Source of the DNA: Histomonas meleagridis 2922-C6/04-290x
Taxonomy: Eukaryota; Protista; Parabasalia
Assembly: GCA_020184695.1 (NCBI GenBank)
Contig: JAANOX010000268.1
Location: 1 to 64,000, forward strand
Direction: 5' to 3'
DNA: 64,000 nucleotides
This document shows, piece after piece, positions 1 to 64,000 of this stretch. Each line of letters starts with the position of its first letter. Position 1 is the first letter of the stretch. Under the pieces are notes generated by a model, which saw nothing but the letters and a program-made list of their open reading frames with translations, ran no database searches and was not told the origin of the DNA. Both the position numbers and the translations under genes were made by a program.

Positions 1-3000
1 TCCAAATACGATAAAAAAAGTAGGAGTAATAGAAATAGGTCTCCAAGAATGAGGATTTTGAGCATCACCTTTTTTGTATAACATAATTGTTTTACTTAAT
101 TTAAATAATTCAGGACATTTTTTAGTTAACATAGTAATTTTAGTAGTAATTTTAATTAATTTAATAGTAGTAGTGTTACCTAATTTTCAAATATAATTAG
201 AAATACCATCGGGACCATAAGCAGCCGCATTAGATCTAGAAAAAATTGCATGTTTAATATTATCATCATCAAAAATATAATTTAATAATAATTCATTACT
301 ATTAGGGTTCATAATATCTTTAAAATCAAATTCCTGGGAATCATTAATAAAAATTTATTTGACTCCAATTATTACCATATTCCATCATAAAATCTTCAGG
401 ATTTGAATTACATTCAGGAGTCGTATTATTAGTGATAAACCAACGTAAACATCTACTAGGATCTTCCATGTAAAGATTTTGTACTAAACCTTTATAGTTT
501 TGATTTTTTTCTTATTACTAACTTGATTTTCTTTAATTTTATCATCAATGAACTTAATTTTATTTTCATAATAGTCTTCCGCTGATTGTATTAGATTTAT
601 AATATCTTGAGGCTCATTAATTTCTAGAAAAGATTTTTATTTCATCCGGGAGGAAATTGATGGTTTTTAATAATCTTTTCTTGAAGTTTAGACATTGTAT
701 TAAGAATAAATTGAGATTGAGGCTTATGATATAAATCTTTAAATTTGTTTAACCAAAACGTAATTTTACATAAATTATGTGTCTCCATTTCTTTGTTACG
801 AAGATCTATTCTATCTTCTGTGCTAGTGACTACTGTGTTCCTTCTGTTTAACATTTTTATTCAACGGAATTTTTTTAAAATATCTCTTAATTCGTCACGA
901 ATTAACATATTATTTTTAGAAAGGCGACCTTCCCAAATATAAAAATCTTCATCATTACAATTATTATAATCTTGAGGTTTACAAATTTCTATTAAAGGTT
1001 CGATTTTATATTTAAATAAATCTGGTAATTTAGCTCTAATTTTAAATTTATTTTTACCCCAAGTTTTAGGTAATGATATAAATTGAGATTCTTGTTCTTG
1101 ATTATCAGAAGTCCATTTTCTAGCTAAAATTAATAATTGGTCTCTATTTAAATTTTTAATTTTATTTGAATCAAATTCATTATTAATCCAATTTAAATTT
1201 ACTGGGGGATGTATTTGATCTGGAGGAGTTAAATTTAATGTTCGGGAATTTTGAATTGCTTGTAATTGTAAATCTCAATTTAAATTAATACGGTCATTTT
1301 CTTCTCTTCTTTGTCCATAGCATTTGTTTGTTCATTATTTAAAATGAAAGGAATTTCTCTGACCGCTAATCTTTCTCTTTCTGTGATTGTTCTACTCATA
1401 AACACTTTATCTTCATAATCTTTGATATCTTTTTTAATTTCTTCTAATTCTGTTACATTAAAATTCGAATACATTAAAGGACAACATTTAATTCTATAAT
1501 AAGGTAAATTTGTACCTTCAATAGTATTTAATGCATGATTCATTTATTACAATGATTATGTAAACCTTTAGAATCAGAAGTCCAATAAGTTTCACAATAT
1601 TTACAAACAAAACCTTCTTTAAGTTTAATTATATCTAAACATGAAGGAATTTTGTCGTAAGTATTAACATATTGTAACATTGTAGACCAAAACCAACCAA
1701 TAGAATTCTTCATTTTTCTCAAAATCTTTATGAGAATAAGTAATATGAGAGAAAAGGGATTTATTTGTATTTGAAAAATATTTACAATTAGGTATTGGAC
1801 AAACGTAAACATTATTTCGATAACACTCAGGTTTATCTTCTTCATAAATTAATTTCCAATATAAATCATTATTGATTAAATATTTAATGCAACCATATAA
1901 ATGATTTTGATCAGGTTTATGATTATGAACTTTAGTCATATGACTAATCAAATCATTACCTGATTTAATTAATTTATAGCATTCACATTGACAAGGGAAT
2001 TGACCTGGTGCACACCATTTATTTTCTCTAATCATAATATGAATTAATGGTTGTTTAGCTAAATTAATATCTTTATATTTCCAACAATATAAGTTATTTA
2101 AATTCTTCCATTTATTAATGAAATCTTTAATATCATAAGGTAATCGACAACGATTTTAGTCACTAATTAATTTATTATAAATAATATCATCTGGTAATAA
2201 ATCACTAATATCATCAATTCCGGAATCTGCATCATCTGAACCCTCTGAATCAGAAGGATCAGGGAAAAGAAAGATTATTTTATGGATGATTATTTGAAGT
2301 ATCAATAGAAGTAATATGATTAACATTATCATCTGAATAAGTATCTGAAGCATTGTAATTTGAATCATCTGAAGAAAAAGTAGATAAATTAGTAATTTTT
2401 TTAAAAATTTTGGAACACTAATATAATTAAATTCCAAAATTGGGACTATAACATCTATTTTTTTAGTTTCTTTGATAATATTGATTTTCATTTGAGGAAT
2501 TTCAGCATCATAAGTTAAATCCACTTCATTAACAGTAACTTTCAAACTTTCAACATTAGCTACTGAAGTTTTACAACCTTCAATAACTTTGATATCATGA
2601 GAAAGAACAGTTGTTGTTGAAGTAACGTTTTGATACTCTGGTATAACAACATGACTTTCAGATATAGGATTTGAAGTTTTAGTTGTATAAACTGGTTCAT
2701 TAGTATGACTTTCTACCAAAGGTTTAGAAGTTTTAGTTATATTAATTGGTTCAACTTTATGTTCTTCATTTATTGGATTAGAAATTATAGTTTTATTTAA
2801 TGGTTCAACTTTGTGTTCTTCATTAATTGATTCAGAAATTATAGTTTTGTTAATAGGTATTACTTTATGTTCTTCATTAATCGGGTTGGAAGTAATAGTA
2901 TTAATAATTGGTTTATTTATTAAGTTATCTACTTGAGCATCTTCTGTTATAATGTTATTAACTTTGCTGATATGTAATTTATCAATTCTAGGACTAGCAG

Positions 3001-4036
3001 TTAAAATGTTTCTCTTAGGTATAACTTCTAATGAATCTGATTTAGTTGTGATATTTCCGGGATTAAAGGATGGAGTAACTTGAAAATTTTGATAATCAGA
3101 ATTTATTGTTGGAAATTCGAGTTCGGGTTCAAATGAAGGTTCTTCTGAACCCAAATCATAAGTAATAGCCTGAGCTTGAATATCTTCTGTTTCTTCAACA
3201 AATGGTGAATTAGTAAAATTAAAAGTTGCATTATTTTGATTAATTGATCTGTTATCTTGACCAAATGCAATAAAACCAATTTTGGTATTGTTTTGAACTG
3301 GTGAACATGAGTTTATAAAGTTTTTCGAAAAATCATAATTGCAATTAATTTGTAATAAATTCCAAGTATTATTAGAAGAATTAATATTTATCTGTTGTTG
3401 ATTAAGAATATTATACACAATGATCTGAGCTTCATTCCTAATGTGAGAAATCTGTTCATCATTCCAAAATAATCTAAACGGGGATTCTCTAAGTCTGTTT
3501 GGTCCTATAATAGGACGTAAATCGAGTAGACCTCTGTCAAATTCCTCTATCGTTGTAGGAATGGGAGGATTGTGGGTATTAATTCTTAATATATCATGTT
3601 GAATAATGGCTTGTCCTCGTGCTAGAATAGCCCCATTCGAGTCATTACATTGTATAGGTAAAAATCTGAGAATATTAATGTCTGATGAAATAATCACCCA
3701 ATTTGGTGGTGGAGGTAATGGTGTTCCTTCTGGGCTTGTTGGTGTTGGGTGGTAATGACGACCTCGTATTAATAAAATTTCTTGTTGAAATGGAAGTTCT
3801 TGATTAATTTCAAGAACAAAATCTTCATCATTTTCTTTTTGTTCGAGGTTAGCTTCCTCTTCAATAATCGGTTCTATCCTGTGGTCTTGTGCCGTTTTTT
3901 CATGAGTAGTGTCGGATTTTTCCGCAATATATTTATCTGATAATTTTTCCGACCGAACAAAACTGGTATCAATCGAGTGCCCTGGGGGAGTTATTTCCGA
4001 AAATCGGGTTCTCGGACGCAAAAAATCAATATTCAT
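1..4036 (-). mobile_element. Degenerate 5' half of an RLE-type (R2/NeSL/CRE-like) non-LTR retrotransposon; continues beyond the left window edge
   Basis: ORFs 2156-4036, 1664-2035, 1540-1845, 1280-1543 and 642-854 join into one polyprotein across a few stops and frameshifts; 2156-4036 and 1664-2035 are in frame, separated by a single TAA. It carries C2H2-type fingers (CECYKLIKSGNDLISHMTKVH, CPIPNCKYFSNTNKSLFSHITYSH, CKYCETYWTSDSKGLHNHC). Manual translation of 240->1 gives SNAAAYGPDGISNYI*KLG...CPELFKLSKTIMLYKKGDAQNPHSWRPISITPT, the GPDGI and KKGD..P..WRPISI motifs that open non-LTR RT domains. Confidence 0.85.
2740..2890 (-). repeat. Three 54-nt (18-aa, PINEEHKV-containing) coding tandem repeats in the retroelement ORF
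   Basis: acttt(a/g)tgttcttcatt recurs at 2754, 2808 and 2862. Confidence 0.85.
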
Positions 4037-4052
4037 GAAAAATCAAAAAAAT

Positions 4053-4126
4053 CTCCTCCCGTGTGGATCGAACACACGACTTCCAGATTAACAGTCTGAC
4101 ACTCTAACCAACTGAGTTAGGGAGGA
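4053..4126 (-). tRNA. tRNA-Asn (GTT)
   Basis: Reverse complement TCCTCCC TA ACTC AGTTGGTTA GAGT G TCAGA CTGTTAA TCTGG AAGTC GTGTG TTCGATC CACAC GGGAGGA G forms a full cloverleaf with anticodon GTT, followed by a T7 Pol III terminator. Confidence 0.96.
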
Positions 4127-4230
4127 AGCCTGATGTTAATTAGATATGTAATATTTGGATGATTAATACATTATATTCTGTAAAAAACAGTTTTCTCGTA
4201 CAAATATGAAGAACGTTAAAAAAGCACAAA

Positions 4231-5196
4231 ATGCTTGATCGGAAACTTCCCGTCATTGATCCAGAATTTCAATCTATGTATGACTGGGATAATGACCAAT
4301 CTTCTCCTTATGAAATTAAAATCATGTTTCCAATTTTTTCTCCCAAATTTTCACAAGATATGGTTAACGTAGAACTTAAAGATAACAAAGTAATTAACGT
4401 TACATTCGAAGATGGGCCACCTCTTCTTTGTGGTGTTCTTCAGGAAGAAATTTCAGATTTTTTATTATTTCTTTCAGGTAATAATTTAGTTCTTGTTCTA
4501 AAAAAGGTCAAAGACACCGAGTGGCCCCTTGTTGTTATTGACTTTCATCCAGAAAACAGACTTATGGATCCAAAAACTCTTTATGTGTTATCCTTTTCAA
4601 ATCCTAATGGAAACTCTATTACATACCTTTCGATGGCATGTGGATTTCGCTTTGTTCCTGCAATGAACGTTTTTGCTATTACTTTACTTAATCAAGGAAA
4701 TCCAGAATTCACAGAAAGTGCAATTGAACTATTAAAAATTGCATCTGAGCAGTACAACAGCTCTAGCTCTTTGCTCCACCTTGGAGCTATTTTGACATAC
4801 AGTTCTAATTGCGAAGAAGCTTATCAATATCTTCTCAAAGCTCTCGAAATGGGAGAAACAGAGGCAAGTTCCTATCTTGGGGAGTTGTATTCTCCATTTT
4901 CGAGAGTCACGCTCTTCAAAGAAAAGGATTCTGCAAAAGCCATTGAATACTATCAAAAATATGAAAGCCCTATTTCTCTTTATGGCATGTATGTAATTTA
5001 TCTAAAAGGAGATAATAAGGTCAAAAAGAATATGAAACTTGCAAAAGAATACTATGAAAAGGCAAAAAAGCTGAATCCAGAAATAGAAGATTTCCCCGAA
5101 GAAAAAAGGAGTATAACTCCTTTTGTTGCAGCTGGTGCTGTCGCTGTAGCTGCAATTTCCTATGTTGTTTTTAGAGTAATAAAGAGACAAAAGTGA
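4231..5196 (+). CDS. Tail-anchored protein with CS/Hsp20-like domain, Sel1/TPR-like repeats and C-terminal TM (Tom36/Tom46-like architecture)
   Basis: 321 aa; N-terminal beta-sandwich-like segment ending LVLVLKK..TEWPLVV; helical repeats (EEAYQYLLKALEMGETEA; KAIEYYQK; KLAKEYYEKAKK); terminal hydrophobic helix FVAAGAVAVAAISYVVF followed by basic RVIKRQK. Confidence 0.6.
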   Translation: MLDRKLPVIDPEFQSMYDWDNDQSSPYEIKIMFPIFSPKFSQDMVNVELKDNKVINVTFEDGPPLLCGVLQEEISDFLLFLSGNNLVLVLKKVKDTEWPLVVIDFHPENRLMDPKTLYVLSFSNPNGNSITYLSMACGFRFVPAMNVFAITLLNQGNPEFTESAIELLKIASEQYNSSSSLLHLGAILTYSSNCEEAYQYLLKALEMGETEASSYLGELYSPFSRVTLFKEKDSAKAIEYYQKYESPISLYGMYVIYLKGDNKVKKNMKLAKEYYEKAKKLNPEIEDFPEEKRSITPFVAAGAVAVAAISYVVFRVIKRQK

Positions 5197-5401
5197 ATGT
5201 TTCCAAACTGATTAAAAATAAACGCGCTTTTACGATAGATAATTCTGAGCATTTCGTATCAAAAAGAATTCAAAAATGTATCGTTATAAAATGGATATAC
5301 AACTTTTAGATTATCTAAAACCTTTGCAAAAACTTAATGTTTGGTGCTTTAAAATCTAATTCGAAAATTCTTTTTATAAAAAAAATAGATAAAAAACATT
5401 T

Positions 5402-6310
5402 TTATTGGTTCTCATTTTCTGGTGTTTCTTCTTTGGGTTTTCCCTCTTTTCCATTTATTTCAGTCACTTCAGCCTTTTCAACATTTTTATCTGTTTCATT
5501 ATTCATTATTTTTTCCTTGTCAAGTAATAGTACAACAGGGCTATGATCACTGAAATTTGTACTTTCGATGGAGCATCCACATACTAAACCTTCGTGAGCA
5601 AATAAATCTTTGTCCATCACAACATAGTCGAGTCTCCAGCCTCGGCCACGAGCTTTGGCATTGAATCTATAACTATAGAAAGAGAAACTTTGTAAATCTG
5701 GATTTAAAGTGCGAAAAACATCAACGTAACCACGTGAAAGAAAGTCAGTGAATGATCCTCTTTCAGCTGGTGTAAAGCCAGCTGTTTTGTCGTGTCCTTT
5801 TGGTGAAAATATATCGATGTCTTGATGAGCAACATTTAGATCACCAACAATTATGACAGACTTTTTCTGCTTAAGAGAGTCTAAATAATCGTAGAATTTA
5901 GGGAGCCACTCGTTAACTTTATATGATAAACGCTCAAGTTTCATTCCGGCCATGGGAACGTAAACATTAACTAAATAAAAATTGGTGAATTCCATTTGAA
6001 TAACACGCCCCTCTGGATCATTGATACCTTGACACACACTGATTGGTTTAATTTTTGTATAAATTGCGGTGCCAGAATATCCCTTCTTTTTGGTGCAATG
6101 ACAAAAATACGAATGATAACCTTCAAAGGAAAAGTTATCAAGTGGTGGCTTGATACCAGAATAAACTTTTGTTTCTTGTATACATGCAATATCAGGAGAA
6201 TTTGTATTAAGATATTCTTTAAATCCTTTATCCCAAGCGCTCCTCAAAGATGACGCATTAATTGTAATTATTTTTAGTATTGACTTTGTAGTTTCTTTGG
6301 AATTGGTCAT
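5402..6310 (-). CDS. Exonuclease III-family AP endonuclease (APE1/xth-like)
   Basis: Motifs INASSLR, DIACIQETK, GYSGTAI, EGRVI, NVYVP, GDLNVAH, GWRLDY and SDHSP. Confidence 0.93.
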   Translation of the reverse strand: MTNSKETTKSILKIITINASSLRSAWDKGFKEYLNTNSPDIACIQETKVYSGIKPPLDNFSFEGYHSYFCHCTKKKGYSGTAIYTKIKPISVCQGINDPEGRVIQMEFTNFYLVNVYVPMAGMKLERLSYKVNEWLPKFYDYLDSLKQKKSVIIVGDLNVAHQDIDIFSPKGHDKTAGFTPAERGSFTDFLSRGYVDVFRTLNPDLQSFSFYSYRFNAKARGRGWRLDYVVMDKDLFAHEGLVCGCSIESTNFSDHSPVVLLLDKEKIMNNETDKNVEKAEVTEINGKEGKPKEETPENENQ

Positions 6311-6891
6311 AAAAATTTGGTCAGTTAATTAAAAAAATTAAAATTTAAGCAAAAAGTCACTTTCAATCTACGAAAAACAAAAAGATTTACCACAAGCACT
6401 GCTTCTATATTAATTCTTTGTTTTAAAGATTAGCAATAAATAAATCGAATAATTGATTTTTTTTTATTACAGCTACGAAGAAATAATAAAACCATTACTA
6501 ACAACTATGATTTGAAAGTAAGAAAAATAGTTATGATCTGGGTCGTGCATTTTTCTCTTACTTTTTTGCGATCAAATTTGAAAGATAAAGAACTCTTGCT
6601 TATGATACATCATGGCGAAGAAACCCCAATCTAAAACACACAAATGTTGTTTAAATATCCCATGTTTAAAACATTGTAATAACCCTTCCAAAATTACTAA
6701 CCATTAATGGTTAATATTAATTTTATATCAAAGCTTATTTTAAATGAATAAGTACGTGCTCTTTAACGCATTGGATTTCATTCAAAAACCAAAACAGAGA
6801 TCGTATAATAAGTGTATAATTTTTTCCATAAAAAAGAACATTTAATTAGTTTATTTAGTTATTAACATGATTTTTTACAAATATTAAAACA

Positions 6892-7992
6892 TTAACTTCC
6901 ATTTCCGGTCGCATTTCCTGTCGCATTTCCAGAATTCTGTGATTCCATTAGCATTCGATAAAAAGTATTTTCTAGTTCTATTCTATTTTCTTCTTGTTCT
7001 TTGTATTTGTCTAAATTATCCAAAATATTTTTCTCTATTTCATCTATGATTTTCTGATTCTTTTCTATTTCTTTCTGATATTCGGTAATGTCATTTGCAA
7101 ATGGAAGAGTTTCGCCTTCATCATTATCAGGCTTCTGCAAACCAACTGCCTGTAGTTCAAATTCCAATCTCTCATCAAAAGAATGAGATAAATAATCATC
7201 AAATGGTAATTCAGGAGGCAGCATGTGAATGGGGGGCCCCTGTCTATCGTTATTTGCGTTTTTTTCGGTTTTGATCGGTTTCGCTTCAACAAATGCACTC
7301 AAAAGATAGTGCATTGTACTAGAGATTTGCTTTTGTGCTTCTTCCATTTGAAAAGGAGGTGCATTTGTTTTCCAGTAATCAAGTTTTTCTGTTGGAGGAG
7401 GTGGAGGAGGTGGTGGACTATAAATCTTTTTCTTAGTTTCTCTTCGAGTTCTTTCAACATATGGTTCTAAGCAATCTCTCCAATGCTGACGCTTTGGGAG
7501 AACATCAAAATTGTAATTGGGATGACAAATGGTTGTTAATTCTTGTCGAGAAGGTAATTTTTTAAATAATGGCTCAAGTTGAAGCCAAACATCAAGTTGA
7601 CTAACTGGCTGCTTTTCGTTTTGAGAAGGAGGTTTGTCTATAGTTCGAGTTTGATTGGCTGATGGAGTTTTAGATTCGCCTGATTTTTTGATGTTTAATG
7701 GTTTGGATATGTTAATTGTTGAGTTTTTTGATTTTAGTTGTCTTGAAAAATTACAAATTAAATTTCTCGTTTGTTGTATTCCTTCTTCATATTGCCTTGA
7801 GTAATTGATCAGCATAGACTGTACATTAAGGAGTTCTTCTTTGTATTTTTTAAGCATTTCTGGTTTGAAATCAGAAGAAACAGTAAGTCGTTTGCAGTTT
7901 ATAAGTATTGCGTTCGAGTCTATCATAAGTGAGGAAGGGTCAAAGTGTTCTGGCTGTAGGCTGGAGACATTTTGTTTGACTCTGCCATTCAT
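6892..7992 (-). CDS. Probable Ada3/NGG1-like HAT-complex subunit
   Basis: Ada3-like motifs HYLLSAFVE and YLSHSFDERLEFELQAVGL followed by a coiled coil; recognised by resemblance only. Confidence 0.5.
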   Translation of the reverse strand: MNGRVKQNVSSLQPEHFDPSSLMIDSNAILINCKRLTVSSDFKPEMLKKYKEELLNVQSMLINYSRQYEEGIQQTRNLICNFSRQLKSKNSTINISKPLNIKKSGESKTPSANQTRTIDKPPSQNEKQPVSQLDVWLQLEPLFKKLPSRQELTTICHPNYNFDVLPKRQHWRDCLEPYVERTRRETKKKIYSPPPPPPPPTEKLDYWKTNAPPFQMEEAQKQISSTMHYLLSAFVEAKPIKTEKNANNDRQGPPIHMLPPELPFDDYLSHSFDERLEFELQAVGLQKPDNDEGETLPFANDITEYQKEIEKNQKIIDEIEKNILDNLDKYKEQEENRIELENTFYRMLMESQNSGNATGNATGNGS

Positions 7993-8431
7993 TTATGCAG
8001 AAGCGAACTAGTGGAATCTAGGGCGCCCCTGAGAACAAAAAAGTCAGAACCGTACCTATCGTTATACTTTATGCTATTAAAAAAATGTATCGTGCTGTTA
8101 TTTGAAGAGGGAAATTTTGGAACAAATACCTAATGAATTTTTAATTATAACTTCAATTCATTACATATAAATATAACATTTAAGTTCACGTTTGCGAAGA
8201 AAATCAGAAATGAAGATTAAAAATATTCATTTAACACGATTAATTTTATTAGAATCAATAATTTTTCTTGTATATAAATGATAATAACAAAGAGAAACTT
8301 ATTATTAATGAATTTTTGGACCATTTTATATAATATAGTTTTCCACCTAAATAAATATGTAACTATTTTTTATATGAAAATTGCAGTGAGTATAAAAAGT
8401 GACAAATAATGCCGTTTATTAATAATTTTTA

Positions 8432-11400
8432 ATGAATGATGTAGACAAAACAGTTGATTTTTTATCAGATTCTCTTGACGCCCTTGGTCTTAATAATGTT
8501 GGAATTGAATCTATCAGTGCAATGAAGTTAGGAGATATTGATGAAGATTTTTTAAACTTATTATCAATAGATGATTCCACACCTGGAACTCTTTCTGAAC
8601 TAGAATCTAAACTTCGCCATTTATTTAAATCACCAGAACAGGTTAGTGTTTGGGAAACACTACGTGCAAAAGAGATCTCACCATCATTATTTGAAGTGCT
8701 ATGTTACATTCTCCTCACAAAACAAACAGAACTTTTTCCATATGGTGCAAGAATATACACACTTCTTCTTGGGATGGAGCCTTCTTCAACCATATGGAAT
8801 CCAATATTATTTAATCATATATTATCTATTCTTATCTCAGCACAACAAATTCTTGCCAATGGGGCTCAACTTAATAATTCCACAAAGTTACAACTTGATT
8901 TAGCCAATGATATATTTCAAATGATATCACAATTTTTCAATGAATCCTTTTCTAAAATGCTTGGTCAAGAAGTCCTTATAGCTCTTATTGAAATTTCTGC
9001 TAAATTAATGACAGGTTTTCGAGTCGAGTTTGATAAATACAATAATCAATTTCTTTCTTCAGCAATTACACTTCTGAAAAAATTACCAAAAAACCAAATT
9101 GATTATTTATTACCATTTCTTGTTGATATATTACTTCTTCAATTTGCACTCAACACTAATACATTAAATTTAAGACTTGAAAGGATTCGTGATAAACTTC
9201 TTGAGTTTTGTTTAGGAATTTTCCTACCGAATGATGAAAGACTTGAATTATTATGTAAACATTTACTATTAAGAGCGCCAGAACGTTCACATCTTCGACG
9301 AAGTGCATGTTATATCATATTTCGTTTATCAATACATTATTCAGAAACAAGGAACATCATTGATTTCATCATTAAAATGTCCAAATCGAATAAGATTGGG
9401 AATCGAAGTGTTTCTTTATATATGTTTCAATTATATATAATGAATATTGATGAAGTATCACAAAAAATTGGAGAAGATACTGCCGAAATTATAATGGAAA
9501 TTTCGGGAAGTATTAAAACATTACTTACTGATATTTCACCAACAGTTCGATCTATTTGTTTAGATTGTTTATCACAATTAATACCAATGTTTAATACTAA
9601 TCAATATGGAGGAGTAATTAAACATATTATAGATCATAATAATTCATTATTTGATATATTAAAGAAAAGAATTGAAGAAGAAAAATTAACTGTACGAAAA
9701 AGCGCATTAAATTGTTTAAATTCAATTATACAAAATTCATTAAATGAAATCCCAATTGGTGTAATTGAATTATTAACAGATAGAGTTAGAGATCGAGCAA
9801 TTAGTATACGACAATCAGCAATTAAAATATTAAGTACATCAATCGGAAAATTCCCAAAAGATAATAATTTAATTAAAGCTTGGCTTAGTACAGTATTACC
9901 ATGTGTTATGGATTCCGAAAAAACAGTACAAACAGAAGCAATAACATCAATACAAAAGAATATATTTGATCCTATTATTGAAGGTAGAAAAGAATATTTC
10001 ATTGAGAATATGAATGAAGAACATTTTGAAATAATGAAAAATGTTTTTATTGTTATTAAACAAAAAGCAATTCCATTAAATAATATAACAAATTCACTTA
10101 TTAAAATAGTTACGACACAAGATGAAGATGAAGATAATATAAAAATATGGAAATTATTAGAAATTCTTTCATCAGTAGAATCATCACATATTAAACCAAA
10201 TATATTAATTCAAATGTGGGATCAAAGGAATATTTTACCACCAGAATATTATTCTATTTTAGGGAATATTAAATTTAAAGACGAAAATATTAAAGAAGAT
10301 TCTATAAATATGATTCATGAAGTTATTGATTCATATCATAATCAATATAAATTAATTAATGGTTTAATAAAAATAATAAAATCTCAATTAAAAGAAAGAG
10401 AAACAGAAATATGGAGAAGTTTATTACAAATATGTTGTGAAAGGATTAACATTTTAGCACAATCACAAGATACAAAATCAAATGATTTAAATTCATTAAA
10501 TAATATAATATTTTTATTAGGAGAAATTATATCAAATATAAGTAAATCAATATTAATGGATTATGACTTTAATGGGTTACAATTATTAATAACAAATAAA
10601 TTACCAAATAATACAATTATACCACAAAACATTCGAGCTATTTCTACAATAACATTAGGTAAACTTTGTATTTCAAGGAAAGATATATCAATATCATTTG
10701 TATCAGCATTTGTACATCAACTTGTTATAAGTAATGATCCTAAAGTTAAATGTAATTGTTTAATAGTATTATGTGATTTATGTGTAAAATATTCATCATT
10801 AGTCGATCCACATGTACAATTAATGACTAATTCATTTGCAGATGAATCGCCAATAGTTCAACATCAAACATTACATGTAATTACACGATTAGTTGTCGAA
10901 GATTTCCTTAAACTTAAACCATTATTATTCTTTAAATATGTATATGCTATAACAGATGTTCATAATGAAGTAGCATTATTTGCTCAATCATGTCTAAGTG
11001 TAATATTAGAAAAATTCCCTAAAATAATATCTGATAGTTTCATTGATACGATTTATTATTTCTCTGGTTGTATCGATTTACCATTATTAGGTGAAACAAA
11101 TGAAGAAAAACGAATCTTTAAAATTAATTCAACAAAAAGAAGACAATTAGCATTATCATTATTAATCTCTAAGTTAAATGAAGTATCAACATATACATTA
11201 ATTCAAGCATTATTCACACAAGTATTAGAACGATATGTTAAAGAAGAATTGGACGTGTTTAAACATGGCGTTGTCCTTGAAGATGTTATTCATTCATTAA
11301 ATGAACTTGAAGATAAAATGAAACAATCAACAGAAGTCGAAGTAATTAATGATGACCCTGTTTCTGATTCAGTATTTGAAGCTAGTAAAAGAATTATGAT

Positions 11401-11818
11401 TGATATACATAACAAAATAATACAAACAATGTTACCAACATTAAATGAATTACATAGATTACTTCGAAATTTACATTCGCCTTGTCAAAAGAAATTAAAA
11501 GAATTTTATCAAAAGATTTGCTTGAAACATCCAAACTTGTTAAGTCAATTAGAAAAATCTGAACCAATTTTGGCAGTAGAATTGAAAAATGAAATGGAAT
11601 CAATCGAAGAAGAAGAAGTCGATCAACAAAAAACACCCCCAACAACGCCAAAGAAAGATATGCCGTACACTTCTCCGTTGTTATCAAAGATCGCGACGAC
11701 TCCACGTTCTTTGTTAAGTTCTCCAAAGTCACAAAAAATTGCATTACTTGCAACGCCTCCAAGAAGCAAGCGACAGATGGAATTTTCTACACCAAAACAT
11801 GCAAATGATTTGGATTAA
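8432..11818 (+). CDS. NCAPD3: Condensin II subunit CAP-D3-like HEAT-repeat protein
   Basis: 1128 aa HEAT repeats; Cnd1-type segment DPKVKCNCLIVLCDLCVKYSSLVDPHV...DESPIVQHQTLHVITRLVVEDFLKLKPLLFFKY. Confidence 0.8.
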   Translation: MNDVDKTVDFLSDSLDALGLNNVGIESISAMKLGDIDEDFLNLLSIDDSTPGTLSELESKLRHLFKSPEQVSVWETLRAKEISPSLFEVLCYILLTKQTELFPYGARIYTLLLGMEPSSTIWNPILFNHILSILISAQQILANGAQLNNSTKLQLDLANDIFQMISQFFNESFSKMLGQEVLIALIEISAKLMTGFRVEFDKYNNQFLSSAITLLKKLPKNQIDYLLPFLVDILLLQFALNTNTLNLRLERIRDKLLEFCLGIFLPNDERLELLCKHLLLRAPERSHLRRSACYIIFRLSIHYSETRNIIDFIIKMSKSNKIGNRSVSLYMFQLYIMNIDEVSQKIGEDTAEIIMEISGSIKTLLTDISPTVRSICLDCLSQLIPMFNTNQYGGVIKHIIDHNNSLFDILKKRIEEEKLTVRKSALNCLNSIIQNSLNEIPIGVIELLTDRVRDRAISIRQSAIKILSTSIGKFPKDNNLIKAWLSTVLPCVMDSEKTVQTEAITSIQKNIFDPIIEGRKEYFIENMNEEHFEIMKNVFIVIKQKAIPLNNITNSLIKIVTTQDEDEDNIKIWKLLEILSSVESSHIKPNILIQMWDQRNILPPEYYSILGNIKFKDENIKEDSINMIHEVIDSYHNQYKLINGLIKIIKSQLKERETEIWRSLLQICCERINILAQSQDTKSNDLNSLNNIIFLLGEIISNISKSILMDYDFNGLQLLITNKLPNNTIIPQNIRAISTITLGKLCISRKDISISFVSAFVHQLVISNDPKVKCNCLIVLCDLCVKYSSLVDPHVQLMTNSFADESPIVQHQTLHVITRLVVEDFLKLKPLLFFKYVYAITDVHNEVALFAQSCLSVILEKFPKIISDSFIDTIYYFSGCIDLPLLGETNEEKRIFKINSTKRRQLALSLLISKLNEVSTYTLIQALFTQVLERYVKEELDVFKHGVVLEDVIHSLNELEDKMKQSTEVEVINDDPVSDSVFEASKRIMIDIHNKIIQTMLPTLNELHRLLRNLHSPCQKKLKEFYQKICLKHPNLLSQLEKSEPILAVELKNEMESIEEEEVDQQKTPPTTPKKDMPYTSPLLSKIATTPRSLLSSPKSQKIALLATPPRSKRQMEFSTPKHANDLD

Positions 11819-12313
11819 TATAAATGTAAATAATAATAAATATCTTTAAAGCAGTGGCACTTTTTTGTAAATACTTTTTCAAAAGTCAAAATTTTGACTT
11901 TTTCTCACATTTTTCTGCGTAAGAAAACACAAATTTCCCATTGAATTATATACCATTTTATGTTGTAGGAAAGAGTCAGAATGATCATCAAATACTTTGC
12001 TTATAAACATTGTTATAGATATATATTTCGTTATGAAGTCGCCAGCCAAATTAAAATTAGAATTCAGAATTCAAAAACGTTGTTGCTTCGATTGAATTTT
12101 TATCTGCCGTTGGTTGATTTCCAACCGTTGAACCGTTCAATTGAAAGAACACTTTTTGACAGCTCATTTACTTTTTGTTGAAGTAATTACAATCTACAAG
12201 CAAAAGAAGAACAAATGGAAATGACCGCAAAAATGTATTGACCTTTATGTTTAATTTTTCTCTATGAAACCGGAAGAATGTATTAAAAAAAATGGAATTT
12301 TGAAAAAACAGAA

Positions 12314-13040
12314 CTAAATTTCATCTGTACTCTTTGAAAAGATGCGAACTTCGTAATCATCTACATCTGTGATATCAGCTTTTTTCATCAATACAGAAGG
12401 ATCAATATTTTCCCTCAGTATCTGTTTATATCCATTTCTGACGAAGTTACCTTGCTTATGGAATAGCCCGCCTTGATACGCTCTAATGCCGAGGAGTGAT
12501 CCAAACACAACTGAATTAACTTTTACAAGATTTTTTCCAATCAACATTACGCCAACTATTGAATATGAACTCGGATATTTCTCTGTTATTTTCACAGCAT
12601 TATAAAGCTTGTAATGAAAATGCCTCGCAGCACCGTTCCTCCTTGAAAAATAAAGTCTCCGAATATCATGGAGCGAAACATACTGTGATTTCCAATCACC
12701 AAAAGGAGCAAAGCCAAGCATATGTCTATGTGTTAGATTTTAATTATAAATATCTTGAACTTCAATTGAAATTCAAGATTTTTAGAGAAACATACGGATT
12801 TATATTTTTCTCGCTTGGGTCAAATTCTTTTGTGTCATCTTGGTTTTCAATTAATTGATTTTCAGTTTCGATATCGAAATTAAATAATTGTTGATCTGTA
12901 TTTTTAATTGCAGGAAATGTTGTGAATATATCCGGTAGTGCTTTTCGTTTTGGTGCATGTCCAGTTGTGCTATTGTTTTCAAATGAGAAATTTACAGCAT
13001 TCGTCAATTGGCTCATCTGGAAAGTTTTGAATTGACCCAT
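12314..13040 (-). CDS. IBD-like (initiator-binding, winged-helix) domain protein, two exons: about 13040-12796 and 12725-12314; start codon uncertain
   Basis: Removing intron 12726-12795 joins AAT CC|A CAT ATG (N-P-H-M), fusing ORF 12762-13103 in frame to ORF 12314-12721; C-terminal HFHYKLYNAVKIT...GV...FGSLLGI...GGLFHKQGNF resembles a parabasalid IBD-like family. Confidence 0.7.
12726..12795 (-). other. 70-nt spliceosomal intron
   Basis: 5' GTATGT and fused branch/3' signal TCTAACACATAG (cf. the T. vaginalis ACTAACACACAG consensus); removal restores the reading frame. Confidence 0.9.
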
Positions 13041-13359
13041 TGAATTCCAGATTTTTCCGAACGTCCATATCGTTACAACCAACTGAGAGTTCGTTATTTC
13101 CACTTTACTTTCGTAAATTTCAATTGCTTTGTGTTAACGAAAAATCAAGTTGATTTACACTGAATAAAACATACAAATAATTGAATATTGACAAATTTAT
13201 AATCACTGTAGGATGTTATTTCAAGTTTATTTCTTAGAACGAAAAAGTTTTCAAATTTGATTATTTTTTAATAAAAAACGTTTTAACGCTGAAATTTCAA
13301 TGAATTGTGTTCAAAAATTATGATCACATTGAATTTTGAGAATGGTCATAAACTAGTTT

Positions 13360-16113
13360 TCAAAAGTCTCTCAGATAGATGGCTATTTTCTGAGCAAAAT
13401 ATCTTGCCCGATACAAATCCGCAAGTGTCGCTTCTGGGAAATAATGTTCATGCACTTTATCTTGATTAATGATGATACAAAGCAACCAAATATGTAATTG
13501 CTTGGTTTTTAATCCTTCTTTGATCCATTCTTCTAATTTTGACTTCACGACAAAATTCATTTTCCTGAATGGACTTAAAGATTGTACAAAGTTTTTCCAT
13601 TCTGCACTTTGATATCGTTTGATTGAGGAAACATCGGTTATTACAGACCATGGATCTGCAAGGAATCCGAGCATTTTTGGCTTTAAGCCATTGTAAAATT
13701 GCGATGATATTATCGATACAACATCACTTTCTTTTTCGAAAATATCATCAATATCTAAATATTCAAACGCAGGTGTCAAAATGAATTTTTGGATGTTTTC
13801 AGTGCCTTCGGACTGGTAAATACTTGGGTCCGGAGAAACTGTGAAAGAGTGTGTATTAAACATATTTTCAATAGAAATCAATAATGTTTCTAAGAAATCA
13901 TCATTCCGAATCAATGCCGTCTTAGAGTAATACCTTAAAAGACAGTCATTGCTTCGTTTTAACTCATGTAAAAATGGTCCGAAAGAATTATTTTCAAGCA
14001 TAACCGCCGCGCCGATAAGAGCCTGGTTAACGGTCGTTTTCTCTTGTTCCATTTGAACGCAAATTGGCTCAAGTTCAGGAAGGAAAACACTTACCTCTTG
14101 GAATAATGGAACTAATGGTTCGGTAGAGTCCATTCCAGTAAAGTTTTTCATTCCATTAAGAAGAAGAGATGTAAGAAGAAAACATAAATGTTTCGTGATT
14201 TGATCGTTGTTGTGTGACACTTGATCAACGAAACGTAGTTGTTGATCAATTATAGAAATTTCGGTGATATATTGTATGTCAGGTTCTGATTTCTCATTAA
14301 AGGCATCCAAATCGAACTCTGGATTGATTGAAAAGTCGAACTCTTTCGAGAAATCATATTTGACTTCGGTTTGTAGTGTAATAATTGAGTGTTCTATTAA
14401 ATCATCTGTTGGCTTATCTGTATATGGATACAAAGTAAGATCATTGATGTTGTCGCTAAGCTCATTAAGAAAAGAGTTCATTAAATCTATGGATTGTGAC
14501 ATCATTGAAATTGATAGTTTCACATTTCTTGAAATCTCTTCAAAAGAAGGAACTTTGAAAACTTCTCTTTTTTGCTGAGCGCTACGCTTTTTCTTGAGTT
14601 TTTCTAGACGCTCTGGTAAATCGTTTGTTTCTGGAATATTAAGAATTTCATGTTCTTCCTGAATTGACGCCTTTATATCTTCAACCTTATGTTCTACTTT
14701 TGAGACTTCAATTGGGACATCGGGTATTATCGATGTTACTTCAATTGGGATTTCGACTGCAAAAATTTCTTCTTCATTTGCCGTAACGGTCTCCTCGGGA
14801 ACGTTTTCGACGGTTTTGATCTCTTCGGCGGTTTCGGGAGGTTTTGCATCTTGGGGTGGCCCATTGGGCTTCAGCCGCATCACTTTGTCTTGCAAACTTT
14901 CTTTTTTGGCTTCAGCAGCTGGCTTCTCATCAACAAGGGATGCGATTTTTAGAGGCGAGATGCTGACGGACTTAGCTTCTCTTTTGCGTTGGCTATCAAT
15001 TTTGCTTTTGATTTCAGATAACTGAGGTTGCTGCTGAGCTTCCGGTGTATTAATTCTAACCTTAGGTTGTGGCTCTTCTGTTTGTTTTGGCTTTGCTTCT
15101 GGCGGTGGAGTAACTGTCTTTTGTGGGGCAGGAGGAGCAGGTCTTCTTAGCTGTTCTTCTGGCGGCGGTGTGGTCCGCTTTGCTGTTGGTGCAGGAGGCG
15201 CAGGTCTTCTTGCTGGCGCTGGTGGAGCAGGTTTTCTTGGCTGTTCTTCCGGAGGCTTTTGTTTTGCTTCTGGCGGTGGAGTAACTGTCTTTTGTGGCGC
15301 AGGAGGCGCAGGCCTTTTTGGCTCTTCCAGCTGCTTCGGCTTTGCCTCTTGTGGCGGCGCGGCTCGCTTTGGCGCAAAATTTTTCTTCGGAGCTGGCATT
15401 CTGTTGGCGTATCCGTAGATCCAAATCACCCAGTTAATCATGGATTGCATTGATGGGCACTTGAGGATGCATGAAACTTGTTGTTTTTTTTGATTGATTT
15501 TCGTGATTTTGAAACAATTTTGGACTTCCATTGGTCCTACGAGCTTATTTTGTTCAAGGAGTGGAGTGATTGTGATGCTTGGTGATAAAATGGCTTCATA
15601 TCCAAGTGATGATGTATCATATCGTAATAATTGAAATTTAAGAGATCCACCAAGATGTGTTATGTTAGCATTAACTTTTGTAAATCTTTTCATGTCTGGG
15701 AAAAGACATTCAAGATCTTCACTACTATTTTCGAAAAATGTTGATGTCGATATAAAAGAGACACTATGTTGAAGTATATTACAGTATTTGTTATAAAACT
15801 CCTTGGCTTTTTCTTTGGATTGGAAAGTTAAGGGAAATCTCAATGATAGGTCTTGGATTGATTGAATTTCAATATTTTGGTTTTCAATTTTGGAATACAT
15901 GCCTCCTCCAAGTGTGAAATTTGGAGCAAAGATTACAAAACAAGAACTTGCTCTTAAATGTGACTTGGATGTAAAGATAAAAAATGGACCTACTGAATCA
16001 ATCGAATATCTTTTTGGTTTCGCAAAAAATGCTGAATTTTTTACTTCTACTTCACCGAATGAGTTATGCTCGTCAATTGGAGCATAGCTTGAAGGAAGTT
16101 TTAAATTCATCAA
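13360..16113 (-). CDS. Hypothetical protein: PH-like N-terminal region, Pro/Ala/Lys repeats, C-terminal RUN-like segments
   Basis: 917 aa; repeated (K/R)RPAPPAP and QKTVTPPPEAK; RUN-like EWIKEGLKTKQLHIWL...HYFPEATL and FLHELK...RYYSKTALI. Confidence 0.7.
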   Translation of the reverse strand: MMNLKLPSSYAPIDEHNSFGEVEVKNSAFFAKPKRYSIDSVGPFFIFTSKSHLRASSCFVIFAPNFTLGGGMYSKIENQNIEIQSIQDLSLRFPLTFQSKEKAKEFYNKYCNILQHSVSFISTSTFFENSSEDLECLFPDMKRFTKVNANITHLGGSLKFQLLRYDTSSLGYEAILSPSITITPLLEQNKLVGPMEVQNCFKITKINQKKQQVSCILKCPSMQSMINWVIWIYGYANRMPAPKKNFAPKRAAPPQEAKPKQLEEPKRPAPPAPQKTVTPPPEAKQKPPEEQPRKPAPPAPARRPAPPAPTAKRTTPPPEEQLRRPAPPAPQKTVTPPPEAKPKQTEEPQPKVRINTPEAQQQPQLSEIKSKIDSQRKREAKSVSISPLKIASLVDEKPAAEAKKESLQDKVMRLKPNGPPQDAKPPETAEEIKTVENVPEETVTANEEEIFAVEIPIEVTSIIPDVPIEVSKVEHKVEDIKASIQEEHEILNIPETNDLPERLEKLKKKRSAQQKREVFKVPSFEEISRNVKLSISMMSQSIDLMNSFLNELSDNINDLTLYPYTDKPTDDLIEHSIITLQTEVKYDFSKEFDFSINPEFDLDAFNEKSEPDIQYITEISIIDQQLRFVDQVSHNNDQITKHLCFLLTSLLLNGMKNFTGMDSTEPLVPLFQEVSVFLPELEPICVQMEQEKTTVNQALIGAAVMLENNSFGPFLHELKRSNDCLLRYYSKTALIRNDDFLETLLISIENMFNTHSFTVSPDPSIYQSEGTENIQKFILTPAFEYLDIDDIFEKESDVVSIISSQFYNGLKPKMLGFLADPWSVITDVSSIKRYQSAEWKNFVQSLSPFRKMNFVVKSKLEEWIKEGLKTKQLHIWLLCIIINQDKVHEHYFPEATLADLYRARYFAQKIAIYLRDF

Positions 16114-16434
16114 ATTTTAGGACGATAAAAATTAATTAACTGTGCATGCCAAAAAATTGAATGTCAAACGTATCCTGAAATACAACAGAATTTGTTACCG
16201 TTCTCGTAAAAATTGCATATCAAAAAATTGTCTAACCGAAACTATAATAATTCAAAAGTGATTTTTTCATTTGTTTCAAAAATCATTTTACATCATTTAT
16301 GCTCTTAATTTTGTTTTAAGTATTATATCTCCTAATAAATTATTGTGTTCTCCAATATTTGATATTACACATTGCAAACACTTGAACCAAAAGAAACATT
16401 TCTAAGATTTATGATATGTTGAATTTACATTTAT

Positions 16435-19400
16435 TTACTCATCTTCATCTACTAATTCTTCTTCTTCGTCAACATCCTCATCGTCATCTTCATCATCATC
16501 CACTTCGTCTGCTTCACTTGCTTCGTCGTCATCATCATCACTACTTTCATCCACAAATGTTCCATCTTCTTCTTCGTCATCTTCTTCTTCATTTTCATCA
16601 TCATCGATACCATTAATCAAGTTAATTAATTGTTGTACTGTTGTTTCTTCTGTTGGCTCTTTTCCAGTCTGTCTCTTCCACATAATTGACAACAACTCTT
16701 CGAGTGCGTCAATTAAAGAGTCAGTGCAATTCATTTTTGTACCTCTTGCTAACGCGTCTATAGCTCTTTCTATGTATTCCTTTTTAACATCTCCTTTCAC
16801 GCCACAAACTTTGGATAATTCTCGTACATATTTTTCATATATATCTTGTCGATTAATTCCATATATACTTTGGTTTTGTGATAATACTTTACTTGGACGT
16901 TGATTTAATAAACCACTTGGATGGAACAAACGCATTAATTCCTTAAAGTTACCAGAAGCGCAAGCAGAGTTAATAAATATATCTAATATATCATGTCGAA
17001 TTTGTTTATAATCATCAATACGTTCCATTAAAAATGGTGGCTTATATTCAAAATGGAAGAAATTATTAATGTTTAAACAATTCGGTCGAACGATTTTCTT
17101 GATTAATAAAAACGCTTCTTTAGGTGGACTTTCTTTCGCTAAGAATATATAAGGTAAAGGACTAACTACACGTGATTTACAATATGTCGAAATAGCATTA
17201 GAAAGTAATTTTGTATCATGAGTCATTAATGCTGTATAACATAATAAAGGCACGGCAAAATCAGTTTGTAATGTTGGTATTAATTTTAATGATTCATTTG
17301 CTATTTGTGATCCATCTTCAATTTGATTTGTTTCAACCATTAAACGAATTAACCAATATAAACGTCGAGCTTCTCTTTTAGGCTTATCAAACGGAGGAAT
17401 TCTTAATAACATTTGAATAACTTCATAAGGATCATCATTCTTTAATGCATGAGAAATAGCCCTTAACATTTGTAATTGTGGTAAATTACTATTTTCATTA
17501 TCAAGTAATTGGATTGCTTCATTTAACTTATTAATTGAGGCATCATTATTATTCGTAGATGTATTAGATAAATATGAATGTAATAAAACTCGAGCTAATG
17601 CTATTTGACTTTCTCCATGATGTTCATGATCATTTCGAAGTAAATCTTCTAATACTGTTTGAGGCGTGAAATTATTTGGTAATACAGTTTTGGATAAAAG
17701 TGATTCTTTTTTCTTAATCACTTTATACATTCGCCAACCATCAATAGATTTAATACAACCACAACCAGATTTCCAATGTTTCCAAATACCTAAATAAGGA
17801 ACAAACAATGAAATATTTGTTTTGTTTTCGAGGCGATAAGCATGTTCAATATAAGGCTGTATAAATCTTGAACATCTAAATTGTAAATGACTATGATGAT
17901 TAATATTACATAATGGCATATCACTAAAATAACATGTGAATGCAGATGTTAATTCACTTTCATATTCATCTGCTCTCGGTATTAATACATCTAATAATAC
18001 TTCAAGGAATTTACCATTACGTAAATGACATACGCCAAGTTTACCTAAATGTTTATGGATCTTAGATAATTGTGAAGGTGCATCCGGATTATTAATTGAA
18101 GCTATAGCTAATGCTAATGCTGAATCGAATATTATTTCTGGTGGCGCACCATAATCTGATAAAGATTTAAAGATTTGTGATAATTGTTGAATACATTCAT
18201 CATCCATTGGTTCATTAATTATCTTAAAGATACGTGAAAGATGTTCAATTTCATTTTTACTTTTGGGTATTAAATCAGGTAATAACTTTAAGAATTGTGA
18301 AAATACAATTTTTTTGGTATCAAGATCAAAGTTTAAAAATAATGAAACTAAATTTTGTAATGATAAAAATGATAATAGTTGTGGCTCTTCAAATAATTGT
18401 ATTGCTTCATCTTTATCCATTTGTGTATTTGTTGATATTTGTTTTAATATTTTAACTTGTTTCTCTTTCTCACTTAATAATTGATTATTTATAATAACAC
18501 CAGCATGTGCTATACATAAATCTTTATCTAAATGTTTTCGACATGCTAAAAGTTGGATTTCAAGTGTTTGATATGGTAAATTATTACGAATTGATTGTTC
18601 AAGTGTAGCAAATGCTATACGTAAAAGTGCATTTTGTGAATGTAAATTTGCTGGATTTACATCGCATAAAAAGATTTTACATTTATCTTCACGATAAACA
18701 AATGATAATTCAGCTAAAAATAGTTTGGTGGCTGGTGTTAACTCATTAAATATTTGTGGATTTAACCCAATGTTAATTAAACTATTACTAATGTCTTTCG
18801 GACAGATTTCATTTGTAAATGGAAGTTTCGCAATTTCATTTGTGATTTGTGATGCCAAAATGATTAGTGGCAAACTAAATAACCATGTGCATGCACTGAT
18901 CTCTTGAACAATAAAATTAGAAAAGAAATCAACAAGTGAACACCCACCAAGTGTTTTAACTATTTGTTGTTTGGTAATGCGTGGAACTGATTGAAGACGT
19001 ATATGTGGTGGATGAAAAAGTTCGACTGGTAGTGGTTTTTTTAACTGTAATTGTCCTGGTATAACAAATTCGGGTACATCATATGGATTAGTTTTAATTG
19101 AATCTTCAATTACTCGTAGAAATAATCGCCAACATGGCTCGGCAAGGTTAAAGCCAATAAAATGTGGTTGCTCATCTGGAATACATAAAGAGGGGAGTGG
19201 TGGGTCCTCAATTTCTATTTGAATTTGTGGTCGTATTTGATAAATTCGTGAATTGGCTGCCCTAAATAAATTTAAATTTTGAGTTTTTTGTGCACACATA
19301 GCAAGTTGTGCCCATATGTCAGTGCGGCTTTCATCTGTTTTAAGAGATTCAATTAAAAATGGAATTGCTTCATCATATTTCCCATTATGTATCTTGCACT

Positions 19401-19620
19401 TGGCAATTTCACGTTGACATTGAAAACGAACAATGTTACTAAAATCATTATCTGGTGGGAGTTCACTTAATATTTCGAGTAATGCTTCCTCTGTTTCAGG
19501 TTGTGGAAATGTACTCATTGCATTTGAAAAACGTGTTGAAAGAGAAACCATATTTTCATTTTGAGATGCAACTCTTAATTCTGTAACATTACCATCTGCA
19601 TTAAAACCTTTAACATTCAT
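16435..19620 (-). CDS. Large TPR/helical protein with acidic tail, possibly Cabin1/HIR3-like
   Basis: 1061 aa; N-terminal TPR (YDEAIPFLIESLKTDESRTDIWAQLAMCA...LFRAA) resembles the Cabin1/Hir3 N-terminus; D/E-rich C-terminus. Confidence 0.55.
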   Translation of the reverse strand: MNVKGFNADGNVTELRVASQNENMVSLSTRFSNAMSTFPQPETEEALLEILSELPPDNDFSNIVRFQCQREIAKCKIHNGKYDEAIPFLIESLKTDESRTDIWAQLAMCAQKTQNLNLFRAANSRIYQIRPQIQIEIEDPPLPSLCIPDEQPHFIGFNLAEPCWRLFLRVIEDSIKTNPYDVPEFVIPGQLQLKKPLPVELFHPPHIRLQSVPRITKQQIVKTLGGCSLVDFFSNFIVQEISACTWLFSLPLIILASQITNEIAKLPFTNEICPKDISNSLINIGLNPQIFNELTPATKLFLAELSFVYREDKCKIFLCDVNPANLHSQNALLRIAFATLEQSIRNNLPYQTLEIQLLACRKHLDKDLCIAHAGVIINNQLLSEKEKQVKILKQISTNTQMDKDEAIQLFEEPQLLSFLSLQNLVSLFLNFDLDTKKIVFSQFLKLLPDLIPKSKNEIEHLSRIFKIINEPMDDECIQQLSQIFKSLSDYGAPPEIIFDSALALAIASINNPDAPSQLSKIHKHLGKLGVCHLRNGKFLEVLLDVLIPRADEYESELTSAFTCYFSDMPLCNINHHSHLQFRCSRFIQPYIEHAYRLENKTNISLFVPYLGIWKHWKSGCGCIKSIDGWRMYKVIKKKESLLSKTVLPNNFTPQTVLEDLLRNDHEHHGESQIALARVLLHSYLSNTSTNNNDASINKLNEAIQLLDNENSNLPQLQMLRAISHALKNDDPYEVIQMLLRIPPFDKPKREARRLYWLIRLMVETNQIEDGSQIANESLKLIPTLQTDFAVPLLCYTALMTHDTKLLSNAISTYCKSRVVSPLPYIFLAKESPPKEAFLLIKKIVRPNCLNINNFFHFEYKPPFLMERIDDYKQIRHDILDIFINSACASGNFKELMRLFHPSGLLNQRPSKVLSQNQSIYGINRQDIYEKYVRELSKVCGVKGDVKKEYIERAIDALARGTKMNCTDSLIDALEELLSIMWKRQTGKEPTEETTVQQLINLINGIDDDENEEEDDEEEDGTFVDESSDDDDDEASEADEVDDDEDDDEDVDEEEELVDEDE

Positions 19621-20089
19621 TTGTGCGCCGTTTATTTTAGGCGCCCGTTACGTAGACCGTTAAAACGATATCGACTCGATTTTATTAGACAAAAAAAATT
19701 GAAAGATTTATATGATAAAATAAATTTGAAACAATAAAAACGTTACGGGTTGAATTTACGCAAAAGTGTTGTAAAGAAAAAATTTATTATATTTTTCTAA
19801 ATAACATGAATAATCAATCTTCAAAATAAAAATTGAAATCGACAAAATAAAATTCACATTAATAGATAAATTACGAAGTCGAATTCTTTTAATAAAGGGA
19901 TAAAAGAGAAGAGATTTTGCACTTTTTCAGCAGTACTTTTTGAATAAACAACAAACCGCGATTTTTTAATTCAAAAAAATTTGACGGACAATCAAATTTG
20001 TGTAGTTATTTTAAAAAGCTAATGTTTGAAATAAAATTTCAATTGTGTGAGGCCAACAATACCTGACAAATAATTTTTCATAGTACAAA

Positions 20090-20845
20090 ATGAGCAGAGA
20101 AAGATCTGCTTGGGATATTGACATCGGACCCGAACTACAACAAATTAGTTTGAATGACTTGACAAAAGTTGATAATTGTAGAAGAAGAGTTTTCTCACCG
20201 GACGATGATAAGTTAATGTTTGAACTTTTACAAACAGGAAAGTATTCAAATTGGTTTGAAATAGCAAGGATGATGACAGGAAAAACACCAAGGCAATGTA
20301 GAGACAGATGGATCAATTATTTATCACCAATTAATCGATTTGATCCTTGGACACAAGAAGAAGATCTTCAAGTTATTAAATATGTTAATGAAATGGGGAC
20401 AAGGTGGGGTTTAATATCAAAGTTATTAAATGGAAGAAGTGAAAATTGTGTGAAAAATAGATGGTATTCTTCATTAAAATCAAGATGCGGAATTAAAGCA
20501 GATGGATCTTTTTACCTTTTGAATAAGAGTGCTCATTCAGATAGCAAAAATGAAGAAAAAAAAGTCGAAGATTCACCACCTACAATTATAATTGATGAAG
20601 CAAATGTTACAAATACAAAAAAGAAGACAAAGAAGACAAAAAAACCAGAAAAAGTAATCACAGATCAGCCGGTAGAACAAATACAGAATGAAAATTTGCT
20701 ATTTGATAATTTCTTCAATAGCCAAATTTTTCAAAATACAGATGATGACCTTTGGAATTTCAAAATTGAAAGTCAAGTGAAGAGTTTTAATGAAGACCCT
20801 TTTTTTGGAACACCACAATTTGATGATTGGTATAATACATTTTGA
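20090..20845 (+). CDS. R2R3 Myb-like DNA-binding protein
   Basis: FSPDDD...WFEIA...KTPRQCRDRWINYLSP...WTQEED...GTRWGLISKLLNGRSENCVKNRW. Confidence 0.95.
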   Translation: MSRERSAWDIDIGPELQQISLNDLTKVDNCRRRVFSPDDDKLMFELLQTGKYSNWFEIARMMTGKTPRQCRDRWINYLSPINRFDPWTQEEDLQVIKYVNEMGTRWGLISKLLNGRSENCVKNRWYSSLKSRCGIKADGSFYLLNKSAHSDSKNEEKKVEDSPPTIIIDEANVTNTKKKTKKTKKPEKVITDQPVEQIQNENLLFDNFFNSQIFQNTDDDLWNFKIESQVKSFNEDPFFGTPQFDDWYNTF

Positions 20846-20972
20846 CAAACATGTTTATTTGCTAGCATGTATAACAAATCCCCCATGGTACAAATAATTT
20901 ATCACTAATTATTGAATAATTATGAAAAATTTTGTGGAAAATAAAACAAAAGATTAATCTTTAAACTTTTTT

Positions 20973-21329
20973 TTACATTTTATCAATTGCACAAAGTGTG
21001 CGAGTATTTTTAATTTGCTCATAAATTATTTCAAATTGTTTTTCGGTACTCTGTTTGGAAAAATATTCATTATCAACAAATGTAATTTGTGGATCATTTA
21101 CTGTTTGAGATTGGAGTGTTTCGATTTCTTCTGATATGTTTTTAAGTTTTTGATTTAGAGAATTTATCTTTTCCGTTATTCTTTCTTTAAAAAGTTGAAT
21201 AATCTTTTCTTGATTTTGGAAAATTTTTTCTTTTTGTGAATCGTTCATATTCTTTATTTCATCTAAACTTGGTAAAGGTCCATTGCATTCGTTTTGAAGA
21301 ATTTCTTGTAGTAGTTGGCTTCTTTCCAT
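20973..21329 (-). CDS. Small coiled-coil hypothetical protein
   Basis: 118-aa ATG-initiated ORF with heptad-like Q/E/K-rich composition. Confidence 0.6.
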   Translation of the reverse strand: MERSQLLQEILQNECNGPLPSLDEIKNMNDSQKEKIFQNQEKIIQLFKERITEKINSLNQKLKNISEEIETLQSQTVNDPQITFVDNEYFSKQSTEKQFEIIYEQIKNTRTLCAIDKM

Positions 21330-21670
21330 TTGAAAATTTCACAGTAGTTGTGAAAATTTCGACTGTGATTTTCAATAAAAGCTGATGTCACTTTTTTGTA
21401 ATGTTTTTTTCGATGGGTTTTTATGTAACTTCAGGACTTATTTATGATATTATTTACTGAGTATTAATTTTCTATTAAGCATAGAGTATTTATATAAAAA
21501 GTTGTGAAAGTACTTATACCTTAATTATTTAGAAATGTAGAAAAATGGCTCTGTTTACACAAATTCAATAGGTTATAATTTTAATATATCAGAACTAACT
21601 TTTAAATTCCTATACTTATTCAGCTATGCTAAAATTAATTTTAAAGATAAACCAATTGATTATCTTACAT

Positions 21671-23440
21671 TTATTGTAATTGGTACTTAACTAGGTCAGC
21701 ATATAAACCATTTCTAGCTATTAATTCTTGGTGCGTTCCTTCTTCCACCACTTGACCATTTTGGAACAATAAAATTCTGTCTGCATTTATTACTGTAGCT
21801 AATCTATGAGCGACCAAAATGACTGTTCTATCTTTCCTAAACTTTTCTAAAGAATCATGTATTAGTCTTTCACTTTCTGTATCTAAAGCCGAAGTTGCTT
21901 CATCCAACAATAATATTGGTGAATTTGCTAGAATTGCTCTTGATATACAAATTCTTTGTTTTTGTCCACCACTTAAACTTGTTTGTCGAACAATTGATTT
22001 ATAACCATCTGGTAACTCAGTAATAAATTCGTGTGCGTTTCCAATTTGAGCTGCTTTGATGACTTCGTTTTTTGTGGCGTCTTCTTTTGAATAACGAATA
22101 TTATCCAAAATTGATGTTGAGAATAAAACAGGTGTTTGTGGAACAACAGCAATGTGTGATCGTAAATCAACTCCGGAAATCTTTGAGATATCTTGGTCAT
22201 CAATTAAAATTTGTCCACTTTCGATTTCATAAAATCTTTGAAGTAATTGGAGTGTTGTTGTTTTACCACAACCACTTTCACCAACAAAAGCTACTGTTTC
22301 ACCAGGATTTATTGTAAAACTTAGATTTTGGACAGCATATTTTTCTGTATTTTGATATTTGAAATATACATTTCGAAATTCGATTTTTCCTTTTACATTT
22401 TTAAGTTTATCACCTTCTTTACGATCAACTTCAGGTCTCATTTCAATAAGTTCTAGAATTTTTTGAGCTGAAATTGCAGATTTGTTCATATCATTAGAAA
22501 TGGAAACTGCTTGTGTTAATCCATCTACTGCCATAATTAATGAGAAGAAAACTATGAAAATATCTCCACTATGATAACCATAATATGATTTGTTAATAGC
22601 TAGATCACCACCAAAATAACAAATGCCTGCAACCATTAAATTTGAAAGTGTTGCTATAATTCCATCTTTTGTTCCTTGTGCTATGCCTGTTTTGAAGAAA
22701 ACATTATTAACAGAATCTAATTGTTCTTTATAATTTGCTGATTCATAAATTTCATTATCAAATGATTTAATTGTTCTAAATGATGAAATTGCTTCTTCTG
22801 CTTTATTATTTGCAGCTGTTAAACAATCATTATATTTTATCCAAATGTTTGCAATGATTTTGTCACCAATTACAAAAATTAAAAGGCAGAATAAAAGTAC
22901 AACTACTCCAGGAAATGCAAGTCTCCAACATTTTACAAATGAAATAATTATTCCAGCAAGAGATTCGCCTGTCTTTTGAAAAGAATTTAATAGTTTTTCA
23001 TAATAAGTTTCTTGTATCAATGTAATTTCTTGTGATAATCTACCAATAAGTACACCTGTTGGTGTCCGATCAAAGAAATCTATTCCTTGTTCAACCAAAT
23101 TCCTGTAAACTTTATCTCTTAAATCTCTTGCAAACGCTGAATTGCACCACGTTCTAATGGCAAATGAAGCTGCTCCTGCTATAAACATACCTATAACATA
23201 ATAAACCATATTCAAAATTACTGGGATAAAATCTTCTAGAAAATTATCACTTGAAAAAACATCGACCATATCGCCCATTAATATTGTCATTATTACAGGT
23301 AATGCCCCAACAGTAAAATGAAGAAAAACTGTTATAACTACTGCCCACTTATTTTTGATATATCTCATTATCCTAAAGTACTCGCATCCATTTGTAATCG
23401 GGGTTTCGTTTTCTGCTGCTGTTTGGGCACCACCTTCCAT
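21671..23440 (-). CDS. ABCB-family (MDR/TAP) half transporter
   Basis: TM domain followed by Walker A GESGCGKTT, signature LSGGQKQRICI and Walker B ILLLDEATSALD; first ATG at 23440. Confidence 0.95.
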   Translation of the reverse strand: MEGGAQTAAENETPITNGCEYFRIMRYIKNKWAVVITVFLHFTVGALPVIMTILMGDMVDVFSSDNFLEDFIPVILNMVYYVIGMFIAGAASFAIRTWCNSAFARDLRDKVYRNLVEQGIDFFDRTPTGVLIGRLSQEITLIQETYYEKLLNSFQKTGESLAGIIISFVKCWRLAFPGVVVLLFCLLIFVIGDKIIANIWIKYNDCLTAANNKAEEAISSFRTIKSFDNEIYESANYKEQLDSVNNVFFKTGIAQGTKDGIIATLSNLMVAGICYFGGDLAINKSYYGYHSGDIFIVFFSLIMAVDGLTQAVSISNDMNKSAISAQKILELIEMRPEVDRKEGDKLKNVKGKIEFRNVYFKYQNTEKYAVQNLSFTINPGETVAFVGESGCGKTTTLQLLQRFYEIESGQILIDDQDISKISGVDLRSHIAVVPQTPVLFSTSILDNIRYSKEDATKNEVIKAAQIGNAHEFITELPDGYKSIVRQTSLSGGQKQRICISRAILANSPILLLDEATSALDTESERLIHDSLEKFRKDRTVILVAHRLATVINADRILLFQNGQVVEEGTHQELIARNGLYADLVKYQLQ

Positions 23441-24005
23441 GAAAATGAGGTGAGTTTGCCCCACATTTACAACCTTCTGAAAATTGAATTATTAAATTTG
23501 GGATTGCGGGTTAATACTGAAATTTGACTAAATTTTCTTTTGAAATTTTCTGTTGCTCTGAAAAATTGGTTCAGCTGAAAAATTTTGAAGAACACAAAGC
23601 CACACTTTGATAATAAACAAAAATGAAACTGCAATTTCAGGGATCAACGAAATATGAAAATTATCACATAATAAAATAAATTTATTCTTCAAAAATATTC
23701 TCCAAATTTGATCAAATTCAAAACAATTTTTTTTAATTTTCAGCATATATTTTTGTTTCCACTAGCACTAGAGCACGTTAGACCAAAATTCTTTTTCAAC
23801 ATGAAAGGCAAATCCAAATAATTTGTATATTTTAAATCAAAAAATGAAAAATGTAAATTAAATGAGATTTCGTATATAAGTATAAATTAATTATCTTCTC
23901 TTAATCATTCTTATCTAATTTTCAAAAAAAAAAAAATGCAAACCTCATATAATACATGATAATTTTTATTTTTACATTTCAAAACATTTTATAAAAATTC
24001 ATTGT

Positions 24006-25870
24006 TTATCTTGAGGAAGTATTTTCTCTTATTACATTTTTTTCAAGAAGAATTTTGACTATTTCGATGTTATGATTTTGGGTTGCTTGCATAAGTGCTG
24101 TCCAAAATAATTTTAATAATTTCCAAATATTGTATTGAAATAAAAAATTATTTAAATAAATATTTTAAAAACTAATTATATATTTTTGATATTAATATCA
24201 ATTCCTTCTTGTTCAACAAGAAACTTAACTATTTCTCTGTGATTATTCCAAGAAGCGCGCATTAGTGCTGTTTCAAATAATTTGAATAATTTCCAAATAT
24301 TTTTTAATAACATCAAATTACAAAAATAAAATATATACAAAAAAAATAAATATTTTTAGCATTGGTATCGATACCTTTTTGTTCAAGAAGTAATTTAACA
24401 ATTTCTATGCAACCATAAGCAGATGCAATGATAAGTGCTGTTTCAAACATTTAAAACAATTTCCAAATATTAAATAAAAATATTAAATATATTTTTTTAA
24501 TATTTTATTAGTTAAATAAAAATTTTTAGTATTAATATCTATTCCTTCATGTTCAATTAGTATTTTCACAATTTCTATGTTATTATTCCAACAAGCGCAC
24601 ATAAGTGCTGTTTCAAATAATTTGAATGATTTCCAAATATTATCTTGAAACATACAATTATTTTTGATAACATTAAACAAAATAATTTAATATTTTTAGC
24701 ATTAATATCAATTCCCGTTTGCTCAACAAGTAATTTTATTATATCTATTTGGTTATTCCAAGATGCTAAAATAAGAATATTTTTTGGAATTTGATATTTT
24801 CGAATAAAATATTTAACAAGATATAAATTACCAATTTTTACTGCTGTATTAATAATATCATCACTAATTTTCATTTCTTCTTCTAAAAAAAATAAAATTT
24901 CATAATTTGCATTGATAATACAAGAATATACCAACTTATTTAAATTGTTGATTTTTTTTAATTTATTTTCATACAGATATTTAAAGATATCATTTTGATG
25001 AAATTCAATTACTGTTTCATATGCACCTTCAAATGATGAATGATTTTGTTCACATAAATGAATAATTTCAAGGTTTCCACCTGCAACTGCATATTTACCT
25101 GTGTTTTCTAATTTTGCATTATTTATAAGTAAATATTTAAAACATTTAACTGATCCAAAAAATGCTGCATAATCAATTAATGCAACATTTTCTTGATTAA
25201 TAAATGAACATCTTTCATAAAGTGATGGCTTAATAAATTGATCATAATCAAAATGTGTGAGTGATGATATTATTTGAAGTTTTTCTATTTCATCATTTCG
25301 AATTATTCTTGCAATTTTATTTGGTTTGTGTCCTTCTCTTATATACTTTTTATGAAGTGACCAATTATTCTTTGAAAGTTTTTCATAATTTTCCAGAAAA
25401 GTTTTTGTAAATAAATCATTAGGATTTCTTTTTATGTTTTCTTTTTCTGTTTTGTAATGAGCAAAATAGATTGAATCAATATCTTTTGCTATATTTACAT
25501 CAATTAAATTTTGTTCAATCATTTTTTCTATCAGATAATTTGATTCTTGTGATTTATTTTTCGATATATAATTCACAAACATGTGAATTATTTTTAAATT
25601 ATTTTTATTCATTTCTTCTTCTTTTGCTTGAATTTCCGTTAAATAACTTAAAAATATATCGCTTGTATTCTTTTGTGACAAAAACGAATTGTAAACCAAA
25701 TTACATATTAAAAGATTAAATGAATTAGGAAAATCTAAATCAAATAATTTCATTGTTTGATGAACTGCCAAATCTAAATTATCTTTCATTAAATTAAATA
25801 TAATTTGTTCAATGTCAAATAGTTGTTTCGCCTCCAAACCTTTTACTGTTTTTCCAATATGAATATGCAC
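24006..25870 (-). CDS. DUF3447-type ankyrin-repeat protein whose last four repeats are separated by 80-nt inserts
   Basis: LIDYAAFFGSVKCFKYL and YAVAGGNLEIIHLCE typical of the family. Downstream 30-codon units TALMCACWNNNIEIVKILIEHEGIDINTKN, TALIIASAYGCIEIVKLLLEQKGIDTNAKN and TALMRASWNNHREIVKFLVEQEGIDINIKN are stop-free. The terminal unit TALMQATQNHNIEIVKILLEKNVIRENTSSR ends at TAA 24006-24008. Start codon uncertain. Confidence 0.7.
24102..24691 (-). repeat. 170-nt-period array: 90-nt ankyrin unit plus 80-nt AT-rich insert (inserts 24612-24691, 24442-24521, 24272-24351, 24102-24181)
   Basis: agtgctg recurs every 170 nt; each insert was counted by hand at 80 nt, with AATATTTGGAAAT at insert positions 51-63. 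Confidence 0.9.
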
Positions 25871-26271
25871 TTTTCAAAAAACGTTATGTAAAAAGACGGT
25901 TTTGTATTGCACAATGTTACACATCTATCTATAAATGGAACTGATAAAAATCATTGTTTTAATTAAGTACATTAATTACAAGCTCACTCATTCACAAGGT
26001 AAAATATTCAAAACATTAAGATGAAATGTCTATAGACACACAACTAAACAATGAAAATAAAACATATAATTCTATATAATTTGTAAGCAAACAGAAATTT
26101 TAGCATATCTTCTGTCCATAAAAACACTTCTCCAGAAGAAGTGGCTGCAAAACGCCACAAGTGCATCAAACTTCTAAACACGTTCGATGCCAATCAGAAA
26201 AGAAGCACTTTTGCATAACGTTTCCAAAAAGTGTATTTATAAGACAAAGTTCTCTTCAACTAAATGTTTAC

Positions 26272-29200
26272 CTATGACATCGACATCGACATCGAATCTG
26301 ACATCGAATCTGACATCGAGCACGATAACATATCGTCGTACGATGATGAAGATGACAGATCCTTCTTTTGTGTTGGCGGACTCATTTTCATAGTCATGCT
26401 CAGTCTCCTTCCATTTAGTAATTTTCGGATTTTTATGTTTTGCTGTTGCTGTTGCTGCTGCTGCTGTTGCTGCTGTTGCACCACAGGCAGTTTCTTCTTC
26501 ACGTAGAACGCCGCGAGTTTTCCGATGTATTCGATGAGTTTCTCCTTCGGCACTTCCCTCTTCACAATTTCCGATACTTTTTGGCTTAGCAAATCGATGA
26601 TTTGTAAGTTTTCGTTTGTTATATCTTTTCCTATACCGACATCAGCTATTTGATCCAAGTGTTGTATGTTCATTACAGGCTTGTAAATCCTTTGGTACAT
26701 ATTATCCATAATTGTTGTTACATATTTTAGTTCATGGATTGATTGAATGAACTCTTTGAATCCATCATTAGTCGTTAAAGGTTTGGAATAACCATTTGTT
26801 ATAATGAATGAAATTTCTTTCATTAAGTCATTATATGAATCAATTGGTATAAATGGCTCATTCTCTTTTAAGAATGGAATTATTTCATTTGATACGAATT
26901 GGATTCGTTTTACTTTGTTCATGTTTTCTTTATTTGCATATTGTTTATTATTGATAATATCATTAGTTATATTAACAAATACTTCTTTGATTACTTCATA
27001 GATTGGTATTATATATTGAAATGAATTACCAAACCCTTCGCCATTTATTATGTTATTAATTTGATTTTGATTTATAATTAATAAATTGTTTTGTGTCGAT
27101 TCTTTAAGTTTCCCAAAAATAGTTTTATAACTTTGTAAACATTCATCGAATTTTTCATTTTCTGGATTAATGATGAAATTAGTTGAAAACTCAATAAAGA
27201 TTTTGTTGTCAATCGATGAATTTAATTCATTTAATCCTTTGACTATAAACTTCGATATTATATCAGACATTTTACCAGACAACTCTAACATTCCTAATCC
27301 TTTAACAGTGACTTCTGTTGTTACTGCTTTCTTACTAATTAATCCATTACATATGAATTCGGTGATAATAATATCATAAAACTCTTTAAATGATTTAACT
27401 TTCGGTATATTTAATTCAAGATGTGTATAATTTAATGGATTAATTTTACTTAATTCAACAAATGCAGTAATTTTTTCTAAATGATATTTAATATCTGGTT
27501 TTAATATTTGTAATAACCAAATTAAGATATAATCGGATTTAACTTTATAACAATTCTCAATGATTTCTATTATTTCATTAATTTGTGTTGGCTCTTTACC
27601 ATATATAAATTGATGATTAACATAACCAATACAATTAGCTACAATATAACGTGCAATGATAATTGATAAATTCTTTTTCTTTGATAATTCTTTTAAGTAA
27701 TTAAGTGTATCTTCATCAATAGGAAATGTAATATGATTAAATGTATTAATTAATATTGTCCCTACGAAATGTGGTGACATATTATATAAAAGTGAAGCCT
27801 TTTGTAATACTTTAATCATTTTAATATTAAATTTAAGACATTGATCATTATAATTAATACCAATTTTACTTGTTAATAACTTAAATATAATATGATTATA
27901 ATCAATGTTATCATAATCTAATGATAATAATATGACTGATATTAAATTATTAGGTACATTATATTGATTAGTTTTCTTATTATTCGATGTTTTAATTAAT
28001 TTATCAATGTTTAAGGTTTCATATGGAAAGACACGTGGATTTAAATTAACGTTTTGTTTGGAGAATATATTAATTTCTTGTTTAAATGTTTTAGGTGATA
28101 ATATATATTTAATTGTATCACTGAATAATGTATTTGGTTGAATGACTTTCTTTCCATATTTAGAAAGCTCTATAATAGTTTTAGCTGTTTCTTCTTCTGT
28201 TGTCTCGAAACGTTGATGTTGTACACCAAAGAATTTTTGTACAAATTGTTCTTTAGCTATATTTTGAGAATTTATTTGTACATTATAATTTTTATTTGTA
28301 GGAAATTGATTAATATTTTCGATATAACTCTTTAATATATTATTATTTTTCATTACATTTAATATTATTTCATTAGATTTTTGTGAATTTGTTATATTTA
28401 CATAATTAGTTTCTGATTTTTTAATTATTTCTTCTAACTTTTTCATATTATAATAATATCTTTGATATGCTTGGAATTCTAATGTTGTAGGGATTAAAGT
28501 AAAATTAATTTTTAATAATTTCGTTTCCATATTTTTCCGATAATATTTCAAATCATATAAATCATATGACATTATTGAATCATAATATTTAATGAGTTTA
28601 TCAGAATTATCAAATAATGCCGTTTGAAATGTCTTTGATACTATACTACGTAATGTTTGCACTAAATCTTTTGATAATGGAATTTGAATATTAAATGAAT
28701 TCTCTAATGGATAACCATATTCAGTATAATCATAAGCAAATTTATCATTAAAGTTAAAGAAATTATTTGGCATTTGTTTAATTAAGTTATTAAAGAAACT
28801 AATTTTATATTCAATTTTCTCCGAATTTGTTAATAAGCTTTTGAATGTATTTATTAATGAAATTGATTCATTATATATAAATTCCATAATTGTTATTAAT
28901 ACATTAACTGATGTCGTAAATTCAATTGTATATTCATTAATTAATTCAGTAAATCCATGATAACATTTTGGATTTATCTCATTAAAATATTGTATCGCAA
29001 TGAAATATTTGTTTCCATTTAATCCTTTAAAGTTTTCTGGTAATTTTATTTGTTCAAATTCATCTGATCTTTGTTTAAGTAATTTCGATAATTTATTAAA
29101 TGGAAGTTGTTCAAATATTCCAATTTTATTTGGGTCATTAACAAATATATTAATTTTATTCTTATAAACTTTGGGTTGTTCAATATATTTCTTAATTTTC

Positions 29201-31080
29201 TTTAATATTTCACTTGCGATTTTTACTGAAGTGACATTTGTTTTAGTATAAGGTGAATATGTATATACTAAATTATATAAAAGATTTAATAAATTTGGTG
29301 TATCTAAATTATTAATATATTTAACAAAATCAATTAAAATTTTGGTTTGATCAACTAATTCTAAAAATATCGGATTTGTTAATGTTTTGATGACTTCTTC
29401 ATTTTGGAATGTAATACAACTTTCACCAAAATCTCCAAGACAAAAACGTAAATATCGTAATGCGCATTCAACTGCAAATTTCTTCATGTCATCATTACTA
29501 AACAATGCTTCTTTGAGAAATGTATTAACTAAATATCGATAAGATATTAATGATCCTTTAATTTTTGTTGGTTCATTAGTTTCAACAAATTTGGAACTTA
29601 AAATGAAATCTTCTAAAATTGGTATCGAACATGTTTTATTATTTGTTTTAGTTAATTTGTTATTAGGGAATTTAACGACTGTTGTAATAAAACTATTTTC
29701 ATCTAATTTCGATTTCTTAAAGACTAATGAATGCTTTGTAATAGATGATAATAATAATACTGTTCGTATAAATGTTGGTGTTGCATTAGATGTAATAAAT
29801 GGTGAAAATTGGCCTTCTTTTGTGGGATGGAATATGATTTCTAATATTAATGTATCACGTGTTTGAGCATCTAAACAATACCATGGACAATATTCATTTA
29901 ATACAACAAATGGAAAATCATTAAAATCTTTTTTCATGAGTATAGTGACTAATGTGATCACTGTATTTGTATATTTCTCTATTGATATCTTCGATATTTC
30001 CGATTTTTTGGAGATTAATTTGGTGATGAGTGTATTGATTACCTTTAATGATAAATCAAATGAGGGATACATCATGTTTTCAGATAAAATATTTAAACTA
30101 AGTGCATCAAGAAATAGTGAAAGAATTTTCGAAGATGGATCTTGAATAAATTTGTCAGATATTACATCAGGCAAAATACTTTCAAGATATTGCCAGACAT
30201 CTGGATATTGTTCACGAATTTCAAATTTAATCCTTCCATAATACATGTCATCAATTACTACATTAATAAAATCACGAGGAATTTCACCTTTGATTTCACT
30301 TTTTAAACGGTTTACATACTCTGAAATGAGTTCTTCAGTGGAAAAAAGAGGATTCTGAGGAAACGAGGATATATCGTTGTTTGTATTGAAAGCAAGGTTT
30401 GCTGTTAAAGCCTTGTAAAGATCAGTAGATTTAATGCTTTTGGTTCCAATTTTTGATAGAGTTTTTTTGATTATTTCATATGATTTTGGATTTTTTGTTT
30501 GAAGTTTTGAATGCTTCTGAAGAATACTTAAGGCTTGATAATATGGATCTTTGAACTCTTTAATTTTTGTACTAAGAACTTCACAATAAACATTGAGAAT
30601 TGGTTCACGAACATGTGAAATGCCAAATATGTTCGAATTGAAAAATATGTTATTATATTGTGGTAACACAGGATCATCCTCTCCTTGAAGAATTCGTTGG
30701 AATTCTGCAAATGGTTGATTGGATGTATTGGCAAGAAGTAGCTTTTTGACAGTCTTGGGAGCAAGGCATGATACAATGTCAATTACATTATTTTTTACCC
30801 AAGGATGAACTATTGAATTTTGAATTATATCCTTTACAACTTCAAAAAGTGCAGGATATTGATCACATGACCTTCTAATAAACTTAATTAAATTTCTTCT
30901 ATAACTAGGGGTATTATCAAGAAGCTTAATGAGCTTTTCTTTTTCAATATCAGCGAAAAAATTATTTGTAATTTTATCATCGTGAAGGATGCTCACACTT
31001 AGACAATTAGAATACTGAATGAGAGTATCCCAGTCACGCTCTTTGAAAGCCTTATTGGCGATGAATGTATCAGAATCCAT
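26272..31080 (-). CDS. Large hypothetical protein (about 1600 aa, helical) with C-terminal polyQ and SD/SM repeats
   Basis: Uninterrupted 4.8-kb ORF in very AT-rich DNA; first ATG MDSDTF at 31080; Q12 tract near the end. Confidence 0.8.
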   Translation of the reverse strand: MDSDTFIANKAFKERDWDTLIQYSNCLSVSILHDDKITNNFFADIEKEKLIKLLDNTPSYRRNLIKFIRRSCDQYPALFEVVKDIIQNSIVHPWVKNNVIDIVSCLAPKTVKKLLLANTSNQPFAEFQRILQGEDDPVLPQYNNIFFNSNIFGISHVREPILNVYCEVLSTKIKEFKDPYYQALSILQKHSKLQTKNPKSYEIIKKTLSKIGTKSIKSTDLYKALTANLAFNTNNDISSFPQNPLFSTEELISEYVNRLKSEIKGEIPRDFINVVIDDMYYGRIKFEIREQYPDVWQYLESILPDVISDKFIQDPSSKILSLFLDALSLNILSENMMYPSFDLSLKVINTLITKLISKKSEISKISIEKYTNTVITLVTILMKKDFNDFPFVVLNEYCPWYCLDAQTRDTLILEIIFHPTKEGQFSPFITSNATPTFIRTVLLLSSITKHSLVFKKSKLDENSFITTVVKFPNNKLTKTNNKTCSIPILEDFILSSKFVETNEPTKIKGSLISYRYLVNTFLKEALFSNDDMKKFAVECALRYLRFCLGDFGESCITFQNEEVIKTLTNPIFLELVDQTKILIDFVKYINNLDTPNLLNLLYNLVYTYSPYTKTNVTSVKIASEILKKIKKYIEQPKVYKNKINIFVNDPNKIGIFEQLPFNKLSKLLKQRSDEFEQIKLPENFKGLNGNKYFIAIQYFNEINPKCYHGFTELINEYTIEFTTSVNVLITIMEFIYNESISLINTFKSLLTNSEKIEYKISFFNNLIKQMPNNFFNFNDKFAYDYTEYGYPLENSFNIQIPLSKDLVQTLRSIVSKTFQTALFDNSDKLIKYYDSIMSYDLYDLKYYRKNMETKLLKINFTLIPTTLEFQAYQRYYYNMKKLEEIIKKSETNYVNITNSQKSNEIILNVMKNNNILKSYIENINQFPTNKNYNVQINSQNIAKEQFVQKFFGVQHQRFETTEEETAKTIIELSKYGKKVIQPNTLFSDTIKYILSPKTFKQEINIFSKQNVNLNPRVFPYETLNIDKLIKTSNNKKTNQYNVPNNLISVILLSLDYDNIDYNHIIFKLLTSKIGINYNDQCLKFNIKMIKVLQKASLLYNMSPHFVGTILINTFNHITFPIDEDTLNYLKELSKKKNLSIIIARYIVANCIGYVNHQFIYGKEPTQINEIIEIIENCYKVKSDYILIWLLQILKPDIKYHLEKITAFVELSKINPLNYTHLELNIPKVKSFKEFYDIIITEFICNGLISKKAVTTEVTVKGLGMLELSGKMSDIISKFIVKGLNELNSSIDNKIFIEFSTNFIINPENEKFDECLQSYKTIFGKLKESTQNNLLIINQNQINNIINGEGFGNSFQYIIPIYEVIKEVFVNITNDIINNKQYANKENMNKVKRIQFVSNEIIPFLKENEPFIPIDSYNDLMKEISFIITNGYSKPLTTNDGFKEFIQSIHELKYVTTIMDNMYQRIYKPVMNIQHLDQIADVGIGKDITNENLQIIDLLSQKVSEIVKREVPKEKLIEYIGKLAAFYVKKKLPVVQQQQQQQQQQQQQNIKIRKLLNGRRLSMTMKMSPPTQKKDLSSSSSYDDMLSCSMSDSMSDSMSMSMS

Positions 31081-31243
31081 CAAAATTAAAACTGGAAAAT
31101 TGAGAAATCTGTTGTTCCAATTCAAACAACACAACGATACAGCTTTTTGACAGAGTCATTTCACTTCACATCATAAAATTCCGTACTTCACATAAAAAAA
31201 CGATTATATATCACACAAAACAAATTGAGCAAGTTTCAATGTT

Positions 31244-32503
31244 TTACTTCGATGCCTTTCTAAGTGCTTCTTCACCAAGTTTCTTTCCAAGCTCTTCGCA
31301 CTTGAACATATCAGTGTCATCAGGATTCCAAAGTGCCATAACCGGCTCAGCTATTTCCTTTGTCTTTGTTGGGAGGAAGAGTTGATTTCTAATTTCCTTT
31401 TGAACAACATCCTTTGACCAACCATAGGTACCGAAGATAGCGCCTGACTTGTCTCTAATGGCAAGACATTTGAGGTAGTTAAGATGCATTGCTAAGTCAG
31501 GAAGAATGCTTTCATGAAGACATGCTGATCCAACAGCAAGACATGCAGAATCAACAAGTTCTGTAGCAACGTTTGTAATGTGGGTTCTACGTGCATGGAA
31601 CATCTTAACATCAACTCCTGGAACTTTACCAGCACCACTTGCTATTGCAACAGCCATACGTTCAGTACCAAACCAGTTGCAATCGTAAAGAACAGAAACT
31701 TTAGCTGATGGTTTTTGGTTTGCCCAATCTGTGTAAAGTTTGATTCCATTGACGATATCTTGTGGGCGACGAAGACCAACACCATGAGCTGGAAGAACCA
31801 TGTTAATTCCTGGGAGTGAGCCTGCTGTCTTAAGGGCTTTGAGAACTGGGCGCTTAAGACGAAGAAGAATGTTAGCATAATATGATTTGAGTTGAGAAGC
31901 ATAAAGACATGGATCGATTTCATCATAGAAGCGCTTAGTTGAGCAGATGTGTTGACCAAAGGCATCGGATGAAAAGAGAATCTTTTCTTCTGGCATGTAA
32001 GTAACAGCAGATTCTGGCCAATGAGCCATTGGAACGCCAGCTAATACGACCTTCTTGTTGCCGAGATCAATAGTTTCACCAAGTTTGATTTCATGGTAGT
32101 TCCATTTCTTTGTATTATAAAAGCGAGAAAGAGTATCAAAGTTTTGCTTTGTAGCAAGGATCTTAATGTGTGGGAATCTGCTTGCGAGGCAAGGGAGACC
32201 AGATGTATGGTCTGGTTCTGCGTGTTGAATGATGATATTTTCAATTCCCTTAAGGTTTTCACCGTACATTGTTTGGAGCCTAGCAATCCATTGGTTAGCA
32301 AGTGTATGCTTTACAGCATCGATGATTGTTGGCTTAGTAGATTTAATGAGATAAGAATTATAACTTGTACCAATTGGTGCTTCCATTGAATGGAACTCTC
32401 TTAAATCCCAATCGTTGACACCAATCCAGAAAATATCCTTTGCGACCTCGGTGATACCGGCATCAATTTTTGACGATTTCCTTGTGAAAACAGTCCGAAG
32501 CAT
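31244..32503 (-). CDS. fprA: Flavodiiron protein (A-type flavoprotein, FprA-like), probably hydrogenosomal
   Basis: GTSYNSYLI, HAEPDH, HWPES, SSDAFG and PAHG diiron ligands plus a flavodoxin domain; short leader MLRTVFTRK; Inr TCACTT at 32515-32520. Confidence 0.93.
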   Translation of the reverse strand: MLRTVFTRKSSKIDAGITEVAKDIFWIGVNDWDLREFHSMEAPIGTSYNSYLIKSTKPTIIDAVKHTLANQWIARLQTMYGENLKGIENIIIQHAEPDHTSGLPCLASRFPHIKILATKQNFDTLSRFYNTKKWNYHEIKLGETIDLGNKKVVLAGVPMAHWPESAVTYMPEEKILFSSDAFGQHICSTKRFYDEIDPCLYASQLKSYYANILLRLKRPVLKALKTAGSLPGINMVLPAHGVGLRRPQDIVNGIKLYTDWANQKPSAKVSVLYDCNWFGTERMAVAIASGAGKVPGVDVKMFHARRTHITNVATELVDSACLAVGSACLHESILPDLAMHLNYLKCLAIRDKSGAIFGTYGWSKDVVQKEIRNQLFLPTKTKEIAEPVMALWNPDDTDMFKCEELGKKLGEEALRKASK

Positions 32504-32861
32504 CAGACAAATAAAAGTGATTGACTTATCACAAAATCAGTTTCAATACGCAACTCAAAATTAAGAAGAGCCGCTGATTGTAATCAATTGTAATTTTTAA
32601 CGGTTCGCTGATCACGAGTTTTTCTGTGAAATCCCGATATCTTTTGAATGGTTCAATGTTTCCACGGTCCTCAATTCCGGATTGCGCAAACAATTTTATG
32701 TAAACCTCTTAATTTAATTTTTTTTTGAGAGCGCCAAAAGGTTCTATGGGTGATGATAACCCAAATGAAAGCTTTTACTTTTTCTATAAACTTTGGAGGT
32801 TGTTACGAAAGCCTGCCGATATAAAACATGATGAAATGTGACTTGAAATATATAAACCGAA

Positions 32862-33962
32862 ATGATGTGTAGTAATCCTAAAGAAAATAATATCGATAAT
32901 CAAGTTAATAACCAAAATCAACTATTAATAAATCCAAACTTTCAAATAAACAACCAAAGTCAACCAGTTTCAAACATAAACATGCAATTGATTAATATAA
33001 ATTCACAATTATTTAATATAAATTCTCAGGTAATGAATGCAACACAGAAAGCAATGCACATAAGCTCACAAATAATGCAGCTAAGTCTTCAACTAAATCA
33101 AGAGCAGTTGAATGAGATTCCAAATCAACAAACAAATAATAACAAAATCATTCCTCAAAAAAAGCAACAAAGTAAACAGAATCCTAAAATTATAAGTCCA
33201 AATGAAATTAGGCAACCATTAAAATTGAATGGAATTCCTCATAAAGTTTGGGCTTTGAGCGACTTTCACTTACCAGGCAGTGGACAAAAAACAATGGACA
33301 AATATGGAGAAGTCTGGAAAAATCATCCAACCAAAATATTTCAATCAGTATCTCAACTCTGTTCACCAGAAGACATATTGCTTGTTCCTGGTGACATTAG
33401 TTGGGCTTCAAATCTTAAAGAAGCTGCGTCTGATTTAGAATTTATTGCATCATTACCATGTAAGGTCGTAATGTCAGAAGGAAATCATGATAACTGGGCT
33501 TCTAAATATAATGACTTGATTGCAGCACTTCCTAAAAATGCAGTTTGGGCACAAAGAGGATGTTATCAAATTGGAAATTTGGCAATCGTTTCAACGAGAT
33601 TATGGGACTTTGATGATGTTGTTTGGCCAGGAAAAATAAATTCACGGGCAGCAGATCCTGTTAAAATCCAAAATAGAGAAATAACAAGATTAGAAAATGC
33701 ATTGAAAAATCTTCCACAAAGTAACGACATAATTCGAATTCTAATGGTCCATTTCCCTCCGATTTCTTTTGATGCTTCACCAGGTCGAATTTCTGACATC
33801 ATTAACAAATATAACGTCGACTATTGTGTATATGGACATTTGCATGGTGAATCGGAAAAGGTTCCTGGAATGGACTGCGTTGTTGGGAAGACACGTTTCT
33901 TACTGACCTCTAGCGATTGGTTGAAAATGACACCAATCGAAGTTTGCGAGTTCATGACATAA
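32862..33962 (+). CDS. Calcineurin-like metallophosphoesterase (bacterial-type) with Q/N-rich N-terminus
   Basis: SDFH, PGDISWA, EGNHD, MVHFPP and YGHLHG motifs; about 115 aa N/Q-rich extension. Confidence 0.88.
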   Translation: MMCSNPKENNIDNQVNNQNQLLINPNFQINNQSQPVSNINMQLININSQLFNINSQVMNATQKAMHISSQIMQLSLQLNQEQLNEIPNQQTNNNKIIPQKKQQSKQNPKIISPNEIRQPLKLNGIPHKVWALSDFHLPGSGQKTMDKYGEVWKNHPTKIFQSVSQLCSPEDILLVPGDISWASNLKEAASDLEFIASLPCKVVMSEGNHDNWASKYNDLIAALPKNAVWAQRGCYQIGNLAIVSTRLWDFDDVVWPGKINSRAADPVKIQNREITRLENALKNLPQSNDIIRILMVHFPPISFDASPGRISDIINKYNVDYCVYGHLHGESEKVPGMDCVVGKTRFLLTSSDWLKMTPIEVCEFMT

Positions 33963-34741
33963 TCACATCAAGTATTGGTGACTTCACTTACTTTTTTGTA
34001 TAAACTATATAATTTTGACTTTTTGCAGAAATAACTGATGATTTTATCAATTTTTTAACGCTTATAAGGTTCACAGAAGGATATAATTTGTTGTTAGAAT
34101 GATTCAAAATTATAGTGTATTGTATTTCATTGATGTAATTATCTAAATTTTGGTTAAATATACATTCTCAGTTTTATGTTTGATTGCTTGATTTTGTTCC
34201 TTACTGAGAGGCGTGTCTCTTTAAAAAAATGTTTCATAATGGATAAATTTAATTTATGCATAAAAGGACAGCAAATGAAAACTAAGTGATGCTTTATAAA
34301 TCCACTTAAGATTATTCTTCATTTAAAAGACTAAACACTTAGAAAACTTCAAATAGTTTAAAAGTTATTTCAAGGATTCTAATAAGATTACTATTCTTTA
34401 AATATTTCATCAATCCAAATGTGTTTAAAAGCATGAAATATATTAAATTTACATGATATACTAAAGAAGGCTATTAAATCTAAACAGTTAAAATGCCTGC
34501 AATTTCAAATTATCAACTTATCACAATATAATTTTTTCCATAAATTATCCATTCCTTATCTTATTTCTAAAATATATTTTAGAAACATATGTTTTTCTTA
34601 TTAGTTTTGAATAAATTAATAACTAAAGCATTTATATTATTGTTATTAATTTATTTTACAATATGTTGAGAGTTTTTTATTTTTATGCTTAGTTCTGTAT
34701 AAAAACGAAATATTTTTATGGGTTTAAAAAAAATTTAAAGG

Positions 34742-35458
34742 ATGTTCACAAAAATTTTGCACAACTCTTCCCCTGAGAATGAAATGACATCTGAAGTTCA
34801 TAGAGAACCTTTTGTTAAATATAATCCAGCATTTTTATTCTATTTTGTTGCAATAGTTCCGATTTTAACCATTGGTATATCTTTATTATTTTATTATATC
34901 AATCATCATAATGTTATTAGATACTTTCCATCAATCTTAGAATTTGCTATTTTAATGCCTGAAAGAAGAATATTTTCTGTTGGGATGAATACTGTTTCAT
35001 GGCTTTCTATCCCTATATTCCTTTTATTTTATAGAATTTTTGGCCATTGTTTGGAATTTTCTTATTGTTTTAAATATACATATATTCTCAGTAGTTGTGT
35101 TTCATTCTTTTCTTTATTAGCATTATCTTCAGTTACACTAAGAGAATCAAAAGTAACAAATCAATTATTTGCTTTTTTATTTTCAGTAGCAATTTTGATT
35201 TTTATATTTACAGTCGACTATGGAATTCAAATTGCAAGTTTTCAAACATCAAACATCAGAGGATATGGATTGGACATTGCATCATTAATTCTCTTAGCTT
35301 TAAGTGTTATTCTTAAAATTTTTAATGAAAATGTTTCTAAGTCTATTGGTTTTATTCTTCAATTTTTAGGGTTTTCTATCATTTCTTTTAAATTTCTTGA
35401 TTTTTATTCAAGATTTCCAAAATCTTCAATTATTCTCATTAAAAAACCTACACAATAA
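34742..35458 (+). CDS. Multi-pass membrane protein, Frag1/DRAM/Sfk1-like
   Basis: About six hydrophobic helices; FPSI...AILMPERRIFS resembles the P.IS....PE..IF motif. Confidence 0.6.
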   Translation: MFTKILHNSSPENEMTSEVHREPFVKYNPAFLFYFVAIVPILTIGISLLFYYINHHNVIRYFPSILEFAILMPERRIFSVGMNTVSWLSIPIFLLFYRIFGHCLEFSYCFKYTYILSSCVSFFSLLALSSVTLRESKVTNQLFAFLFSVAILIFIFTVDYGIQIASFQTSNIRGYGLDIASLILLALSVILKIFNENVSKSIGFILQFLGFSIISFKFLDFYSRFPKSSIILIKKPTQ

Positions 35459-35566
35459 TTACAATAACTAAACAATACATTATTTTATGTAAATTTGTTT
35501 TTTTAAAAAAGGAAATTCGACTTCTTGATAAAAATGAAATATCATCAGAAGAATGCACTTTTTATA

Positions 35567-35629
35567 AACCGCTGACGATAAGGGTAATATATGATAAAAT
35601 TACCCTTATAGCGGTTATGGTCCTCCTTT
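35567..35629 (+). promoter_or_regulatory. M3 + M5 core promoter of the ribosomal protein gene, inside an inverted repeat
   Basis: AGCGGTTA (M3 consensus DRCSGYTD) starting at 35610 and CCTTT (M5) at 35625-35629 just before ATG 35633; inverted arms ATAAGGGTAAT/ATTACCCTTAT flanked by AACCGCT/AGCGGTT. Confidence 0.7.
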
Positions 35630-35632
35630 TAA

Positions 35633-35962
35633 ATGTCTGCAGAACCAAAGCTTTGGGTTAGCGCAGTTTTCACATCATTCCGCCGTAGCAAACGTCAAAT
35701 CAATCCAAACCAAGCACTTCTTCAAATCTCTGGTGTTAACTCAAAGGAAGAAGCCAAATTCTATGTTGGAAAGAAAGTTGCTTCATATGTTAAAGCTAAA
35801 GTTGGTAAAGATGGCAAAAAGATAGAAGCACACATCAACTGGGGTGTCATTACCCAACCACATGGAAACAGTGGTGTTGTTCGTGCAAAGTTTGATCGCA
35901 ATCTCCCACCAATAATGCTTGGCAAAAAGGTTCGTGTTATGCTTTTCCCAAGCAACATCTAA
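35633..35962 (+). CDS. RPL35A: 60S ribosomal protein L35a (eL33)
   Basis: RQINPNQALLQISGV...FYVGKKVA...WGVITQPHGNSGVVRAKF..NLPP...GKKVRVMLFPSNI. Confidence 0.97.
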   Translation: MSAEPKLWVSAVFTSFRRSKRQINPNQALLQISGVNSKEEAKFYVGKKVASYVKAKVGKDGKKIEAHINWGVITQPHGNSGVVRAKFDRNLPPIMLGKKVRVMLFPSNI

Positions 35963-36026
35963 ACAGTGGATTAATATAACTTTTTCTTTTTTTTTAAAAA
36001 AAATCTGATAACATTTATTAACAATT

Positions 36027-37157
36027 TTAATCTAAAGGAAACATTTTTTCATAAACATAAGCCTGCGCAATTAATTCATCTATTTTATCATCCCATATTT
36101 CTGGTGGTATCATTTGGATGAAAGTATTTATTTCTGATTGAGAGAGACCGTTTAATTTTGGCGCTAAAACCGATAGCATTGATGCGCACAAGTAAACTAA
36201 AGAAGGCCCAATTCTGGTATGATGACATACTAAAGTATCCCATATCCTAAAAAGTTGCTCAAATTTAAATTCTCGGACAAGCAAACAATTCATCCATCGA
36301 AAAGCAAATGTAATATAATTAACATTTTCTTTTTCAAGCCATGAATGAAGCTCGCTTTCAACCACAGCTGTAATGGTTTTAAGTTGGTCAATCATTCGAA
36401 ATATTCCAGGTTGACCTTTTGTGAATAGATCTTGAATTCCATCAAGCATAGTATTGAAACACCAAAAACAATCTGCTTCAATTTCTTTCATGTCATCTCC
36501 TGTGATAAAGTCGATATCATCCTTTTGAAGAATATCTTCAAGTGGATCATTTGGAAAATATGGAGTCAAAAAGAGTAGAAAAAAGGGAGCAAGTATGTCG
36601 TTCATACCCTGCACATACCCAGAAGCAGGATGACGAATGGCCCAAACAAATAATACGTGTTTGAAAATTTCTTGAATTCTTTCATTATGGATAAGTTTAA
36701 ATCCTGTACGTGGAAGATCAATCTGTATTTGGTGAATGATCTGATTTTGTGATACTGTCCATGTTTTTTGTAATGATGGATCAAATAATCTGTTTAAATT
36801 ATCAAAATAATATTTTCTCTTTTGTGCAAGTAATGCCTGTGATTGTTCGGAATTAATAGGTTCGTAATCTAAAAGCAAACGATAAATACGTGGACGATAT
36901 TTTGATGGAAACCCATTCCAAGCGATAGATTTAAGTTGTTCTACATCAGCAATAGGTTTTGATAGAATAGATTCAAATGTTTGCATTTTTTGTTGGATTT
37001 TATTTTTTTCCTTAATCTTGGAATCTTGGATTTTTTGATTGGGCTTAAGATTAATATCATTAGGTCGTATTGGTTTTTGTGCTTCGTTAGAAACATTTTT
37101 ATCTGTTTTATTACCGAAAATTCCCAATCCAAAAAATCCTCTCATTATTGATTCCAT
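36027..37157 (-). CDS. Rab-GAP TBC protein (TBC1D22/Gyp1-like)
   Basis: QIQIDLPRT, SGYVQGMNDI, EADCFWCF and FAFRWMNCLLVREF; first ATG at 37157. Confidence 0.93.
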   Translation of the reverse strand: MESIMRGFFGLGIFGNKTDKNVSNEAQKPIRPNDINLKPNQKIQDSKIKEKNKIQQKMQTFESILSKPIADVEQLKSIAWNGFPSKYRPRIYRLLLDYEPINSEQSQALLAQKRKYYFDNLNRLFDPSLQKTWTVSQNQIIHQIQIDLPRTGFKLIHNERIQEIFKHVLFVWAIRHPASGYVQGMNDILAPFFLLFLTPYFPNDPLEDILQKDDIDFITGDDMKEIEADCFWCFNTMLDGIQDLFTKGQPGIFRMIDQLKTITAVVESELHSWLEKENVNYITFAFRWMNCLLVREFKFEQLFRIWDTLVCHHTRIGPSLVYLCASMLSVLAPKLNGLSQSEINTFIQMIPPEIWDDKIDELIAQAYVYEKMFPLD

Positions 37158-37871
37158 TAAAGAGTTCAAAAACTTTCAGCCTCAAAAAAGTAAAAAAATG
37201 ACGCACCTTACGATGGGGCACACCGATGATCAATTTTTCAGTAAAATACACGTATCGGAATAATTTTCTACAGTTTACAAATGATAAAAGATTAGGAAAA
37301 CAAAACTTCTCTGTTTTTCATGTTATACATGATATTTCTTGAAATGTAGTAATACAGAGTTAACAATATGATGGTAGATTAAGAATCACTATTCAAAATT
37401 GAAATGATTAGATTTTTTTGACAATTTAATTTCAAATATTTTTATGAAAATGTTGAAAATAAGTCTGTTTGGAGAATTTATCTGAACATAATACGCATTT
37501 ATTCCTAAGAATGTTCATCCATTTTTGTGTCACTTTTATCTCAAGGTGGCCAAACACCGAATTCAATGGCTTCTTGAAAGTCAGGCGATCGGTTAAATAC
37601 AAAGGTTAATGATGTGATATAAATATTAATTTTCCATGATTAAAAAGAATTATAATTAGAATATTATATAATAATTTAATAGCATAAGTATTGATTTTAT
37701 TTTATTAAATAATTTTTTTGATTATTTAAGTTTGATGAGAAATTTATATTTTAAATTTTGTTAAGTTGTTGTATGTTACACAATTTTCTGGGCGCGGTAC
37801 GACATTTTCTTTCAATTTTTTTTGTTCATCGTTTCCAAAAACGATGAAATTAAAAAGTGGCACATTCATTC

Positions 37872-39359
37872 ATGGATAGCTCCAAGTTCGTCCATACTGA
37901 GATTGTTGACCAAGAAGTCTTAAATAACACGATTAATCTTTGCCGAGAAAGAGACATTATCCTTCCAACATTCAAACAATTAGCCCATCCAGAATTAATC
38001 CCACCAAAGATTGTTGAAAAACTTAAGTCCATTGATCTTTGGGCTACTAACCCACTAAACCTCTTCCGTATTAGCTGGCACAACGATACAGAAACCGGTG
38101 GTTTTGGCGATGTTAATACTGTTGAAATTCCACCAGAATTATCCGGAGTCAAGTGCCCAATTTATGTTCTTATTGGTAAGAAGTTCCCAACAGGTTGCCA
38201 CAAAGTTGGTGCTACATTTGGTCCACTTGTTTCCCGTCTTGTTCGTGGTGCATTTGACCCAACCAAACAAAAGGCACTTTGGCCATCCACTGGTAACTAT
38301 TGCCGTGGTGGTGCCTTCAACTCCAAGCTTCTTGGTTGCACAGCCATTGCAGTTCTTCCAGAAATGATGTCCAAGGAACGTTTCGATTGGCTCAAAGAAA
38401 TTGGTGCCACTGTTTATGCCACCCCAGGCTGTGAATCCAATGTCAAAGAAATCTTTGATAAAGCCAAAGAACTTACACATGACAATCCAGGAGTTGTTGT
38501 CAATCTTAACCAATTCGAAGAACTTACTAACCCACTCTTCCACTATCATGTTACAGGTCCAGCCATTGAAGAAGTCTATGAGAAGCATAAGAAAGAAGGA
38601 AGCCGTCTTGCAGCATGCTGCTTCAACCAAGGCTCAGCAGGTACACTTGCATGCGGCATGTATCTCCACAAGAAGTTCCCCAAGATGTTACTTGGATGCT
38701 CAGAAGCACTTCAATGCCCAACACTTCTTAACAATGGATTCGGTGACCACCGTATTGAAGGTATTGGCGACAAACACGTTCCATGGATTCTTAATGCCAA
38801 AGATCAAGATGTACTTTTAGCCATTGATGATGAAGCATGCATGCAAATCTTCCGTGTCTTCAACACACCCGAAGGTAAGGCCATGTTAGAGAAGAGAGGC
38901 ATCAAGCCCGAGAAGATTAAGGAACTCGAATACTTGGGTATCTCTGGCATTGCTAATGTTCTTGGTGTTATTAAGATGGCCAAACATTTCGAATTCACTG
39001 AAAAGGATATTTGTTGCACAGTTGCGACAGATTCTGCTATCATGTACACATCCAGAATTAAGGAACTTGAAGAGAAGCATGGAAAGTATTCAGAAGAACA
39101 AGCATTTGCTGATTACTTTAGATACATGTTAGGCCAAACTGATGATAACTTGGAAGAGTTAACATACAGCACAAGAAGGAGGATTCATAACTTGAAATAT
39201 TACACTTGGATCGAACAACAAGGTAAAACTATAGAAGAACTGAACGCTCAATGGTATAACGATGACTATTGGGACAAGCAAATGGACGTTGCTAATGCTA
39301 TCGATGTCTTAATTAATGATTTCAATGAAAAGACTGGACTCCTCAAGAAATACGAGTAA
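37872..39359 (+). CDS. PLP-dependent fold-type II enzyme (cysteine synthase/TrpB-beta superfamily), bacterial-like
   Basis: FPTGCHKVGA (PLP lysine), PSTGNYCRGGA, QGSAGT and IEGIGDK; Inr-like TCATTC directly before ATG 37872; strongly biased codon usage. Confidence 0.88.
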   Translation: MDSSKFVHTEIVDQEVLNNTINLCRERDIILPTFKQLAHPELIPPKIVEKLKSIDLWATNPLNLFRISWHNDTETGGFGDVNTVEIPPELSGVKCPIYVLIGKKFPTGCHKVGATFGPLVSRLVRGAFDPTKQKALWPSTGNYCRGGAFNSKLLGCTAIAVLPEMMSKERFDWLKEIGATVYATPGCESNVKEIFDKAKELTHDNPGVVVNLNQFEELTNPLFHYHVTGPAIEEVYEKHKKEGSRLAACCFNQGSAGTLACGMYLHKKFPKMLLGCSEALQCPTLLNNGFGDHRIEGIGDKHVPWILNAKDQDVLLAIDDEACMQIFRVFNTPEGKAMLEKRGIKPEKIKELEYLGISGIANVLGVIKMAKHFEFTEKDICCTVATDSAIMYTSRIKELEEKHGKYSEEQAFADYFRYMLGQTDDNLEELTYSTRRRIHNLKYYTWIEQQGKTIEELNAQWYNDDYWDKQMDVANAIDVLINDFNEKTGLLKKYE

Positions 39360-39572
39360 AAAATCAGTTATTGATTAGTTTTGAACCAATTGTTTGTTTA
39401 CATGTAATAAATCCATAAAACTTTCATAATATAAAATCTTTTTATATTCGCTGGCCAAGAACACAATTTGAGTTTTTATACGAATTGAATGTGTTGTTCC
39501 CCACTTTTCCCGTTCAAATTTTGTGAATTTACATTGAATCAACGCTAAAAACGAACTGTGAAGGAACCAAAG

Positions 39573-40922
39573 ATGTCTCAAAAAAGACAAAAAGAAACAT
39601 TGGATACAAAGCAGTCTTCTTTAGATCAAGAATCACAGCATGGATACTCATCACAAAGTGATTCTTCAACTACAAGCCAAGGTAGTGATTATTCTGAAAA
39701 TTCTCAACCTTCACCAACTCCAGAAAATGCACCTGATCATATCCCAAAGCCAAATAAGTCAAAAAAACATAAAACTAAAAAAATTACTGTGGTTAAAGTA
39801 CGCTATGTTAAGCGAGTTTTAAATAAGCGAAAGCCCTTCAAGAGAAGTTCTTCTGCAAACGTAAGTCCACCTTCTCAACCACCCTTAGTAAGTGAAGATG
39901 ATCCAGCGAATTCCAAATTTCTTCAAACTGATCATTCTTCTGATTCATTTAAAGTTGATCGCTATGGTTGGGTCATCGATTCGTCAGCCAGTAAAACCGA
40001 TTCAAAGCTTCTTAAAGAAGAATCCAAGAAAGAAGAAATGCGCGAGTCGAAATGGATTGAAATGACAAATAATTGGAATCTTTATTCAACCAAATATCAC
40101 AAAGTAGTCGAACGACGAGTTATTAAAGGTATTCCTGACTGTTTCCGCTCACTTGCATGGAGCTTAATGCTTGAACCTGACGTAATCCATGTTGGCCAAT
40201 TAGAAAGTATTGATTATTACTATAATTTAGGAGTTTCACCAAGTGATCATACGATACTTGTGGACATCCCAAGAACTATGCCTAAGGTTCCAATCTTTAA
40301 ACAAAAGTCATTTCGTGTATCATTGTATCGAGTATTACGTGCATATAGTAATTATGATAAAGAATTGGGTTATTACCAAGGAAACAGCTTCCTTGCTGCA
40401 ATGCTTATGAATTATATGGACGAAGATACAGTGTTTAGATGCTTCGTCGGAATAATGAGAGGCCAAAAACATATGTTAAGAAGTTTCTATTTGCACGAAT
40501 TTGAAATGTTGAAAAAGATTAGCTTAGTTTGGGAGCAATTGTTGAAGATCAAATACCCAAAGGTTTATGAACAAACCAAAAAAATGAATCTAGATCATAT
40601 GTTATATACTCCTACATGGTTCCTAGCAGCTTTCTTGAACTTACCGCTTGATCCAGTGGTGAAGCTAAGGATTTTCGACAGGTTCTTGTTCATGGGCACA
40701 AGGGCGTTGTTGTCATTTGGACTTGCAATCGTTGGACTGAATCATAAAGTATTGAAAAGTGGGGGTTTTGAAAAAGTGTTACCTTTGCTGCAAGACCCAA
40801 CAGCACATTCAGAAAGTATGAAGAATTGGAGGCAAATAATTAAGGCATATGATGACAATATGATAACAGAGAAAGAATATAGAACAGCATTTGAATTGGC
40901 AAAGGTTGACCTCATCCCATGA
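39573..40922 (+). CDS. Rab-GAP TBC protein
   Basis: DRYGW, KGIPDCFRSLAW, ILVDIPRT, GYYQGNSF and YTPTWFL. Confidence 0.93.
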   Translation: MSQKRQKETLDTKQSSLDQESQHGYSSQSDSSTTSQGSDYSENSQPSPTPENAPDHIPKPNKSKKHKTKKITVVKVRYVKRVLNKRKPFKRSSSANVSPPSQPPLVSEDDPANSKFLQTDHSSDSFKVDRYGWVIDSSASKTDSKLLKEESKKEEMRESKWIEMTNNWNLYSTKYHKVVERRVIKGIPDCFRSLAWSLMLEPDVIHVGQLESIDYYYNLGVSPSDHTILVDIPRTMPKVPIFKQKSFRVSLYRVLRAYSNYDKELGYYQGNSFLAAMLMNYMDEDTVFRCFVGIMRGQKHMLRSFYLHEFEMLKKISLVWEQLLKIKYPKVYEQTKKMNLDHMLYTPTWFLAAFLNLPLDPVVKLRIFDRFLFMGTRALLSFGLAIVGLNHKVLKSGGFEKVLPLLQDPTAHSESMKNWRQIIKAYDDNMITEKEYRTAFELAKVDLIP

Positions 40923-42758
40923 GTTATATAACGTATTATAAAGATAGAAAATGACTTTTAATTTGAAATATTTCCTTTTGAGTAATAATTCATTAGTTTT
41001 TATCTTCATGTTCAATCTGATTTTAATTACTTATAAAAATTTATTTTGCAATTTTTTAAAAATAAAATAGACATTTGATGATACGCCTTCTAAACGATGA
41101 AATTCGGTTTAAAAATTACAAGAAACAATCACTTCTAATAATGTCATTTATCTCATGAATTATTAAAAAGATAACTTTAAGTTTTAAGTGGGAGTATGAA
41201 ATTTAATATTTTCGTAAATTTTTGAAACGTCTGTAATAAATCTAAATTCTAATAAAGTAATTGTTAATTACAATTATTTAGGTCAAAGTTCCACCACTTC
41301 AGATATACAGAGTAAAGCTCGAAAAAAAAAATAGAAGAAAATCATAATTGCTAATATTTTTATCCCTCTTTAAAAGCATTTTCAACCCTATGAAAGCTTT
41401 AGTTTTTTGAATTTTATGTAAGAAGGTTTAATAACGAATTAAACATTACGAAGTAAATTCACTTGAATTCAAGTGTTAGATAAGAAATTTATATTGATAT
41501 GCAACTTTATAATTCAAGTAGTATACATGTGATTAAATAAGTGTTGCTAATGCTATTTGTTATTTATAACAATGAACATATGATAATTCAAATAATTTTG
41601 AAATTTTATATGAATATAATATAAACTTTACCTCAAATATTGATCATAGTGAAGAAAGTCTCTTTGTAAATGACACCAAAAATATCTTTTAATAACAATT
41701 CAATTTTTTAAAAAAAATTGTAAATAACAAAAATACTCTTCATAAAATTGAAAGACTGCAAATATTTTGGGTTCACATGAGGAAACTCTAAAAAAGTAAT
41801 TCATTTGATATATTATAAATATTTCATAAAAAGAAAAGAAATAATGAATTGATATCAAAAATCTTAGGATTAATTTTTCAAAGAATTCTTGAACCGCCCC
41901 AAATCCACTTTTCTTATGAATTCATTCAAAAATTTGAAAATTTTTTGAAAAAAGAAAATATAAATTTATCACAAGATTTTATAAGGAAATTTATTTTAAA
42001 ATCCGTAATACAATCATATGCTATGTAGATATTATTAATTAATAATTTAAAACAGTGTTTTAAATATAAATAAAAGATATATTCATTTTACTTATTTTGC
42101 GAGGTTTTTCAGAGTTGATATTTGCAAATATTTCATTTGAATGGGAGACGTTATTTAGAGTTTCCGAAATAATCTCAAAAAGATCTTTTTGTGGTTTAAT
42201 TTTTCAATTGTATTCAATGCTTTGATATGTCTTTTTCAGAATTTCATTCAATTTTTATAGCGTGATTATCAACTAGCAATTTCGATTGAAGTAAAATTAT
42301 TATACATGTTTGATATTCTAAATATATAACAACACGAAAAATCTCCAATAATAAGTAATAGAAGTACATTATATCATGATTCAACTTGTTCAAACAAATA
42401 ATTTCCTTTTTTTGGAAATTTTACAACAGTTCAAAAAATTGAGAACAATTTACGGTTTCCTCTGTGTTTCGTTAATGAAATAGGTTTTGTTAACCAGTTT
42501 TTGAATAGAATATATTCATATTAAAAAATATGTTTTTAGCGCATTGCAGCAAATTAAAGACATGATAAATGAATGAATAATTATATCTATTATGTAGTTA
42601 TCATTTTTAATTGATCTTAGTAAAAAAATTTAATAAAATATTTCGATATTTTTCTAGTTGCAATTTGGTTGTAAAGGAGATCAATCTTTTTCTATTGAAT
42701 AATTGAATACTTTTTGAATATTGAGGTGATCCGCTGCGCATTGAACGACAAAGCTAGG

Positions 42759-44012
42759 ATGGATTGTGTCAACACTGTTTTAGGGGCCTTTCTTCCTTTG
42801 TTGAATATCCCCCTTAACGAATTCGAACAAATCGGAAAAGAGAAGTATCCACTCCCAACTTTTGTTGGTGAGATAGTCCAACAAATTCTTGATAACTCGA
42901 TTATTCTTTTTCAGTGTCTACCAAACGTTCTCAAGCTCGAAGGAAATATTTACGTTATCGGTGACATTCATGGAAATATCCGTGATTTAATCAGAATATT
43001 TAATTATTGCCAGCCAAAACCTCCTGGCTCAAAGTTTCTTTTTCTAGGTGACTACGTAGACAGAGGCGAATACTCTGTTGAAGTCATTCTTCTCTTACTT
43101 GCAATGGCTCTCAGATATCCAGAAAACATATTTTTACTTCGAGGTAATCATGAATACGAAGCAGTTAATTCTCACTATGGATTCAAAGATCAAGTCATGT
43201 CTATCTATGGCTCCAAAGTGATTTATGAAAAATTCCAAAAAGTATTTTCACATCTTCCAATCGCAGCCGTTATAGCAGAAAAGACATTTTGCGTTCACGG
43301 CGGATTGTCGCCACATTTGGGCAACATCAGTGTTCTTGATACACTTGATCGTACACAAGATCCGCCCTGTCAACTTATTATTGACATAATGTGGTCAGAT
43401 CCATCAGTTCTCACAGAAACATTTATGGACTCAGCTCGAGGCAATGGTTGTTGTTTTGGGATTACTGCAATCAATGAGTTTTGTGCAATAAATAAATTTG
43501 TCAGAGTAATCAGAGCCCATCAGTTTACTAAATCGGGTATTTCCAAAGTAGGCAATAATCTGATAACAGTATTTTCCACCTGCAATTACAAAGGCGAAGG
43601 AAGTAATCAAGCCGGAATCATCAAAGTTTTGAAGGATAATCAAATCGAAACTTTTGCATTTCTTCCAATTTCAACACTTCCAAGGTCTAACGCATGCTTT
43701 AAGCGTGTTAGATTCGAAAGAACATTAAAGTCATTGAATTCATTTCGAATCATTCTCCCATTCAGATCTGGATCCCGTAACACAAAAACACTTCCAACAT
43801 CATTCACAACCTCAGATATACCAAAAACACAACACACAAAAGAACGGCGTGCAACAGGTGGAGTATATGCATCGAAATCATTTATCAGAGAAAGCTCGTC
43901 ATGCAAAAGCGATGACATTAATCAGTTCTCTTTGCCAAGAGGGCTCAGCGAGTTGCCAATTATCAGAGAAGTGCCAAGTAATATCAATTTTAATACAACT
44001 GATAAAATTTAA
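42759..44012 (+). CDS. Ser/Thr protein phosphatase (PPP family, PP1-like) with C-terminal extension
   Basis: GDIHG, GDYVDRG, LRGNHE, VHGG and RAHQ motifs; first ATG at 42759. Confidence 0.95.
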   Translation: MDCVNTVLGAFLPLLNIPLNEFEQIGKEKYPLPTFVGEIVQQILDNSIILFQCLPNVLKLEGNIYVIGDIHGNIRDLIRIFNYCQPKPPGSKFLFLGDYVDRGEYSVEVILLLLAMALRYPENIFLLRGNHEYEAVNSHYGFKDQVMSIYGSKVIYEKFQKVFSHLPIAAVIAEKTFCVHGGLSPHLGNISVLDTLDRTQDPPCQLIIDIMWSDPSVLTETFMDSARGNGCCFGITAINEFCAINKFVRVIRAHQFTKSGISKVGNNLITVFSTCNYKGEGSNQAGIIKVLKDNQIETFAFLPISTLPRSNACFKRVRFERTLKSLNSFRIILPFRSGSRNTKTLPTSFTTSDIPKTQHTKERRATGGVYASKSFIRESSSCKSDDINQFSLPRGLSELPIIREVPSNINFNTTDKI

Positions 44013-44571
44013 TCAATGTGTGTTTAGTTTGTTGACTTGACTCGTTACATTGACTTTCGGTCTGTTGAATAAGTTAATATAATAAATTACGTTTTTATGA
44101 AGAAATTTGACATTTTAACACTTTCATAACTTCGGTTCAAATTGAACATCAACAAAAGTTATTTGAATTGTTTACAATGACATGTGTAGTGAAAAGCTTG
44201 TGTTATGTTGTAAATTTATCGTTAGATTTTGAATGAATTTCGTTCACAAAAAGTATTAATACGACCAAATAGCAATTCAAAATCATTTTAGCCCACATCT
44301 TTGTATACAAATGCAATTCAATAGTCCTTTACGATGTTGCAAGTGAGTGGTTGTTTCAAAACGTGCTTGAACAAATAAATAAAATACTTTATTTTAAGAA
44401 AATGTCTGTTTCGCCTCGTGTATCTCATTAAATAAAAGACATATTTGAATCGAGAAGGATCGAGCTTCGTTACGGTTTTGAACATGGAAAAATGAATCGA
44501 TAAAAAATATGTTTTGACTTTATAACTTTATAAATTATTCATATATTTCGTTTCATGTAATATTAAGTTTA

Positions 44572-46136
44572 TTAATAACTGCTACATTTATCTTTTTTAA
44601 TACCATTTTGTTTACAAAGTAATTGTACTATTTCTTTATTATGATTTTTATGCGCGATCTTAAGTGCCGTTTGAAATAATTTAGATAATTTCCAAATATT
44701 ATTTTGAAATTTTGAATTATTAAAACAAAATCTAAAGAAAACAAATAAATATTTTTTGCATTAATATCAATTCCTTCTTGTTCAAGAAGTAATTTAACTG
44801 TTTTTGTGTCACCATTACGAGATGCATTCATAAGTGCTGTTTTAAATAATTCATATAATTTCCAAATATTATTTTGAAATATCAAATTATTAAAATAATT
44901 TTCAACTAAAACGAATAAATATCTTTAGCATTAATATCAATTCCTTCTTGTTCAAGAAGTAATTTAACTATTTCTGTATTACCAATTGCAAAATGAATTG
45001 CTGTTCCAAATATTTAAAACTTATTTCAAATTATTAAAACAAACCCATTATTAAAACATATTTCAAATCCTTAAAATAAATAGAAAATGATTATAAGAAA
45101 TTTCAAAATATTAAAATAAATATCAAACTATTAAAATGAACACTAAATCATTAAAACAAATATAAAACTATTAAAACGAATTCCATTATATTAAAACAAA
45201 TTACAAATTTTTAAAATAGATCCAAAATCATAAAAATAAATATAAAATCATTATAAAGAACACTAAATTATCAAAACAAGCATAAAATTATTAAAATTAA
45301 TATATACTGTATTAACATCAATATCTTTTTGCTTTAACAATACTTTAACAAGGTATAAATTTCCTTTTCTTATTAACGTATAGCTAGTTTTATCATTATT
45401 AATTTCCAGATTTTCTTTTTTTAGATATAAAAAAATTTCATAATCATAATATGAAATACATTTTACTCCTAATTCTTTTATTTTTATTTCTTTACTTAAT
45501 TTTGAATTTTTTTCAAGTTTATTTTCGTAAATATATTTAAAGATATCATTTCGATGAAATATAATTCCAGTTTCTTAAGAATCTTTAAATGATGAATGAT
45601 TTTGTTCACATAAATGAATGATTTCTTCATTTCTGCCTGCAATTGCATATTTGCCTGTATCATTTTCATTAGCATTATTCATTAACAAATATTTAAAAAC
45701 ATTTATCAATTATTTGATTAAAATTAAAATCACTTTGTGATGATATTTCTTGAAGTTTTTCGACTTCATCATTTCGAATTATTTTAGCAATTTCATTCGG
45801 ATTATGTTCTTCTCTAATTAATTGCTTATGAAGTGCCCAATCATTATTTGAAAGTTTTTCATAGTTTTCCAAAAATGTTATTTCAAACTGATTGTTAAAA
45901 TATTTATTTATTTTTTTACTTTCATTTTCTGTTCTATAGTGTGCAAAAAATTTGGTGTTGTCATAAATTTTTGTAATGTTGATTAAATTTTGCTCAATCA
46001 TTTTCTCCATTAAATAATAGGACTCTTGTGATTTCTTTTTAGTAATATATTTAATAAAAATAGCAATAATATTGGGATAACTTTTGTTTAATTTTTCTTC
46101 TACTGCTTGAATTAATTTTAGGTACATTATGTACAC
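44572..46136 (-). pseudogene. Damaged DUF3447-type ankyrin gene, paralogous to 24006-25870, with the same inserts
   Basis: Same NDWALHKQLIREEHNPNEIAKIIRNDEVEKLQ motif; internal deletion and frameshift near 45700; 80-nt inserts at 44841-44920 and 44671-44750; terminal unit ends at TAA 44572. Confidence 0.7.
45005..45301 (-). repeat. About 300-nt degenerate AT-rich tandem repeat (about 16-nt unit, TGTTTTAATAATTTGA-like) at an ankyrin insert position
   Basis: Recurrent ttaaaacaaa/ttaaaata blocks on the + strand between DVNTV(Y) and TAIHFA. Confidence 0.6.
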
Positions 46137-46544
46137 ATCAAATTTTGTGATTTACATATCATTAAATCAAATTATAATTATTGCCAACATTTATTAATCA
46201 AATAAGAACTCTACTTGTTCTCTATTTATCAATTAATAATTTATATTTTAATCAGTCAATATGCCTCTAAACTAACAACTTTAATTAAATTTTGAAAACC
46301 GTTAAACCGCTGTCAAAACTCAATTCAAAAAGAATTTAAATGTCATCATAAAAATATATATAAAATATATAAAATTTTTATTATTTTTTATATTTTTAGT
46401 TTTGTTTCAGTAATCTATTTTATAGGTGAATACTTTTACACGATAAGAAAATGCTCAAAGAAAAAGTGGTTTTGGAGGTTTCACCATGTCGATTGAATTT
46501 GATTACTTTATTTTTTTGCCTATTTAAACAAAAAACTCAATAAA

Positions 46545-47705
46545 ATGATAAATGCAAATAAAATCCCACGTATTTTTGGACGACAAGTACTACAAGCAAT
46601 AATTGCTGCAAAGGTACATCATACTTTCCAAGAAGAATCAATTTATATGACACTTGGACATAATGAATGCGAAATTTTTAATCAAAGTTGGGAAAGATGT
46701 TATCACTGCTTCCCAATAGCCAACGGAAAAGCTGATTTAGATCAAGAAGGAATGGTTCATATAGTTTATACAGTAATCTTGAACGAAAAACCACAAAAAT
46801 CCGAATTTTACATCAAATATGATCGCCCCGAAATTATAATAAATGCATTCAATAGTGGTGAAGGCAAAAAAAAGAGTGATTCTGGTCAAATGTCTATAAT
46901 TGAACCTGCCGAAATTTTATCATTTGCATGTGACTTTCCACGAAACATTGCTCAAGATAAATTCCGACCATTCCTTGAATCACAGGCGCGTAAGCGTGTT
47001 ATGTTTCTTACATCATCTAATGAGATCAGTGAATCCTTAGTTTCCGCAATTGCCATTGAATTCAAAATGCGTTTTCCACAAATCGAACCTGAGAATTGGA
47101 CGGAGGCATTTGAAGTTCTATGGCTTGAGTTTGTAGCATTTGTTGTCTCATTATGGACACAATGTCTTAAGATCGCAATCGAGCCACACACAGGCCCAAA
47201 CTCATTTGAGTATTTCCGTCGACTTACTGCATCAATTTCAGGAATGATCGCTAAAGGCGCTGATGTATTTCAAGTTGATCGAAGAAATTTTCTTCTTGCA
47301 GCTCGAAAATTTTTAGATTCCGGCGATTTCTCAGAACTTCCAACAGCATCACGTTCACTTGTAGCTGATGTAGAGTTAGCACTTGGTAATGTTCGTAAGA
47401 GATGGTTACTTCAATTAACTGATTTATTTGGATTTGTACAATTATTTAGTGCAGCTATAACCATAGGGCAAGCAGTTACTAGTAAGTCAGCTGAAGCTAA
47501 GAACCTTTCAGATATGCTTTCTTCTTGGACTAAATCATTAGTCGACACAATGACAAGAGGTCCAAGAATGAATGATTTTAGAAATGGTGTCGAAAAGCTT
47601 GCAGTAGCAGTTTTAAAGGAAAATGATGCTAAAAGATACAGTCCTGATTTCCATTGCGTGTTAGCATTATGGAAACTTTCAGAACTTGTTAAGGCATCAG
47701 ATTAA
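46545..47705 (+). CDS. Hypothetical protein (386 aa)
   Basis: Long ATG-initiated ORF with coding-like composition; no recognised motif. Confidence 0.8.
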   Translation: MINANKIPRIFGRQVLQAIIAAKVHHTFQEESIYMTLGHNECEIFNQSWERCYHCFPIANGKADLDQEGMVHIVYTVILNEKPQKSEFYIKYDRPEIIINAFNSGEGKKKSDSGQMSIIEPAEILSFACDFPRNIAQDKFRPFLESQARKRVMFLTSSNEISESLVSAIAIEFKMRFPQIEPENWTEAFEVLWLEFVAFVVSLWTQCLKIAIEPHTGPNSFEYFRRLTASISGMIAKGADVFQVDRRNFLLAARKFLDSGDFSELPTASRSLVADVELALGNVRKRWLLQLTDLFGFVQLFSAAITIGQAVTSKSAEAKNLSDMLSSWTKSLVDTMTRGPRMNDFRNGVEKLAVAVLKENDAKRYSPDFHCVLALWKLSELVKASD

Positions 47706-48207
47706 AACCGTTGATTGATGGGGAGTTAAATAACGCTCAGAATTCTCTATCGTATCATTCACAAAACAGAAATCACTTGTGACGCAAACAAAAGCCATGA
47801 TGTTGTGTAATTACATAAAAAGTGCCGAACTTTGTTCAAAAATTACTTTTTGTTTCTTTTAAAAGGAAAGTCAAAAAAGAATTTTGTGCAAATCGTATCA
47901 AGTTTCCAAAAAATATAATAATGATTACTTCATTCCAAAATTTATTTTTTAAGCATTGTTTTTACATTGCAAAAAAAATTTTAAATTAAATCACAAACTC
48001 AATATATATAATAAATACAAGCTTTATAAATACACAGATGATTAAGCAAATAAGAGTTGTTATTGCTAAATATTTCTTGAAAGCGAAATTTAGGAGGCAG
48101 AAAGAAGACGTTTAATTTTCAATACGTCAGCTTTGCATTGAAAACTGGTGGCTGAATGGTTTGAATGAACAATAGGCATAAACCATTCATTTTTTGCAGA
48201 AATCGTT

Positions 48208-51090
48208 TTGCATTACGACTGCACACCTCCTCAACAAACAATCGAAAAGATTTCTCCAAATCGTAATACGTGCATTCCATTATTTAAGGTTTTACATGAT
48301 GTTTTAAAACAAAGTGAGAAATTATTTTTATTATTATTAAATAAAGAAGAAAAGGTTCGAACAAAACGGTACTCTTTTATGAAAATATTATACGAAGCAA
48401 AGATAACATTTTCACATTTTCTTGCATTGTATAGGTTTGAAAATTCAAACATTGCATTACTTAATTCTCTTGTTCAAAAAGAAAACCAAATGTATATGCA
48501 GCCGAGAAAGGTAATGTTGAATTTTATTGTTTTACCAAATTTACATGAAATTTTTCCAACTCAATTTCGAAATGTTTTTCCAATAATTCCAAAGACTCAA
48601 ACTTTTACAACGACGAATGCTCATCAAAATTATAATTTATTTCAAAGCATTAATCAATCCACCATTAAAATTGCGTATCAAACAAAACAATCTATTCGTA
48701 TTCATTTCCAACATGATATTTTTATAGTCTTTAAAATAAGCAAATATAAATCACCCAAAATAATGTCTGTTAAAGTACCATGGCCATCCTCCTTAATCAA
48801 ACAGTTTCCAATTAATTATCTCAAATCATTATATAAAATGAACCTAACCATAAATGAATATTATTTCTATCTTTTAAAACTTATGTTACATGGGCAATTT
48901 TTAGACATATATCAATACTTAATCAATAGTCAAAAGTACAAAGATTTTGACATCAAGCAAGTAAACTCCTCAATTCTCTTACATCATGAAATGACGATGA
49001 ACAAATTCATTATAAAGAAGACACATAGTAAATTAATACTTTCATCACTTCAAATGATGTGTCCACCTGGCTCAAACTATGAAATCTTATTATCATATGA
49101 AATCACCAATGATTTTATTCAACTTGATAAAATCATTGAAATCATTAAGAACTCTATATATGACACACGTTTTAATCGCTTTTTAAAATCTCTTCATGAG
49201 ACATTATCAATATCATCCAACAAGAACTTTGATATTTATATATATAATCGCTATATTAAGATATTTCGTTATGGATTTCCCTTTTTTGAATTTACATTAA
49301 CCAATGATTGTACCATAAAACTATATCAAAACTCGCATTTAAAAACAAATTCCTATGAATTAATATCACAAATCGAAGGAAGTTATAAAGACAAAACTAA
49401 AGCATTTGAAACGATGTTATTTATATCATATGCATGTACATTCTTTGGTATTACATTAAAATCAACAGCAGTCACCAGTAAGAATGCATATATTCGATTT
49501 TCATATGCCAGAGATTATTATGTTAAAATCAAATTAACTCCAATTAATAATTACATTTGTATTTATTCAGACAAAACTAACAAATGTTATGAGAAGTATC
49601 ATATCTTAAATGAAAAAATTAGAGTTGATGAATTATCCGGAATCATTCGAATGACATTAGTTAAGTTACAAATCTCGAAGAAATTAGGCTTTGAAGAGAC
49701 AACAAGTTTAATTAACACCAACAAAATCTTTTTATCATCTACGACATTCCGTAACATTGAATTAAAAATCGAAAATAATATGTGTTGGCATTTATGTATG
49801 AACAATCCATTATTTGGACAAGTTCGATATTCCATATATGGGAATCGATTTTCATGTCGTTTCATTAATTATATCTCAGAACTTGTCACTAAACTTTGTA
49901 TTTTTCATCAAATTAAACGCCAAGCATCAAATGTATTAACAATGAACACCTTATTAAAGTTTGAGAATTATGATTATATGAATTTTTGTATCAAAGTTAC
50001 ACATAACTTATGTTCAGACATATATATATCATTTGAAGAAATCTCTAAGATAACATTAGGAATCGAAAGTTATAATTGTAATATGTATCATTTTCCTGAA
50101 ATCAGTTTTAAACTTGCACCATATATCCAATTGAAATATCATTTTAGTGAAGAAGTACCAAGTAATCCAATGTTTTCATTTGCCGGCTTTTTAAACATGA
50201 ATTTCTTACCATTAAATATCTTAAACAACACCTTCTTAAATGATGAGCATAGTAATGATTGGTCAATAATATCATTAAAAGATGACGGCTCATTTTATAT
50301 TGTATATCAAAACAAATATACAGTTAATGTAATGTTACGACCTTCGCAAGTCTTCCAATTAATTATTCCATCAATTAACAATAGTGTACAACTTAAAATC
50401 CCTATAAAACAATTCCCAGAATCATGTTGCATTAAACGCGTAAGTCATTTAACAGTAATGTTACATATGTCACAGATTAAATTACTTAGAGATTACGTCG
50501 AAAAGTTCTTCGCATTAAAAGACGCAATGTTTAAAGCAGGATTCAGGAAATTCTTCTTCGCTGATAATGGATACGAAATGATCGCAACGTTCCCAAGCGA
50601 GCTAAAGTTCCACGAAGTATGGTGTTGCATCGGGCCGAACGCGATACGATTCTCTTCAGCTGATAATGAGAATCAAAGACTATCAACGTTGGGGACATTG
50701 ATTAAGTACTTCTTGAATTATAACTTCGGTGACGTCGAAACGTTACAATACGTTGTACAGTTTGTCATTAATTTGTTGTACTTCGATAATAGATACATAA
50801 GACTAATAATGGACTTGATGAAGAAGCTGTTGGATAAAACAGATGAGTTGGGAATCGATTGGAAACTGTCGATGAACCAATCGGCAGTGCTCAAGAACGA
50901 AATGAAGGTGATACTGGTGATGGCACTCCAGACAAAAAACTTCACGATAGAATACACAAGAAAGTATAACGATACATTCGAAATAATTTACGTGGACGGA
51001 GATAAGGACCAGGTAAAGATGCGGTCGTCAAAGGAACTGTTCAGAATCATCGATAACTTGAAACTGGAATCGGATTCTGACTCGGACTAG
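48208..51090 (+). CDS. Hypothetical 960-aa protein, N-terminus weakly Med14-like; start uncertain
   Basis: 2.9-kb open frame; IPLFKVLHDVLKQSEKLF...KRYSFMKILYEAKITFSHFLALYRF resembles the Med14/Rgr1 N-terminal helices; no in-frame ATG at the 5' end. Confidence 0.7.
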   Translation: MHYDCTPPQQTIEKISPNRNTCIPLFKVLHDVLKQSEKLFLLLLNKEEKVRTKRYSFMKILYEAKITFSHFLALYRFENSNIALLNSLVQKENQMYMQPRKVMLNFIVLPNLHEIFPTQFRNVFPIIPKTQTFTTTNAHQNYNLFQSINQSTIKIAYQTKQSIRIHFQHDIFIVFKISKYKSPKIMSVKVPWPSSLIKQFPINYLKSLYKMNLTINEYYFYLLKLMLHGQFLDIYQYLINSQKYKDFDIKQVNSSILLHHEMTMNKFIIKKTHSKLILSSLQMMCPPGSNYEILLSYEITNDFIQLDKIIEIIKNSIYDTRFNRFLKSLHETLSISSNKNFDIYIYNRYIKIFRYGFPFFEFTLTNDCTIKLYQNSHLKTNSYELISQIEGSYKDKTKAFETMLFISYACTFFGITLKSTAVTSKNAYIRFSYARDYYVKIKLTPINNYICIYSDKTNKCYEKYHILNEKIRVDELSGIIRMTLVKLQISKKLGFEETTSLINTNKIFLSSTTFRNIELKIENNMCWHLCMNNPLFGQVRYSIYGNRFSCRFINYISELVTKLCIFHQIKRQASNVLTMNTLLKFENYDYMNFCIKVTHNLCSDIYISFEEISKITLGIESYNCNMYHFPEISFKLAPYIQLKYHFSEEVPSNPMFSFAGFLNMNFLPLNILNNTFLNDEHSNDWSIISLKDDGSFYIVYQNKYTVNVMLRPSQVFQLIIPSINNSVQLKIPIKQFPESCCIKRVSHLTVMLHMSQIKLLRDYVEKFFALKDAMFKAGFRKFFFADNGYEMIATFPSELKFHEVWCCIGPNAIRFSSADNENQRLSTLGTLIKYFLNYNFGDVETLQYVVQFVINLLYFDNRYIRLIMDLMKKLLDKTDELGIDWKLSMNQSAVLKNEMKVILVMALQTKNFTIEYTRKYNDTFEIIYVDGDKDQVKMRSSKELFRIIDNLKLESDSDSD

Positions 51091-51126
51091 TCAATAAATG
51101 TATGAGATAAAGAAACGGTTTTGTAA

Positions 51127-51745
51127 TGTAAGTGAATAATTATAAAGTAATTAATGAAAGTGAATAATTATAAAATAATTAATGTAAGTGAATAATTATA
51201 AAATAATTAATGTAAGTGAATAATTATAAAGTAATTAATGAAAGTGAATAATTATAAAATAATTAATGTAAGTGAATAATTATAAAGTAATTAATGTAAG
51301 TGAATAATTATAAAGTAATTAATGAAAGTGAATAATTATAAAATAATTAATGTAAGTGAATAATTATAAAGTAATTAATGTAAGTGAATAATTATAAAGT
51401 AATTAATGAAAGTGAATAATTATAAAGTAATTAATGAAAGTGAATAATTATAAAATAATTAATGTAAGTGAATAATTATAAAGTAATTAATGTAAGTGAA
51501 TAATTATAAAGTAATTAATGAAAGTGAATAATTATAAAATAATTAATGTAAGTGAATAATTATAAAGTAATTAATGTAAGTGAATAATTATAAAGTAATT
51601 AATGTAAGTGAATAATTATAAAGTAATTAATGTAAGTGAATAATTATAAAATAATTAATGTAAGTGAATAATTATAAAGTAATTAATGTAAGTGAATAAT
51701 TATAAAGTAATTAATGTAAGTGAATAATTATAAAGTAATTTATGT
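51127..51745. repeat. Minisatellite, 22 copies of 28 bp TG(T/A)AAGTGAATAATTATAAA(G/A)TAATTAA
   Basis: Period measured from AGTG at 51131 and 51159; only two variable positions. Confidence 0.97.
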
Positions 51746-52004
51746 ATAAAGTAAGACTTTTAACATTTGATCAAACGTGTCATAAAATTTATTTTCATTG
51801 TTCATTGTATTTCAATAATTTTTTCCATGGAATTCTTATTTAAAAAATGTTAAAATTTTTTAGAGATATTTATGTAATGAGTTTTTTGGTTTTCCTTAAT
51901 ATCATTTGATTCACGCATAAGAAAAACATAATGTGATGGATAAACTTATGAAAAACAGTTAAAAATAAGATGAGGTATTGTTTATTAGAGTGAAAGTGAA
52001 ATTC

Positions 52005-52105
52005 CTATGTGTTAGATTTGGAGGTGATCCTCAAATCAGATAAGCAAATCACCAGTTGTCAGATAGGTGGTGCATCAGATATCATCATTGAGGTAACGTA
52101 CATAC
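52005..52105 (-). other. 101-nt spliceosomal intron 2 of the non-coding snoRNA host
   Basis: GTATGT at 52105-52100; TCTAACACATAG at 52016-52005. Confidence 0.85.
52029..52093 (-). ncRNA. Box C/D snoRNA, copy B (intronic)
   Basis: CCTCA-ATGATGA(C)-tatctgatgcaccacctat-CTGA(D')-caactg-GTGATT(C')-tgcttat-CTGA(D)-t-TTGAGG; 6-bp terminal stem CCTCAA/TTGAGG. Confidence 0.82.
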
Positions 52106-52158
52106 TTAAATGATTTTCTTTTAAGTCAAATTATTAATAATAAAGAGATAGAAAAACC

Positions 52159-52254
52159 CTATGTGTTAGATTTTAGTCAAATACAGCTCAGATAAGCAAA
52201 TCACCAGGAATCAGATAGGTGGTGCATCAGATATCTTCACTGCAATGAACATAC
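52159..52254 (-). other. 96-nt spliceosomal intron 1 of the non-coding snoRNA host
   Basis: GTATGT at 52254-52249; TCTAACACATAG at 52170-52159. Confidence 0.85.
52182..52244 (-). ncRNA. Box C/D snoRNA, copy A (intronic)
   Basis: TGCA-GTGAAGA(variant C)-tatctgatgcaccacctat-CTGA-ttcctg-GTGATT-tgcttat-CTGA-g-CTGTA; terminal stem TGCAG/CTGTA differs in sequence from copy B but still pairs. Confidence 0.75.
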
Positions 52255-52262
52255 TTTAAATA

Positions 52263-52268
52263 AAGTGA
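52263..52268 (-). promoter_or_regulatory. Candidate initiator (Inr TCACTT) for the snoRNA host transcript
   Basis: TCACTT ends 8 nt upstream of the intron 1 donor; matches the trichomonad Inr TCAYTW. Confidence 0.45.
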
Positions 52269-52384
52269 CTTATTTAAAAATGGTCCAACATTGAATACTT
52301 TATCAGAATTTTATAACGCTTAACGTACGATTTTTATTGTGTGGTTTACTTATCAGAAAAAAATACGTTGTAAATCATTCCCAA

Positions 52385-53248
52385 ATGTATCGAAATCAGC
52401 CAGAATTCAATCGTATATGTGTAAAAGCATCGAGAGACAGAGCTTATAAAAGACACATTGAAGCTTTGAAAAAAATTCAGGCAAGTAAGCCATCTACTCC
52501 TCAACATCATCGAAATTATGAAACTCAAAAACTTCATAGTACAAATTTTAACAAAGACAAACAAATTCGTAGTAGTACAGATAATATGCGGAAAACGAAT
52601 AGCTCCCGAAATATCCAAAGACCATATACCCTTCATTCAGCTCATGCACAAAAAGAGGAAATGGACAGAATTTCACGGGAGAACCACAAGCTGTTTGTTG
52701 CTGTCCAAGAAGCAAAACCAGTATTAAGCAGAAATGATTGGTACCTTCATCAAATTGATCACATATATCAAACATCAAAAATGTCAGAATTCAAGAAAAC
52801 AATACCAATAAGCGAAGTTAGGTCTTCTTTAATGAAATCACGTCCTCATACTACATATCATATAAATCGAAATTCACTTCCTCCACTAAATTCCAATCGA
52901 AGCAGTCATAAACAACATAAACCAAGTGAAGAAAAAGAAGAAAGTCATACCAACAGTCCAACAAACAAAACTGAAAATGAAAATGAAAATCCTCCAAAAC
53001 TTTCTGTAAAAATAGAAGTAAACGAAAAAGAAAGTTCTGATAGTTCACATCATACAGAAGAAGAAGAAGAAACAAAAGAAGAAGAAAAAGAAACAAAAGA
53101 AGAAGAAAACCTTGAAAAAATAACAGAACCAATAATTGAAAAAGAAGAAGAACAAAAACCTGTTCAAGTAACTGAGGACAAACCAAATAATGAAGAAAAA
53201 GAGGAAGATCAGGAAGCTAATAAGAAGTCAGGTTGTTTCATCTCATGA
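52385..53248 (+). CDS. CFAP97/KIAA1430-like protein with acidic tail
   Basis: EEMDRISRENHKLFVAVQEAKPVLSRNDW motif; Inr TCATT before ATG 52385. Confidence 0.6.
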   Translation: MYRNQPEFNRICVKASRDRAYKRHIEALKKIQASKPSTPQHHRNYETQKLHSTNFNKDKQIRSSTDNMRKTNSSRNIQRPYTLHSAHAQKEEMDRISRENHKLFVAVQEAKPVLSRNDWYLHQIDHIYQTSKMSEFKKTIPISEVRSSLMKSRPHTTYHINRNSLPPLNSNRSSHKQHKPSEEKEESHTNSPTNKTENENENPPKLSVKIEVNEKESSDSSHHTEEEEETKEEEKETKEEENLEKITEPIIEKEEEQKPVQVTEDKPNNEEKEEDQEANKKSGCFIS

Positions 53249-53527
53249 AATATTTGTTTTAATGCTTAATAATAAAATGTTGATTTTTTTCATGTTAATA
53301 TAATAACTTGCGAGTTTGTGAATAAAAAATTGTTCTCTTAATTTGGTTGATACATAATATAAACATCAGTAAATGTTAACATTATCATGATTTGTTTTCA
53401 TATTAAAAGGTACTCTGACATTCCTGATGTCAACTAATCTTACTTCCTTTATTGCCTCTCTGTAAATGCTTTTGAAATTTGAGTTTTTTATTTGACTTTC
53501 ATTTGAACTATAAACGTTCCTTAAAAA

Positions 53528-54778
53528 ATGGAAATCAGCTTTCCGCAAAAATATCTTTCTCTAAATCCTGGTGAACTCGATCTTGATTTTATATTCTATC
53601 TTGGTGATGATGCATCATATTGTAATAAATCTATGGCATTATTACTTTCTTCAAGATTACAGATCGAATCTATTTCCAACATTTTAATATCTTCTTTTAA
53701 TATTCCGATAATAGAAGGAATAGAAGGAGATATAACAAAACTTACAGATTTCATTTGTGGACAAACTTTAGTTCTCGAAAAAGATGAATTTCCATTTTTT
53801 TATTATATTGCATCTTATTTAGGAATTAATGCTATACTTAGCGCATTTCAAAACGAGTCAGTTAAATTCGATCTTGATTTTTCTTTAAAATATGGTCAAC
53901 AATTTTTTGATTTTGGTGCTGATATGTTACCATTTATTTCGGCATTTGCTGAAGCATTCCCTTCTATACTTTCAAATATAGAGTTTCAACGACTAAGCCT
54001 TCCAATCATCGATTTGACATTTCAAAAAGTTATCCCAATTCCATATAGTGAAGAAATTACTTCATTTATACTTAACCATGGTGGTAAACTTATTAGGTTT
54101 CTTGATTTCAAGCAAATTCCAAAAGATAAGATCATTGAAATAATTCTCAATAAGTCTAACAATTTATCATATTTGAAATCCAACATTATCTCACTTCTAG
54201 AAAAGGATAAGTTTTTAAATGTACCGCCAACTAAAATATTTAGTTTAAGAGGACCTAATGATTTCAATGGAATCATCAAATTCATCTCAACAAAAACACA
54301 AGGAACTCCCATAGAGAAAGGAGCGCTTTCCATAGAGGCAGGACTTGCCATCGCTGAGCAATTTACGTTCCAAAACGTTATTGAAAAATTTGATAGCGAT
54401 AATTCTTTTCGAACTTCTCATCCCGAATCTTTGAACTTCACCATTGACTTTTTGATGCCGTGTGTTCGCGTTGATGGATATTCATTACGTTCTGGCATTC
54501 TTGAAGACGATTTTAATTTTCCTGAGTCATGGGTAATTGAAGGCTCAAATGACAAGGAAAACTGGGAACTAATTGACGTTAAAAAGGAAATAAAAGCTAG
54601 CGAAACGGAAAATGGAGGAAAAACTGTTTCATTTATAATTAACGAAAGAAAAAACGTTTTCCAATATATAAGATTTAGAACTCTTGATGAGGATGAAAAT
54701 AAGAAAATGTGTCTTGAATGTTTTGAAATATTCGGAGAGCTTTATGAGCAAAAGATTGCTTCTTTGCCTACACAATAA
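53528..54778 (+). CDS. BTB-like + F5/8 type C (discoidin) domain protein
   Basis: C-terminal IDF...VRVDGYSLRS...FPESWVIEGSNDKENWELID...FQYIRF...EIFGEL. Confidence 0.85.
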   Translation: MEISFPQKYLSLNPGELDLDFIFYLGDDASYCNKSMALLLSSRLQIESISNILISSFNIPIIEGIEGDITKLTDFICGQTLVLEKDEFPFFYYIASYLGINAILSAFQNESVKFDLDFSLKYGQQFFDFGADMLPFISAFAEAFPSILSNIEFQRLSLPIIDLTFQKVIPIPYSEEITSFILNHGGKLIRFLDFKQIPKDKIIEIILNKSNNLSYLKSNIISLLEKDKFLNVPPTKIFSLRGPNDFNGIIKFISTKTQGTPIEKGALSIEAGLAIAEQFTFQNVIEKFDSDNSFRTSHPESLNFTIDFLMPCVRVDGYSLRSGILEDDFNFPESWVIEGSNDKENWELIDVKKEIKASETENGGKTVSFIINERKNVFQYIRFRTLDEDENKKMCLECFEIFGELYEQKIASLPTQ

Positions 54779-55019
54779 ACATTTTGAACGATACGTTTTT
54801 TGAATGGTTTTTGATGCGAAATGTTCAGAACTATCTATCGTTTATTTCACAAAAATAAAAAGAAAATCTGATATAAATATGAAAGTAAAAACAAGTTTAT
54901 AAAGCGAATAATACATATGCACATTTGACTTGATTGATTAAGTAAGCTGTCGCAGTAAAAATTGGAAGCAATGGTTATAAAAAGTGACGCTGGGTGAATG
55001 GGGTGTCCCAAGAGATTTT

Positions 55020-55364
55020 TTAAAAATTTGTTTGGTCACAATTGGAATGAAGCCAGCAAACACCATAGGAATCAACGACTTGTACAATAACATCTTTATC
55101 TAACTGACAAAATAAATTTTGATGATCTTGTAAAAGTTTTTTGTAAAAACAATCAATGCATATTTTGTGACCACAAGGTATTAAAGTTAGCTGTGGATTT
55201 TCTGTGTTACAATCACAGCATAACACAGGTTCAGCGAAAAGAAAAAAACCGGTGTCAAATTCTGCTGATGTGTATTGTTGAATGGAAATTTCCTGCTTGT
55301 AACACCCGACTTCGGCTAAATTTTCACTGTCGTTCTGGTTTATGGGTGATTGATTATCCATCAA
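55020..55364 (-). CDS. Small RING-finger protein
   Basis: CCDC...PCGHKICIDC...CQLD (C3HC4-like, last ligand Asp). Confidence 0.7.
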   Translation of the reverse strand: MMDNQSPINQNDSENLAEVGCYKQEISIQQYTSAEFDTGFFLFAEPVLCCDCNTENPQLTLIPCGHKICIDCFYKKLLQDHQNLFCQLDKDVIVQVVDSYGVCWLHSNCDQTNF

Positions 55365-55633
55365 TAACCCTTTTTTAATATGGAAAAATATATTCGAATA
55401 TATTTTGAGAAGATTTACCTATGACATAATAAATTGATAGAAATCATTTTGCCATATAATTTTGCTGTTGTTTGAATTGCTGTTCATCAGTTTTCTATCG
55501 ATATCGTTGCGGTTAAAATATTTCTATCGTTCATCATTGTATTCAATGATGAACCGTAACGGTGAATGCTGACATCGATACATCTAGCTAACCAATATAA
55601 ATATATTCATAAAATAACATATTTTTATTATAA

Positions 55634-56927
55634 TTACAATTCTTCCTTTGTATTGTTATACACACACTTTTCTTTTGGCGCAACTCTATTTAGCCACTGT
55701 TTTAATGCGCCTGGAAGATGCTTTTTCCTGAAGATAAGAGGCTTTTCAATATTAGGGTAGTACAAAGCAATCATCGGGAAGTCGTCTGCTATTGGTACCA
55801 AATATGGATTCCAATTGTTTTTATAGTCGAATTGATAGAAAGTTACCCATCTTCGATTTTCATGGTCAAAATATTTTGAAACTCGTTTGAAGGCTGAGTA
55901 TGAAAAACTTTCCGAGGGAGAGTTAGGATTTGTCATGTGAATCACTTTGCAATCATTTCCAGGAATTGTTTTCAAAAGTGACGTGGAATTGAGAGTGTAA
56001 ATGCGGTTATCATCGTCGTACGATGAGGAGGTTTCGACGGTTTTCGTTGCCTGATCTTTTTGAATAGTCTTCGTGACAAAGTTCATTAAAAGCTCTGGAC
56101 TTATTACATCATCATCAATAAATGGATAACATTTGCCATCCGTGTCTAAAAAAACAAACGAAAGCGAGCTTGGTAGAATACGACAATTTTTGATTCTTAA
56201 ATGATCTCTCTTCCAATTTGCATAACCATAGACAACAGGGAATGGAGAGGTGTGCTTTAGGTAAGCAAACAATTTATTCACGTTTTCGCTTTCGCCGTCT
56301 TTTACAATTGCAATAAGAGCCGGATAATCTCTGGGTATAAAAGGGAATTGTGGTATCAATGCAACGCGCTTCTTCATCCATTGCGTAAGAGGAGTTGTGG
56401 TGTTGAAAATTTTGGTTATGTTATTTATGTTATCTTGGAATGTAATACTAAAATTACCTGGCTTATGAATGAAAGCAATTGGAGAATTCCTAAAAACGAA
56501 TGCAGTTTCATAAAATGGTTCATAAATAGAATCAGAAGATAATGTTAATGCAAATTGTTTCTTTGTTTGAGATTTAATATTAGTTCCATTAAAGACTCTT
56601 ACATGGGGTTTGCGTAATTGCTTTAAAGTTGCAAAAATTTCTGATTTTGTGAGGTTGAATGTTTCTGTATCTAAAAATTTTCCTTTTCTGAATAATGCAT
56701 AGTGTGGCGTATTTCCCAGTTTGTCATCTGGCCAAATTGATTTTTTTGATAAACACAACGTACTCCCTTCAGGGATTACCTGTTGTAAAGATTTTAATGT
56801 TTTTTTAATTTCATTACATTCTTTGTATTTATTGCCGCATATAAAAACCATTGCTGCTGGTGAGCTTGAGATATTTTTCAAGCAAGACAATCTCTGAATA
56901 CAAAGGATTATTGGAAAAAAAATCATG
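55634..56927 (-). CDS. Secretory-pathway protein with thioredoxin-like segments and ER-retention-like KEEL
   Basis: Hydrophobic leader MIFFPIILC (ATG 56927); DDFPMIALYYP resembles a PDI strand; C-terminal KEEL. Confidence 0.6.
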
Positions 56928-57139
56928 TGCTGATTGATTGTAAAAAATAATATATTCAAAATATTGAACCTAATAACCGGTACGTGTTTAGATAATAAAA
57001 AATTGATGTAATCTCATTAACCGTCGAATAAAATTTATTTATTCCTCAACAATATTTCTACGAGAATATAGAAAATGAAAATCAATGATTTAAAGTAATG
57101 ATATTAATGGAACAAAATAAATTACTTCAAACTATCAGT

Positions 57140-57420
57140 GCCAAATAATGACACATTTTAAATGATATAAATAATTGTCAAATGTTATTTTCAAATATTG
57201 GATCATTACATTAAATACTATATTGAACAAATTATTATTGTTAACATTAATGCTTTCAATTCCTCTATGAACGAGAAGTAACTTTAACATTCTCTTTGTA
57301 TTCACATTTATATGCATACATAAATGCTGTTTCAAATAATTTATGTAATTTTCATATATTATTTTTGGATTAAATATTATTAATCTAAACTTTATGTTAA
57401 ATACAGAAATATCCACATCA
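57140..57420 (-). pseudogene. Ankyrin-repeat remnant with two 80-nt inserts (57331-57410, 57157-57236)
   Basis: GAT-[80 nt]-ACA GCA TTT ATG TAT GCA (TAFMYA)...KLLLVHRGIESINVNN-[80 nt]; the intervening unit is frameshifted. Confidence 0.6.
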
Positions 57421-57555
57421 TTCGATCGTGAAAATGATTCTATTGTTAACTCAAAGAAATATTTGAATGCAAATCAATCGTTTTGATCGTTTTTTATTTG
57501 CTTGAAACAAAACATAACCGCTACAACTGGTGGCAAAAAGTCAAGGAACTAAATC

Positions 57556-58659
57556 ATGCAGTGCGTTGCACCATTGACTACGGCAGTACCACTCAATTTA
57601 ACCTTACTAAGCATTTTTGTTTTTATTCGCCATGGAGAAAGAGCACCATATGATCAATGGGCTCTTCAAAATGAAACAGGAACTTGGGTATGTGATGGAA
57701 CCGATGCCTATGCTCCAAAAATGATTTCCTATGTTAATGGAGTTCCACGTCGATACCACACCATTATAGAAGAAAAAATGGCACCTTTCCCGCCAAGTTG
57801 TGATCAAGCTCAACTAACAATTAACGGTATGAAACAACATTACGAACTAGGAAGTAAATTTAGGGAGAAACTCATTAATGAATATCATTTTCTTCCAGAA
57901 TATTATGATCCTGATCTCATATATCTTCGTTCTTCTCATTCAGATCGTTGTGTACGCTCACTCATTTCCTTTATCCATGGTTTATATCCACCTGAATATT
58001 CCGAACAAAAGATTGATATAGTTTCAGGTACAGGAGTACTCGAACCACTTGATCCTACACCTTATGGCTGCACCGACCTTCAAGATGCATATGTGAAATT
58101 CAAGCATTCTGAGGAATTTGCACGTCGACGTGATAATGCACAAGTTGTTCAAAAGCAACTTTATGATTACCTCAACTTACCGTGGGACGGAGAGAATTGG
58201 CAATGGATTGGTGACTGGTTATATTCATTCTATTGCTCAGAACAGTCGATTCCAAGCATCATCACCAGTGAAATGTTTGAAACCGCCATGAACGATACGG
58301 TTTTCTATTCAATTGGATTCTTCAATCAGTTTGCGCAAGAAAGCGTTGGCCCAATATGGAGGCTACTTGATGAACAAATTAGTAAAAGAATTAGCGGTGA
58401 GACGAACACAAAGTTTGCATTATTTAGTGGTCATGATACCACTATTGGTGCATTACTTGTTGCATTAGGACAAAAAAATATAACACAAATTGCTCCTTAT
58501 AGAGCACATATCGAAGTGGAATTGTACACTGATGGCACAGAGCAATTTTTGAGATTTGTATATGAAGGAAATGTGCTGAAGATAAATGATAAAGAAACAA
58601 TTTCATTGAAAGAGTTTCGTGTATTAATTGCGCCGTCGTTGTCTAAATGTACAGAGTAA
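57556..58659 (+). CDS. Histidine acid phosphatase (branch 2)
   Basis: RHGERAP catalytic motif, LRSSHSDRC and FSGHDTTI. Confidence 0.93.
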   Translation: MQCVAPLTTAVPLNLTLLSIFVFIRHGERAPYDQWALQNETGTWVCDGTDAYAPKMISYVNGVPRRYHTIIEEKMAPFPPSCDQAQLTINGMKQHYELGSKFREKLINEYHFLPEYYDPDLIYLRSSHSDRCVRSLISFIHGLYPPEYSEQKIDIVSGTGVLEPLDPTPYGCTDLQDAYVKFKHSEEFARRRDNAQVVQKQLYDYLNLPWDGENWQWIGDWLYSFYCSEQSIPSIITSEMFETAMNDTVFYSIGFFNQFAQESVGPIWRLLDEQISKRISGETNTKFALFSGHDTTIGALLVALGQKNITQIAPYRAHIEVELYTDGTEQFLRFVYEGNVLKINDKETISLKEFRVLIAPSLSKCTE

Positions 58660-59310
58660 AAATATTGTCAATATTTTTATGTAATATTTTCTTTTGCTAT
58701 GAATTTGTTTCGTTCATTTTCATTTCTCACTTCTAAAATTTTTAGCGAGAAATATTATAAAGACATTGTGGAAAACCGCACAATTTCATAAAACTATAAA
58801 GAAGCAATTGCTTGGAAAAAATATAATCCTTGTGCTAGAAGGTATTTGTTTCATAAAATGTAGAAGATTTTAACTTTTACTATTGCATCAAATTGGGAGT
58901 TGTACGATATTGTTTCTTCAAAACATTACTTAAATATAATGATAATATTTTATGTTTATTCTTTAAATTTGATATGTATACATATGCTTTTTTTATAGGT
59001 TGAAAAAAGCTTCTATGAATGACATTCTTTTCAAGGTATAAAGTTTTTCACTGCTTCTATATATAAATTATATTCTGCAAATTTCTTCATTCATGAAAAA
59101 ATCAAAAAAAAGTTCTACTATTTACACCGCAACTTGTAAAATTAATACATAAATGTATTCTTTTTTTTTATAAAATCAAATATTTACTAAGAAAAATTGC
59201 AAATCAATCCGATGATGTTCATTAAAAAAATTAATACGAAAAACTAATAAAACAATACCATGTATATAAGCTCTTTTAGTAATGTTATGGAGGTTCAAAA
59301 TAGAGTGTCT

Positions 59311-59583
59311 TTAACCACATTTCCAGAGTTGAACAGCAACTTGGCCAATGTAAAAGTAAATGAAGTGCTTAGTTTCGTGAGTAACGAAAGAACCAAATGA
59401 ACGTCCGACAACGCAGTGCCATGTTGGGTTGTATTTTTTGTCAAATTCTTTTTTGATATAGCCAGCAATATCCTTTTCGATATTGAAGCGATCTAAAGCT
59501 TGTGTTGCGACGTCAATAGCATCGGCCTGCATTTCGTCGGACATATCGACGTTCTTTACGACGGCACGTCTATCTTGAGCCAT
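59311..59583 (-). CDS. DYNLL: Dynein light chain LC8
   Basis: [11 protein letters not shown]...[43 protein letters not shown]. Confidence 0.97.
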
Positions 59584-59980
59584 TCTAATTCGAAGTGATC
59601 AGGTACGTTATTTTATTCAAACAAATAAAGGCGGTTTTTGTCATTGTTTGTTCTATCGTCAATTTTAAACGGCCTTTGAAACATGTTTCTTCTTGTAAAC
59701 GTGTTCTAGATAAGGTTAACTTACATAAACTTATTTGTAACAAGGTAATTTCCAAGCATTTTAACGTTTATTATTTAATATGTTGTTATATTAAAATATT
59801 TTTTGATTGCTTAATTAATTTTAAGATTCTACTTAGAACTTCAAATTTTGTAAATCTTTTTATAAGTGAAACAGATTTTTATCATGAACAAATCTGTTGA
59901 CGAAAGCTTTAGTAAAGTTTTACAAAATGATTATTCATTCGACGTTTGCACATTAAACATTTACTAATTAAAATTAACTT

Positions 59981-61339
59981 TTACTTATTCCACTCAGAGC
60001 TCGAGTCGTCATCTGTTGTCTCGGTATCAGTATTTTCTGTTTCGGTGTCGTCCTTCATCGCGAATGTCATTGGCCCTGCCTCCACTATGTCGCTCTTCTG
60101 CTCCTCCTTATTATTATCGTTCGACAGCCCGAGTAATTTCCTTCTCTCTTCGATGTTCTTTCCAGCCATAGCCTGACCGCGCTGCAAAATTCTCATCATA
60201 AGTTCACTATGATGATCCAATGGTGCGGGCGCAATCTTTTGGCCGCTGTGTGGTTGATCTTTATTAACTTTGCGCAGCTTGAACTCTTGGTTCTTGATGA
60301 GGTCGAGGAAGTTAGCGCGGACGTCCTGCTCCTTCGCGGTGAGCTGGCCGGGTCCGGAGGCCTTCTCGCCGCCGCTCGGTGGTGGAGGAGCGGACGTGTC
60401 GGCAGTAGACGACGATGTGGGAGGCGGCGGTGGGGGCGGTGGAGGTGGTGGCGGAGGTACAGATGCGTCATCGCCAGATGGTGGTGGAGGTGGAGGCGGT
60501 GGAGGAGGCGGTAATTCGGAATCCCCAGTGGAGGGGAATGATGGGTTGGACGGAGATGAGAATAATGATGGTGCAATGTCAATTGCTGAATCATCAATTG
60601 AGATACCAAACGATGCAATGTTAATAAGGCCTGGAATGTTGTCAGGAAGGTCAAGAGTGGGCATGTTGTCAACTTGTGGACGGAATAGATAGTCACCATC
60701 TGATATATCGGGTAGAAGATTAACGGTGAAGATGGATGTGGGCGCTTCAGGAATGGCTTTGCTATGTTGTTCTTCTTCGAGACCATATTTGCCTTCGAAA
60801 TTATCAATATCAATGGCATCACGATATGGATTTTCATTAGTATGGAAGAGAAGAAGTGACGCTGTGGAATTGATATACTCTGGTGAACGACCAAGACCAG
60901 TATTATGAAGTTGCTCAGTTTTAACAATTGGCGTTTGCTTGAAATTAAATGATTGATCATATGCATAATCAACATTTTGAAGTGCCTCAGTAATCATGAC
61001 TGAGTCGCCTTTGACTTTTTCTACACTTACTTTTGGCATGTATTGTTTGAGTGTATGATAACCTGGTGGATATTCATCGCCTACAAATTTCAAAGGTGAA
61101 AATATTGTTACAACTTTGGATGGATCGTTCAATTGGTCTATAGCTGATTGAGCTGCTGTAATACGTTCGGCAAGATTTGCAACATGATCTTGTTCGGTTT
61201 GAATTCTATTAGATATAGTATCAAAAACATTGTTGACAACTTTTTCGAGATATGAAAGTGTTTTTACAGCTTTTAGAATGCAATGCGGCTCGAAATCATC
61301 GTTTGCGAGCACTGGAACTTGCATTGGAAGCTTGTTCAT
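59981..61339 (-). CDS. WASHC1: WASH1-like actin nucleation-promoting factor
   Basis: N-terminal WAHD (LSYLEKVVNNVFDTISNRI; SLLLFHTNENPY), LPDNIPGL, polyproline tracts, WH2-like RANFLDLIK...KLRKV, central ELMMRILQRGQAMAG and acidic tail ending in EW. Confidence 0.88.
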   Translation of the reverse strand: MNKLPMQVPVLANDDFEPHCILKAVKTLSYLEKVVNNVFDTISNRIQTEQDHVANLAERITAAQSAIDQLNDPSKVVTIFSPLKFVGDEYPPGYHTLKQYMPKVSVEKVKGDSVMITEALQNVDYAYDQSFNFKQTPIVKTEQLHNTGLGRSPEYINSTASLLLFHTNENPYRDAIDIDNFEGKYGLEEEQHSKAIPEAPTSIFTVNLLPDISDGDYLFRPQVDNMPTLDLPDNIPGLINIASFGISIDDSAIDIAPSLFSSPSNPSFPSTGDSELPPPPPPPPPPPSGDDASVPPPPPPPPPPPPPTSSSTADTSAPPPPSGGEKASGPGQLTAKEQDVRANFLDLIKNQEFKLRKVNKDQPHSGQKIAPAPLDHHSELMMRILQRGQAMAGKNIEERRKLLGLSNDNNKEEQKSDIVEAGPMTFAMKDDTETENTDTETTDDDSSSEWNK

Positions 61340-61879
61340 TGATTGTAATTGACTAAACCGTCTAAATTGTTTGCGGGTACATCAAAAGTGACAAATCGAT
61401 AGAAAAATACCTGCCCTTTCGAAATAAAGAAATTTCTTTCTATTTTCATAACATTTTTGCAGCAAACAATAAGAGTTTAAGCAAGTTATGGTACAACATT
61501 AGTTTAATCATTTCCACAAAATTAGTAAAGTTGCAATTTACCGTCAAGTTTAAAATGTCACATAAGCTATTAAATCATCGAAAAGCCACAGGGAGGGTAA
61601 TACCAAGTGTAATAGTATTCTTATTATAATAATTATAATTATGATAACAAAATGATTCCTATGTAAAGTGATGCTTTTTTCAATTGTTTTCTCTGATTCT
61701 TTGCCAACAATTAATGGCACGAACATGTCTAATATAGTTTTCTTTTCATTCATCAAATACAATTGATTTTCGAATTGTGTGTTTACTTGTTACATTAACA
61801 GCTTTTTGTCATAAAAGAGATTATAAAGTTTTATTCATTCAGTTTAGACGGAATTATTTTAGGGTTATTACAGCAATAA

Positions 61880-62520
61880 CTCAATTTGCAAATTCTTCTT
61901 TCAATTTCATGTGGCTGTTTAATAAACTATTTAATTTTCACAGAAACTGTTTTAAGATGGGTGAAGTGCCGTTAAGCTGGTCAAACACAAACAAAACTTA
62001 GTTTAAACGGTTCTACAATTTGTGCAAAAATGCTGATTGAAAATTATCGATAGAAATTATTACCATTCAATATTTATGTGATTTTGAATCTGCAGCGGTT
62101 AAGGCTATGTCATAAAAAGCGGTTTTTGACATTTTAAATTTAGAATCAAAAACTTTTATCGTCAAATTCGATAATATTATTCGATAATATACTTTTCAGA
62201 TAAATTTCTGAGGAAACTCCTCTTTTTTTAGTTTTGACTTGTTTCCGGAATTGCATTGAAAAATTGTGAGGAAGGAATTGAACAATAACACACGTTTTTC
62301 GAACATAAATTTATTAGTATAAAAAGTTCAAAAATAAAAATATATAATATATTTATATTAACATATATCATAAAGAATAAATATTGGTTTACTAAATGTT
62401 TTTTTGAGTAATAGTCAAGATATTTGTTGTTTAAAATTTTGAATAATCTATTCAAATCGTAGAGTCGGTTTATGTAAAATTTTAATTCAAAGCGTAATTC
62501 AGGATTTTCAATAGATTTTT
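61880..62520 (+). mobile_element. Decayed Mutator-like (MULE) transposase remnant
   Basis: Manual translation FNKLFNFH...GEVPLSWSNTNKT*FKRFYNLCK...QYLCDFESAAVKAMS* matches the MULE pattern (QLY.IH...VPL...NKT...TDFE.A..NA); several stops. Confidence 0.5.
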
Positions 62521-62555
62521 CAATACAGTCAAGGCGTCTTATTATCTCAAAAGAC

Positions 62556-63608
62556 ATGTTGCTCAAACCTGTTCCTCAGCTAAGTCTTTCAGAGATTCAG
62601 CAACTTCTTCCAGAGCACCGCTATCACTTCGTCAAGGCAATCGGAATGGGTGGATATGGAAGCGTTTTTCTTGTGAAATCTGATAAGTATAATCAATATT
62701 TTTGTATCAAAAGAATTAAACAAATAGACCCTAAGAATGATAATACAGAGAATGAGGCATCAACCCTTATAATGTTATGCCATCCTAACATCATTTCAAT
62801 GTATGAATACTTTTTCGACCAAACTAAAACAAATTTATATATCGTACTAGAATATTGTAGTGGAGGTTCACTTAAAGATCTGATAGAAAGAGAAGGTCCA
62901 ATAAGGCCACCAAAACTTTATTCTTATTGTTATCAAATTTTAAACGCACTTTTACATTGTCATGAACAAAATATTGCACACAGGGACATAAAGCCTGCCA
63001 ATATCCTTATTGATAAATATAACAGACCAAAACTTGCAGATTTTGGATTAAGTAGAAGATTAGAAAAAGGTGAAAATCTTCAAAGCTTTGCTGGATCACG
63101 TCCATTTATGGCTCCTGAAATCATAAGCAGAGAGAATGCAGATCCGTTTCTTGCAGATATTTGGTCACTCGGAGTCACTTTTTTTACTTTAGCATTTGGT
63201 CGACTTCCATGGGGAGTTTCGAATGGAGCGGAATTGGACGCAGCTATTAAGCTCGGTATTATAACATTCCCAACTTTTGCAGACCAAGAATTTTGCAATT
63301 TGATCTCATCCATGGTCGTTGTAAAGCCCTCAAAAAGAAAGCCGATAGCGCAGTTGATGAAGTTGCCACTTTTTGCAGAATATCGGAAACCGTTTTTCCC
63401 TTCTTCTATCCAAGCGCGCAGTCGAATGAATCTTGATACTGGGGATTCTGCGCTGTTTCAAAGGTCTAAATCAACAGTTCAGACTTCTTTGTCACATAAC
63501 AGAATTATTGCAAGTCATAATCGAATAAGATCATATATGTCTGGGCAAAAAATAGAACGGCCAATCCCTTCAAAGAAAGCTATTTTGCACAAGACATTTG
63601 GTATTTAA
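62556..63608 (+). CDS. Ser/Thr protein kinase (CAMK-like group)
   Basis: GMGGYG, HRDIKPAN, DFG, APE and DIWSLG motifs. Confidence 0.96.
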   Translation: MLLKPVPQLSLSEIQQLLPEHRYHFVKAIGMGGYGSVFLVKSDKYNQYFCIKRIKQIDPKNDNTENEASTLIMLCHPNIISMYEYFFDQTKTNLYIVLEYCSGGSLKDLIEREGPIRPPKLYSYCYQILNALLHCHEQNIAHRDIKPANILIDKYNRPKLADFGLSRRLEKGENLQSFAGSRPFMAPEIISRENADPFLADIWSLGVTFFTLAFGRLPWGVSNGAELDAAIKLGIITFPTFADQEFCNLISSMVVVKPSKRKPIAQLMKLPLFAEYRKPFFPSSIQARSRMNLDTGDSALFQRSKSTVQTSLSHNRIIASHNRIRSYMSGQKIERPIPSKKAILHKTFGI

Positions 63609-64000
63609 GTTTCATTTTGTTTAAGTAAATGTGTTATTTAATGATTTTTCTTACAAATTTTCTCAAAACAAATATCAGAAACTATGTAAACATTCAGAAA
63701 CAGGTTTTTATGTAAAAAAGTATAAAAATATTTCACTTTCTTGGGAGTGAAGAGATATAACGTCAATGGTCAAAAAATATAAATCGTAATTTAAATAAGT
63801 TGTTTAATAACAAAGATGTAATTTCTAAAATATTTCAAAATTTGTAAAAAAATCAAGAAATATCATCACAAATAATTTTGATTTTAATCAAATAATAAAT
63901 CATCGTTTTATGAAGATATGTATTTATTATTAAATAAAATGTTCAACATTGATTTTGTAGTATTTTTTGAACTTATTAATGTTTCAAATATTAATTATGA

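Follow-up and report, generated by a model that had tools for sequence, protein, structure and literature searches.

Histomonas meleagridis is a poultry pathogen and a relative of Trichomonas vaginalis. Here, we describe an unannotated transcription unit on the minus strand of its genome, located in a stretch of 64,000 nucleotides that was analyzed as a whole (hereafter, the window). The unit extends from position 52281 or 52266 to position 51966 and, as delineated from the sequence together with assembled RNA contigs, includes two introns, each enclosing a predicted box C/D snoRNA (Table 1); the genome annotation GCA_020186115.1 lists nothing at this locus. A first-pass annotation made from the sequence alone had proposed a non-coding host gene here, and its intron boundaries and terminal motifs are those read from the sequence in Table 1, as are the Inr-like TCACTT and the 53-nt exon with stop codons in all three frames.

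Table 1. Features of the host unit, ordered along the minus strand (window positions)
Feature	Position	Strand	Description
Upstream element	52276..52286	-	GGACCATTTTT; candidate start site or core promoter for host-gene transcription
Inr-like motif	52263..52268	-	TCACTT; alternative candidate start site with A at 52266, predicted from the sequence
Exon 1 (putative)	52255..52266	-	12 nt if the start is at 52266, 27 nt if it is at 52281; no ATG
Intron 1	52159..52254	-	96 nt; GTATGT ... AAATCTAACACATAG
Predicted box C/D snoRNA, copy 1	52182..52244	-	C box GTGAAGA 52240-52234; D' 52214-52211; D 52191-52188
Terminal stem, copy 1	52244-52240 with 52186-52182	-	TGCAG/CTGTA; -4.8 kcal/mol
Exon 2	52106..52158	-	53 nt; stops in all frames; no ATG
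Intron 2	52005..52105	-	101 nt; GTATGT ... AAATCTAACACATAG
Predicted box C/D snoRNA, copy 2	52029..52093	-	C box ATGATGA 52088-52082; D' 52062-52059; D 52039-52036
Terminal stem, copy 2	52093-52088 with 52034-52029	-	CCTCAA/TTGAGG; -7.5 kcal/mol
Exon 3	51966..52004	-	39 nt; AATAAA/TAAA at 51986-51981; poly(A) site at 51966

Both cassettes are 53 nt long, follow the order C-D'-C'-D, and are closed by terminal stems (5 bp plus 3 bp in copy 1; 6 bp in copy 2) that are unlike in sequence, both between the copies and in comparison with the orthologues described below. Possessing C and D boxes, a terminal stem, and internal D' and C' boxes, the two elements are predicted to be box C/D snoRNAs. D' is CTGA in both copies, the degenerate C' (GTGATTT/TGGTGAT) lies 4-6 nt after D', and the 3' guide spacer is only ~8 nt. 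The observations that the stems differ and still pair, and that the cassettes differ only in the C box (GTGAAGA vs ATGATGA) and the D'-C' spacer while the flanks have diverged, were made in the first-pass annotation and hold up on closer analysis, with the spacer differences amounting to 3 nt and the identity to 91% over 55 nt. A search of the window for a C box, an internal CTGA, a D box, and a stem of at least 5 bp, taken together as a simple definition of C/D RNAs, gave just two matches, namely, these two cassettes. At the Rfam gathering thresholds, no snoRNA family was detected in the window, only a tRNA; the best sub-threshold matches were to GlsR4 (21.8 bits; cut-off 70) and snoMe18S-Gm1358 (18.8 bits; cut-off 50).

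The C box of copy 1, GTGAAGA, retains GA at positions 3-4 and G at position 6, and departs from RTGATGA at position 5; the weak Rfam matches fall on copy 2 only. Both of the latter features would be expected if a single copy were functional and copy 1 were a decaying duplicate in a still-spliced intron. We consider this improbable, given that the guide and the D', C', and D boxes are unchanged in copy 1, and that the TGAAGA-type C box is the commonest form among the T. vaginalis counterparts inspected by eye. Furthermore, the copy 1 stem has changed in sequence and yet pairs (-4.8 kcal/mol), which points to compensatory change under selection.

Both snoRNAs carry a long 5' guide, ATGCACCACCTAT, followed by the D' box. 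Part of this guide, ATGCACCACC, is the exact complement of GGTGGTGCAT, a universally conserved 18S segment that is part of the universal 18S primer site, GGTGGTGCATGGCCG, and the guide shares AUGCACCAC with the weak Rfam match snoMe18S-Gm1358. The predicted target is a G in this 18S segment, which would be 2'-O-methylated, with the last 3 nt of the pairing next to D' being predicted.

By sequence, both introns are of type A, which was defined by a 5' GTAYGT and the fused branch/3' motif (A/T)CTAACACAYAG located 40-200 nt apart: they begin with GTATGT and contain TCTAACACATAG, and their ends fit the published consensus, GTAYGT ... (A/T)CTAACACAYAG (Vanacova 2005, in the form cited in PMC13548475). 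The two strands of the window together contain exactly three copies of the 3' motif CTAACACAYAG, all of them preceded by GTATGT at a distance of 60-90 nt. A 70-nt intron at 12795-12726, in a gene encoding an Initiator-binding domain (Pfam IBD, E 3.7e-13), has ends identical to those of both snoRNA introns, and its removal joins ORFs of 112 and 137 aa in phase 2 at a Pro-His junction. At such junctions, the IBD genes of T. vaginalis carry phase 2 introns of type A that have been validated by PCR and long reads (PMC13548475). When the two units of the host gene are compared, likeness is confined to three islands, comprising the 5' splice site, a snoRNA core with 91% identity, and the branch/3' site at 15 of 15 positions; the stretches between these islands have diverged, with indels. 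These comparisons support the view that the splice signals of both snoRNA introns are the genome's own and under visible constraint. The 5' splice site is located 8-11 nt upstream of the C box, and the end of the D box 21 nt (copy 1) or 23 nt (copy 2) from the branch A, in keeping with the short distance remarked upon in the first-pass annotation.

Transcription of the unit was assessed using assembled contigs from four standard RNA-seq runs (X1, X2, X3, and X8). The depth over 51963-52217 is ~60-280 in X1, X2, and X3 and ~20 in X8, close to that of the neighboring mRNA in X1 and X3, and drops to 0 at 51759-51962 in all four runs; with the adjacent 200 nt at zero depth throughout, DNA carry-over was ruled out as the source of the coverage. 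Contigs from all four runs end at 51966-51975, and loose ends of 23-24 T on the plus strand in X1 and X2 mark poly(A) addition to the minus-strand transcript at 51966, 15 nt after the TAAA signal. One X1 contig continues unbroken into the neighboring gene. This gene lies divergently on the other strand, which rules out the unit being the 3' UTR of an upstream gene; its best named homologue is a paralogue elsewhere in the H. meleagridis genome, and synteny analysis via this gene gave no result. Searches with neighboring proteins for transcript contigs recovered genome assemblies only. The spliced RNA of 104-119 nt would contain no ATG, ruling out that the exons join into a coding frame, the outcome named beforehand as contradicting the host-gene proposal, and no ORF longer than 14 aa is present in the unspliced RNA. 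The proposal of a non-coding host gene is accordingly sustained: the unit has its own polyadenylated transcript, lacks coding potential, and holds one cassette per intron.

Two positions, 52266 and 52281, are candidates for the start of the host transcript. The former is the A of the Inr-like motif; the conserved GG(N)CCA at 52286-52281 makes a start at 52281 possible instead, with a 27-nt exon 1. The upstream element is present as an identical 11-mer at another locus (L015), of 13 parabasalid snoRNA hosts, 9 have GG(N)CCA 15-53 nt upstream of the 5' splice site (binomial p ~2e-9), and in a second H. meleagridis host (L001), GGCCA followed by TCACTT is likewise found upstream of the intron.

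No fewer than four further parabasalids show the same architecture, and orthologues of the snoRNA described here are among the cases identified. Apart from the snoRNA-intron at L001 in H. meleagridis itself, a scan of one metagenome yielded 11 distinct snoRNA-introns of an uncultured parabasalid, none of them inside an ORF. An origin of these matches from yeast introns was ruled out by the parabasalid Cpn60 encoded on the same contig, which is 79% identical to T. vaginalis Cpn60. At one of these loci (L005), the 17-nt guide plus D' is identical to that of the H. meleagridis snoRNAs (ATGCACCACCTAT); this orthologue has the snoRNA in common with H. meleagridis, but its exon sequence cannot be aligned. 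Other parabasalid intronic snoRNAs show similarity, below the gathering scores, to SNORD31 (E 4e-4), SNORD18, and SNORD29, with L018/L007/L002 and L016 resembling SNORD29 and SNORD31; the SNORD31-like locus displayed no polymorphism, being identical in two samples of the uncultured parabasalid. Inspection by eye revealed C-D'-C'-D cassettes with flanking complementarity in 18 canonical type A sequences of T. vaginalis (PMC12316389 S3 Table), of which number 16 has the guide ATGCACCACCTA, the same as in the H. meleagridis snoRNAs, and number 3 matches the L001 snoRNA. These 18 stand beside 39 validated type A introns in that species, and in unbiased samples, three of four canonical type A introns are snoRNA carriers. 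No canonical intron motif was found in ~80 kb around Cpn60 of T. vaginalis, H. meleagridis, Tritrichomonas musculus, and T. foetus.

Across the class, the C box follows the 5' site, and the branch A the D box, at stereotyped distances of 5-11 and 18-26 nt, respectively, and the terminal stems are specific, at -3.74 kcal/mol vs -1.57 with swapped flanks, none of 20000 permutations being as good. The near identity of the two tandem cores in H. meleagridis and the lack of an Rfam family at gathering score could suggest a chance resemblance or copies of a mobile intron-like repeat devoid of snoRNA function. This explanation is hardly credible in view of the outcome of the permutation test, the lack of other C/D-cassette matches in the window-wide scans, the conservation of the guide in three other species with different stems and flanks, and the different guides, SNORD31-, SNORD18-, and SNORD29-like, carried by other introns of the class. 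The snoRNA host mini-genes are a real, lineage-wide class, and the H. meleagridis unit is a further member.

The first-pass annotation held that splicing serves to release the snoRNAs, and the transcript, its anatomy, the constraint on the splice signals, and the recurrence of the arrangement all speak for this; the junctions it predicted, 52255/52158 and 52106/52004, are absent from the RNA contigs. There is no exon-exon joint in the contigs of the four runs, and all contigs crossing the four splice sites are unspliced; an apparent joint at 51684 in X2 was dismissed as an alignment artefact of a 28-nt tandem array. The absence of joints is a weak result because contigs drop minor forms and a ~110-nt spliced product would escape standard libraries; the contigs are nonetheless the one direct test of splicing, and they gave no sign of it. 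From the evidence as a whole, we infer that both introns are spliced and that RNAs of ~64 nt accumulate.

In plants and yeast, polycistronic snoRNA clusters are processed from a precursor by nucleases. By analogy, genuine snoRNAs could be cut by endo- and exonucleases from an unspliced, polyadenylated dicistronic precursor, in which case the intron-like ends could be relics or U1/U2 binding sites that only aid processing. Such a scheme agrees with the detection of the unspliced precursor alone, at high depth, with a poly(A) tail and without joints, and with the finding that splice-junction reads are lacking for all ~35 T. vaginalis and T. stableri counterparts (PMC12316389 S3 Table). We nevertheless judge it unlikely. 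Despite the diverged flanks, neither unit has lost any of the 6-nt 5' site or of the 12-15-nt branch/3' motif, and both motifs are likewise intact in all counterparts observed across four to five species, whereas relics would decay; the distances from these motifs to the C and D boxes are stereotyped; and the missing junction reads can be explained by the tiny exons, which make the spliced product too short for standard RNA-seq. The locus is probably a dedicated non-coding snoRNA host mini-gene that carries its snoRNAs in two type A spliceosomal introns.

Under this preferred reading, a primary transcript of ~300-316 nt would start at 52266 or 52281 and be cleaved and polyadenylated at 51966; the poly(A) tail suggests RNA polymerase II as the transcribing enzyme. 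Each intron would enclose one of two paralogous, compact box C/D snoRNAs of ~64 nt. The core box C/D proteins would assemble on the C/D kink-turn of each snoRNA, and the terminal stem that closes it would draw the 5' splice site near the branch point. The intron, once excised by the spliceosome, would be debranched and then trimmed by exonucleases as far as the protected snoRNP to give the mature snoRNA, the guide of which would direct methylation of the G in GGTGGTGCAT, and the spliced exons would be a by-product.

Several members of this class appear to be in print already under other descriptions. Callejas-Hernandez 2025 lists type A sequences of T. vaginalis and T. stableri that lack RNA-seq validation (PMC12316389 S3 Table), the counterparts among them being labeled 'No RNAseq evidence', 'No SJ reads', or 'Not assembled, low coverage'; they are discussed as possible inactive introns or remnants and never named as snoRNA hosts (PMC12316389). 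Wang 2018 reported 10 type A-like T. vaginalis sequences outside protein genes (PMC6260720). A 2008 paper refers once, in passing, to 'intronic snoRNAs (our unpublished data)' in T. vaginalis (PMC2588526), and a 2011 paper judged intronic snoRNAs in Trichomonas and Giardia 'highly unlikely' (PMC3228867). Trichomonas snoRNA papers from 2009 and 2011 provide no C/D sequences in their supplements, and the H. meleagridis genome paper makes no mention of snoRNAs. Validated UTR introns of ~100 nt are known in T. vaginalis from two Prp18 paralogues and LSm3. The suggestion in the first-pass annotation that such an arrangement was undescribed in parabasalids is thus nearly right, qualified by the 2008 remark and by the T. 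vaginalis sequences published as unvalidated introns.

It is an old question why trichomonads and their relatives, with no more than a few dozen introns, maintain a complete spliceosome. We tentatively propose, as an idea that may well prove too broad, that parabasalids possess a class of ~100-nt type A introns in non-coding mini-genes that exist only to deliver box C/D snoRNAs, that these make up a large share of the canonical type A introns, that rRNA modification depends on the spliceosome, and that the published 'inactive introns' are this class. Besides a poly(A) site and vestigial exons measuring 10-50 nt, each mini-gene would then possess GTTGG(N)CCAT as an upstream element of its own. 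As to what is observed, the H. meleagridis locus and its relatives in other parabasalids (at least four) show that a sizeable group of the remaining canonical introns is located outside protein genes, each built around a predicted methylation-guide RNA. If the introns are spliced, ribosome maturation would be tied to the spliceosome, providing a concrete, testable reason for keeping it, and rRNA modification could be a main selective reason for a spliceosome in nearly intron-free eukaryotes. The findings recast the T. vaginalis intron sequences published in two sets as 'orphan' or 'inactive' as putative snoRNA genes, add ~18 candidate C/D snoRNAs to that species, and close an annotation gap in H. 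meleagridis at the host locus. With ~22 nt separating the branch A from the D box, the unusually tight arrangement may also offer a compact system for studying the coupling of snoRNP assembly to splicing.

Non-coding snoRNA host genes are well known in animals, such as UHG/SNHG1, GAS5, and Drosophila dUhg, and the mammalian SNORD29 and SNORD31 are hosted by UHG. Like UHG, GAS5, and dUhg, the H. meleagridis unit is polyadenylated, lacks a conserved ORF, and contains one box C/D snoRNA per intron, with the function residing in the introns and the exons being poorly conserved. Unlike in these genes, the exons are tiny (12-27, 53, and 39 nt), the snoRNA takes up almost all of each ~100-nt intron, both snoRNAs are paralogues that share one guide, introns are very scarce in the lineage, and splicing is inferred. 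The D box is also much nearer to the branch A than in vertebrate intronic snoRNAs, for which an optimum distance of ~50 nt has been reported. The unvalidated type A sequences of T. vaginalis and T. stableri, which are ~100-135 nt long, have the same 5' and 3' motifs and likewise lie outside ORFs; they differ in having the motif ACTAACACACAG where H. meleagridis has TCTAACACATAG, longer outer stems, A-rich tracts before the branch site, and one intron per locus instead of two. With the validated parabasalid type A introns, the H. meleagridis pair shares a length in the reported range and the fusion of the branch site with the 3' site, whereas the validated introns, for which splicing has been shown, are located in the CDS or UTRs of protein genes and the H. 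meleagridis pair in a non-coding unit with snoRNAs enclosed. The compact layout of ~53 nt with a very short D'-C' spacer is reminiscent of archaeal-type C/D RNAs. Finally, as in the Drosophila 18S guide snoMe18S-Gm1358, the C box is followed by a guide containing AUGCACCAC; at 18.8 bits against a gathering score of 50, the H. meleagridis snoRNA is not a member of that family by the Rfam threshold, and if the fifth-nucleotide rule holds, its predicted target G is 3 nt upstream of the Drosophila Gm1358 site.

The host gene lies on the minus strand of the window, and its predicted parts are collected in the table below. Both introns start with GTATGT and end with AAATCTAACACATAG. The exons join no coding frame, the predicted spliced RNA lacks an ATG, and the largest ORF found by an ORF scan of the unspliced RNA is at most 14 aa, in keeping with the non-coding gene proposed in the first-pass annotation, whose description of the locus (intron ends, stops in exon 2, cassettes and stems) also holds on re-reading the sequence. 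A neighbouring protein is encoded on contig WSYJ01000186.1 of the H. meleagridis assembly GCA_020186115.1, which has no annotated feature at window positions 51966-52281.

Predicted layout of the snoRNA host gene in the window
Feature	Position	Strand	Basis
GGACCATTTTT element, upstream motif	52286-52276	-	sequence
Inr-like TCACTT, possible start site	52268-52263	-	sequence
Intron 1, 96 nt	52254-52159	-	sequence
Exon 2, 53 nt, stop codons in each reading frame	52158-52106	-	sequence
Intron 2, 101 nt	52105-52005	-	sequence
Exon 3, 39 nt	52004-51966	-	sequence; end from RNA contigs

Each intron encloses a 53-nt cassette in the order C box, 19-nt spacer, D' box (CTGA), 4-6 nt, degenerate C' box, about 8 nt and D box (CTGA), closed by a terminal stem of its own, TGCAG/CTGTA in intron 1 (copy 1) and CCTCAA/TTGAGG in intron 2 (copy 2). 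The only differences between the two copies are at two positions of the C box (GTGAAGA vs ATGATGA) and at 3 nt of the D'-C' spacer. The end of the D box lies 21 and 23 nt upstream of the branch A in the two introns, and a plain C/D definition matches nothing else in the whole window. No Rfam family matched the window snoRNAs at the gathering level; by E-value, copy 2 aligns to Giardia GlsR4 (E 0.35) and Drosophila snoMe18S-Gm1358 (E 4.9), sharing with the latter the C box and the guide AUGCACCAC. The sequence ATGCACCACC is fully complementary to GGTGGTGCAT, which belongs to a universal eukaryotic 18S primer site (PMC3940700), and an exact 18S target of the window snoRNAs is predicted from that primer site rather than from the H. 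meleagridis 18S. Both cassettes are very likely snoRNA genes; the H. meleagridis genome paper nowhere mentions snoRNAs.

Assembled contigs from four H. meleagridis RNA runs (X1, X2, X3 and X8) were aligned to the window. Depth was 0 over 51759-51962 in all four runs, which rules out DNA carry-over as the source of coverage, and reached ~60-280 (X1, X2, X3) or ~20 (X8) over 51963-52217, with X1 and X3 near the depth of the neighbouring mRNA; set against the silent flank, this signal reflects transcription. In each of the four runs the contigs terminate at 51966-51975, and those of two runs carry 23-24 extra T on the plus strand, the poly(A) tail of a minus-strand RNA, added 15 nt past TAAA (51984-51981). 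In three runs, coverage halts between 52217 and 52239 and restarts at 52340-52487, where a divergent plus-strand gene starts; one X1 contig bridges this gap. The host unit is its own polyadenylated, minus-strand transcript, independent and non-coding.

The host transcript proposed in the first-pass annotation is thus borne out by depth and poly(A), but its spliced form did not appear: all four splice sites are crossed by unspliced contigs, and no exon-exon joint occurs among the contigs of the four runs. This sole direct test of splicing is a weak one, since assembly into contigs discards minor paths, exon 1 falls short of the 31-nt word used in assembly, and standard libraries would not retain a spliced RNA of ~110 nt. 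Two contigs are unusual: one from X3 runs past 51967 by 23 letters that are neither poly(A) nor present in the window, and in one from X2 (52036-52217) the spacer of copy 2 adjoins the copy-1 3' flank (3 other letters). Both could be template-switch chimeras or reflect gene conversion or a further paralogue.

On one side of the host gene, a 28-nt AT-rich unit, tandemly arrayed in 22 copies (51124-51746, 96% matches), separates it from the 3' end of a 960-aa ORF; an mRNA contig alignment at 51684-51713 was discarded as a false partial alignment caused by this array. On the other side, the annotation of the divergent neighbour (52337-53248) begins only at 52661 (195 aa), with the ORF open from 52337 and RNA contigs beginning upstream of the annotated start. 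A paralogue is named 'Splicing factor' at NCBI, and our Pfam search found no domain; neither the gene model nor the name looks reliable.

CTAACACAYAG, the fused branch/3' motif of the canonical (type A) parabasalid introns, occurs exactly three times on the two strands of the 64-kb window, each time with GTATGT 60-90 nt upstream. Two occurrences belong to the host gene introns. The third ends a 70-nt minus-strand intron (12795-12726) whose removal joins reading frames of 112 and 137 aa in phase 2 at a Pro-His junction, the downstream part of the gene encoding an Initiator-binding domain (IBD; Pfam PF10416, E 3.7e-13). In T. vaginalis, IBD genes have type A introns that have been validated, lie in phase 2 and interrupt similar Pro-His junctions. 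This resemblance points to an intron position that is old and conserved and, together with the joined frames, identifies the motif as the working splice signal of this genome. The two host-gene units are alike in only three islands, namely the 5' site, the snoRNA core and the branch/3' site (15/15 nt), between which they diverge with indels (repeat spacings 149, 152 and 154 nt), a pattern expected if the snoRNA and the splice signals were both selected.

Similar introns occur elsewhere. A second H. meleagridis locus (L001, contig WSYJ01000009.1), a 21-kb stretch retrieved for an unrelated purpose, contains a 113-nt GTATGT...TCTAACACACAG element (16474-16362, minus strand) enclosing a C box, a D box and a stem; it lies 94 nt past the stop of a RING-finger gene and represents either a 3'-UTR intron or a mini-gene of its own. 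Metagenome contigs scanned for GTATGT, a nearby TGATGA and CTAACACAYAG yielded 23 loci, 14 of them on AT-rich contigs of one organism, identified as an uncultured parabasalid by its Cpn60 (79% identical to T. vaginalis, 78% to H. meleagridis and T. foetus). These 14 loci represent 11 distinct introns of 93-105 nt, each with a D box or near variant and pairing flanks; they are intergenic, often on the strand opposite both neighbours, and none interrupts an ORF. The remaining nine include one further snoRNA-intron, on a short AT-rich contig (L002), and eight that look like the chance matches expected for the pattern. Locus L005 shares the 17 nt ATGCACCACCTATCTGA with the window snoRNAs and has a terminal stem unlike theirs, and other intronic snoRNAs resemble SNORD31 (E 4e-4), SNORD18 and SNORD29.

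In a set of 15 introns, pairing between the true 5' and 3' flanks reaches -3.74 kcal/mol, against -1.57 kcal/mol for swapped flanks (0/20000 permutations as good). The C box lies 5-11 nt from the 5' site and the D box 18-26 nt from the branch A, with the L012 D box as placed by eye. Of 13 hosts in H. meleagridis and the uncultured parabasalid, 9 have the motif GG(N)CCA, often inside GTTGG(N)CCAT, at 15-53 nt upstream of the 5' site (the window, L015, L012, L019, L018, L009, L016, L005 and L001; binomial p about 2e-9), and TCACTT follows it closely in both H. meleagridis hosts. The motif may be a promoter or start element specific to snoRNA mini-genes and argues for independent promoters. In ~300 kb of unbiased DNA (the window, L001 and flanks of other loci), three of four canonical introns contain a snoRNA. 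Rfam also found tRNA genes, all on the minus strand, in the window (4053-4126), L019 (4432-4503 and 4897-4968) and L018 (3104-3175, ~125 nt from the snoRNA intron).

In Trichomonas, Wang et al. (2018) set aside 10 type A-like sequences outside protein genes (PMC6260720), and Callejas-Hernandez et al. (2025) list 34 T. vaginalis and 20 T. stableri introns as 'not validated by RNAseq' (PMC12316389). Reading the S3 Table of the latter by eye, we found a C-D'-C'-D cassette with pairing flanks in 18 canonical T. vaginalis type A entries, including chr_VI:7173298-7173427, and the look of snoRNA-bearing introns in about 17 T. stableri entries. Entry 16, with the guide ATGCACCACCTA, is the orthologue of the window snoRNAs, entry 3 matches the L001 snoRNA, further entries match L006, L009, L012, L017, L019 and L002/L007, and many have TGAAGA-type C boxes, as in copy 1. 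The main text never uses the word snoRNA or identifies these entries as snoRNA hosts. The arrangement had been put forward as undescribed in parabasalids; this applies to the snoRNA content of the published introns, which went unrecognized, but 'intronic snoRNAs' of T. vaginalis were mentioned, only as unpublished data, by Simoes-Barbosa et al. (PMC2588526). Three validated T. vaginalis UTR introns in the S2 Table of PMC12316389 (TVAGG3_0998030, TVAGG3_0105790 and TVAGG3_0535830; 100-102 nt) have the size of the snoRNA introns, and their hosts, two Prp18 paralogues and LSm3, are all splicing factors.

The missing splice-junction reads at the T. vaginalis and T. stableri S3 loci parallel the window result and fit equally well spliced products too short to be recovered and the main rival explanation, nuclease processing of an unspliced precursor. 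We consider the latter unlikely and splicing of the window introns quite probable, because their ends are identical to the working splice signal of the genome, because both units and all relatives, from four to five species, strictly conserve this signal, and because the spacing is stereotyped. The host-gene model as a whole, combining snoRNAs, a non-coding unit and splicing, appears likely.

The interest of this host gene lies in the lineage-wide pattern of snoRNA-carrying introns. The arrangement would work like the animal non-coding snoRNA host genes UHG and GAS5, all testable features of which were found here except a spliced RNA, none being seen in the contigs. It differs from them in its vestigial exons, in introns almost filled by the snoRNA, in a D box only ~22 nt from the branch A, and in belonging to a lineage with very few introns.
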